This document shows, one piece after another, positions 1 through 64,000 of a DNA stretch of 64,000 nt. The stretch is taken from contig OZ024743.1 in the NCBI GenBank assembly GCA_964016885.1, positions 376,526,001-376,590,000 of the forward strand, in the 5' to 3' direction. Position 1 is the first letter of the stretch; the number at the start of each line of letters is the position of its first letter. The position numbers and the translations under genes were made by a program. The notes beneath the pieces are model-generated. The model saw only the letters and a list, made by a program, of their open reading frames with translations, did not search any database and was not told where the DNA came from. This DNA is from Eledone cirrhosa (lineage: Eukaryota).

Positions 1-180
1 ATCTCCCAGCTTTATACTCTATCGAATAACGTTACTCCAAAGACCCTTCGGAGGAACCCCATTTCGGCTGCCTGTATTCGCAATCATATTCGTTCGCTCA
101 TTACAAAAGATTCATGACCATAGGTAATGGTTGGTACTAATACCGAACTGAAGATAGCGAGTTTGGCTTTTACACCTAAT
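1..180 (-). mobile_element. RTE-clade LINE fragment (post-RT region), degraded
   Basis: Minus strand reads ...RIQAAEMGFLRRVFGVT..., typical of the RTE C-terminal region; similar to 39170-39255. Confidence 0.65.
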
Positions 181-246
181 AATAGTCAACTTCTATAAGA
201 AACAAAAAAAATCCGAATAAAAAATCCGAATAATATAGTCAGAAAG

Positions 247-428
247 AAATCGAAACTCGCATCACGCGAAGGACGAGCTAGTGTGTTAGACACTACGCTA
301 AAGGAGCCCTTACTCATTTACCGTCCTTTAGAAGATTTTTAAGCTTGTAACTAGAAAAATCTGTCCCCCTTGGCGTAATGGCTAACAAACTCGCCTAGAT
401 CCGAGATATGCAGGGTTTGATTCCCCAC
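247..428. mobile_element. Two divergent degenerate tRNA-like (SINE head) segments
   Basis: Minus strand 247-307 GCTCCTTTAGCGTAGTGTCTAACAC...GAGTTTCGATTTC and plus strand 365-428 CCCCCTTGGCGTAATGGCTAAC...GGGTTTGATTCCCC; both have A-box/B-box-like motifs. Confidence 0.45.
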
Positions 429-716
429 AATCATTTCTGTGCATTTTTTCCAATCACCAGAGGTACTTTCTTGGGGAGGGGGTTTCAGCAATTTCTTCTT
501 ACTGTTTCGTTGATCGAACAACAGGAGCACTCATCGTCGAAACCGACTGAGATCCGTTCCATGTGAGTGAGTGTGTCACTGTGTGTGTGCATAGATAGCA
601 GCTAGACGCTGTGTTCGAGCTGTGGGCATGAAATTATTGATATATAGCTGTATTGCTGTATAAACGTTGAGCCATATTAGACAGATAATAGAGTAGCAGT
701 ATCTAATGTAGTAGCA

Positions 717-758
<42 letters not shown>

Positions 759-996
759 CACGTATTTATTGATGCACACATATACACAAGATCAGTCTCT
801 CACGTGCACAAGTTCAGGTACTTAATACACAGATATACTGACGTACGCACATATACATATAGACACATACACACACATACACATACATACACATACACAT
901 TCATACACATACACATACATACACATACAGACATATACATGTATAAATACACTGACTCACGCACTTACAGACAAAGCAGCCTCCGCACATAAACAT

Positions 997-1049
<53 letters not shown>

Positions 1050-1081
1050 TATTGAAGTTTCCGTTGAAAATTGAAAAAGTC

Positions 1082-1118
<37 letters not shown>

Positions 1119-1243
1119 TAATTCATACATACACATACTAAGGCACGCAGCTTCACAAACACATACATTTATACATATGCATACACACACACACACACAC
1201 ACCTACATGCAATTACAGAAACACATATACATATGCACACACG

Positions 1244-1312
<69 letters not shown>

Positions 1313-1565
1313 ACACACACACACACACCTACATGCAATTTCAGAAACACATATACACATGCACACACACACACACACACACATACACCTACATGCAATT
1401 TCAGAAACACATATACACAAGCACACACATACACACATACACACTTACTGACATACACACTTATTGACATACACACATTGACATACACACATAGACATAC
1501 ACACATCGACATACACACATTGACATACACACATTGACATACACACATAGACATACACACATAGA

Positions 1566-2162
1566 CAAATCGTTTTCGAGTACGGCCACTACTTTATATC
1601 CATGTAGGAGAACCCCAACTGATGGGCTGAACGAGTGTGACTTTTTAGTCCAGCCAGCGACTTGAAAACTCTGGTACAAACACTACACTTGTGACAATTA
1701 TTGACACATAGTGCTGGGCCCATGGTACCATGTGACGACAAGTGCAGAGAGATCTCCAGATATAAAGCAATACCTGTGCCGTGAAGCTTTTATAGTGAGC
1801 AAAGGCACTGCACAAAGCCAGTCCCACTCTCTTAACCAAGATGATATTTACCAAAAAGAAGAACAAGTCAACATCATTGGATACCATCAGGATTGCAGGT
1901 GTTATATCAGAGTTTTCCTTCTCCTAGAATTCTGCCTTGACAAAGGCTAAGGGGTCATCTCTCCCGGGGATTTGGGATGGCCATTGACTCTTAAGAGCTC
2001 CTTTGCCCTTTGACAGGTTTTGTTTTTAGTCCAGCAGGATGTCCAACGTCACCCTCTTCACCAAGAAACCCTGGTGGGGTTGCCAATTTAGTCGCCAACG
2101 ACCCGACCATGAGACAGGTTGTACTGGGATACATGTTACCAGTAGCACCAACTGGTGACCTG
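1566..2162 (-). mobile_element. Non-autonomous interspersed repeat, probably RTE-derived (bipartite SINE-like)
   Basis: 1566-1993 is a near-identical inverted copy of 18698-19127. It contains GGAGAAGGAAAACTCTGA, a motif I recognise from RTE 5' regions. A diverged relative lies at 36285-36610. Confidence 0.6.
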
Positions 2163-3280
2163 ACATACACACATAGACATACACACATAGATATACACAC
2201 ATAGGCATACACACATAGGCATACACACATAGACATACACACATAGACATACACAGAAAGACATACACACATAGACATAAACACGTCCACATACACACAT
2301 TCACACAGAGACACACACACATAGACATATACACATAGAGATACACACATAGACACACACACAGACATAAACACATAGACATACATAGACATACACTTAT
2401 AGATATACACGCATAAACACACACATTGACATACACACATAGACATACTCACATATACACATACACATAGAGACATGCACACATAGACACACACACATAC
2501 ACACATATAGACACACATTTACGCATCCATGCATGCACATCCATTGACAATGACGAGAATACAATGAGCAACCATTATGAGACACAACTCTACACATATT
2601 CCTCCCTTCTACTTTATAAGAATATCTCACTAAATATTGACTAAACATATTGTGTGATACAGCTCCAGCTTTCAGCACTTCATTAAACTGGACATGACAT
2701 CTATGTTTTTTATATGTTTGTCTTCATTTTCTCTCGTTTATTTCTTTTCAATAAAGAAAGGTTCACTCTTTAAATAAGAAACGAGGTTTCTTCGATGAAA
2801 AAAAAAACAAAAAATTAAAAACGAAAAAAAAAAAACCACAACAAAATTGCCAAGCACAACAAAAAAAAAAACAAAAAAAAAAACGCACATAAAATAATAA
2901 CAATAACAACAACAATAACAATCGTAGTAATACTAATAATAACAACGACAACTACAATAGATGAAAAGAAACAAGAAAAGTAATTTGATGGAGTCTTAGA
3001 AAAGTCTTACATATTTTTATTCTTCCGCTGATTGAACTAATCAAACACTAGTATAACTGCTCAAAGATACTGCTCAAATATTTAGTCACGTATTGAAGTG
3101 AACCAAACAGTTTTATAGATAAACGATAAACATTTGTGTCTAATATTAATCAAGGTATAAGTTCTGAAGCAATTTCCTATAAGTGTTTCGATTTTGTTTG
3201 CTTAAGTGTTTGTTTGGTATTCATATCGCTGGTTTTGGATCAAACATACACTAGGTTTTCTGGGTCTTATCTAATTTCTT

Positions 3281-3352
<72 letters not shown>

Positions 3353-3428
3353 CGTGCGCGTGTGTGTGTGTATGTGTGAGAGAGAGTGTGTATGTGTGTG
3401 TGTTTGTGTGTTTGTGTGTGTGTATATA

Positions 3429-3497
<69 letters not shown>

Positions 3498-4266
3498 ATA
3501 GATACATATATATATATACACACACACTCATATACATATATATATATGTATGTATGTATGTGTGTGTGTGTGTGTTATCCTATCACCTATCAACTTTGTA
3601 ATAATAATTGCATTTGGTTGAGGTTTCATGAGAATGATTTGCAAATATTCCTTTTGCGGCAAAATAAGATGTTTCAATAACTGTAGAACTTGCCACCAAT
3701 TATATTCTAGCATTAGAAATTCTCCAATAGAACCTTTTTAGTTGTTCTTTCGTTTTTTTCTTTCTTTCTTTTCTTTCTTTCTGTTTTCTTTCGTTCTTTT
3801 CTTTGTTATTTTTTTTATATATTTCTTAACGATGTTCAGTGAAGAGAACAAGAATCGGTTTCTTATGATAAAAAAATATAAACACCCGCCAAAACACAGA
3901 AATATACAAGTTGTCTTTTTTGCTTTGTTTTGTTTTGTGTTCTTTTTTTATTTCGTTGTTTTTATTTTGATTTGTTTGTTGTTGTTGGTGGTGGTGGTGA
4001 TGGTGGTGATGGTGGTGGTGGTGGTGGCATTTAGTCAGATGTCAAAGTTTTACAAATATTAACACAGCACGCATCAAAGCCTCTAAACTTCCGACATAAC
4101 TCATATTTATTATATCACATCACATTGAGCTGGTCTATAGCTATTTTGTTGTTTTTGATATCTAGCTTTGCCTTTTTTTTTATTATATTTAGCTTTGCCC
4201 TTTTTTTTCTCTTATATTTTTTTCCAGAAAAGATATTTTACTTTTCGTTAATATTTAAATATTTTA

Positions 4267-4460
4267 GGGTGGTGGATTGTCAGAATTTGTAGAGCGTAGT
4301 ATAAAATACAATTGTGGTACTTATTCTGACTCTTTACATTCTGGGTTCGAATCTCGCCAAAGACAACTTTGTTTTTCAACTTCCGGGGTCGATAAACTAA
4401 AGTACCAGTCATGTACTGGTGTTGATATAATCAACTTTGCTCTTTCTCCTAATTTTCTGG
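4267..4460 (+). mobile_element. tRNA-derived SINE (octopus OK-type), diverged
   Basis: GGTGGATTGTCAGAAT..GTAGAGCG head, GGGTTCGAATCTCGCC B-box, GGGGTCGATAAA..AGTACCAGT core. Confidence 0.75.
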
Positions 4461-4707
4461 TCCTGCTTTTAAATTAGAAATCAATGTTGAAACATCTCAA
4501 GGTAGTTAATTGGACAGTCATTAAGGTGTTGGATATTTGTTCCAGTTCTCTGCGCTTTAAGTTTAAATTCAGCTGATGTCCAATTTGTCTTTCATCCTTT
4601 TGGTGATGATAAAGAAACCACCATCCCAGCGCTGTTGTAGCCCTCTCACCTTCTTTTGCCCTTGAAGTCATTATATAACATTTTGGTAACGAATAATTGC
4701 ACCAATA

Positions 4708-4925
4708 ATGGTTTCTGATTTAGGCACAAGGCCAACAATTTTTGGGGAGGGGAAAGTCGATTAAATTGACGCTAGTAGATTACAGGTACTTTATTTCATC
4801 GACCCTGTACGGATGATAGGCAAAGCTAACCTGGGCGGGATTTGAACTCAAAACGTAAATGGACATAGCTACAAATGCTACAAAGCATACTGTCTGACGC
4901 TCTACCGATTCTGTCAGTCCAACAC
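4708..4925 (-). mobile_element. OK-type SINE
   Basis: Reverse complement of the same family (GGCGGGATTTGAACTCA, GGTACTTTATTT.ATCGACCC). Confidence 0.8.
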
Positions 4926-5553
4926 CTCAATAATGACAGGTATTCAACTTCTCAAAATCAATAAGATAAAGTTCCAGTCAAGGCCGGTGCATTAACTGAA
5001 TGGCTAGAGCGCTAGGTAAGATACCATGTGGTATTTGTTTCGGCCCTTTGTGTTTTGAGTTCAAATTCCGTTACGGACTACTTAAGTGGTAGACATAATC
5101 CATCGTTTGGTTTAACACAAGCACTTAAACTCTTCACGTCTTTAGCAGAGTCCACTCTGTTACAAGCAATCTTAACACATCCCAAGTTTCAAGATACCTT
5201 CCTTTCTCCTTCAAACAAATCTTGGAGGCTCTGTAAAGGGTAATAAGCACTGACCATCCCTCCCTCACTAAACAGTAAACATTTATAATTTGTTACGAAA
5301 GCTGTCAATTTTACAGAAGTTAACTATAGATATTCTTTTTCCCTTTAACTTTTGATGTAACATTCAAAGCAGCATTTATATTCTTTTTAAAACATTTAAT
5401 CTTCGAAAAACTCAGATTACATTTATTGTATTCAGCCATGTAAAGCGATAAACTATTTGTTTGTTTTATATATATTCCTGCTATATCAAGCGTTAACCTA
5501 ATATATCCCTTCCATATACTGTACCGATTGTGTTGTTATTTCTGTTTACCTTT

Positions 5554-5623
<70 letters not shown>

Positions 5624-6815
5624 TGTAAAGAAAGTGCTCAAGCGCAGAAATACTATAAAGATAATTATGAAATAGGTTAAACACCCTTAAAAGACGGATA
5701 AAGAAGTTACCATCGGTGGCTATGAGGAACTGAACCCCATAGTTCAGAGTGGGGGAAAACATGCCTTTACCTATTCCGACCGTCTACAATCAGAGGTAAA
5801 AATCTAACTGAGGCCAATTTATTATTTATTGTTTGAGACTTGATAAAATAAAGTCTCAGTTTTTGGTGGTTGATGGTCGGAATTATAAATGTCTTGCGAT
5901 ATTTGTGTCGGCTATTTCCGCCGTCATGCGACTTAACACCACCACCTGTGGTGAGGGTGTATTTAGCAGAGTTTACTGTGATGCAATCAAGAGAAGGGGC
6001 GAGTAACTTATTTGTTTTGGAGACAATTTTCCCCGTTCCAGCACCACGCCTGTCAGGGAGATTCTAAAATTAATAAAGGGTCATTGGGCTAGTCTTCCCT
6101 CCACCACTAGGCTTTTAAATAGATATAACAAAAACTGAACAAATTATTTCCAAAATATTTCTAATTATTTCTTTTATTTCCACGGTGCCCCAGCATGACC
6201 TCAGACTGAGAGCTGGAACAGGTAAAAGAGTAAAAGAGTGACTAAAAATATTTTTCTGTTCTCATCCGTCTGTCATCGTAATACGTTTCAAGTGGATTAA
6301 ACTTTATCCGAAATATGTAATATATACTCTTCCTCCACAGAAATTCATCGATATACAGACAGGTTTTGTCATATTGAAACATCGTTTCTTATAGGGAGTA
6401 TTCATACTTATGAGTATTTGGGCAATATCCGGTGGACCAGCTGTGTTAGGAAGAACAAAAAATAAATAAACAAAATTAAAAAAATAAAGCTTAAAAACAT
6501 ATTAAGGAAATATGGGCCGACAAGATTGAGCTCATATGTATTATATAACATCAGAATCTGGCATGCAGATTTACCGCGCATTTTAAGGCTATATTTAGTT
6601 AACATTTGTTCGGAGTGGTGGACTTAAGAGTTTGTAGTGATATACCGCCCATCCATCCGTTAAATCATCCATCCATCCGTTAAATCATCCATCCATCCAT
6701 TCTTTTATTAATCCATCTATCCATCTATCCAGTCACCCATTTATCCATTCATTCATATATTTATACATCCATCCATTCATGCACCCATCCAGTCAGTCAT
6801 TCATTCATTTATCAA

Positions 6816-6924
<109 letters not shown>

Positions 6925-7207
6925 TTATTTATCCATTCATTCAAGCTGAGATAGTTTTCTAATCTATATTGGTGGTATCTAGCAACTAACAAAATATATA
7001 TTTTGATATTATCACTCTTTTTGACATGGGAGCTCAACTGAAATAAGTTTGTCAAGTGTTGAAATCTGTGATCGAGTATCATCATATATTTACAATAATT
7101 TCATTATTGAGAACATGCGTGTTTAACACCCACACGTATGTGTATATATAAATGTATATTTTTTGGTGCAATACTTGCTTATATATATATATATATAAAT
7201 ATATATA

Positions 7208-7307
7208 GGAAAAAGTATGACCACGATGGCAGAGCTTAAGCCGTTTCGACGGCTATTTCTGGAAATAGCCGTCGAAACGGCTTGAGCTCTGCCGTCGGGG
7301 TCATACC
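7208..7307. mobile_element. Palindromic MITE-like element (GGAAAAAGTATGACCCCG family), partial
   Basis: Fold-back GGAAAAAGTATGACC...GCCGTTTCGACGGCTATTTC/GAAATAGCCGTCGAAACGGC...GGGTCATAC next to (TA)n; six copies in the window. Confidence 0.75.
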
Positions 7308-7394
7308 ACATTGGCATAGAACCACATTGGCATACGGTTGGATAATACATGTGTCCCTACATGCATTTTTTGCACGTAGGAAAACATACTTTAT

Positions 7395-7467
<73 letters not shown>

Positions 7468-7583
7468 TATGTATGTATACCTATGATATAATGGTATATA
7501 TGTATGCATATATGTACACATATATATATATAATTATGATTATGTTAATATTAATATAAGTATATATGATTATATGTATATAA

Positions 7584-7645
<62 letters not shown>

Positions 7646-8034
7646 AGTTTATGAGTATGTATTAGTGTGTGTTCCAACATATTTCTACATATATGCAAAT
7701 ACGTATGCATGATATACATAGCTCATCATTAGAAACCCGCATTTGAGATGCAGCGGGATACATCTTTGCCTCATAGATAAATCAAGTACCAGTAATTTAT
7801 TTGTAGTTTAATAAATTGGCCCTAATATTCATTTTGAGAGATTTGAATCCTGGCGTAATATATTAAAAAATATTTTTAAAAACTACAAAAAAAAAAGTAA
7901 AGAAAAGAAAATTCTCAAACACACCCTTATATGTTTACGGTATATACGAGTTGAAATAAGCATTTGTGTGTATATATATTCATATATTTATATATATATA
8001 CACACACATTCATATATACATAAGTATATGTGCT

Positions 8035-8090
<56 letters not shown>

Positions 8091-8102
8091 AGTGTATGGG
8101 CG

Positions 8103-8166
<64 letters not shown>

Positions 8167-8204
8167 AGTATATGTGCGTATGTATATTTATGTATCTCTC
8201 CCAA

Positions 8205-8238
<34 letters not shown>

Positions 8239-8273
8239 ACACACACATTCATATATACATAAGTATATGTGCG

Positions 8274-8333
<60 letters not shown>

Positions 8334-8493
8334 TATGTATATATATACATAAGTATATGTGCGTATGTATCTCTCTCAAATATATATATATAAATACATA
8401 TATATATATATATGTACATTCTTATAAACACATGTGTATGCCTGTATGTATATATATACATATGTGTATGTATATATATATTATATATATATA

Positions 8494-8606
<113 letters not shown>

Positions 8607-8969
8607 GTACGTATATATACACCAACAAGGTATTGATGAAATATATAAAAACTACATGTAAGACTATAAAAAACATACGAATATTCTCCCTGTGTCTCTG
8701 TAAGTATTTTAAGGTGTGGATATATCTCAGTTATGGGGCTAATGTCGGTTTATACATGTATTTCAGAGTCATTGCTCATCGTCAGCAGTTGTTCACTTAC
8801 CACAAGTTACCAGATTATCAAAGACAATATGATTAAGATGTTTTTAAAAAGCATCAAGTACTGACAAATAGTAACTCTTGTGAAATACATCTATACACCA
8901 TTCTTAGCTAGGTAGTAGTGACATGATCATAGCTTAAAATGCTCACTGAGAAACTAAACGTGTTTATTA

Positions 8970-9072
8970 GTGAGTTCAAATCCCGCCGAGGTTGACTTTA
9001 CCTCTCATCCTTACGGGGTCGATAAAATAAAGTACCAGTAATGCACTGGGTATTTGCTGGCCTTGTAGAAAC

Positions 9073-9075
<3 letters not shown>
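8970..9075 (+). mobile_element. OK-type SINE, 3' part
   Basis: GAGTTCAAATCCCGCCGAGGTTGACTTT...GGGGTCGATAAAATAAAGTACCAGT...GTAGAAACAATT. Confidence 0.8.
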
Positions 9076-9130
<55 letters not shown>

Positions 9131-9172
9131 GTGTGTGTGTGTTTAAACACACACACACACACACACACAGAG

Positions 9173-9212
<40 letters not shown>

Positions 9213-9562
9213 TTATATATATTTGTTTTGCGAGGTTGTTTTTGATATGAAATCGTGTGTCGAAACAAATATTGTTATACTTGGGGAGGGTCATATTGTT
9301 GTAATAATATTGCCAGAATTAATAACAGAACACACTCACTGTTTGGTTGGTTTTCGCTTCTATATCTTTTATATCAGTTAATTTATTCGGTCCTCAATGT
9401 TTACCATTGACTGACCAACGGTCAAAAACACACATATAATATAGACATAAACACATATAAAGATGGCGTAGACATATAATACAACAGGAGGAAACATAAT
9501 AGCACCACTGACGATGTTGCAGATGTGCAACGAAAGAACTTTGTTAGACTATATATATTTAC

Positions 9563-9796
<234 letters not shown>

Positions 9797-10146
9797 GTAT
9801 ATTATGGGTGACTTGTATAATCTATTATTATTTATACACTGTATAATAGCTTAGCCAGAGTGGAAGCGGTACCCCACATCCCTGACCATTAACAGCTTCA
9901 TCCAGAATGGAGGCAAGGGTGGGGGATGAATAGTTTCCTCCAAATGCTCTACCCCCACTAAGGCTTGCAATAGAATCGGCCGATCTTCAGGTGAAAATCA
10001 CACCATTCAATCACACCATTCGATACGACGCTTTATTTCCCTATTAAACTTCCGCACTCTCACACACATATGCATATGCACATATAGGTGTACAAATATA
10101 ACCCAACACACACACATACACACATACAAGCACACACATGCATGCA

Positions 10147-10188
<42 letters not shown>

Positions 10189-10189
10189 C

Positions 10190-10410
10190 ATGTGGAAGCT
10201 CACGGCCTAGTGCGTAAAGTCGAACTTACGATCATATTGTCGTGGATTCCATCCCTGGGGTGGGTCTTGAGTTATGTACTTGAGCAAAACACTTCAATTC
10301 ACGTTGCGAATACTGGAGTCCCTATCATGAAAACACATGACAAATCACCCACAAGGTGCGACCTTGTGGGAAGTCTGTTAAACCGGCTTAAGCGTGAGAT
10401 GGATGTATAT
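10190..10410 (+). mobile_element. tRNA-derived SINE (second family), diverged
   Basis: GGCCTAGTG head and CTTGAGCAAAACACTTCAATTCACGTTG shared with 63376-63650. Confidence 0.55.
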
Positions 10411-10439
10411 TTCATTCTCCATATCATATCTAATATCTG

Positions 10440-10529
<90 letters not shown>

Positions 10530-10597
10530 AGAGTGTATATGCTTATGTGTGTGTATATATATATATATATATATACACACACATAAGCATATACACT

Positions 10598-11482
<885 letters not shown>

Positions 11483-11588
11483 AATAATAATAATAATAAT
11501 TGTTTCTACTTTAGGCACAAGGCCAGCAATTACCCAGTGCATTACTGGTACTTTAAACGAAAGATATATACTTTATATCATCGCTATT

Positions 11589-11666
11589 TATTTCATTATA
11601 TATATTTCGAAGATGTAAGGCTTTATGTATAACATATAGGAAAATATGTCCTCTTCAGACAAAATG
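11589..11666 (-). ncRNA. Minimal type I hammerhead ribozyme (C-C stem II family)
   Basis: Minus: CATTTTGT CTGAAGA GGACATAT...ACATCTTC GAAA TATATA TA ATGAAATA; stem I pairs, palindromic stem III, AATAAA follows. Confidence 0.7.
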
Positions 11667-12080
11667 CATACGAGATGTATAATTTTTTTAATGATATGCT
11701 GGTAGACAAACGAGCTGGACAGATCGGTGACCACCAAGCATATCATATAAATATATATATATATATATATATATGATATGATATATATATACCTGAGCGA
11801 AAGCTCAGCCGTCGGACACCAATCATTTACATATATACTTATATATATATGTATTTATAACATTTCAAATTCCGCTCTGAACAATTTCTTCTCTTTTGAA
11901 CTAATTAACATCCATAACTCCCTCCATTTCTCCCATAGTCGTATCATACAGAATATAATAGAAACAAGAGAAACAAAAACAAACAAAAACAAAATGTTTT
12001 GTGTATTTAAGAAAGTGAAAGTAATTATCACATGTCCTGGTTAAATTACACTGTTGCTTGACAATCTGCTATGGCCACAC

Positions 12081-12132
<52 letters not shown>

Positions 12133-12138
12133 ATATAT

Positions 12139-12754
12139 AAAGAGATGAAATCGAAAATGCAACTGGAGTCTTATTTTTTTTTTTTAAATATATATATTTA
12201 TTTGGTTCCTTTACCGGTTTCGCAGTTCTTCTGCTTTTCAAAAGTAGAGTTGAGATGGAGGGTTTGTGGTTTTTCTCACATCTGGTTGGTCTCTGAATGT
12301 TACTTGTTTTATAAAAAAAAGCCTTCGTGAGCCACCTTTTTTTAAAGTAAAGAAATTCAAACACTCATATATGAAAAAAACAACCTGTGACAACCCCCCC
12401 CCCCCCTCTTATTTGAAGACTATTGTAACGCGAACTGGCGCGAAATTTATTATAATTATTGACAAACCAATCAAATTACTTCTCGAAAAACCTGGCATTT
12501 CGAGCCACTTTTTCCATATAAAACAAGTAACATTCAGAGACCAACCAGATGTGAGAAAAACCACAGACCCTCCATCTCAACTCTACTTTTGAAAAGCAGA
12601 AGAACTGCGAAACCGGTAAAGGAACCAAATAAATATATATATATTTTTTAAAAAATAAGACTCCAGTTGCATTTTCGATTTCATCTCTTTTTCTTTATAC
12701 TTTCACTCGTGTAGGACACCTCGGTTATTTTTCAATTTGTAAAAAAAACCTCAC

Positions 12755-12761
<7 letters not shown>
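12139..12761. mobile_element. Inverted-repeat element carrying U3-A8 variant hammerhead motifs (PLE pLTR-like)
   Basis: Inverted arms of about 170 bp (12139-12313, about 12516-12690). The right arm has CTT TTGAAAA GCAG AAGAA CTGC GAAA CCGG TA AAG and then AATAAA. Further copies at 16374-16690 and 46758-46962. Confidence 0.65.
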
Positions 12762-12842
<81 letters not shown>

Positions 12843-12853
12843 ATGTGTGTTTG

Positions 12854-12893
<40 letters not shown>

Positions 12894-12932
12894 ATATTAT
12901 ATAAATGGAAACTATATTTATAAAACCATATT

Positions 12933-12993
12933 TATATAATTATATATATTTCGAGGGTAACAAAACATTGGTACGCTCTCATCAGATAAAATA
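12933..12993 (-). ncRNA. Minimal type I hammerhead ribozyme (C-C family), tandem diverged copy
   Basis: Minus: TATTTTAT CTGATGA GAGCGTACCA...TGTTACCCTC GAAA TATATA TA; stem I partly decayed. Confidence 0.65.
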
Positions 12994-13071
12994 CAAAATT
13001 TGTTTTATAAATATTGACATAACCAAGAAAGAACTTAACGGTTCAAGTTTTTCATGGATATATATATATAT

Positions 13072-13398
13072 ATATACAATATTAATAAATGGAAACTATA
13101 TTTATAAAACCATATTTATTTCATTATATATATTTCAAGGATACCAAGTTAAATCATGGTATGCCTTCATCAGACAAAATACAATATATAACAGTTTTAC
13201 AAATAGATATTGACGTACCCTTTCAAAATGGTGACCGTTGTTTTTGAAAGGGTACGTCAATATCTATTTGTAAAACTGTTATATATTGTATTTTGTCTGA
13301 TGAAGGCATACCATGATTTAACTTGGTATCCTTGAAATATATATAATGAAATAAATATGGTTTTATAAATATAGTTTCCATTTATTAATATTGTATAT
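13072..13398. mobile_element. Perfect palindrome (157-bp arms, 13-bp spacer) with two outward-facing hammerheads; PLE-like relic
   Basis: Arms 13072-13228 and 13242-13398 are reverse complements; HHR at 13289-13353 (+) and 13117-13181 (-). Confidence 0.8.
13289..13353 (+). ncRNA. Minimal type I hammerhead ribozyme (C-C family)
   Basis: TATTTTGT CTGATGA AGGCATACCA..TGGTATCCTT GAAA TATATA TA ATGAAATA; 8-bp stem I, 10-position stem II with C-C at pair 4. Confidence 0.8.
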
Positions 13399-13483
13399 CT
13401 ACTCCAAATGTTTGTCGAGTGCTTTATATCAGTTATAATAATAATATTTGCTTGTTGTATCCCAACAATTTAAATAGAACTTT

Positions 13484-13548
<65 letters not shown>

Positions 13549-13734
13549 ATATATATATATATATGTGTGCGTTTGTATATATATATATATATATATACAA
13601 ATACACACACGCATATATATATATATATATATAGTACTTGATAAATACGTCTCTGTCCTGTTTGTCCATCATTTGATTTCGTCAACTATTATTATAGTTG
13701 TCTGTTTTGTGGCGACTATAAATTTAGACATTTG

Positions 13735-13800
<66 letters not shown>

Positions 13801-13854
13801 CATGTATATATAAAGGTGTATATGTTTGTGAGGCTGAGAGAGTGTGTGTGTGTG

Positions 13855-13893
<39 letters not shown>

Positions 13894-14341
13894 ATGCATG
13901 TGTATTTGTGTGTGTACCTGCATTTGCATACACATACACACACGAAATTAGACATAAATATTCAGTCACACATATCTCTTGTGTAACATATAAAAAGAGG
14001 TAATAGAGAGCGTGAGGAAGAGAACGAGAGAGAGAGAGAGAGAGGAAGAGAACGAAAGAGAGAGAGAGAGAGGAAGAGAACGAGAGAGAGAGAGAGAGAA
14101 AGAGAGATAGAGAGAGGGGGGGGGTTAGTTAATCATACATTAGCCTACTTAGTCGTGGTTAGTCAGTGAAAATTGTAATTATCAGGTAACCAAAGTAATG
14201 GCCGATCATTTCAAAGTAGTGTCGGAATAGTTGACTGTAATTGATAACTGATCAATCAGTTATCATCTGACTGACCAGGTGAATTAATCCCTCTGTCTCT
14301 ATCTCTCTCACTATTTATGTATCTACCTGTTTATCTATTTC

Positions 14342-14394
<53 letters not shown>

Positions 14395-14594
14395 TTAGCT
14401 AGCTAGTTATCACCCCTTCCCCCTCTCTCTCTCTCTCTTTCTCTCTCTCAACATATATATTTTATTTATATATATATTATATATATTATATATATATATA
14501 TTTTCATATATATATATATATATATTTAATTACATATAACATATGATTCTTTGTTCTCTTATATAATGTTATTATTGATATATATATATATATA

Positions 14595-14720
14595 GGAAAA
14601 GAGTCAGGACCCCGACGGCCGAGCTCCGACAGCAAGATCCTATTACCCACTCTACTACACTAAGTATCGAGTACTCTGGTGCCTTATAGTCCACCTGGTT
14701 CGTTACCACACTTCCTTCGT
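14595..14720 (+). mobile_element. GGAAAA-palindrome family element, internally deleted, with tail
   Basis: GGAAAAGAGTCAGGACCCCGACGGC... followed by tail TATTACCCACTCTAC...CTTCCTTCGT. Confidence 0.7.
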
Positions 14721-14741
14721 TATATCTATATACCTGTGCAC

Positions 14742-15837
<1,096 letters not shown>

Positions 15838-15980
15838 GCCTTCGTGCTTCGCGTCAAAAAACTGGCTCAAAGCCGTTCTCGACGCTAGCACTCTGGCCAC
15901 GTCGCCGCTTCTAATTGCCTCTTCTACTCTATCTATTAGCTCCCTTTCCTTCCTATTCCTATCCGCAGCTAGAACCTTAC
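15838..15980 (-). mobile_element. Internal Tx1-like ORF2 fragment, opposite orientation
   Basis: Near-identical to 58243-58385; flanked by (TATC)n. Confidence 0.85.
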
Positions 15981-16006
15981 CGATATCTATCTATCTACCT
16001 ATCCAT

Positions 16007-16075
<69 letters not shown>

Positions 16076-16144
16076 ACATAAACAGAGAAAGCCTTAAGCG
16101 ATACTCCGACCAACTCCATCTCACTCAACAAACATTAGGATATA

Positions 16145-16722
<578 letters not shown>

Positions 16723-16744
16723 TACATTTACACTTCTACATATA

Positions 16745-16863
16745 CGGTCTGAGTTCAAATCCCGCCGAGGTTAACTTTGCCTTTCATCCTTACGGGGTCG
16801 ATAAAATAAAGTACCAGTAATACACTGGGTAATTGCTGGCCGTGTGCCAAAAGTAGAAACAAG
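16745..16863 (+). mobile_element. OK-type SINE, 3' part
   Basis: GAGTTCAAATCCCGCCGAGGTTAACTTTGCCTTTCATCC...GTAGAAACAA. Confidence 0.85.
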
Positions 16864-16917
16864 TATTATGTAATGGTATAATTACGCGTATGTGGATTTG
16901 TTTGAGAGAGAGAGAGA

Positions 16918-16980
<63 letters not shown>

Positions 16981-17228
16981 GGAGGGCTAGATTCTGTGAG
17001 GAAGTGGGTGCGTGTATATGAGTGTGTGTGTGTGCACATATATATATGTGATTACATATTTATATATATGCGTGTGTGTATGTAGTTGGAGCTTCACTCA
17101 GAAATAAGATATTGCAGCAGGACTGTGTGCGTGTATAAGTGTGTGTGTGTGTATCTTTGTATATCTGTGTATGTATGTGACTGTTTGTGACTGTGTGTGT
17201 GTATAAGTGTGTGTGTATGTATCTTTGT

Positions 17229-17355
17229 ATATAACGAGATCGGCCGAAAAAAGAAATCGAACGTTTGTTTGTTATTATTTCGGGGATTGAAAACATTTTC
17301 GTTATACTAAAAAAAATCGTTATAATGGTATTCGTTATAACGGAATTATACCTGT
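17229..17355. mobile_element. Possible Tc1/pogo-type MITE end
   Basis: Repeated CGTTATA motifs ending CGTTATAACGGAATTATACCTG-TA, resembling Tigger-like TIRs; the other end is not seen. Confidence 0.35.
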
Positions 17356-17400
17356 AATAGCGAGAGAGACGGAGACAGTGAATGAAAGAGAGGGAACATC

Positions 17401-17442
<42 letters not shown>

Positions 17443-17727
17443 ATATTTATATCCAACAATTCATATACAACTATTACAAAGTACTGTGATTAAGCCAGCC
17501 ATTAATAAAGCTGTAACATTCATATATATCAGCTACACACTGGACATCGGCTGGACATAATATTGACAGACAGTCATCATCGTTAGGACTGCACAGTCAC
17601 TATTCTCCCAACCGCCCATCCACCAATCGAACATACTGCGTAGGCCAATATATACAAAGTATATCTATCTCAAAGGCGTATGTTTGTTTAATTTAGATGC
17701 GCATTAAGTATAAATATAGACGCAGAC

Positions 17728-17762
<35 letters not shown>

Positions 17763-17806
17763 ATCAACACTATACACACAGAGCTGGCATATCTAAGAAC
17801 TGACTA

Positions 17807-17862
17807 ACTGCCTGATGAGGTCATAGCCATTCAATGGCTATCATCGAAATATATATAGCAGT
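17807..17862 (+). ncRNA. Minimal type I hammerhead ribozyme (C-C family), best-formed solo copy
   Basis: ACTGC CTGATGA GGTCATAGCCAT..ATGGCTATCATC GAAA TATATA TA GCAGT, then AATAAA at 17864. Confidence 0.85.
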
Positions 17863-17907
17863 AAATAAAGGATTATGAGGTCATGCAATTGACTTATGTT
17901 TCGTCAC

Positions 17908-18057
<150 letters not shown>

Positions 18058-18697
18058 TATATATATATAAATACATACATAAATATATATATTTATATAT
18101 TTATATATATATATAAATATGTATATATATATTGGAATGCGTGTTTAAAATACCATGACAGTTAAAACATTCAAACCTTTACTGAATGACTTCACAATAA
18201 TTGTGTACATACCCCCCCCCCCACTCACACACTCATAAACTCACACACACGTACACACACACACATAGACACACACTCACCTACATATATATATATTAAG
18301 GAAGAGAGAACAAAGTTTAAATTTAACACATTTTATTGATAATCACGTGTGACACGTGTTTCGCAACTGATCAGCTCACGACCTTACTCGATTACAATCG
18401 GCATTTATGTGTGTATGTGTATCTGGCTGTATCTGTGTGTAGATATATTGATTCTATATCCCGTAAACTAGCTGTTCGGCAAACAGTGATCGACAAAATA
18501 TATACCAGACTTGTAATAAAACATTACTGAGGTCGATCTGATTGACCAAATCCCTTCAAGGCGTTGCACTAACACCGTCTGATAAATGAAATATATAAAT
18601 GAATAAATATATAAACATATAGAAAATTTACGATTAGTTTCGTCTCATATATATATATATATATGTATTTATTTATGTATGTATGTATGTATGTATG

Positions 18698-19140
18698 TCT
18701 TAAGAGTCAATGGCCATCTAAAATCATCGGGAGAGATGACCCCTTAGCCTTTGTCAAGGCAGAATTCTAGGAGAAGGAAAACTCTGATATAACACCTGCA
18801 ACCCTGATGGTATCCAATGATGTTGACTTGTTCTTCTTTTTGGTAAATATCATCTTGGTTAAGAGAGTGGGACTGGCTTTGTGCAGTGCCTTTGCTCACT
18901 ATAAAAGCTTCATGGCACAGGCATTGCTTTATATCTGGAGATCTCTCTGCACTTGTCATCACATGGTACCATGGGCCCAGCACTATGTGTCAATAATTGT
19001 CACAAGTGTAGTGTTTGTACCAGAGTTTTCAAGTCGCTGGCTGGACTAAAAAGTCACACTTGCTCAGCGCATCGGTAGGGGTTCTCCTACATGGATATAA
19101 AGTAGTGGCCGTACTCGAAAACGAGTTGGCAGCCACCATA
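18698..19140 (+). mobile_element. RTE-derived non-autonomous repeat, second copy
   Basis: Near-identical to the reverse complement of 1566-1993; flanked by (TATG)n. Confidence 0.7.
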
Positions 19141-19237
19141 CATGTATGTATGTATGTATGTATGTATGTATGTATGTATGTATGTATGTATGTATGTATG
19201 TATGTATATGTAAAAAGTAAACAGAAGTAACAAAAGA

Positions 19238-19275
19238 ATCTTAACATTTCGGACACTAGTCCTTCATCAGAAGAT
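19238..19275 (-). ncRNA. Minimal hammerhead ribozyme (short stem II)
   Basis: Minus: ATCTT CTGATGA A GGAC TAGT GTCC GAAA TG TT AAGAT; 5-bp stem I, GUU triplet. Confidence 0.6.
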
Positions 19276-19379
19276 AGAGTTAGAAATGAAATATAAAATA
19301 GAAAAGTAAAGATTGAGGAAAGGAAGGAACGGGGACATATGGGGGGGGGGGGGGGGGGGGTGGAGGGGGGAAACACATT

Positions 19380-19905
19380 CACATTAGAATTCCCCAAATC
19401 TGGGCTGCAATGGAGCAAATGGAAAGGATATGTAAATTAGATCAATCCGGAAAAATCAAAATAGCAATCTTCAGAGCATCTTTTGAGTCAATGTTGGTGT
19501 ATGGATCAGGTACATGGACCCTGACACAAACACTTAAGAAGCAACTAGATGGTGCATACACTAAAATACTTAGGGTTGTACAAAACATAAACTAGTGCCA
19601 ATGTATTACAAATCAAAGTTTATACAGAAACTTGCCCAAGAAGACAACTACAATTGCTCAAAGACTGTTACAATTTGTAAGACATTACTGGAGAAGTAAG
19701 CAGGAAGTTATACACAAGTTACTATTGTGGGAACTAATTCATGAGAGATGCAGGAAAGGAAGACCTGCTCGAACCTTCATCGATCGACTCTCAGACGATA
19801 GAAACCTTAGTGAGAAACAGTTGCCAGGAGCAATGGAAAATCGTGAATTGTGGAGAGACTTTGTCATGAATGTTTGACTGTGGTCGCAATGATGATGATG
19901 ATGAT
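19380..19905 (+). mobile_element. RTE-clade LINE 3' fragment
   Basis: KIAIFRASFESMLVYGSGTWTLT..LDGAYTKILR, GRPARTFIDRL, ENRELWR; in-frame stop; (ATG)n tail. Confidence 0.8.
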
Positions 19906-20094
19906 AAATATAACATGTCACAACCATTTCCTTACAGAGAGGAAATGGAAGAATATTTTATTTAACAAAACACAGAATAACACAATGCATCCTACACAAA
20001 CACCATTCTGATCGTCACTAACACCACCATAACAGCCATTATAACCATCGTAACCACAAACACCCCCAACATCTCTCACAGCACCAACACTCCC

Positions 20095-20723
20095 ATCATC
20101 ATCACCACCACCACCATAACCACCACCACCACCACCACCACCACCACCACCACTACCACCACCATCACAACCACCACCACAACCGCCACCACCACCACCA
20201 CCACCACCACCACCACCACTTCCACCACCATCAAAACCACCGCCACCACCACCACCATAACCACCACCAACACCACCACCACCACCACCACAACCACCAC
20301 CACCACCACAACCACCACCACTACCACCACCATCACAACCACCGCCACCACCATCAAACCACCACCACCACCACCACCACCACCACCACAATCACCACCA
20401 ACCCCAACACCAACCCCAACACCAACACCACCACCACCACCACAACCACCACCACCACCACAACCACCACCACTACCACCACCACCATTACAACCACCGC
20501 CACCACCACCATCACAACCACCACCACCACCACCACCACCACCACCACCACCACCACCAACCCCAACACCAACCCCAACACCAACACCACCACCAACACC
20601 ACCATCATCAGCCCAGCGCACTAACGATTCTGCCAATTCATTGCCCTCAGTAATGATAATAATAATAATAACGAGAAGAAGAAGAAGAAGAAGAAGAAGA
20701 AGAAGAAGAAGAAGAAGAAGAAG

Positions 20724-20755
<32 letters not shown>
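20095..20755. repeat. (ACC)n low-complexity tract followed by (AGA)n
   Basis: Direct inspection. Confidence 0.9.
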
Positions 20756-20758
<3 letters not shown>

Positions 20759-21183
20759 TGAAAGCTAAGAAGGTGGTGGTATACGGGGTAGTGGTGGCTA
20801 TTGTTAAGAGAATGAAGAGGGTTGACAAGAAAGTTTAAATATGTTAGTTCAATAAATGACATCTAGGTGAGTATGAAACAACTGCAATGGCGCCAACAGA
20901 GTAGTGTGCAGCACAAGTAATGGCCTACAGCATAGTGTGTGTGTGTGTGTGTGTCTGTGTGTTTGTGTATGTACGTGTGTGTGTGTGTGTGTGTGTATGT
21001 ACGTGTGTGTGTGTGTGTACGTGGTTATGTGTGTGTGTGTGTTTAGTGGCGGCTGTCAATCTTACAGACCCTCGGCTGATTATGTCTGACGAATTGGAGT
21101 CAACAGCGGACATGTTTCACTTAGATTATAGAAATAACCGCAGTCAGCACCGCTCTCTTACAGCTCACCCACCTTAAATGTGC

Positions 21184-21413
<230 letters not shown>

Positions 21414-21426
21414 ATATATATATATT

Positions 21427-21641
<215 letters not shown>

Positions 21642-21732
21642 GCATGCATAAACACACATACTCTTCGGGTTGTGCAACTGTACTGTTCTTACTGCCCACT
21701 CGATTTGGTACCTAGACATACAGACGTACACC

Positions 21733-21793
<61 letters not shown>

Positions 21794-21903
21794 ACATATG
21801 TGTGAGGGAGGGAGTGAGATAGAAAAAGAAAGAGACTATTTTGTTTTTCCATCTATATCATCTAATTCCGGCTGTTGGTGACAGAAACAATGCATACATA
21901 CAG

Positions 21904-21942
<39 letters not shown>

Positions 21943-22070
21943 CATATGTGTGTGTATATATATATATACACACACATACACATATTTATATTTATATATA
22001 AATATAAATATACATATACTTATTTGTGTATATATTCATGTATATATATACATATATGTATATATATACA

Positions 22071-22217
<147 letters not shown>

Positions 22218-22599
22218 GTATATATAAATATATATATACATACATATAAATATTTAGTTGGTCGGTAGGTTTATCAAACCAACCGGAAGCTTTGCTGATG
22301 AATTTGATTGACGTCCTCATTAAGATAATAATTGTAAACACATTCACCCAACCACACACACTCATATACCCCAGCACTTACATAGATACCCATACAGAGT
22401 CTCAAACACTCACACTCACACACACACGCCCCACCATGTATATAAATATATTTATATATACACACACACACACACACACATATATACATGTACATACGCA
22501 GGCACACACACGTACACACATATATATATGTATACATATGTAGATACATTGTGGAAAGTGATAGACAGGAAGGTAAACTGACGAATATATCGACAGACT

Positions 22600-22687
<88 letters not shown>

Positions 22688-22752
22688 TTTTATGCTTTGG
22701 GAGGGTCATGTTGCCAATAAACGAAATATATATATATATATATATATATATA

Positions 22753-22915
22753 GGAAAAAGTATGATGCCGACGGCAGAGACTAGAAATAGCCGTCGAAAC
22801 GGCTTGAGCTCTGCCGTCGGGGTCATACTTTTTCCTATTACCCACTCTACTACCCTAAGTATTGAGTACTCTGGTGCGTTATGGTCCATCTGGTTCCTTA
22901 CCACAATTCCTTCGT
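22753..22915 (+). mobile_element. GGAAAA-palindrome family element with tail
   Basis: GGAAAAAGTATGATGCCG...TTTTTCC plus TATTACCCACTC...CTTCGT, inside (TA)n. Confidence 0.8.
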
Positions 22916-22925
22916 TATATATATA

Positions 22926-23155
22926 TCGAAACAGAAACAGAACCTATAAAATTCAAGAAGTCTTTGGACAAATTCCCCCAAGAAATCCCGGATAAGCCTC
23001 CTACATCCGGATATGTTTCCGCAAACAATAACTCTCTACTTGAGTGGGCCATGGTGTCCAAATCCTGATTTGAAAGACTTCGCCAGGTGGTTCTATTAAG
23101 TTAGACATGGCCTGGGCCAATACTGGCCCAAACCCATGGAAGTTATCAAATTTAT
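22926..23155 (+). mobile_element. CR1/L2-like LINE extreme 3' fragment
   Basis: IKFKKSLDKFPQEIPDKPPTSGYVSANNNSLLEW resembles the CR1-group ORF2 C-terminus. Confidence 0.55.
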
Positions 23156-23377
23156 ATATATGCCTAAAAAGCAAAATGAATAAAATCTGGGAAACTATCG
23201 ATGGTCCGCCTAAATGACAAACAAGGATCAGTTTATAATAGATTATATGTATATGTGACACGGTGAGATATGTCTTTCCCTATTTCTGGTGGTGACAATG
23301 TGAAAAAGCATCATAAAATAACTTTTCTTTGTTAGGTTATTAACCATCCCCCTAATATCTCATATTCCCTAGTAAAA

Positions 23378-23828
23378 GGTTGTATTAAACAGACCTCTAC
23401 GACGGTATATTATACCAGTATACTACTGTATTAAACAACCCTCAAAGGCGGTATATATAACGGTATACCACTGCATAAAACAGCCCAATAAAACAGTGCA
23501 TATACTAGGTATGCCACTGTATTAAACAACTCCTCAAGGCGGTGTATATAGCAGTATACCATTATATTAAACAATTGTATCTAATAAGAGGCTATTGCAT
23601 TAAACAATCGCCAAAGGTGGTGTATATACAAGCATACCACTGCATTAACCCCCTATGCGGTGTATATACTAGTGTACCACTGTATTAAACAACCCCTCTA
23701 AGATGGTGTATATATCAGTATAACACTGTATTAAACAACCCCCTAAGATGATATACCAGTATATCACTGCATCAAACAACCCCATATGACGGTGTATATA
23801 CCTGTATACCATTGTATTAAACAACCCT
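23378..23828. repeat. Degenerate minisatellite, unit about 46 bp
   Basis: Recurrent GTATTAAACAACCC...GGTGTATATA..AGTATACCACT, about 10 units. Confidence 0.85.
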
Positions 23829-23879
23829 TCTCTCGTTCTTCCCATTTCTCACTATTATAAGGACACGGGAGCCCACGCG

Positions 23880-24066
23880 TTGGCCTTGCCGCGGCCCGTT
23901 GGACGGGATAGAGAAGGCGTTTTCCCCGGAGGATGGTGAGGGAGACGTGTTGGAAGAGCCATTCCAGCTCGCGAGGCTCACACCTGCGAGTAGCCAACTC
24001 TGTGCCGATGGTGGTGAGTAGGGAGTGGTCCTAGGGCCAAGGACACCAGAAGTCTCTATGCTAGAC
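23880..24066 (-). mobile_element. CRE-clade RLE retrotransposon 3' fragment
   Basis: Minus translation with frameshifts: IETSGVLGP...LLTTIGTELA...LEWLFQHVSLTILRG(N)AFSI, matching the CRE-type C-terminal pattern. Confidence 0.6.
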
Positions 24067-24103
24067 CTGGTAACTATACTTCATTATTTCGTCCCTCACC
24101 CAA

Positions 24104-24296
24104 AGGCGGTGCATTGACAGGATCGTTAGAGCGTCGGACAAAATACTCTTCAGTATTTAAGTTTTCTGGGTTCAAATCACAGAGATCAACTTCATCTTTC
24201 ACCTGGGTTCGATAAAATGAAATACCAGTCAAATACTGAAGTCAATGTAATCGATTTTCTCCTCCCTCTAAAATTGTCGGCCGTGTACCTAGATTA
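24104..24296 (+). mobile_element. OK-type SINE, diverged
   Basis: GGCGGTGCATTGACAG..GTTAGAGCGTCGGAC, GGGTTCAAATC, GATAAAATGAAATACCAGT. Confidence 0.65.
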
Positions 24297-24437
24297 AGGA
24301 CAGTTAATTTTGCCCCCCCCCCCCCGTCATTTTCCTCTTCTCTTCTTCTTGCCCCTCCCCCTATATGTAATGTCAAATATACCAACTATACACTCTTTAC
24401 GACTTCATCATATTCATCCTCCTCTTCACCGCCATCA

Positions 24438-24935
24438 TCACCACCACTACAATCCCCCATCCCCACTACCATCACCAACGTCACCACTACAATCCCCCAT
24501 CCCCACTACCATCACCAACGTCACCACTACAATCCCCCATCCCCACTACCATCACCAACGTCACCACTACAATCCCCCATCCCCACTACCATCACCAACA
24601 TCACCACTACAATCCCCCATCCCCACTACCATCACCAACGTCACCACTACAATCCCCCATCCCCACTACCATCACCAACGTCACCACTACAATCCCCCAT
24701 CCCCACTACCATCACCAACATCACCACTACAATCCCCCATCCCCACTACCATCACCAACATCACCACTACAATCCCCCATCCCCACTACCATCACCAACA
24801 TCACCACTACAATCCCCCATCCCCACTACCATCACCAACATCACCACCACTACAATCCCCCATCCCCACTACCATCACCATCATCACCACCACTACAATC
24901 CCCCATCCCCACTACCATCACCAACATCACCACCA
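24438..24935. repeat. 40-bp minisatellite, about 12 units
   Basis: TCACCACTACAATCCCCCATCCCCACTACCATCACCAAC(G/A) tandem. Confidence 0.95.
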
Positions 24936-25404
24936 CCATCTTCAACATCATTCACCACCACCAGTTTTCCCTCTCTTTCTCTCACACACACTCAAACACA
25001 TCAACGTACACATTCACACACATATTTATACACATTTACACACACATTCACACATACACATTCACCTACACATATCCACACATCTAACATTTCATCTGTC
25101 GTCTGCTTCCTGTAGTCTATTTACCTACACTCTCTATCTCTCTATCCCACGCCATCTTTCTCTCGCTCAATCCATCCTCTCTCCCCATCTCTCTCTTTAA
25201 CTTTCTCTCTCTATCTGTATCCCTCCCCATCTCTCTTTCCAGCTTCCTATTCTCACTGTATCTCTCTCTATTCCCTTTTTCTATCTCTCTCTAATCCCTC
25301 ATTTCTCTTTCTGTTTATTTTTCTTCTCATCTCTCTAGCCCCTCTTTCTCTCCATGTCTCTCTAACCACCCTCTCTCTCCTTATTTCAGTTTCTCTTTCT
25401 CATA

Positions 25405-25485
<81 letters not shown>

Positions 25486-26303
25486 TCCAATCCTCCTCTC
25501 TCTCCATCTCTCTCTCTCTCACTCTCTCACTCTATCCTTCCTCTCTCTCCATTACTCTCAACCTTCCACTACTCTCTCACATAGAAAATATTCCATTACA
25601 GTAAATTAAATTCTTGCAAACCTTTCTATGGTCAACTAGGAAATGGTTTCATTGAAATTACAAGAAATTCAATCTGTGCAACTGCTAAAAAACAAAGAAA
25701 TATACTTTAGTCACAGCCATGCGTAGGATGACTGCGTCGTTAAGGAGTTCTGTTTGCATCTAAACTACCCAGTTTCGGCTCCAGTTGCACTGTGTGGCAC
25801 CTTGTGAGAGAGTTTTGGTAAATATAGGTGAAGAAATTATTACAGCCCAAAATATGAGATTTATCACAATAAACTCAGAAGGCTAAAAACAATTCTGTTT
25901 GAGTTGTATGAAATCCTTGTTTGAAGGTCTATATATATATATTTGGACATCTCAAAATCCAATAATTAATTCTACCTCTCAACAATGAATTCATTGCATG
26001 TATCAATGAGTGTTAATGGGACCACTCAGATAAATCAATTGTTGCGACCATCGTTCAAATGCGACTTCGATAAATCCCTCATATATATATACTCACCCCA
26101 CACCCTTCCACCACCTGTTTACCCCCCTTTTAATTTCAGTTTATTTTGATCATGCCTTTATTTTTAAATGTTCTCATTCCTTGTATTTTGATCATGCTTT
26201 ATTTTTATTTATTATATTTTTGTCTTTATTTGTTAATTTTTCATTCGCACCGTTTCCTTTCGCTATATGTCTCTCCACCACTCCCCTACACACCTTTTGA
26301 ACT

Positions 26304-26340
26304 CTCACCTGAAGAAGGGCTTATGCCCGAAACGTCGTCC
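26304..26340 (+). ncRNA. Minimal hammerhead motif (PLE-type), weak stem I
   Basis: CTGAAGA A GGGC TTAT GCCC GAAA CG TC; ACGT palindromic stem III; AATAAA at about 26375; stem I only about 2 bp. Confidence 0.55.
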
Positions 26341-26424
26341 TCCACCTACCCCCCACTCTCCTGAGCGTGAATTTAATAAACATTTATCGTACTGCCTCTC
26401 TGTTCTGTCCGTGTTCAATTTTTC

Positions 26425-26534
<110 letters not shown>

Positions 26535-26922
26535 TATATATATAATAGTAATGTTAATGACAGTAAATTTTACTCATTTACTAGAAGTTTCTTTAGCTCA
26601 AAGCAATGATTGTTTACTAACCAAATAATTTAAGAGTTCAAGGCAATTAATAATAACAATTGTTTCTTCCCACGGTGATATACCGCATTTAGCAGATCAT
26701 TTTATTTAACAAGTTGCCATTAGTGAGTATAGACCGTGGGTGTCATCAGAGTTTAATAAAAAAAATACCAATACATCCAGGAAAAAATAGAACAGATAAT
26801 ATATATATATATATATCACTCATCGAAGTATCGAGATAAAGGTTTACAGTTAGAAACAGAGTTAAATAAACATCATAGTCAGAAAAATATAGTGTCAGTT
26901 GTGTTTCCTACAATGAATTGGA

Positions 26923-27033
26923 TTTTATAGTTTAAAAATTGGTGTCATTTGTATCAAAAGTTTACCTGAAATAAATTTGAATCCATAAAGGTAAACTTTT
27001 AATACAAATGCCACCATTTTTTGAGCTATAAAA
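26923..27033. repeat. Imperfect inverted repeat (MITE-like)
   Basis: TTTTATAGTTTAAAAATTGGTGTCATTTGTATCAAAAGTTTACCT pairs with AGGTAAACTTTTAATACAAATGCCACCATTTTTTGAGCTATAAAA. Confidence 0.7.
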
Positions 27034-27601
27034 TATACCCATTAAGAGCCCGCCACTATATATACCAAATCAAGCAACTGTCCACCATATACACCCGTTC
27101 ACAATATATACTCGTTAATAACCGTCATATACAGTCAGTGAAACTTACGTCTACCTTATACAACCGTTAACAACAGTCCAACATATACATCCGTCAAAAC
27201 TTTCGTTACCAAATTTCTACCGAAATACACTTCATATGCATTTCAAATGTAAAAATAACAAAAAATTAGGAAATAACAGAAAAATAACTAACTTTGATGT
27301 TATTATGTTGGTGTTTTGAACATAATTTAAATAACATTTATACATAAACTTATGATAGAAGGTTTTTAAATAAATAAAAATAGAAGGAATTTAAAATAAG
27401 AGGCTTTGTATCATAGAATGGTGGGCGGTTTCAACCGGTTTGGTATGAAAAGTGTTAACAGCTGTCCGCACTATACTACTAGCAACAGTGCGTTCACTAA
27501 CTCTCATTAGTTAAAGATTATATGCCGACATAGAGAAGGAGAAAATTTCCATTATATGAACGCCGTATGGACAAAGCTATTTGTGACATCCGTGGACGTA
27601 T

Positions 27602-27714
<113 letters not shown>

Positions 27715-27739
27715 ACACACATATATATGTACATTTGTG

Positions 27740-27793
<54 letters not shown>

Positions 27794-27822
27794 TATATAT
27801 ATATATACACATATATATATAT

Positions 27823-27863
<41 letters not shown>

Positions 27864-27983
27864 TATACACATATATATACATATATATACATATATAAAT
27901 AGATATATGTATATGTGTGTGTGTGTCTGTGAATACACACACACTCACACACACATATATATGAATGAGAGAGAGATAAATAT

Positions 27984-28058
<75 letters not shown>

Positions 28059-28379
28059 ATATATATGTGTGTGTGTGTGCGTGCGTGGTGACTGTGTGTG
28101 TATGTTTAGATAGGAGTGCCCGTGTTCTATAGTATCAACTTGTATATATTATCTGTTATAGGATCTTGTATGAGCCAGCGAATATATTGGGATTGTAGAT
28201 ATTATCTATTGTATAAACAATAACAGCATTTAATATCTATGTGATAGCATCTGTTGTATGAACATTGAGATATAACTATGTATCACGTGTTACAGGAACG
28301 TGTTGATAGTGCCGATCTCTGTATGATCTTAGCATATCATTCGGACTTCATGTATACATACGTGTATATATATATATAC

Positions 28380-28545
<166 letters not shown>

Positions 28546-28583
28546 CACATACATATAAGTATAAATATATATATGAATATATA

Positions 28584-28616
<33 letters not shown>

Positions 28617-28922
28617 ATAAATATATAAATATATATACATACATAAATGTATGTATATATATATAAGTACATACATACATAATTATTTATGGGTGTTTTA
28701 TGAATAACCATACAGTAATCAGAGTCGAACATGAACTGTAAAACCACTCAATAAATAGAGAGTAGAATATAGAATGATGTATACACACACACGCACGCAC
28801 ACACACTCACATACATACACACACATATACATACACATACGCACACATATGGATATGACGTTACATTTTTATACATATGATATGATTGTATCTATGAATA
28901 TATATTATATATATATATATAA

Positions 28923-29033
<111 letters not shown>

Positions 29034-29365
29034 TATGTATGTGTGTCTGTAAATATATATGGTGCCGTCTGTATGAGTGAATGTATGTCGAAATTTACTT
29101 AGATTTCCATATTATATTATATAAAAACCATCACATTCTTATACACTCTGTGTATAATCTTTAGCATTATAAACACCTTCATTCATACATAACCAGATAT
29201 ATAAAACTTTAACAGTAGATATAATAGATATATGTATATAAATACACACACATATGTATTTATATGTATATATATGTATGCATATATACATATATATGTA
29301 TGTGCATAGACACACACACACACACCCACACATATATATATATATATACATACATACATATATAT

Positions 29366-29420
29366 CCAGAAATAGCCGTCGAAACGGCATGAGCTCTGCC
29401 GTCGGGGTCATACTTTTTCC
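29366..29420 (+). mobile_element. GGAAAA-palindrome family, right arm only
   Basis: CCAGAAATAGCCGTCGAAACGGC...GGGGTCATACTTTTTCC. Confidence 0.7.
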
Positions 29421-29522
29421 TACACACACACACACATATATATATATATAAACACACATATGCACACACACACACCCACATTCATACACACAAAACAACA
29501 CACACATATAAAGATTTATATA

Positions 29523-29557
<35 letters not shown>

Positions 29558-29859
29558 GCATATAGATAGATATGAACAGGCATGGGCGTGCTTGTAGGAT
29601 AATGTATTGTATTTTAAAGATTACTGCTAATGGGCATATACATGTGGCTTATTAAATTTGTTAATGTATGTACATATAATGTAATGAATGTGGCGATATT
29701 GTAATGATATCTAGCGTATTACATGTGGTGTTTGTGTGTGTATGTTCTGACATGTTGTGCATTTAGTGATGAAGCAAATGACAGCTGAACTCTGCATCCT
29801 ATTAGTTCGCGACGAAATAATATTTCATAATCCCATTCTTACAAACGCCATATATATAT

Positions 29860-29935
<76 letters not shown>

Positions 29936-29936
29936 A

Positions 29937-30065
<129 letters not shown>

Positions 30066-30066
30066 A

Positions 30067-30180
<114 letters not shown>

Positions 30181-30281
30181 ATATATATATATATATATGT
30201 ATGTATATATATATATATAAAGAGAGAGAGAGAGAGAGCGAGATAGAGAGAGAGAGAGAGAGAGAGTGAGAGAGAGAGAGA

Positions 30282-30346
<65 letters not shown>

Positions 30347-30478
30347 AGTATATCTACCAACATATGTACACAGATGTATGCCCATACTAGCAAATATATA
30401 TGTTATGTCTTAGTACCTTTGTGGTTCTATGCAGGGGGATGCAGAACAATTATATGAAAGACGTAAAATAAGTACGTC

Positions 30479-30561
<83 letters not shown>

Positions 30562-30714
30562 TTAGGGATTGTAACGTCAAGTATACATCTAAATATATAT
30601 ATATATATATATATGAATGTATATATAGTGTATTTTGCAATACACTGTATGCTTAATTAAAAGCATTTCGAAGACCTTATGCTATTGTTTTAGAGTAGTG
30701 ACAGACGCACTTAC

Positions 30715-30754
<40 letters not shown>

Positions 30755-30772
30755 CGTATACTAAATTATCTA

Positions 30773-30839
<67 letters not shown>

Positions 30840-30840
30840 G

Positions 30841-30871
<31 letters not shown>

Positions 30872-30878
30872 TTATATG

Positions 30879-30997
<119 letters not shown>

Positions 30998-31357
30998 GTA
31001 TATATATATATATATATATACATACATACATACGTATATATATACACACACGCGCATACACAGGCATAATTTCTGTAAGTTAGAGTAAGAATAAAACCCT
31101 CATATATTCTTTGTGTCACTTATGGAATTGGTAAAGCATCTAACATTTTAAGCGGGGATAGTCTTGAAATGTGAATGTAGGTGATACTGAACTGATGTAA
31201 AGATGTACAATATTGGTTTAAACTGCTGTAGGTAAGCGTCCACAATATTTAAGGTTCCACAATATTTATTTGTCATTTACACAGGTAAATTATTATTAGT
31301 TTCTCGCAAGTGCCACGATGAAATATTTAGTCAGTAGAATCTTTTACGCTTAATCCG

Positions 31358-31433
<76 letters not shown>

Positions 31434-31435
<2 letters not shown>

Positions 31436-31603
31436 AAAAAGTATGACCCCGACGGCAGAGCTCAAGCCGTTTCAATAGCCCTCGAAATGGCTTGAGCTCT
31501 GCCGTCGGAGTCATACTTTTTCCTATTACCCACTCTACTACCCTAAGTATTGAGTACTCTGGTGCGTTATGGTCCATCTGGTTCCTTACCACAATTCCTT
31601 CGT
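31434..31603 (+). mobile_element. GGAAAA-palindrome family element with tail
   Basis: Fold-back plus about 80-bp tail, inside (TA)n. Confidence 0.8.
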
Positions 31604-31634
31604 TATATATATATATACATACTTACACACATAG

Positions 31635-31705
<71 letters not shown>

Positions 31706-32205
31706 ATTGTATTATATTATATTATATAGATATGCATATATATATGAATATATATACAAGCACACACAAACACACAATTTTAAAATTAATATATATACAT
31801 ACATATATGTATATATATATAATATATATATATATGTATGTGTGTGTACATGTGTGTATATATATATGTGTGTGTGTGTGTGTAAATTTATTTCTAATAG
31901 GAATTATATATTCTACAAATTGACTGTAACATGTCGACAACTCATTTAAATATTTTTCAACTTAGAACATATAGATAAAAATGTATGTATGTATGTATGT
32001 ATGTATGTATGTATGTATGTATGTATGTATGTATGTATGTATGTAGGTATGTATGTATCTATGTATGTATGTATGTATTATATGCGTGTATGTGTGCACT
32101 AAATATTTACAAATTAATTAATATATTTCTGTGTGTGAAGGTATATTTATATATATATATATATTCATACACATACACACATACATATATATATATATAT
32201 GTGTA

Positions 32206-32249
<44 letters not shown>

Positions 32250-33043
32250 TGTGTATATATATATATATATATATAGATATATATAATCACAAATACATAT
32301 ATATGCATATATACACATATATATATATATGTATGTGTGTATGTATACATTTGCAAACATGCATACGCGATTACATATGCACGAATAGCTTCACTCATAG
32401 ACATATAATAACACACACACACACACATACACACACACACAGACACATAGACACACACAGACACACACAAATATACATCCACATACACGTAAAGAAACAC
32501 TCATATATAAAAGAGAAATTAAATAGAGAATGTATTTTAGAAGTTTCATGTTTATATTTAAATTTGTATATTACATCGGTTGCGGTTTAGACGTTTGTGA
32601 TTTTGTGTAGATGAGTAGATATTACATTCCGGAATTTACATAATATACTGTAATACATGTTCTGTACTGTCTTAAGACTTGTTATTTTTTCATGACGTAT
32701 TCATTTGTTTTATAACTAGAGAGCATTTGGTTCATATAATATACTATATACTTACATAGTTTATTTTTATTGACTGTAGTATCTGTTCTATCTATGGTAG
32801 AGTGATTGTGTCCTTGTATTATCTAACAGCTTATTCTACAAACGTTTTCGTCTAATCTTCTTAAACCTTTAATTATTATATTTTTGATTACATGATTCTC
32901 AAATAACCAAGATTTCAGAGATCTTTATATGCATCTACATATAAATATATATATATAATATATATATATATAAGTTTATCCCACGTTCAATATATATTTG
33001 TGTGTATATATACATATTTATATATATACCTATATATCGATAC

Positions 33044-33079
<36 letters not shown>

Positions 33080-33204
33080 GTATCTATATATTGTTCATTA
33101 GTAAGCTGAGGTTCCGAACATAGCTTAACAGATATCCTTACATAAAATTATGATAAAAGGTTTATAAAAAAACACAAAGGGTTTCAAATGGTTTTGTATT
33201 AAAT

Positions 33205-34100
33205 AATTGTTTCTACTTTTGGCACGAGGCAAGCAATTACCCAGTACATTACTGGTACTTTATTTTATCGACCCCGTATAGATGAAACGCAAAGGTAACC
33301 TCGGCGGGATTTGAACTCAGATCGTAAAGGGACGTAACACTTTGCTAGAAAGCATGTCCGACCCTCTACCGATACTGCCAATTCACCGCCCTTTTGTATT
33401 AAATAATTGTTTCTACGTTTGGCACAAGGCGAGCAATTACCCAGTACATTACTGGTACTTTATTTTATCGACCCCGTAAGGATAAAAGGCAAAGTTAACC
33501 TCGGTGGGATTTGAACTCAGAATGGCAAGGGCCATAACTCTATACGTCAAAGCATGGCGTCCGACCCTCAATAATGTTTGTTTGTTACAGACTGGGTAAA
33601 AGATTCAATAAAATCCGTTTTATTTATTTAACGATACCGTATTTGCATGCATAAGAAAGTTGATATTCTACATTAGAAGTATATAAATAAATTATTCCGA
33701 ATATACTGTGCAATGCATTGTAATTATTTAACCTACGGCCCTTGCCATTCTGAGTTCAAATCCCGTCGAGGTTAACTTTGCCTTTCATCCTTACGGGGTC
33801 GATAAAATAAAGTACCAGTAATGTACTGGGTAATTGCTGGCCTTGTGCCAAAAGAAGAAACAATTATTTAACGACGGTTGGATTGGCAGAATCGGTAGAG
33901 CATCGGACACCCAGCTTCGCGGCATAGAATTACAACCCTTTACGTTCTGAGTTCAAATCCCACCTAGGGATGCCTTTCATCCTTGAAATAAAGTTTCATC
34001 GATGAAATAAAGTACCAGTCACACACTCGTGTCGATTTAATCGACTTTCCCCTCCCCCTTAAAATTGCTGGTCTTGTGTCTAAATCCAAAACCATTATTT
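33205..34100. mobile_element. Cluster of four OK-type SINEs (two minus, two plus)
   Basis: Copies at about 33205-33390(-), 33405-33570(-), 33735-33865(+) and 33875-34100(+). Confidence 0.85.
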
Positions 34101-34657
34101 AGCCGCGGTATGTATACAGACGCTACTATGCAAGTTAGAACAGCTTAGTTAAGTGTGATTTTCTTTATAATGTATAAGTAGCTGTAAACTGTTAATCTCA
34201 CTGTGGTCAGACGATGTGAGATCTTTCGCTGATGAATTGTATAACAAGACAGGAATGTTGAACAACTATACAGAGGTATAAAAGAAACTGTGGTGTAACC
34301 AGCGTTATGTTGTCATTTTACAGCGGTCATATAATTGCTGGTTTATTTTATATTGTATACTTTATATTACATTTATTGATGTGTAAGAGTCACACACACA
34401 CACACACACACATGACGCGGGTGGCTGAATGGAAATTTCCATTCAATCATAGAAAAGGTTTAAGCTTAACCGTAGGTTTTACATGTAGTAAATAATATAT
34501 ACACTGTTCCTTGTTTTCTGTATATATATATGTATATTCTTATGTATAAGTAAAAAATTCCATATATATATATATATTTATAAGTTTATCCCGGGTAACC
34601 ACAGTAAGGTACTCTATACAAAGCAGAGTATAAATATTAAATATATATATATATGTA

Positions 34658-34729
<72 letters not shown>

Positions 34730-34939
34730 GTGTGTGTATGTATGTATGTGCATATATACATGTATGTATAAACATATATACATATGTATATATATATATA
34801 TATTGTATTAACAGTTGGCTTCTCTATTCCTTCGAATAAAATTGTTCGTCATATAGAAGCTATTTCGATATTAAATATCATACACACACACACGCGCGCA
34901 TACATACATATATACATACATTCATACATACATATATAC

Positions 34940-35006
<67 letters not shown>

Positions 35007-35074
35007 CATACATACATACATACATACACACATACATATATATATATACATACATGCATACATACATACATACA

Positions 35075-35110
<36 letters not shown>

Positions 35111-35129
35111 TATAGATATACATACATGC

Positions 35130-35160
<31 letters not shown>

Positions 35161-35173
35161 CATACATGCATAC

Positions 35174-35204
<31 letters not shown>

Positions 35205-36284
35205 CACACATGCATACATGCATACATACATACATATATATATATAGATATACATACATGCATACATACATACATACATATATATATATAGATATACATA
35301 CATGCATACATACATACATACATATATATATATACACACACACACATATATATATATATATAGATATAGATTTTATATTTATATAAGTAGGGAGCAGCTT
35401 TTCTTTCAAACAGGGATTAAGAAACGCTACTGTTCCAAATATATTATAAAGAATTTATAAGGAAATACCAAAAAATCCTTAACAATAAAATGATCGAAAA
35501 CCACTTGCGAGTTTTTCAATATGTGGTTAAGGAGTTCGTTTCAAAACCCAACAAACGATGGGGCTAAGGGTTCATTACGTTGGGTTCATTCACGGCTAGA
35601 ATAGAAGTGTCCTTTATTATAACCCTGGGTCATATTGTAGAGAATATATGTATAAGTACAGAGGTCGATACACTCGACTAAATCAAGGTAGTACTCCAGT
35701 ATGGCTGCAGTCTAATGACTGGAACTTGTTAAAGAATAGATTATATGTATGTAAATATGTATGTATGTGTGTATGTATGTATGAATGTAGGTGTGCAAGC
35801 CTGTTATATAAACAGGTATGTATGTATGTATGTATGTATGTATGTATGTATGTATGTATGTATGTATGTATGTATGTATGTATGTATGTATACATGTATT
35901 TATGCATGTACGTATATATGTATGAATGTATGTATGTATGCATGTATAGTTATTTGCGTGTGATTTTCGTATTACGAAAGAATGAGTCTTCCATATGTAA
36001 ACATAGAGATAATTTATATATTATAATACCTGGTAGATGTTTTTAGGGTAATACGAATACCAGGTACACACACTTACACACACATATATACACAAACACA
36101 CATATACATATATATACAAACACACATATACATATATACACACACACATATACATACATACATACATACATACATACATACATACATACATACATACATA
36201 CATAATACATGCATACATACATACATACATACATACATACATACATACATACATACATACATACATACATACATGATGATGGCT

Positions 36285-36610
36285 GCCCCCTCGTTATCGA
36301 GTCTGGCCATTGCACGATATACCATTATCAATAATAATTAATTAATTCTATCGTGCAATGCCTGTGCGTGAAGATATTTTTTAAAGTTAGGAAAGACTGT
36401 GCACTGAGCCAATCCCACTCTCTGAGCGACAGTAGCTATAACCCGAAAAGAAGAAAAGATCAACATCATCGGTAACTACTGAGCCTCAGGTTTTATGTCG
36501 GAGTTATCCCAGTTTCCTGAGTTGCCTTCTCCTAGAAGAATGCCCTGAGAAAGTCTAGGGGTCCTTCACTCCCAGTGGTTTAACCACGCGATCGGGTGTC
36601 CAGCCCGACT
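36285..36610 (-). mobile_element. Diverged relative of the RTE-derived repeat
   Basis: CTGTGCACTGAGCCAATCCCACTCTC..AAAAGAAGAAAAGATCAACATCATCGG aligns by eye with 1806-1960. Confidence 0.55.
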
Positions 36611-36649
36611 ATTTCATACATACATACATATACATATACATATACACAT

Positions 36650-36727
<78 letters not shown>

Positions 36728-36806
36728 CAAGGTTCATTGATTAATCAATGAATATAGTTTTACAATAGATTAGAAGTACTCAACAGTTAGTTTTCTGGAG
36801 TTATTA

Positions 36807-37118
36807 ATATTAATTCAAAATATTAATAAATATAAACATTCATGTGATCAAATATATTTTATTATATATATTTCAGAGGTACTGTGCTGTTTCCTCAGTA
36901 CGTCCTCATCAGATAAAATAAATTGATGTCTGACATACCTCATACCTCAATTCCAAGACTGGAATTGAACCATCAGCACAGTTGAGGTATGTCAGACATC
37001 AATTTATTTTATCTGATGAGGACGTACTGAGGAAACAGCACAGTACCTCTGAAATATATATAATAAAATATATTTGATCACATGAATGTCTATATTTATT
37101 AATATTTTGAATTAATAT
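36807..37118. mobile_element. Near-perfect palindrome (136-bp arms, 40-bp spacer) with two outward-facing hammerheads
   Basis: Arms 36807-36942 and 36983-37118; HHR at 37005-37070 (+) and 36855-36920 (-). Confidence 0.8.
37005..37070 (+). ncRNA. Minimal type I hammerhead ribozyme (C-C family)
   Basis: TATTTTAT CTGATGA GGACGTACTG..CAGTACCTCT GAAA TATATA TA ATAAAATA; perfect 8-bp stem I. Confidence 0.85.
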
Positions 37119-37180
37119 ATATATATATGGCCTCAGCATGGCCTCAGCCGGATGGCTGAAACAGGTAAAAGAGTAAAAGA

Positions 37181-37223
<43 letters not shown>

Positions 37224-37269
37224 GAAATGACAGGAGGCTGGATTTGTGTAAATCCTTGAAAGGTTTATT

Positions 37270-37327
37270 ATACTATGATCATTTCAATGACCGGGTTCCG
37301 TATGAATCCGGTGATATCATCAGGTAT
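37270..37327 (-). ncRNA. Minimal type I hammerhead ribozyme (C-C family, U-U first pair)
   Basis: Minus: ATAC CTGATGA TATCACCGGATTC..GAACCCGGTCATT GAAA TGATCA TA GTAT, then AATAAA. Confidence 0.7.
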
Positions 37328-37468
37328 TCGAAATATAATACGTGAATGTAATAGGTAAAATCCATGGGGCTGAAAATCGAGACCCGAGGGCGACCGCTAT
37401 TCTGTTCCTTCAACCTCAGCCGGTCGCCCTGGAATAGACCAGCTCTATACAGTGGTGAACCTCAAACC

Positions 37469-37525
<57 letters not shown>

Positions 37526-37713
37526 TCGGCTCGTTATACAAACACACATATATATATATATACATATATTAATTGTTATTTTTTCAGGTTAATATTATTG
37601 CGTTGCTCTACGTCAGTCAGATTATGTACGTGTATATGCGTTTGTATGTATGTGTGTGCATGTGTGTGTATGTAAGAGAGAGAGAGAGAGAGAAAGGGAG
37701 AGAGAGAGAGAGA

Positions 37714-37795
<82 letters not shown>

Positions 37796-38784
37796 TTAAA
37801 AGAGAAAGTCAGAGTGTGTGTATAAGTGTCCGCGCGCGCTTGTGCATGTGTGTGAATATGTATTTGCATGTATTGTGTACGTCTGTACATGCGTGAAGGA
37901 GCATGTATGTGTGTGTACGTATGTGTGCGTGTATGTGTATGTGTGCATTATTTGCGAGCGTGTGTGTGTATGTGTGTTGTGTGTGTGTGTATGTGTGTGT
38001 ATTACGGTTAATTGGTTCAGCAATTCTCAGCCACTACAGGAAGTCTTCTCTTCGACCTGGCAGTCAGCGGGTGTCCTTGTTGTAATAGTGGTAGTGGTGG
38101 TGATGCTGGTAGTATTTGTGGTTGTGGTGATGGTGATGGTGGTGGTTGTAATAGTGGTAGTGGTGTGGTGATGACTTAGTGATATTGTGATGGTGGTGGT
38201 AATAGCCTAGTGATATTATGATGATGGTGGTGGTAGTGGCATAGTGGTTGTGTGGTCGTTATGGTGGTGGTGTTGGTGTTCGTTGTGTAGTGATGATAGT
38301 GATGGTGCTGATGGTGATGGCGTTGCTTGTGTGTTAGTGATGATGGTAGCGGTGTTCAGTGATAAAGATGGTGATGGGGAGAGTATGTATGTAGTGTGGG
38401 TAAGGTGTGGTAGAGGGTGTTTTATTATGTAGACTAGGGAGATAGGAGAACTTCTCGCCCACACTCAACGCATAAACCCCCACTGACAAAGTCTCTTAAA
38501 ACCCCACTTGAAACACCCCACCAAAAATAAAATAAAAGCTATTTATTCCATAAGACCAAATTAGTAATTTAATATAAATTATAAATTATATAGCTATTCA
38601 TTTGTAAAACTAAAGACCCATTATATTACTTAACATTGATGTAACCTACAGGTAGTTTTGCACTTGAAATTCCCCCATTTTCCCCCACCCAGCCATTTCA
38701 CTGCTAAGAATATTTAAATCTTAAGAATACAACAGTTATTTAATATAAGTTCTAAGACTGCTGGATTGGCTGATTTGGCAATGG

Positions 38785-39255
38785 CTTCTTCTTCTTCTTC
38801 TTCTTCTTCTTCTTCTTCTTCTTCTTCTTCTTCTTCTTCTTCTTCTTCTTCTTCTCCCACTTATTCCTGAGAGGGTCGTAGGGGCAGAGTCCTTAAACAC
38901 TCCTTCCAGTGGGTCTTGTCAGTAGCAACCGTCTCCAACTGATCCGGCTGGATCCCCAAGCGAGACCAGCCAAGCTCATGGATGTTATCCAACCATCTTG
39001 CTCGGGTCTACCCCTGGGTCTCTTGCTGGCTGCTTTTATCCATAAAATCTGTCCAGCAATTCATACCTAAGACATTCTAACGACGTGACCATAGTATCGA
39101 AGCTGTGATCTCTCAATTCGGAGAAGTAGCGGCTCTATCTGGAGTGATTCTCTCATCTCTGAGCTACACATTCTATCGAGTAACGTTACTCGGAGGAACC
39201 CCATTTCGGCCGCTTGCATTCGCGATCGTATTCCTTTAGTCAGTATCCAAGATCA
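38785..39255 (-). mobile_element. RTE-clade LINE 3' fragment with (GAA)n tail
   Basis: Minus reads RMQAAEMGF, IERSQLRYYGHVVRM, RWLDNIHEL; tail at 38785-38855. Confidence 0.8.
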
Positions 39256-39317
39256 TAATTATGAATTTATAAAATTAATGATCCATTATTTTGAGGAAAA
39301 TAATGAATCATTATTTT

Positions 39318-39465
39318 GGCGGTGGATTGTCAGTAATCGGTAGAGCGTCGGACAAAATGCTTTGCATATTTATTTATCGCCCTTTACGTTCTGAGTTCAA
39401 ATCCCGCCGAGGTTAGCTTTTCCTTTCATCGTTACGAGGGTCAATAAAATAAAGCACCAGTAACG
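39318..39465 (+). mobile_element. OK-type SINE
   Basis: GGCGGTGGATTGTCAG..GGTAGAGCGTCGGAC..GAGTTCAAATCCCGCCGAGG. Confidence 0.8.
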
Positions 39466-39810
39466 CAATGTAGGAAGATATCCACTGGAATCAATACTTA
39501 GCTTCGGTTTCATGATGTTGAGTCGCTGAAAGTTAAATCTATCTCATGTTTATGACGGCACACCTTTGTTAGACAATTTCCCCGTAATATCCTAAGAACA
39601 GCGTAGCACTGAGCTCCACTGTACTGTAGCAATAACATACTAATCCATGTTCTATTGTAGAACTGTAGTTCTAAGCCTTACTCTCCGGGAGAAATGTAGT
39701 TCTAAGCCCGTTCTATTGTAGTACTAAACCTTGTTCTGAATTAGTAGTGATGTATCAAGCATCACTCTATATTAGTTCAAATGGTTCAAACCTTGCTCTT
39801 TCGTAACATT

Positions 39811-40087
39811 AAAGTCTAAAGTCTGTCGTAAGCCAGAAGGCTCATTTGGCCGGTGCTTGTCCCGGTTTCATGGCGTGAAGCGACTGAGAGTACAAGACTC
39901 CCCCCTGGACAGGACGCCAGTCCATCGCAGGGTTAAACCTCCAGCTATTGCTGGTACTCATTTTCAGTTGAGTATACTGGAGCAACGTGAAATGAAGTGT
40001 TTTGCTCAAGAACACAAGACGCAGCTCAAGAATCGAACCCACAACATTATGATCGTAAGTCCAACACTCTTACCACTAGGCCACGTG
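39811..40087 (-). mobile_element. tRNA-derived SINE (second family), young
   Basis: Near-identical inverted copy of 63376-63652. Confidence 0.85.
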
Positions 40088-40147
40088 CTTCCACCTTTCG
40101 TAGCACTAGGTTAGTTTATAACGTATTGTATTGCTCTATTGTAAATA

Positions 40148-40332
40148 ACTGTTTCTACTTTGGGCACAAGGCCAGCAATTATCCCAGTGTATTACTGGTA
40201 CTTTATTTTATCGACCCCGTAAGGATGAAAGGCAAAGTTAACCTCGGCGGGATTTGAACTCAGAACATAAAGGGAGGTAACTCTATGCTTCAAAGCATGG
40301 TGTCCGACCCTCTACCGATACTGCCAATCCAC
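40148..40332 (-). mobile_element. OK-type SINE
   Basis: Full reverse-complement match to family consensus. Confidence 0.85.
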
Positions 40333-40941
40333 AAATAACAATGACCAGATAGGTGACCAGTGGTGAGGTAGAACCCCCCCCCCCCGCTCGACACACACAC
40401 ACACACAAAACAATGTTCTTCTACCAAGGAGCTGAAAATCAATCGCATCAAATCTTATCAATCTTACTATTCTGGAGAGCCTGCGAAGGTTATACACACT
40501 ACCTTATCTTTTGACTAAACAAAAACCAAAGATACCCTTGCACCCTATTTGAACGCATAACCTCAGCATAGATAGTCTAGTACCTTATATACTAGTGCGA
40601 CCTCGACCCCGCTGCTGTTTAAAGCTACCAAAATAAGCTAGAAATATCCTCTTCCTCCCATGCCCACCCCTCCATTGATCGTAGGTTCTGTTTCTTCCGT
40701 ACACATGTAAGTTGATGTAATAAGGAGGAGAGGAAGGTCTGTTTTTGACTGAACTGGAGTGTTCCAGTTCTTAGGTGTTGCGATGAGAGTCTTTACATAT
40801 ATTATTTGACACGAGAGGACACACACACACACACACACACATACACACACAGACATACATACACACACATACATACACACACACGCATACACACGCATAC
40901 ACACACACACACCCGCGCGCACACACACACACACACACCCG

Positions 40942-40998
<57 letters not shown>

Positions 40999-42045
40999 AC
41001 ACACACACACAGGAACACACAAAAATCGTCCCTTTGATTTCCGTTCAAAATATAAGAAAAAAAAAAAGAGAGAACATAAGAAAAGCGAATCGTAACAAAA
41101 CCACAACAAAAACTACAAGTTAACATCGAATATATGTTGTGTCTACTGAATGTTGATCGTAGTTTAGTTTGTTTTCAGTGTTTTGACAGGGGTTCCATGT
41201 TTAGTCAGACATCGTGTCTTGACGACACTGTATTTACTACTACTATCGTTACTGTTGTTGCTGTTGCTGTTGCTGTTATTGTTGAGGTTATTGGTATTGC
41301 TGTTACTGTTGTTGCCACTGCAAGTAACACTGTTTGGTCAGATAGACACTTTGTCTAGTGAGGCGTTCTGATAGCGTCACATCTCATATTTGATCAGCTG
41401 CAATGGCGATCGAAGCTTCATCGAGTCTCTTGCTATATTTGGTCAGAATCTTTATTTGCTCAGACACAGTCACGTCATTGTGTTTATTCAGAACGACGTC
41501 GTTTATGCTCAGAGCGAGATCTTTATTTTGGTCATCTCAGTTCTTCAACATCTTGTAGTTCTTATACTGCTTGTAGATTTATATTCCACACTACCAGAAT
41601 TCTTATATATGCTCAGTTCCATATGATGTATATATATAATATATAAGTAATTCTCAGGGAGATTCAGTATGATTCGGCACCTAATGATTGCGAAAAAAAA
41701 AAACTTCTTGACATTTCGGCCATACTACGTCCAGGATTAAAAAGCTAGTATCATACTATGAGAAAACGAGGTAAATGTTAACACCTTGTGTGTGCAAGGC
41801 AAGATTTAATGGAGTGGGGGCACCTGTGACGGCCGTAGTAATTTACGTGTGCCCTCAGCTGGGCTTTTTAGTTTTAGGATGGTTAGAATATTTGAATTTA
41901 ATACTTGTATGTATAACTTTGCTATTCCAATTACTTGCGCCAAGCTAAATTTGATATGTAAAATTGTGGAGTTAGCTGTGTATTACTCCCGCTCCCCCAA
42001 AAATATCACACGCTCCAGGCCCCCTAAAGTCTAAATCCAACCCTG

Positions 42046-42139
<94 letters not shown>

Positions 42140-42574
42140 GTATATATATATATATATATATATTTATATGCACGCACATATACACAGATATATATGTAGA
42201 TATGTATGTGTGTATTTATATATATTTATATATGAAAGATTTTACTGGTTAAGGCAAGTAAGACTATTATTTAAATCCAACTCTGTATGTTGAGTATTCC
42301 AAACACGAGTACACACAGTGTAATTCTCACTTTGATTCGGTGTGACACAGCATGTTACAAGGCGGCTGGTAGTTGTAAATTAGTAGTACTGTTCATCTGA
42401 TGGGCTTCTGAACAGATTCCAATTACCAAATTTCATTCACACGAATATGAGACTATGGTAAATGGCATAAGCCCAAGAGCAACGTAGTGAGCTCAAATTT
42501 GGGGCCTTATGATTGCCAAGTGAACTTCTTAGCCATTCAGCTGTGTTGTCCGCCAGCAAAAGAAATAATAATTA

Positions 42575-42768
42575 TGATTTCTTGTATAGGCACAAGGCCA
42601 GTAATTTGGGGGAGGGGAAAGTCGATTTAAATCGACCCCAGTACGTTACTGCTTCTTTATTTTATCGACCCTGTAAGGATGAAAGGCAAAGCTAATCTCG
42701 GCGGGATTTGAACTTAGACAGTAAAGGGCCGTAACTCTATGCCATAAATCATATTGTCTGATGTTCTA
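42575..42768 (-). mobile_element. OK-type SINE
   Basis: GGCACAAGGCCAG..ATCGACCC..GGCGGGATTTGAACT. Confidence 0.8.
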
Positions 42769-42879
42769 CTTACACTGCAAATCTATCAATAACAGTAATA
42801 ATGGTTTCTTATGATATGATAAGATAGTAAACAGAGAAATGTGTTTCAGCGGACAGAGACGGTTTCTTGACGAAAGTCT

Positions 42880-44275
42880 TGATGCTGCTGCTGTTGCTGT
42901 AGTCACTACTGCTGCTGCTGCTGTTGCTATAGTCACTACTGCTGCTGCTGCTGTTGCTGTAGTCACTACTGCTGCTGCTGCTGTTGCTGTAGTCACTACT
43001 GATGCTGCTGCTGTTGTTGTAGTCACTACTGATGCTGCTGCTGTTGCTGTAGTCACTACTGCTGCTGCTGCTGTTGCTGTAGTCACTACTGCTGCTGCTG
43101 CTGTTGCTGTAGTCACTACTGATGCTGCTGCTGTTGCTGTAGTCACTACTGATGCTGCTGCTGTTGCTGTAGTCACTACTGATGCTGCTGCTGTTGCTGT
43201 AGTCACTACTGCTGCTGCTGCTGTTGTTGTAGTCACTACTGATGCTGCTGCTGTTGCTGTAGTCACTACTGCTGCTGCTGCTGTTGCTGTAGTCACTACT
43301 GATGCTGCTGCTGTTGCTGTAGTCACTACTGCTGCTGTTGCTGTAGTCACTACTGCTGCTGCTGCTGTTGCTGTAGTCACTACTGATGCTGCTGCTGTTG
43401 CTGTAGTCACTACTGCTGCTGGTGCTGTTGCTGTAGTCACTACTGCTGCTGCTGCTGTTGCTGTAGTCACTACTGATGCTGCTGCTGTTGTTGTAGTCAC
43501 TACTGATGCTGCTGCTGTTGCTGTAGTCACTACTGCTGCTGCTGCTGTTGCTGTAGTCACTACTGCTGCTGCTGCTGTTGCTGTAGTCACTACTGCTGCT
43601 GCTACTGTTGCTGTAGTCACTACTGATGCTGCTGCTGTTGTTGTAGTCACTACTGATGCTGCTGCTGTTGTTGTAGTCACTACTGATGCTGCTGCTGTTG
43701 CTGTAGTCACTACTGATGCTGCTGCTGTTGCTGTAGTCACTACTGATGCTGCTGCTGTTGTTGTAGTCACTACTGATGCTGCTGCTGTTGCTGTAGTCAC
43801 TACTGATGCTGCTGCTGTTGTTGTAGTCACTACTGCTGCTGCTGCTGTTGCTGTAGTCACTACTGATGCTGCTGCTGTTGCTGTAGTCACTACTGCTACT
43901 GATGCTGCTGCTGTTGCTGTAGTCACTACTGCTGCTGCTGCTGTTGTTGTAGTCACTAGTGATGCTGCTGCTGTTGCTGTAGTCACTACTGATGCTGCTG
44001 CTGTTGCTGTAGTCACTACTGCTGCTGCTGCTGTTGCTGTAGTCACTACTGCTGCTGCTGTTGCTGTAGTCACTACTGATGCTGCTGCTGTTGTTGTAGT
44101 CACTACTGATGCTGCTGCTGTTGTTGTAGTCACTACTGATGTTGCTGCTGTTGCTGTAGTCACTACTGCTGCTGCTGCTGTTGCTGTAGTCACTACTACT
44201 GCTGCTGCTGTTGCTGTAGTCACTACTGATGCTGCTGCTGTTGTTGTAGTCACTACTGATGCTGCTGCTGTTGTT
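42880..44275. repeat. 30-bp minisatellite, about 46 units
   Basis: G(A/C)TGCTGCTGCTGTTG(C/T)TGTAGTCACTACT tandem array. Confidence 0.95.
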
Positions 44276-44338
44276 AATATTCATTGCTTTTGATCTAATC
44301 CCTTATAATATCTTGCATGTATGCATCATGTATGTATA

Positions 44339-44532
<194 letters not shown>

Positions 44533-44588
44533 TGTATATATATATATATATACTGTATATGTATATACTGTATATGTATATATATATA

Positions 44589-44701
<113 letters not shown>

Positions 44702-44733
44702 CTGTATATGTATATACTGTATATGTATATATA

Positions 44734-44828
<95 letters not shown>

Positions 44829-45281
44829 CATATATATTTACATATATGTGTATGTCTGTTCGTATGTGTGTGTATTTATTTGTATTTAAAATTTTCAATG
44901 AAGCAACTGGTTGTTTCAAAATGGAACCCCTTCTTGGTTCAGTCAGTTAGCATAAATCAGAAAGGCAATTTTACGAGTCTAGCATGTGTCCTGAATCACT
45001 AATTCTGTCTAGAGGGTGGTATAGCACTGACTGCCTCATCATAGTGAAAAGATTAACTGCTTGCTTTGTCAGTTAGAACCTTACAGGAGTCAGGGCTGTT
45101 AGCAGTGAGGCCAACATCGGATAGCTAAAAGTAAAGAGAGACAAACAAAGACGTGTGAGTTTGACAAAGAAACATTACCAATGATAAATGGATTAGATAG
45201 ATAAATAGGTAGGTAAGTCGGTAGATAGATAGATAGGTAGATGGATAGATAGGTAGGTAGATAGATAGATAGATAGATAGC

Positions 45282-45333
<52 letters not shown>

Positions 45334-45385
45334 TAGATGAGTAGATAAATGAGTGACTGAAGAAACTGTTATATTCACTTATCAC

Positions 45386-45471
<86 letters not shown>

Positions 45472-45620
45472 CTTTCTCTCTCTCTCCCCCTCTCTCTGTC
45501 TCTCTCTCTCTCCCTCTTTTTGTATCTCTCTCTTCCTCTCTCTCTGTCTCTCTCTGTCTCTCTATCTCTCTCTGTGATCTAGTTACTAACACACTATCAC
45601 TGTAAGGAATATGACAATTT

Positions 45621-45656
<36 letters not shown>

Positions 45657-46192
45657 ATGTGCGTGTGTGTGTGTGTGCGTGTGTGTGTTTGCTGTTTGTG
45701 TATGTTCTTTAACTTAGCGGTCCGACGAAAAAAGATCGATAAAATAAGCACTGAGGTTATTATGATCAACTAAAAATCCTTTCAATGAGATGCCCAACCA
45801 TGGCCGCAATCCAATGATTGAAACCAGTAAAAGAATATAAGGATAAAATAATAAAAGTATACGGAACAATCACAGATGGCGTGCTTATACAAACAGTTGA
45901 TATATTAAATGTATGAGATACTCTATCAAATATCAGTTGGTCTATTGGAATAAACACACTTATATCGGGAACAAACACTATAACACTCCAATAGCGAAAA
46001 TAATTAGATATAAAACGTTCACTATTTGCATTGTTCTGTCTTTTCGATTATCTCCCCTCTATTTGTATATTTTTTATCTTTGTATATTTATCTCCAAATT
46101 CCAATTTCCTACAAAATCATATATTGTTCCTCTTCTTTCTTGATTTGCTTTTTATGTTTTTGCCCCCAAATTTTCTTTTTCTTCCCTCCCAC

Positions 46193-46238
<46 letters not shown>

Positions 46239-46757
46239 GTATATATATGTATGTATATATATATACATACATACACCACCATATATATATATATATGTAT
46301 ATAATATATGGGGGTGTTCGCTATTTTACTGTTAGCCCTGCTGTTTACTATTGCCACCAAAGTTGTTTATCTCATCAGTTTCGCCCCGCCTCTTGCAGAC
46401 TCCCTCAATCAACACCACCACCACTGACCACCACACCTCCACCAACAACACCACCTCCACCACCACACCACAGCAACCTCTTGAACATCTTCACTACATT
46501 ATTATTATAAATATCTGGCATCTAACTAAAGCTCCAAAGCTAGAAGTATTTCCGATCGATCCCATAACACCGCCTTAAAACCAGCACCTAATCCCTTCTA
46601 AAAGACTTTTATAAGATAAAATGAATACAAAACCATCATCTCCCTCACCTATTGTTTGTTATTATGTATGTTTACTACTGGCATTTATTAGCTTTACTCA
46701 CCCCCCCCCCACCCCTCTCTCTCTATATATATATAGAGAGAGAGATATATGTGTGTA

Positions 46758-46962
46758 TGAGAAAAACCACAAACCCTCCATCTAAATTCTACTTTTGAAA
46801 AGCAGAAAAAGTGCGAAACCGATAAAGGAACCAAATAAATACATATTTAAAAATAGAAAGACTCCAGTTGCATTTTCGATTTCATCTTTTTTCCTTATAC
46901 TTTCACTCGTGTAGGACACCTCGGTTTTTTTTTCATTTTGTAAAAAAAACGTCACTTTCTAA
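46758..46962 (+). mobile_element. Third, diverged copy of the U3-A8 hammerhead element (single arm)
   Basis: GAGAAAAACCAC..CTACTTTTGAAAAGCAGAAAAAGTGCGAAACCGATAAAGGAACCAAATAAA...CACTTTCTAAT. Confidence 0.75.
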
Positions 46963-47196
46963 TAGATATATATATATATATACGTACAGACATTTTAATA
47001 TATATACATATATATACATATATATATATATTATAGATAACGAGGAATCAGTGATGCATCAAAGCAAAATTTATTAACATATTACATATGTTTCTCCGAC
47101 GATCAGCTCAAGGCAGGATCTATTATAGATCGAACCTGACTCTGCATTCGCAAGGTCCTCAGATATGTTTTGCGCTTTCAAAGCAACTATATATAC

Positions 47197-47281
<85 letters not shown>

Positions 47282-47499
47282 CATACACATATATACATAC
47301 ACACACACACACACATATATATATATAAATATATTTATAAATATATATATATATATCCAGAGTCGGGCCATATCGATACAGATCGAACCTTGAGCTGACA
47401 ATAGCTAAACGCGCGTCACCAATCGATAAAAGTAATGAAGGCTTAACAAATCGTCCTTGTAGTATTATTATTATTATTATTATTATTAATATTATATAC

Positions 47500-47555
<56 letters not shown>

Positions 47556-48221
47556 ATATATGTATATATGTATATATATATATACGAGTATATGTACATA
47601 CATGCATATATATACATATGTGTGTGTGTACACATATATATGTTTACATGTTTCTCTTTCACGATAGTTCCAATCAGTATTATACATTTGTGCAGGAAAA
47701 ACATCATGCTCGCCCGAGCGTAGTTATTTGTATTAACTGAAGATGGAGATAATAATTTGTCAACATATTACTGATAAGGAAAATTAATTAATTATTATTA
47801 ATGGATCCTGATTTAGGCATAAGGCCAGCAATTTTGGTGGAGGGGAAAGTTGATTAAACCGACCCCAGTGCGTTAATATTCATTCTATTAAGGCTAAATA
47901 GTGAGTCCCGTTACTCTGGAGTTTCGCTTGTTTATCACAGGCAAATCTCCAGAGAAACAAGACTCACTATGTAGCCTTAATAAAATGAATATATATATAT
48001 ATATACGTTGAAATGACCGAGACCCCCAGCTGCAACTGAAGAGGTGACCTGTCTCTTGTTTGTGCTTTCCTTTTATTTCTAAATACACTTTATCAAGTAA
48101 CCACACAGCCCCTTATTCCTTCTAATTATATATATATATATTTTTTAAAGTAAACAGAGAACATAAAAGCAAAAGAAAAACAAAAAAAAAACGTGGAAGC
48201 GAAGAGGCAGTACAAATGTTA

Positions 48222-48388
48222 TTAGAGTCGGACGCCATGCTTTGAAGCATAGAGTTACGTCCCTTTATGATCTGAGTTCAAATCCCGCCAAGGTTAACTT
48301 TGCCTTTCATCCTTACGAGGTCGATAAAATAAAGTACCAGTAATGTACTGGGTAATTGCAGGCCTTGTGTCAAAAGTAGAAACAATTA
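48222..48388 (+). mobile_element. OK-type SINE
   Basis: Family core plus GTAGAAACAATT end. Confidence 0.85.
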
Positions 48389-48421
48389 TTAGTTTCACGC
48401 TTATATATATAAAGAGAGAGC

Positions 48422-48457
<36 letters not shown>

Positions 48458-48478
48458 TAGAGAGAGAGAGAGGGGGAT

Positions 48479-48528
<50 letters not shown>

Positions 48529-48905
48529 AGAATCTGTGGTATCCGCTACAAGTATTATGAGTGAGAGGTCGAAAATTAAAAAGGAAATGGACCCAGAATA
48601 CATGTTTGTGTGTACGTTGTGCGTGTTTGATTATGGGTGGCGTCGATTAAGTTAGCTGAATGTCGAGTGAGATTGACCAGTCAAGTGGATGTCAGTGCGT
48701 GAGAGAGCCACATGTTATGACCGGAGAAAAAAAAGGGAAGCTGACAAGAGAAACAGAAACCAAGACGTTCGTGACAGATATAAATCTAACATCAAACAAG
48801 CCAGATTGATTCTCTCTTCTCTATGATGCAACTTTACTCTTTCTTGATAATGAATCCTTTACAAACGACATGACACCACGCACCTCTTTAGCGCAAAATA
48901 TTTTG

Positions 48906-48984
<79 letters not shown>

Positions 48985-49204
48985 ATATATATTTATATAT
49001 ATAAGTTAAAACAATGAAATAAAAAATCAAGTCATTAGAAATATACTTCACTGTTTTACAATCGTTTCTAGGTGATGATAATACATCGTAACTATACTTC
49101 GTTATCGATCTATGTAAGGTTAATTACAAAATATCAGAAAAGGAAAATATTTACTTACATACATATCACCAGCTGTTGTCAAAAGTAATAATCAATATAT
49201 ATAT

Positions 49205-49238
<34 letters not shown>

Positions 49239-49401
49239 TCCATATCGGGCTTCCCCCTTGATGATCGTCAGACTTTCTACTCATCGTCTATTAAGGCTCA
49301 CCTATGTATTTAAAGCAGTTGCTCACCATTGATATGCTTTTCACCTGACGATCGGTAATGAGAAAGTGTGTATATTTAAATATTTAGCCCTGATAAAATG
49401 C

Positions 49402-49432
<31 letters not shown>

Positions 49433-49564
49433 TCTATGCCTGTATGGATGTGAGGTATTGTTAACCTCAGCCGTTCTGTCCACATCCCAACACAAGAGCA
49501 AGAATGATGGCGGTCATTCTACTGACATCACTTAAGAGGCTGTTTGCATAATTGCAAACGAATC

Positions 49565-50010
49565 GTGGTTAACTTTGCCTTTCATACTTATGGGTTGGAT
49601 AAAATAAAGTACCAGTAATGCACTGGGGTAATTGCTGGCCTTGTGCCAAATGTAGAAACAATTAATAATAATAATAATAATAATTGTTTCTACTTTCGGC
49701 ACAAGGCCAGCAATTACCCAGTACATTACTGGTACTTTATTTTATCGACCTCGTAAGGATGAAAGGCAAAGTTAACCTCGGCGGGATTTGAACTCAGACC
49801 GTAAAGGGACGTAACTCTATGCTTCAAAGCATGGCGTCCGACTTTCTACCGATACTGCCAATAATAATAATGTTTCTACTTTTGGCACAAGTCCAGGAAT
49901 TACCCCAGTGCATTACTGGTACTTTATTTACCCCGTAAGGAAGGGAAAGTTAAGTTCAGCGGGTTTTGAACTCGGAACGTAAAGGGTCATAACCCCTTGC
50001 TGCAAAGCAT
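49565..50010. mobile_element. Three OK-type SINEs around (AAT)n tracts
   Basis: 49565-49662(+), 49683-49862(-), 49871-50010(-). Confidence 0.85.
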
Positions 50011-50401
50011 GATGTGTGTGTACGTGTGTGTGTACAATGTATGTGCACTTTAGATATGTTTACTCATATTCATATATATACATATTTACCTGTATACTTA
50101 TGTATCAATATATATATATTTACCTGTATACTTATGTATCAATATATATATATTTACCTGTATACTTATGTATCAATATATGTTGTGATGTGGAATGCAA
50201 TAAAAACGTTTTTTTTCCTGGGATAACTCAAGAGTCCAGGATTTAATTTATATAGATAACATTGAATAGAAAATTAAGTGCAAAATAAATATAATAAAAA
50301 TATATGATCGATTTTTTCTACCTGTTTTGTACATTGAATTACAATCTCTCTTTTTCCCTCTTTCTCTCTAACCATCTCTCTCTCTGCCCCTTTCTCTCAT
50401 C

Positions 50402-50465
<64 letters not shown>

Positions 50466-50505
50466 TATATATGTAAATGTGTGTGAGTGTGTGTGTGTGT
50501 GTGCA

Positions 50506-50660
50506 TGAAGGTACATGGCTAAGTGGTTAGAGAATTGGGCTAACAATCGTGAGCTTGTGAGTTCGATTCCAAGACCGAGCAGTGCATTGTGTTCTTCAGC
50601 AAGACACTTTATTTCACGTTACTCCAGTTCACTCAGCTGTAAAAATTAATTGCGACGTCA
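50506..50660 (+). mobile_element. tRNA-derived SINE head (second-family relative)
   Basis: GGCTAAGTGGTTAGAG..GAGTTCGATTCC..CAAGACACTTTATTTCACGTT. Confidence 0.65.
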
Positions 50661-50745
50661 TGCCTTTCCTACAACATATATTTGTATATATATTCATGTG
50701 TCAGTGTTAGCGTGCATATATGTATGTATATATTTATATATATAT

Positions 50746-50832
<87 letters not shown>

Positions 50833-50907
50833 CATAAAGAATCTATCCCTTGATGAAATTTTGTGTAAAGTGATGAAGTTTGGTTTATTATGTTTCTTAT
50901 ATTTTAT

Positions 50908-51007
<100 letters not shown>

Positions 51008-51360
51008 CTATCATATATATATATATATATATGATTCTTCCCTATCGATCTCTACAGCATTGTATTATTAAGTGACAAGTGATGACTATTATAGCGCCCG
51101 AATTATAATGACTGCCGAGATTATGTGAATAGTGGTGTTGAAGTTTCTCTTACATGGTTCTATTTTCAAACAAACCTATAGTTGACATTGACTTGTAATG
51201 GTGTATCGATTAGGTAAACAACACCCAGTGCTGAATATGTATATATGTATGTACGTTTGTATGCATATTGTATGTATGTTATGTATGTATATATATATAT
51301 GTATATATGTATGCAGGTATATATATATGTATTTATATACATATATATATTTTATATATA

Positions 51361-51393
<33 letters not shown>

Positions 51394-51398
51394 GTATG

Positions 51399-51438
<40 letters not shown>

Positions 51439-51480
51439 AGTATATATATATAAGTATATATATATATGTATATATATATC

Positions 51481-51521
<41 letters not shown>

Positions 51522-51530
51522 GTATATATG

Positions 51531-51625
<95 letters not shown>

Positions 51626-51765
51626 GTATATATAAAGCAAGCAAACTCGACATTATTTGAAAATGTACATAAATGGGGTGTAAAATGAAGCGTCCATATT
51701 TATACTTTACACCGTTTTTACACAACAGAGACATACACAAAGACGACCATGTAGACATACATATG

Positions 51766-51800
<35 letters not shown>

Positions 51801-51981
51801 GTATACATACATATACATACATAAACATACATATATATGAGATAGATGGAGACAATATATTTATACCCATACATGCATATGTTTATCTATATATACTTTA
51901 AAAATGTGTGTGTGCCGTGTGACGTGGTTTGTGTGTGTGAAGTAAAAATGATATATTTGAAGAAAGAATGTGTGGCGGCTG

Positions 51982-52040
<59 letters not shown>

Positions 52041-53148
52041 GGTGGTGGTTGAAGTGTGTATAGATAGAAGAGTTTCTCTGTGAAAGTATTAATAATATTG
52101 TATTAATACTTCGTTTGAGAAAACGAAAGACAACTAAAATTGTGACATTGGAAATATTTCATATTTAATACTGTCTTTAGTCTAGAAGATTCTATCGATA
52201 CAATGGTTATCTTAGTAGATATAGGCAGTTCTCCTCTATGATAACATTGGTGTAGGAAGAGTCTTTTGTGTTTGGCTAAATGTTTTCTGTGTGGCTGAGA
52301 CAAAGAAATCTCTGTCGTAAACATTGAATACTGAAAAGCAAAAGTGGACTATTTTCTTATCAGTAGAACACTTTAGAGTGGACACCAGGCCGCGATGACC
52401 ACATGACCAATAGCTTTGTACATAGGTCAGTGTGTCGTTCAGCTGCCATCCTTCAGCCATTCTCCTCCTCTACAAGTTCCAATGGATGTTTTTGTATCAC
52501 CTAGAGAATAACAGACTACGGGCTACGAAGAGAAGATTATTGTACATTGAGCAATCATATATACAAACATGGGGTCTATGTATGTATGTATGTATGTATG
52601 TATGTATGTATGTATGTATGTATGTATGTATGTATGTATGTATGTATGTATGTGTTTATGTATGTATGTGTGTATCTATCTATCTATCTATCTATCTATC
52701 TGTAAAATAGCTAGCAACCGTACGAAATGGAGATCTCTTGTTGCTCAACGCTCATTGGGAAGCAAAAAAAAAAAAACTAAAGAAGAAATATAAATGAGAA
52801 ATTGTATAACTAAGGACGTTCCAGCCCTAGCTTTTCCGTCATTATTTCAGGCAGTGTATCACGGAGTTTTAGCAACTACATCTCTTCTTTCTCTTAGTTG
52901 AATAGGATATATAAATTGACGAAAATTAAGCTGCTACGTCTAACAAGCCAAGGGATTACTTTGAGGCATTTCCTTTAATTGATAGTGTTAAACTGAACGA
53001 TGTGTGATGCTCTTACATAAATAAGTTTACTCAAAAGCCAAATGGTGATGTTAAACTGGACAACATTAGATGCCCTTACATAGCAAATTTCTTCCGGAGT
53101 TCAAGTAGTGGTGTTAAACTGGACGAAGTGGGAAGCCCGTAAATAGCG

Positions 53149-53335
53149 CCTTCTTCTTCGCCCTCTTATTACTGAGGGTCGGGGGTGGGGGGTGGGGGGG
53201 GAGTCCTCAAACACTCCTTCCAGCGGGTCCTATCAGAAGCAACCGTCTTCAACTGATTCCCTAAGTGAGACCAGCCAAGCTCATGGATGTTATCCAAACA
53301 TCTTGCTCGAGGTCTACCTCTGGGTCTCCTGCTCT
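53149..53335 (-). mobile_element. Short RTE 3' fragment inside a degenerate ~60-bp tandem repeat
   Basis: Similar to 38855-39030; surrounding units GGTGTTAAACTGGAC..GCCCTTACATAG at about 52985-53140 and 53355-53395. Confidence 0.65.
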
Positions 53336-53825
53336 AAGTCCACTAAATCGCCAAGCCGTGGCGTTAACCTGGACGACGTATTAAGCCTACCATAGCTGAT
53401 AGCGAACATCAACGTTAGTTCAGGTATTTATATAATGGTGGTTACAGCAGTGTAAATTAGTTGCTAGGAAACTAATGTAAGTATCACCAATTGTATGATA
53501 TTTCGCATACATCTTTACAAGATTACTGAAATATAAATGAAGTCCTTATTGTTAAAAACTTGCTGAAAATCCAGTTGATATTCAATTGTAATGTTTCTGC
53601 ATAACATGGGTCATTTTGTTTGCTAATTAGTGACGTAATTACACTGTTTTAGAGGTGTAAGCTTCGCTGATACGGACAATGAAATCATTCGCCTGGCCGT
53701 CATAATCAATTAAACGATATAAATGGGGAACTTTTGTGTTTGCAAGTAAATTAGTATATTACTACATACAAGTTAAAAGATTGACATTTCCGTGGCCGAG
53801 TATATGTGTGCGTATGTGTTTATAC

Positions 53826-53888
<63 letters not shown>

Positions 53889-54076
53889 ACTCCTCTCTTT
53901 CACTCTCTCCATCTCTCTCTATCGCCATCTCTCTCTCTTTCCCTCTACCTCTTACTCTGTTTCTCCTGTCTCTCCCACTCCCCTCTCTCTATCTCTTTCT
54001 ATCTGTCTGTCTCTCTTTCTTCGCCCCTCTCTGTATCTGTGTAACTAAAGTTCTTTTCCCCATTTCATAGTTTCAT

Positions 54077-54122
<46 letters not shown>

Positions 54123-54130
54123 CTATGTAT

Positions 54131-54171
<41 letters not shown>

Positions 54172-54399
54172 TATACATTGTATCGTTTGAACCTTGTTTT
54201 ACATTTCACTTCATACATTTTAAACTATTTATTTCAGAAGAGTTTTGCATAAAGGATTCATCATTAGCTGTCTTCTGTATTGTTAGACTTCATACAGTTA
54301 TTACAATCTACTTTCGAGGCCTTTCTTTGTAGGCTTTATTAATTTATCAGAAACTATGATGTGTGTGTGTGTGCATGTGTGTGTGTGTGAATGTGATAA

Positions 54400-54467
<68 letters not shown>

Positions 54468-54619
54468 ATGTGTTTATATGTGTGTATCTTTATATATATA
54501 TGTGTGTGTTTGTGTTTTGTTTTGTTTTTTGTTTTATTGCCTGAACTAATTTATTGAACACCATTAGAGTGTTATATATTCTCGGTGGGATTGGTTTCTA
54601 TTATTATTGTAATTCCCAT

Positions 54620-54792
54620 GGCGGTGGTTTGGCAGTAGATTCGGTAGAGCAACGGACTCCCCGCTTTGCAGCATAGAGTTACGGTCCTTTACGGTCTGAG
54701 TTCAAATCCCGCCGAAGTTAGCTTTGCCTTTCATCCTTACGGGGTCGATAAAATAAAGTACCAGTACAGTAATGTACAGGGGTCGATTTAAT
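54620..54792 (+). mobile_element. OK-type SINE
   Basis: Full head and core. Confidence 0.85.
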
Positions 54793-54803
54793 TGGTGGCC
54801 CTA

Positions 54804-54921
54804 GTTACAACAGTGACATAATACACAGGTACTTAAGTTTCATCGGGTTATACACCCCGACTCATTCAGATTCAGCCTGTTATAGAAACAAAGATGGCTA
54901 CCTCCATGTCACTGCTGTAAC
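54804..54921. mobile_element. Small MITE with ~16-bp TIRs and TA flanks
   Basis: TA-GTTACAACAGTGACAT ... ATGTCACTGCTGTAAC-TA. Confidence 0.5.
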
Positions 54922-54991
54922 TAATTAAACTTAACTCGTCCTATGGACTGAGTTCTCTTACCCTTAGATATTTATACCAAATTTGTACTAA

Positions 54992-55038
<47 letters not shown>

Positions 55039-55039
<1 letters not shown>

Positions 55040-55299
55040 GAAAATGTTCAAGACCCCGACGGCAGAGCTCACCTTGTTTCGACGGCTATTTCTGGACTAA
55101 GTGTAGATTTTTAGCGAGGTAGTAAATAAGGCTATTTACTACCATGCTAAAAATCTAATTTAGTCCAGAAATAGCCGTCGAAACGGCTCGAGCCCTGCCG
55201 TCGGGGTCTTGAACATTTTCCATTACTCACTCTACTACCCAAAGTATTGAGTACTCTGGTGCGTTACGGTCTACCTGGTTCCTTACCACACTTCCTTCG

Positions 55300-55300
<1 letters not shown>
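55039..55300 (+). mobile_element. Longest GGAAAA-palindrome family element with tail
   Basis: About 180-bp fold-back 55039-55221 plus tail to CTTCCTTCGT, inside (TA)n. Confidence 0.8.
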
Positions 55301-55346
<46 letters not shown>

Positions 55347-55357
55347 TATATATATAT

Positions 55358-55562
<205 letters not shown>

Positions 55563-55570
55563 TAATATAT

Positions 55571-58500
55571 GTTTCTTTTATTTGCCACCAGGGCATCAAA
55601 AGTGGGACAAGTACAATGGGGGGAGTTTACAAAACAAGGCGTCCTCAATAAGGAGGAGGCAATAACAAAATATAAAAATAAAATAAAATATAACAAAAAA
55701 TAAAATGTATAACAAAATCCTCAACAGAGAGGAGGCGCCTTGGGGGGTCGCACACACCCCCGAAAAAAGTGTGCAACCCTTCTTCTCAGGAGCACAGAGA
55801 GGGGGTGCTCCCTCGTTCCTTCCTCTTTTCCACCTACAGGCTTATGTAAAGAGAAGGCCCAATTACACGGGCCATTCTCGCCACTTTCACCCACCTTTCA
55901 TAAAAACGACTGGGGTGGAGCACCTCTCTTTCCATCCTGATCCTACTTCCGAAATGATATCGGAAGAAACGGACCAGTTGTTGGCCAGAGAGAAAGGTGC
56001 CTGACCTCAGTCCTTTCAGACGTGTCTACCATACAACTTCTTTCACCATGGCTATTACGCACAGAAACACCGCCTCTCCTTCATCTTTGAAGGGGGGAGG
56101 CGGCTTGATCATTACAATAGACTCGGTGGTCAACCGGATCGGTCCCACCCTTGACAGCAGTTGTTCGACATAGCCCCACAGATCGGCTACGCCCGAGCAG
56201 TGTACCAATGCGTGTGCAACGGTTTCCTCGTCGCACACGCATCTGGGACAGATCTTTTGGGCGGGGTCCCTACCCGGGCGCCCGTGTCTGTAGAGCTTTT
56301 CTCGAACGGGTAGAGCCCCTCGGTAGCACTGCCAGGCCAGGGACTTCTGGAAGTTGTCCATAGGTCCCGGGCTGAATGTCCTACCGAACAGGCTGGCCAG
56401 TTCGTCTTCCTCCATGTCTAGGGCTTCTCCGAGGGCGTCGTCGCACCTGCTGCGTACCAGCCCTCTATAGAATGTTGCGGTGGAGTCTCCACTGATAACC
56501 GGATCCGCCTGCCAGAGGGCGGTGAGCGCCTGGGCACACACAGTGTGCCAGGCGCCCAGTTTTCTCGGTCTTTGCTTGACCCAGGATTGCAGCTCGGTGA
56601 GTGAGACGAGTCTGGGAAAGGTTCGTCTCACAAACGATGGCCACACCGGTTGACCGGTGAGGAATACGTGGAGGTGCCGTAGCCTTAATGCATGTTTACG
56701 CATCATTAGCCACGGCATCCCCAGCCCTCCTTTCGAAGGGTGTTGACAGCAGATGGATCTCCTCACCAAGGGAGCCCGCCTCTTCCAAAGGAATTGGAAG
56801 AGTGCGCGCTTCATCTTGGCGAGGGTTTCCCTTGGGCAAGGCATTACGGTCAGGCGGTAGTAGATGACGGACGCTATATAGGTGTTCGCCACCTCCGCCC
56901 GACCTTTCAGAGATAGTTTGCAACTGGCCCACTTCTGGGTCAGTGCAAACACCCTGTTCGTAACCTCCGCCCAGTTCTCCTCCACCTGGAGGTCTGGTTC
57001 GAAACAGACCCCGAGCAACTTCACCGGGCCCTCCGTCCAGCGTCCGACGACGCCATCGGAGGGCATTGGTCTGCCCCTCCACGTGCCGAGTTGCAAACTG
57101 ATCGACTTGTTCCGGTTCAGCTTAGCCCCTGTGAACCTTTCGTACTCCTCCAGTAAGATGCCAATCGCCCCGATTTCGGAGGCTGTCGACACCATTACTG
57201 TCACGTCATCGGCGTAGGCCGACACCGCTTTCCGCAATCCCGGTTCCAAAGGGATGCCCTGCAACAACTCCAACTTCCGCAGTAGTGGCTTGAGAGTCAA
57301 CACATACAGAAGGGAGGAGAGAGGGCACCCTTGTCGGATGGACCGCGCGATTTTGAACGGCTCCGAGAGGTAGCCGTTCACCTTGACCCTAGAGCAGATG
57401 CGGCTGCTGTGCATAGCAGTGATCCAGCCCCTGAAAACGGGTCCGAAGCCTGCCGCCGCTAGCACCGCATCCAGGTAACCATGGTCGACCCTATCGAACG
57501 CCTTAGATTGATCCAAGTTGATCAGAGCCCCACCAAAGCCGGGTTCGTTCCCAACCCTCTCTATGATGTATCGCATGAGGTGGAGGTTGTCATGGATGGA
57601 CCTGGACGGGATAGCACATGTCTGCGCATCTCCCACCAGGTTTCCCACGACAAGCGCCAACCTCTTTGTTAGCACCTTGGCCAAAATCTGTAACTCTGTA
57701 TTTAGCAGAGTTATGGGCCTAAAGTTACTTATTTCGTCCCCCTTGTTCTCGTCCTTCCTCACTAGCGTGACTACGCCCTTGGTCACAGTACAGGGAATTC
57801 TCCCGTTCTGTTGCCAGTTGCAGTAGACCGCCTCGAGGAGATCGGGGAACAAGTCCGGCATAGCTAGATATAATTCGTATGGAAGACCATCGAGACCCGG
57901 GGATTTGCGTTTGCCGCATTGGCTCAGCACCTCCTCTATCTCAGCGGCCGAAATCGGCTCCTCGCAGGACTTCGCCTCTCTGTCCGAGAGACGCGGCAGG
58001 CCGTAGAGGTATGGACCGAAGTCCACATCCCCAACCGGCTCCCCGCCCCTCCCGAACAGTCGGGAAAAGTGCCTTTGAAAGGCCTCACACATCTGCTTAG
58101 GCTCAAGGATCGCCCGTCCATCCTGGTCTCGCAAAGACCGGATGGTGGATTTAGTTCCACTCTTGGCCACTGTCACGCGGGCCCAGCTAACAGCTTTGGT
58201 CCCCTCGTTCCCTAGAGCACGTATTTTACTTCGGACAACGCAGCCTTCGTGCTTCGCGTCGAAAAACTGGCTCAAAGCCGTTCTCGACGCTAGCACTCTG
58301 GCCACGTCGCCGCTTCTAATTGCCTCTTCTACACTATCTACCAACTCCCTTTCCTTCCTATTCCTATCCGCAGCTAGAACCTTACTAAATTCTATCGAGA
58401 CTACTCTAATCTCTCTCTTTAGAGATACCCACCACCTGCTGTTGACGATCGCTCCAGTCAACCGTTCCTTAACTAACGTACTAATCCGATCCCTGTAAGC

Positions 58501-59760
58501 TCTACTTGCCGGCAAGGACAAGTTGAGCTTCCAGTAACCGGGTTCCTGTCTATGCGTTCTATCAAGGTTGACCATGCAGGTCACCAACTTGTGGTCTGAA
58601 TAGCCAACCATGAGCATTTCTGGAAAACTTAAAAAGTCCCTGTCCTTATTTCTAACTAAAAGCCTATCTAGGTACGACCTAGATGATCCGCTGTGATTTG
58701 ACCAAGACCAGGTTGGCACCGTCGAAAAATCTAGTCGAAATCTATCGGCCAGGTCAAATCGGCCGAGTAACCCCTTCAGGCTGTTGCACCCCTCTCTATC
58801 GGGACATGCCCCTGCATAGTCCCAACGTGCATCCATGATACCATTCCAGTCCCCCACTAAAAGCAGGGAACGGGTCGTCCCTACAAAAGACTCCAGACGC
58901 TGGAAAAAGTCGGGCCGCTCTGTCCCAAAAGGGGCATATGCGGCTACCAGCCTAAAGGCTCCACCTTCACCACTGCCAAGGTCCAGCACCACCAGTCGAC
59001 CCCCTGGGTCCAAGTGAACTATCTGTGTGGCAAGACCCAGATGTTTTTGCAGCAGAACGACAACCCCACCCCCACCTCCGGGCTGACAGAGAGATGCGCG
59101 CATCTCAAAGTCGTCAAAGGTGGGGGCTAGCTGTCGCATGCTGCTGATCCGGGCCTCGTAGATAACCATCACATTTATAGATCGTGACCTGAGGTCATTT
59201 AGAAGCATTGCTTGCTTCCAAGATGAGCCCAGGCCACGCGCATTTAGACACCCTACTCTTAGCACAGCCATGTTGGTGGTAAGGAGAAAAGGCACTTACC
59301 TCTCTGCGTCCCGGGAAACGGGCCGCTCAATTTCCATGCTGGTTGGGGATGGGTTGTTGGGTGGGGTGGTGGTTTGTGGAAGTGAAGGGGCATCAGTGTG
59401 TTGTGGGGTTGGGGCGTTTGTGCTTGAGTGGGTGTCTGGGTGGGGTGGGGGTGAATTTTTTTAGGAGGACGCGGTTGATTGGTTTGGCGCAGGGGGGGGG
59501 GGGGGGCACGTCCTCCGTGAAATTTATTTTCAGTGTTTTATAAAAGTTCATTGGGACTTTAATCATTTTTAAATGAGGTAGTCCCACAGCAGTTATAAAG
59601 TTAGGCCCTTCAGTTTGGACCGAAGGGTTTGCTGAAATTGTTTTCAGTAGTTCTTTGTTGTCTGTGTTCATGTATGTATATTGTAAAGTCATTTTTGTGT
59701 AGCAGTTAGTGTTGTGTGACGGGGAGGGGTGGTTTGTATATTGTTTGTGTTCTCTTGGGG
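55571..59760 (-). mobile_element. Tx1-clade (L1-like) non-LTR retrotransposon, near-complete ORF2 and ORF1 remnant
   Basis: ORF2 as in the next feature; 3' UTR ends AATAAAGAAAC then (TA)n; upstream ...MEIERPVSRDAER* is probably the ORF1 end; 5' boundary uncertain. Confidence 0.85.
55834..59271 (-). pseudogene. ORF2: apurinic endonuclease, reverse transcriptase and CCHC zinc finger, one premature stop at 56026
   Basis: LNARGL, GDWN, YLDR, SDH (APE); KSPGLDG, NFRPITLLN, KAFDRVDH, RQGCPLS, AYADD (RT); CPRC..HALVHC. The frame continues past the TAG to the same GPSLYISL* end as the 14.9-kb copy. Confidence 0.9.
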
Positions 59761-59764
59761 AATA

Positions 59765-59849
<85 letters not shown>

Positions 59850-61029
59850 GTGTTGTGTTTTGGGTGGTGTGTAAGAATACACTGTTTGATAGAGAAAAGA
59901 ATCTGTCAGACAAGACATAGTTTGAAACAACGTCAGGTCGATTTCGTACAAAGAATTGTCAATCAAATTATCCGCGTGTCTCTAATGGCACATGATCATG
60001 TCGCTAATGGCGCCAATGTCTTGAGTATTTAATTTCCTAAAGTCCAGTTAATTATTGAAATAGTGGTTATAATTAACGGTCATTAATTACTGAGATAATG
60101 TTAATGATTGTCACAGAAATACCCATAATTTCTGTCAGTTCAAATCAATAATATTAATATTCTTACATAAGACAATAAAACATATACCTATTGTGAAATG
60201 TGATAGATGTTAACCGTTCATAACCTTCCCATACAATAATTTATCTTATGATTATGAGGAAATAATGTTGTCTTAGATATTATAAACTGTTAGAAAGTCT
60301 CCACTGTTACCCAGATATATTCATATATTTTCCAGCTGACACCAATTCACTTTATTAATGTCATAAATGCGCAGGACTGGTAAAGTAGTTAAGAAATCTG
60401 ATTCGCAACCATGAGGTCACTGGTTCGGTCACGCTTTGTAGAATTTTGCGCCAGTGTGTTTTTTTTTTTTTTTTTTTTTTAAATTGCTATCATCATTTCC
60501 GGTTGGCCTAAATCTTGTGAGTGAAATTGGGTCAATGGAAATTGTGGAAGGCAGTAGGATGGACTGGTCAGTCTTGTCACACATTGTGTGATGCTGAATT
60601 TCAGTGTTATCTCTATCCAACACTGTAATCTTTATCAAATAGTGTCGTTCTATTAATCTGTGTTGTGTGTGTCAAACAGTGTTGTCTATCAAATAGTGTC
60701 TTGTCTGTCAAACGCGAGTTTGGGTGGCTGTTGCAGCGGGTGTTACTGGCCATCGCCCGAGGGATGCTTTTGCAGTCTTGTCAGCGGAGCTCAGCACTTC
60801 TGCTCTCTTACCCTAGGCCCAAAGCCCAATCACCCTCCCCCTTCACCCTTACCCTCTCTTCGGCGACACCAGAGCTCCCCCCCCCCCGTTTCTCGTTCTT
60901 TTTCTTCTTTCTCTCTTTTTTTTCTATATTTCCCTATTCTTTCTTTCTTTTTGTTTCCCACTTTTTTTTATTTTTTCTTACTAAATTCTATTTTTAAAAA
61001 TAAACATGTATTAGATTTGGATTATCAAT

Positions 61030-61535
61030 GTGTTTTGTCTATCAAACAACGTCTTGTTTATCACTCAGTCTATTGTGTATCAAACACCATCTTGTCTATC
61101 AAACAACGTCTGTTTATCAATCAGTCAATTGTGTATCAAACACCATCTTGTCTATCGAACAACGTCTGTTTATCAATCAGTCTATTGTCTATCAAACACT
61201 ATCTTGTCTATCAAACACCGCCTGTTTATCAATAAGTCTATTGTGTATCAAACAACATCTTATCTATCAAACATCATCTGTTCATCACTCAGTCTATTGT
61301 CTATCAAACACCATCTTGTCTATCAAACAACGTCTCTTTATCAATAAGTCTATTGTGTATCAAACACCATCTCGTCTATCAAACAACGTCTTGTTTATCA
61401 CTCAGTCTATTGTGTATCAAACACCATCTTGTCTATCAAACAACGTCTGTTTATCACTCAGTCTATTGTGTATCAAACACCATCTTGTCTATCAAACAAC
61501 GTCTGTTTATCAATCATGGTATTTTACATCAAACA
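61030..61535. repeat. Minisatellite, unit about 57-60 bp with TATCAA subperiodicity
   Basis: TTGTCTATCAAACAACGTCTGTTTATCAATCAGTCTATTGTGTATCAAACACCATC repeats. Confidence 0.9.
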
Positions 61536-61622
61536 CTGTCCTCACTCTCAATTCGTGTTTTCATTTCCTCAGCCGAGAAATTTACAAATAAAAGAAACAT
61601 TTTAACGGAATTAGAAATTTAA

Positions 61623-61795
61623 CGGCAATGACGTCTATATAGTTCACGTGACTATTATAATGAAGGCAGTGAACTCTATGTAGGTCACGTGACTATTTAA
61701 TATGACGACGACAATGACCTCTATATAGGTCACGTGACTATTTGGTATGATGTAGGCAGTGACCCCTATAGCGCCCACGTGACTATTTAATATGA
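61623..61795. repeat. Four ~45-bp tandem units, each with CACGTGAC
   Basis: GGCA(A/G)TGAC..CTAT..AGGTCACGTGACTATT x4. Confidence 0.8.
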
Positions 61796-62139
61796 TTAAT
61801 GTGCAGTAATAGCAGCTAAACAGAGATTTAGATCAATTTAGAAAGTAAATGAACCCAGCTAAATGATATAAAATCAATATAAATTGATTAATGTGTCATC
61901 TTTGATCGATAAGGAATCCATCCATGAATGTCTATAATGGTTCGACAATCAATCAGCATCAGAAAGACGCAATGTATTAATGGTCTAAAGACACAACATA
62001 GAGCTTTGACCAGCGGTCATCTTATAGCGGACGTGCGAGTTGATTTGATTAATCTAGTTTTGACATGACCAATACCCTAATCATGCTGCTATTCACACAA
62101 GTCTATTTAAGTAAATGTTGTTATGTCTACTAACGTGTA

Positions 62140-62192
<53 letters not shown>

Positions 62193-62319
62193 ACACACAC
62201 ACACACCCCACAAACACACAAATACACGAATACTCACAAATACACGCAAACAAAGGCACAAACACAAACACACACACAGACACATACACACACAAATGCA
62301 AATGCACACACAAACACAA

Positions 62320-62406
<87 letters not shown>

Positions 62407-62563
62407 GTTATTATTAATGGTTCGCAATGTCTACTTCAGTTTCAGCTCTATAAACAGTATATGAATAGTTTCAATACATGGCTAGCGTACTTATTATGTA
62501 AATCTATAAATAAGTATATATATATATATACTTATTTATATATATACTTATTTATATATATAC

Positions 62564-62599
<36 letters not shown>

Positions 62600-62706
62600 T
62601 TATTTATAGATTTACATAATAAGTACGCTAGCCATGTATTGAAACTATTCATATACTGTTTATAGAGCTGAAACTGAAGTAGACATTGCGAACCATTAAT
62701 AATAAC
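62407..62706. repeat. Perfect palindrome (about 108-bp unique arms) around an AT-rich centre
   Basis: 62407-62514 is the reverse complement of 62599-62706. Confidence 0.85.
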
Positions 62707-62740
<34 letters not shown>

Positions 62741-62982
62741 AGAGAGAAAGAGAGAGAGGGGGGGGGGGGGGGGAGAAAGAGGGAAAGAGAGAGACAGAGA
62801 GAGTTCCGGGTTCAATAGGGGGTAACCATGGTACGCAAAGTACTCAATACATTATGTAGAGTGTAAACATCGTGATTAATATAGAAATGGCTTCTGCAGG
62901 ACTAGAACTGTTTCATTCAAAAGGAAAGCTTTCATGTGACGAGTTTGGTAGAAGTGTGTTCCACAACAGTTAAAGATATATA

Positions 62983-63043
<61 letters not shown>

Positions 63044-63375
63044 ATATATATACACATATATATGCATATATATATATATATCAAGTAAAAATAACGGAGC
63101 AATGGACTCGCGTATAATCCTGTAATTAAATGAGCTCAAAGGAAATAGTTTTCCTGGGCACATTAAAATACAATATATAGAGGGGGGGGGGGGGGAGACA
63201 CGGGAAAGTGTGTCTTTCATTACAGGAATTTCGAACCACCAGCGTGAGAAGAATATAAGCTACTAGAGGCTTGGTAAAACATTAAAATTAAAAGTATAAA
63301 TTGAAATGAAAAACCATCCTCACCTAAATCACACACGTACACACTCACCAGGAGCATGTTTCGCCATTTTAGTGG

Positions 63376-63652
63376 CACGTGGCCTAGTGGTAAGAGTGTT
63401 GGACTTACGATCATAATGTCGTCAGTTCGATTCCTGGGTTGCGTGTTGTGTTCTTGAGCAAAACACTTCATTTCACGTTGCTCCAGTATACTCAGCTGAA
63501 AATGAGTACCAGCAATAGCTGGAGGTTTAACCCTGCGATGGAGTGGCGTCCTGTCCAGAGGGGAGTCTTGTACTCTCAGTCGCTTCACGCCATGAAACCG
63601 GGACAAGCACTAGCCAAATGAGCCTTCTGGCTTACGACAGACTTTAGACTTT
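63376..63652 (+). mobile_element. tRNA-derived SINE (second family), young
   Basis: GTGGCCTAGTGGTAAGAGTGTTGG A-box, AGTTCGATTCC B-box, (AGACTTT) tail; matches 39811-40087. Confidence 0.85.
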
Positions 63653-63682
63653 TAGATATATATATACATATATATATATGTG

Positions 63683-63733
<51 letters not shown>

Positions 63734-63765
63734 ATATATATATGTACATATATATATACATATAT

Positions 63766-63861
<96 letters not shown>

Positions 63862-63869
63862 GTGGTTAC

Positions 63870-64000
63870 ACAACAGTTAGTTCACCATACCGAGAACAAT
63901 TGTTTCACCTTAGCGGATCCTCAGCTCGTAAGGGTTCATTACGAGCTGAGGATCCGCTAAGGTGAAACAATTGTTCTCGGTATGGTGAACTAACTGTTGT
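63870..64000. mobile_element. Perfect palindrome (7-bp spacer, runs off the window) with two outward-facing hammerheads
   Basis: Spacer 63932-63938. Plus-strand HHR 63942-63979: CGAG CTGAGGA TCC GCTAA GGT GAAA CAATTG TT CTCG. Confidence 0.75.

What the first reader, a model, noticed from the sequence alone, without database searches (positions are those of the whole stretch)
12890..13398. Tandem-plus-inverted triple HHR cassette
Seen: a diverged unit (12890-13050, HHR on minus) sits in tandem with the left arm of a perfect 157-bp-arm palindrome. This gives two tandem minus-strand HHRs about 185 bp apart and one plus-strand HHR. The tandem units share flanks (ATAAATGGAAACTATATTTATAAAACCATATTTAT) but have different, compensated stem IIs. 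Established: partial-tandem plus inverted pLTRs are a hallmark of PLE insertion. Inference: two tandem ribozymes could excise an ~185-nt RNA and supply the dimer partner.
Basis: partly seen in the sequence, partly recalled or inferred. Interest (0 to 1): 0.75.

Follow-up and report, generated by a model that had tools for sequence, protein, structure and literature searches.

The report
Nested Penelope stubs mimic ribozyme cassette
The three hammerhead-ribozyme motifs are real, but they come from two related jumping-gene (Penelope-like retrotransposon) families: a young back-to-back insertion likely landed in the TA repeat beside an older, decaying fragment, so the "tandem pair" is likely an accident of shared target choice, not an RNA-excising device.

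Summary
Observation confirmed: perfect 157-bp arms, three type I hammerhead motifs, two on the minus strand with predicted cut sites 184 nt apart. It is not one cassette. The palindrome is a young head-to-head insertion (one tail-less end, one ~85-nt tailed end, 6-nt microhomology at the turn) of a Hydra-clade Penelope-like element; the arm is identical at 39 other listed places, and copies with intact 732-745-aa ORFs carry the Hydra motifs. The "diverged unit" is a solo stub of a sister family; its best relatives are 92-93% identical and it carries 6 private changes, 2 breaking helix I and 1 breaking helix II. No second copy of the junction was found among 40 scored candidates. RNA that reads through the palindrome is predicted to form a 157-bp hairpin that shuts both young ribozymes. 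The asymmetry fits two cDNAs primed from opposite sides, not an assembly fold-back. Excision of a 184-nt circle is unlikely in vivo; RNA was not tested. The scan has already reported such palindromes several times elsewhere in this genome.

The parts
12759..12889 (.). (TA)n/(TG)n tract, left target microsatellite
   Evidence: sequence
12890..13058 (-). Family A solo pLTR stub: 5' end at the TATCC point used by many A copies, tail-less 3' end, 6 private substitutions; inferred older insertion
12933..12993 (-). Type I hammerhead motif of the A stub; core intact, helix I 6 of 8 pairs, one private helix II mismatch; predicted cut after 12941
13058..13076 (.). (TA)9 spacer between A and B; inferred remnant of the tract into which B inserted
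   Evidence: many solo A copies have (TA)n directly 5'
13072..13246 (-). Family B inverted, tail-less pLTR arm (left arm plus loop)
13117..13181 (-). Type I hammerhead motif, B left arm; helix I 8 of 8; predicted cut after 13125
13241..13246 (.). 6-nt microhomology at the inversion junction, read by both arms
13241..13398 (+). Family B direct pLTR arm
13289..13353 (+). Type I hammerhead motif, B right arm; predicted cut after 13345
13399..13487 (+). Element 'tail' (~85 nt in the family), present on this end only
13488..13545 (.). (TA)n tract, right target microsatellite

Best explanation
This is likely two separate insertions of sister Penelope-like retrotransposon families into one TA microsatellite: an older solo pLTR stub (family A, 12890-13058) and a young head-to-head insertion of a Hydra-clade element (family B, 13072-13487). 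The B insertion likely formed when the element's enzyme primed two cDNAs from opposite sides of the TA break, one at each of its two internal start points (tail-less and tailed); both stopped near the RNA's 5' end and joined through a 6-nt microhomology. The ribozymes are passengers. Read-through RNA is predicted to pair the arms into a 157-bp hairpin that prevents either B ribozyme from folding, and the A ribozyme is decaying. Shown: family identity, ends, junction, mutations. Inferred: order of events, twin priming, RNA folding, lack of function.
For: B arm 100% identical at 41 listed places, 39 outside the window (40 of 728 candidates scored). Near-full copy L064 has pLTR-ORF-long 3' region-pLTR. 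Six copies have uninterrupted 732-745-aa ORFs: DKT, YRDD, CxxC and CxH in 6 of 6; RWR in 5 of 6; CxCx5C and GIY-YIG-like motifs in 5 of 6. The model (pLDDT 90) has telomerase RT as its top 7 Foldseek hits. 3' ends fall at only two points in 25 of 25 scored arms from 30 loci (14 tail-less, 11 tailed). Of 26 loci examined, both ends were scored in 19, and 18 have one tailed and one tail-less end. A stub: best other copies 92-93% (40 of 2058 scored); 6 substitutions shared by 0 of 47 copies in 171 nt, against 2 in 415 nt of B, p=0.0097. Junction search: only the window matches throughout. L076 and L098 have other B-like pairs in the TA tract 5' of an A unit with different geometry, spacings 303 and 280. 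Helix energy of the strands closing the A cut site is +4.5 against -2.7 kcal/mol for intact A. With both arms present, B helix I and II pair probabilities are 0.0.
Against: No empty allele or orthologue was available, so nesting order is inferred. The age test assumes that A's private changes arose after insertion; an unsampled source copy could explain some, and only 40 candidates per search were scored. Mixed-family head-to-head insertions without a TA spacer exist (L048, L144), so single events using two RNAs may occur. A's catalytic core is intact, and the hybrid helix that would cut the B site is a perfect 8 of 8. In the construct lacking the right arm, the A-B dimer fold scores better than two monomers (-49.2 vs -40.2), though both are far above the unconstrained -65.1 kcal/mol. 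One of 19 pairs (L076) has two tailed ends. Pfam gave no RT or GIY-YIG match for the B ORF itself.
Confidence: 0.85

Rival explanations
1. Single chimeric insertion: the reverse transcriptase copied an A-family RNA to its 5' end, added or jumped across a few TA units, then continued on a B-family RNA, giving A and B in tandem in one event.
For: A's 5' end and B's tail-less end lie only 18 nt apart. Mixed-family head-to-head insertions exist (L048, L144). The whole unit would still have one tail-less and one tailed outer end.
Against: A carries 6 private changes against 2 in a 2.4-fold longer B (p=0.0097). No A copy above 93% was listed. Solo A copies with (TA)n directly 5' are common, and B ends nearly always abut (TA)n.
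Confidence: 0.07
2. Functional tandem ribozyme cassette: a minus-strand RNA starting inside the palindrome folds as an A-B double hammerhead, is cut twice and releases a 184-nt RNA that is circularised, a nascent retrozyme.
For: Both units share the self-complementary helix III octamer and intact cores. Metazoan PLE hammerheads work as dimers, and tandem units of 170-400 nt give circles (PMC4209133 parts 1-2; PMC7229834 passages). The B arm begins near a point where 5' ends cluster modestly (4 of 25).
Against: Helix I at the A cut site has two U-U mismatches. The junction is single-copy among those scored, and the units are not a repeated monomer. Read-through RNA is predicted to lock B in the hairpin. 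In vitro activity of such motifs is low even as dimers, and cleavage was not needed for insertion of an anole PLE in vitro.
Confidence: 0.05
3. The palindrome is an assembly or read fold-back artefact.
For: Perfect arms in repeat-rich DNA; no read set spanning this locus was available.
Against: Flanks are not mirrored: the right arm runs into genuine element tail that the left arm lacks. The loop is element sequence joined at a microhomology. Many other loci show the same design with different junctions. Tail-less ends running into (TA)n occur in raw DNA reads of two runs (401 and 441 reads; family-level, not this locus).
Confidence: 0.02

Closest known systems
Hydra clade of endonuclease-bearing Penelope-like elements (Craig et al. 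2021, PMC8557442; passages, section 11 and supplement part 2 of 59 read)
   Same: Single ORF with RT then GIY-YIG-type endonuclease; RWK-like, DKT, CxCx5C, CxxC and CxH motifs; (TA)n targets; type I hammerhead in the pLTR; a cephalopod family (Hydra-1_Obim) is listed there.
   Different: Unit about 4.1 kb (L064) against 'generally <3 kb'; tail ~85 nt against the usual 30-40; helix III is a loop-less AUAUAUAU palindrome with a long helix II. Not aligned to Hydra-1_Obim itself; its listed hammerhead differs by eye.
Typical PLE insertion unit: inverted 5'-truncated pLTR plus one-sided tail (PMC8557442, PMC3846280 passages; tail = distance between two RT start sites, PMC11167929 passages)
   Same: Head-to-head pLTR pieces, tail on one end, overlap or microhomology at the turn. 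Opposite-strand hammerhead pairs 100-700 bp apart were already noted in PMC4209133.
   Different: No ORF retained. The neighbouring tandem unit belongs to another family, so it is not the partial-tandem pLTR of those papers.
Non-LTR retrozymes of animals (PMC7229834 passages; bioRxiv 10.64898/2026.07.22.740005, part 1 of 5)
   Same: Two same-strand type I hammerheads at a spacing (184 nt) within the 150-450-nt range; origin from PLE pLTRs.
   Different: Not a tandem repeat of one monomer, not found amplified as a unit, one ribozyme damaged; RNA circles not tested.
Twin priming of LINE-1 (recalled, no call)
   Same: Two cDNAs from opposite sides of the target give an inversion joined at a microhomology.
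   Different: Here both primings would be at fixed internal sites of the pLTR, not at a poly(A) tail.

Membership tests
Hydra-clade PLE (family B) | Single ORF with telomerase-like RT | tested here: met
   732-aa ORF with YRDD; top 7 Foldseek hits are TERT, E 6e-10 to 1e-8; Pfam itself gave no RT match
Hydra-clade PLE (family B) | C-terminal GIY-YIG endonuclease | tested here: met
   VVY..YVG motif in 5 of 6 ORFs; Y612, Y625, G627, R636 and H640 invariant in 98 aligned sequences; homologue P0109 matches PF01541 at E 4e-4, just under the cut-off
Hydra-clade PLE (family B) | RWK-like, DKT, CxCx5C linker, CxxC and CxH motifs | tested here: met
   RWR 5 of 6, DKT 6 of 6, linker 5 of 6, CxxC and CxH 6 of 6, against the list in section 11 of PMC8557442
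Hydra-clade PLE (family B) | CCHH finger absent from the endonuclease | tested here: inconclusive
   No CCHH seen by eye in the translations; not aligned to CCHH-bearing PLEs
Hydra-clade PLE (family B) | pLTR with hammerhead; (TA)n targets; inverted copy and tail | tested here: met
Hydra-clade PLE (family B) | Placement in the Hydra clade by RT phylogeny | not tested
   No named reference PLE proteins were in hand
PLE pLTR (family A stub) | Linked to its own PLE ORF | tested here: inconclusive
   Homologous to the B pLTR and tail (about 80% and 76%) with the same two-end pattern, but none of the 30 ORF-start loci showed an A-type helix II
Type I hammerhead ribozyme | Core CUGANGA/GAAA/UH with helices I-III | tested here: met
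   for B; A stub has the core but helix I 6 of 8; no Rfam hit
Type I hammerhead ribozyme | Self-cleavage | not testable with these tools
   Needs an in vitro assay
Non-LTR retrozyme | Tandem repeat of one 150-450-nt monomer with a complete hammerhead in each unit | tested here: not met
   Units are from two families; only the window matched the junction among 40 scored; the A ribozyme is damaged
Non-LTR retrozyme | Expressed as linear and circular monomer RNA | not testable with these tools
   No RNA run was offered

The most novel reading that the evidence does not exclude
Sister Hydra families in this genome share one self-complementary helix III octamer, so their hammerheads are cross-compatible. 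Because they also share the (TA)n target, nested insertion keeps creating hetero-tandem pairs (this locus, L076, L098) that can cleave as mixed dimers and release small circles: a birth route for retrozymes from unrelated pLTR stubs, caught here at the two-unit stage.
Probability: 0.06. Interest if true: 0.6.

Novelty: new member of a known kind. Interest (0 to 1): 0.15.

Why it matters
As found it matters little: it is one of many short Penelope insertions in this genome, next to an older relative. Two side results are useful. The strict one-tailed/one-tail-less rule (18 of 19 pairs) and the junction geometry here give a testable two-primer model for the inverted copies typical of PLEs, whose origin the papers read leave open. 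Intact, recently active Hydra ORFs (for example L164) would allow that test in vitro. If mixed-family dimers did cut and circularise, it would show how retrozymes arise.

Tried and rejected
Rfam: no hammerhead family hit; only hairpin-shaped miRNA-type models below their gathering scores. Pfam and PDB sequence searches with B ORF pieces, the intact ORF and its profile gave nothing meaningful; the Atlas gave no result. Sequencing runs: no RNA holder listed. Reads and contigs laid on the locus came from many copies of the family, skipped the TA spacer and did not span the junction, so neither the fold-back question nor an empty allele could be tested directly. Simple snap-back of one cDNA rejected for this locus: a tail-less cDNA cannot template the tail, and a tailed cDNA would make the right arm the longer one, whereas the left is longer. 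The idea that B inserted inside a longer A element rejected: nothing right of 13487 near the junction matches sequence upstream of A copies. No earlier scan notes for this window. A paper search for 'twin priming' with 'Penelope' listed 3 papers, none on PLE insertion by title or abstract start (not read; one search only). Supplements of PMC11167929, PMC4209133 and the 2026 preprint were not seen and may bear on tail lengths, dimer assays and mixed tandems.

Full report
Observation. The palindrome is real: arms 13072-13228 and 13242-13398 match perfectly over 157 bp around a 13-nt loop. Three type I hammerhead motifs are present, with predicted cuts after 12941 (-), 13125 (-) and 13345 (+); the minus pair is 184 nt apart. 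Each has a loop-less palindromic helix III (AUAUAUAU), which can pair well only with a second copy. Helices I and II covary across 6 units from the window and one other locus: 10 of 17 pairs change on both sides, 0 of 500 shuffles reach this, and slid controls give 1-3. Rfam does not detect the motifs.

The palindrome (family B). The arm is 100% identical at 41 listed places, 39 of them outside the window (40 of 728 candidates scored). The 'flank' right of 13398 is element sequence, a tail of about 85 nt ending at 13487 before (TA)n. L064 holds a near-complete 4.1-kb unit: pLTR, ORF (frameshifted in that copy), long 3' region, pLTR. Six other copies have uninterrupted ORFs of 732-745 aa. DKT, YRDD, CxxC and CxH occur in 6 of 6; RWR, the CxCx5C linker and a GIY-YIG-like motif each occur in 5 of 6. 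These match the Hydra-clade diagnosis in section 11 of PMC8557442, whose supplement lists (TA)n targets and a cephalopod family (part 2 of 59). The predicted structure (pLDDT 90) has telomerase RTs as its first 7 hits. Pfam did not recognise the ORF, and no phylogeny was run. The host was not determined; one scan note calls it an octopus (unchecked), and the best named homologue is from Argonauta hians at 38%.

How B likely inserted. In a sample chosen only by the ribozyme region, 25 arms were scored from 30 loci, and all 25 end at one of two points: 14 tail-less, 11 tailed. Among 26 loci examined for head-to-head pairs, both ends were scored in 19; 18 have one end of each kind and L076 has two tailed ends. 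PMC11167929 (passages) shows for an anole PLE that the tail is the stretch between two internal RT start sites. At this locus the left arm reaches 17 nt further 5' than the right, and the two overlap at a 6-nt microhomology, 13241-13246. Snap-back of a single cDNA does not give this: a tail-less cDNA cannot template the tail, and a tailed one would make the right arm the longer. Two cDNAs primed from opposite sides and annealed by their 3' ends do give it. This step is inferred. I took the two-primer reading from earlier scan notes and tested it. An antisense self-priming model has been proposed in print (PMC3846280 passages) and is not excluded in general. The unmirrored flanks also argue against an assembly fold-back, though no reads spanned the locus.

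The diverged unit (family A). It is a solo, tail-less stub whose 5' end lies at a point where many A copies meet (TA)n. Its best listed relatives are 92-93% identical (40 of 2058 scored). Against 47 other copies it has 6 substitutions shared by none. Two break helix I (6 of 8 pairs, the worst of the 42 copies with an intact core; 39 of the other 41 have 8 of 8), one breaks helix II, and one turns a G-U into G-C. B has 2 such substitutions in 415 nt; under equal age p=0.0097. An unsampled source copy could account for part of this. No A-type ribozyme was seen beside the 30 ORF starts inspected, so A's own coding partner was not found.

Is the tandem a unit? A search with the junction returned the window as the only full match (40 of 1405 scored, 29 other loci inspected). 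Two of those loci (L076, L098) have B-like pairs in the TA tract 5' of an A unit, but tail-first, at spacings of 303 and 280 nt; that query favoured such loci. Among 42 independent B places, only the window had an intact same-strand sister motif within 600 nt. This is what shared (TA)n targeting would give: occasional neighbours with no fixed geometry. Against this, L048 and L144 join arms of different subfamilies with no TA between, so two-template events may exist and a single chimeric event here is not excluded.

Could it cut out a 184-nt RNA? In a double hammerhead the helix I strands swap. The helix that closes the A cut site scores +4.5 kcal/mol against -2.7 with a typical A strand, while the helix closing the B site is perfect. 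At most one cut is therefore expected. In RNA covering both arms, arm-arm pairing is 1.0 and both B ribozymes' helices fall to 0.0. Published PLE minimal hammerheads cut weakly even as dimers (PMC4209133, parts 1-2 of 4). No RNA data were available.

Verdict. A young, ordinary Hydra-clade PLE insertion beside an older stub of a sister family; new member of a known kind. The scan has already reported such hammerhead palindromes on other DNA of this genome. Interest 0.15. The boldest reading not excluded, mixed-family dimers as a birth route for retrozymes, is about 6% likely.

Noticed in passing
L048:1501-1987; L144:1790-2745; L035: Head-to-head arrangements whose two arms carry helix II of different families or subfamilies. 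In L048 and L144, read by eye, there is no TA tract between; L048 has a tail-less A arm and a tailed B-like arm. Would fit twin priming on two different RNA molecules.
   Followed up: partly
L007:1255-1460; L113:1805-1970; L116:1858-2040; window 11500-11555: A ~185-nt SINE-like element (B-box-like motif, label from recall) sits at about the same AAT-rich site of the B tail in three independent loci, with a short flanking duplication seen in L113 and L116; a piece of it lies in the window.
   Followed up: partly
window 11597 (-), 17857 (+), 36863 (-)/37062 (+): Four more hammerhead motifs of three other types with the same AUAUAUAU helix III; the last two form another head-to-head pair.
   Followed up: partly
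helix II of all units, e.g. window 13307/13330: The fourth position of helix II is unpaired in 6 of 6 aligned units (C-C in 5), although neighbouring pairs covary; may be a conserved structural feature.
   Followed up: no
window 12175-12655: Inverted-repeat element with 146-nt arms, 93% complementary, 189 nt apart, repeated at other loci; MITE-like.
   Followed up: no
window 56026-59295 (-); 14596-15540 (+); 10531-11337 (+): 1089-aa ORF with AP-endonuclease, RT and zf-RVT domains (non-LTR retrotransposon), and two fragments with weaker zf-RVT matches.
   Followed up: no
G000, e.g. L164:853-3051 (+): Many copies of the Hydra ORF have open frames of 730-760 codons; the family looks recently active and is a candidate for in vitro study.
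   Followed up: partly
window 13058-13062 and L064 near 5135: 5' ends of short A and B copies gather near a shared TATCC motif about 190 nt (B) before the tail-less end; possible transcription start, modest support (4 of 25 in the unbiased B sample).
   Followed up: partly
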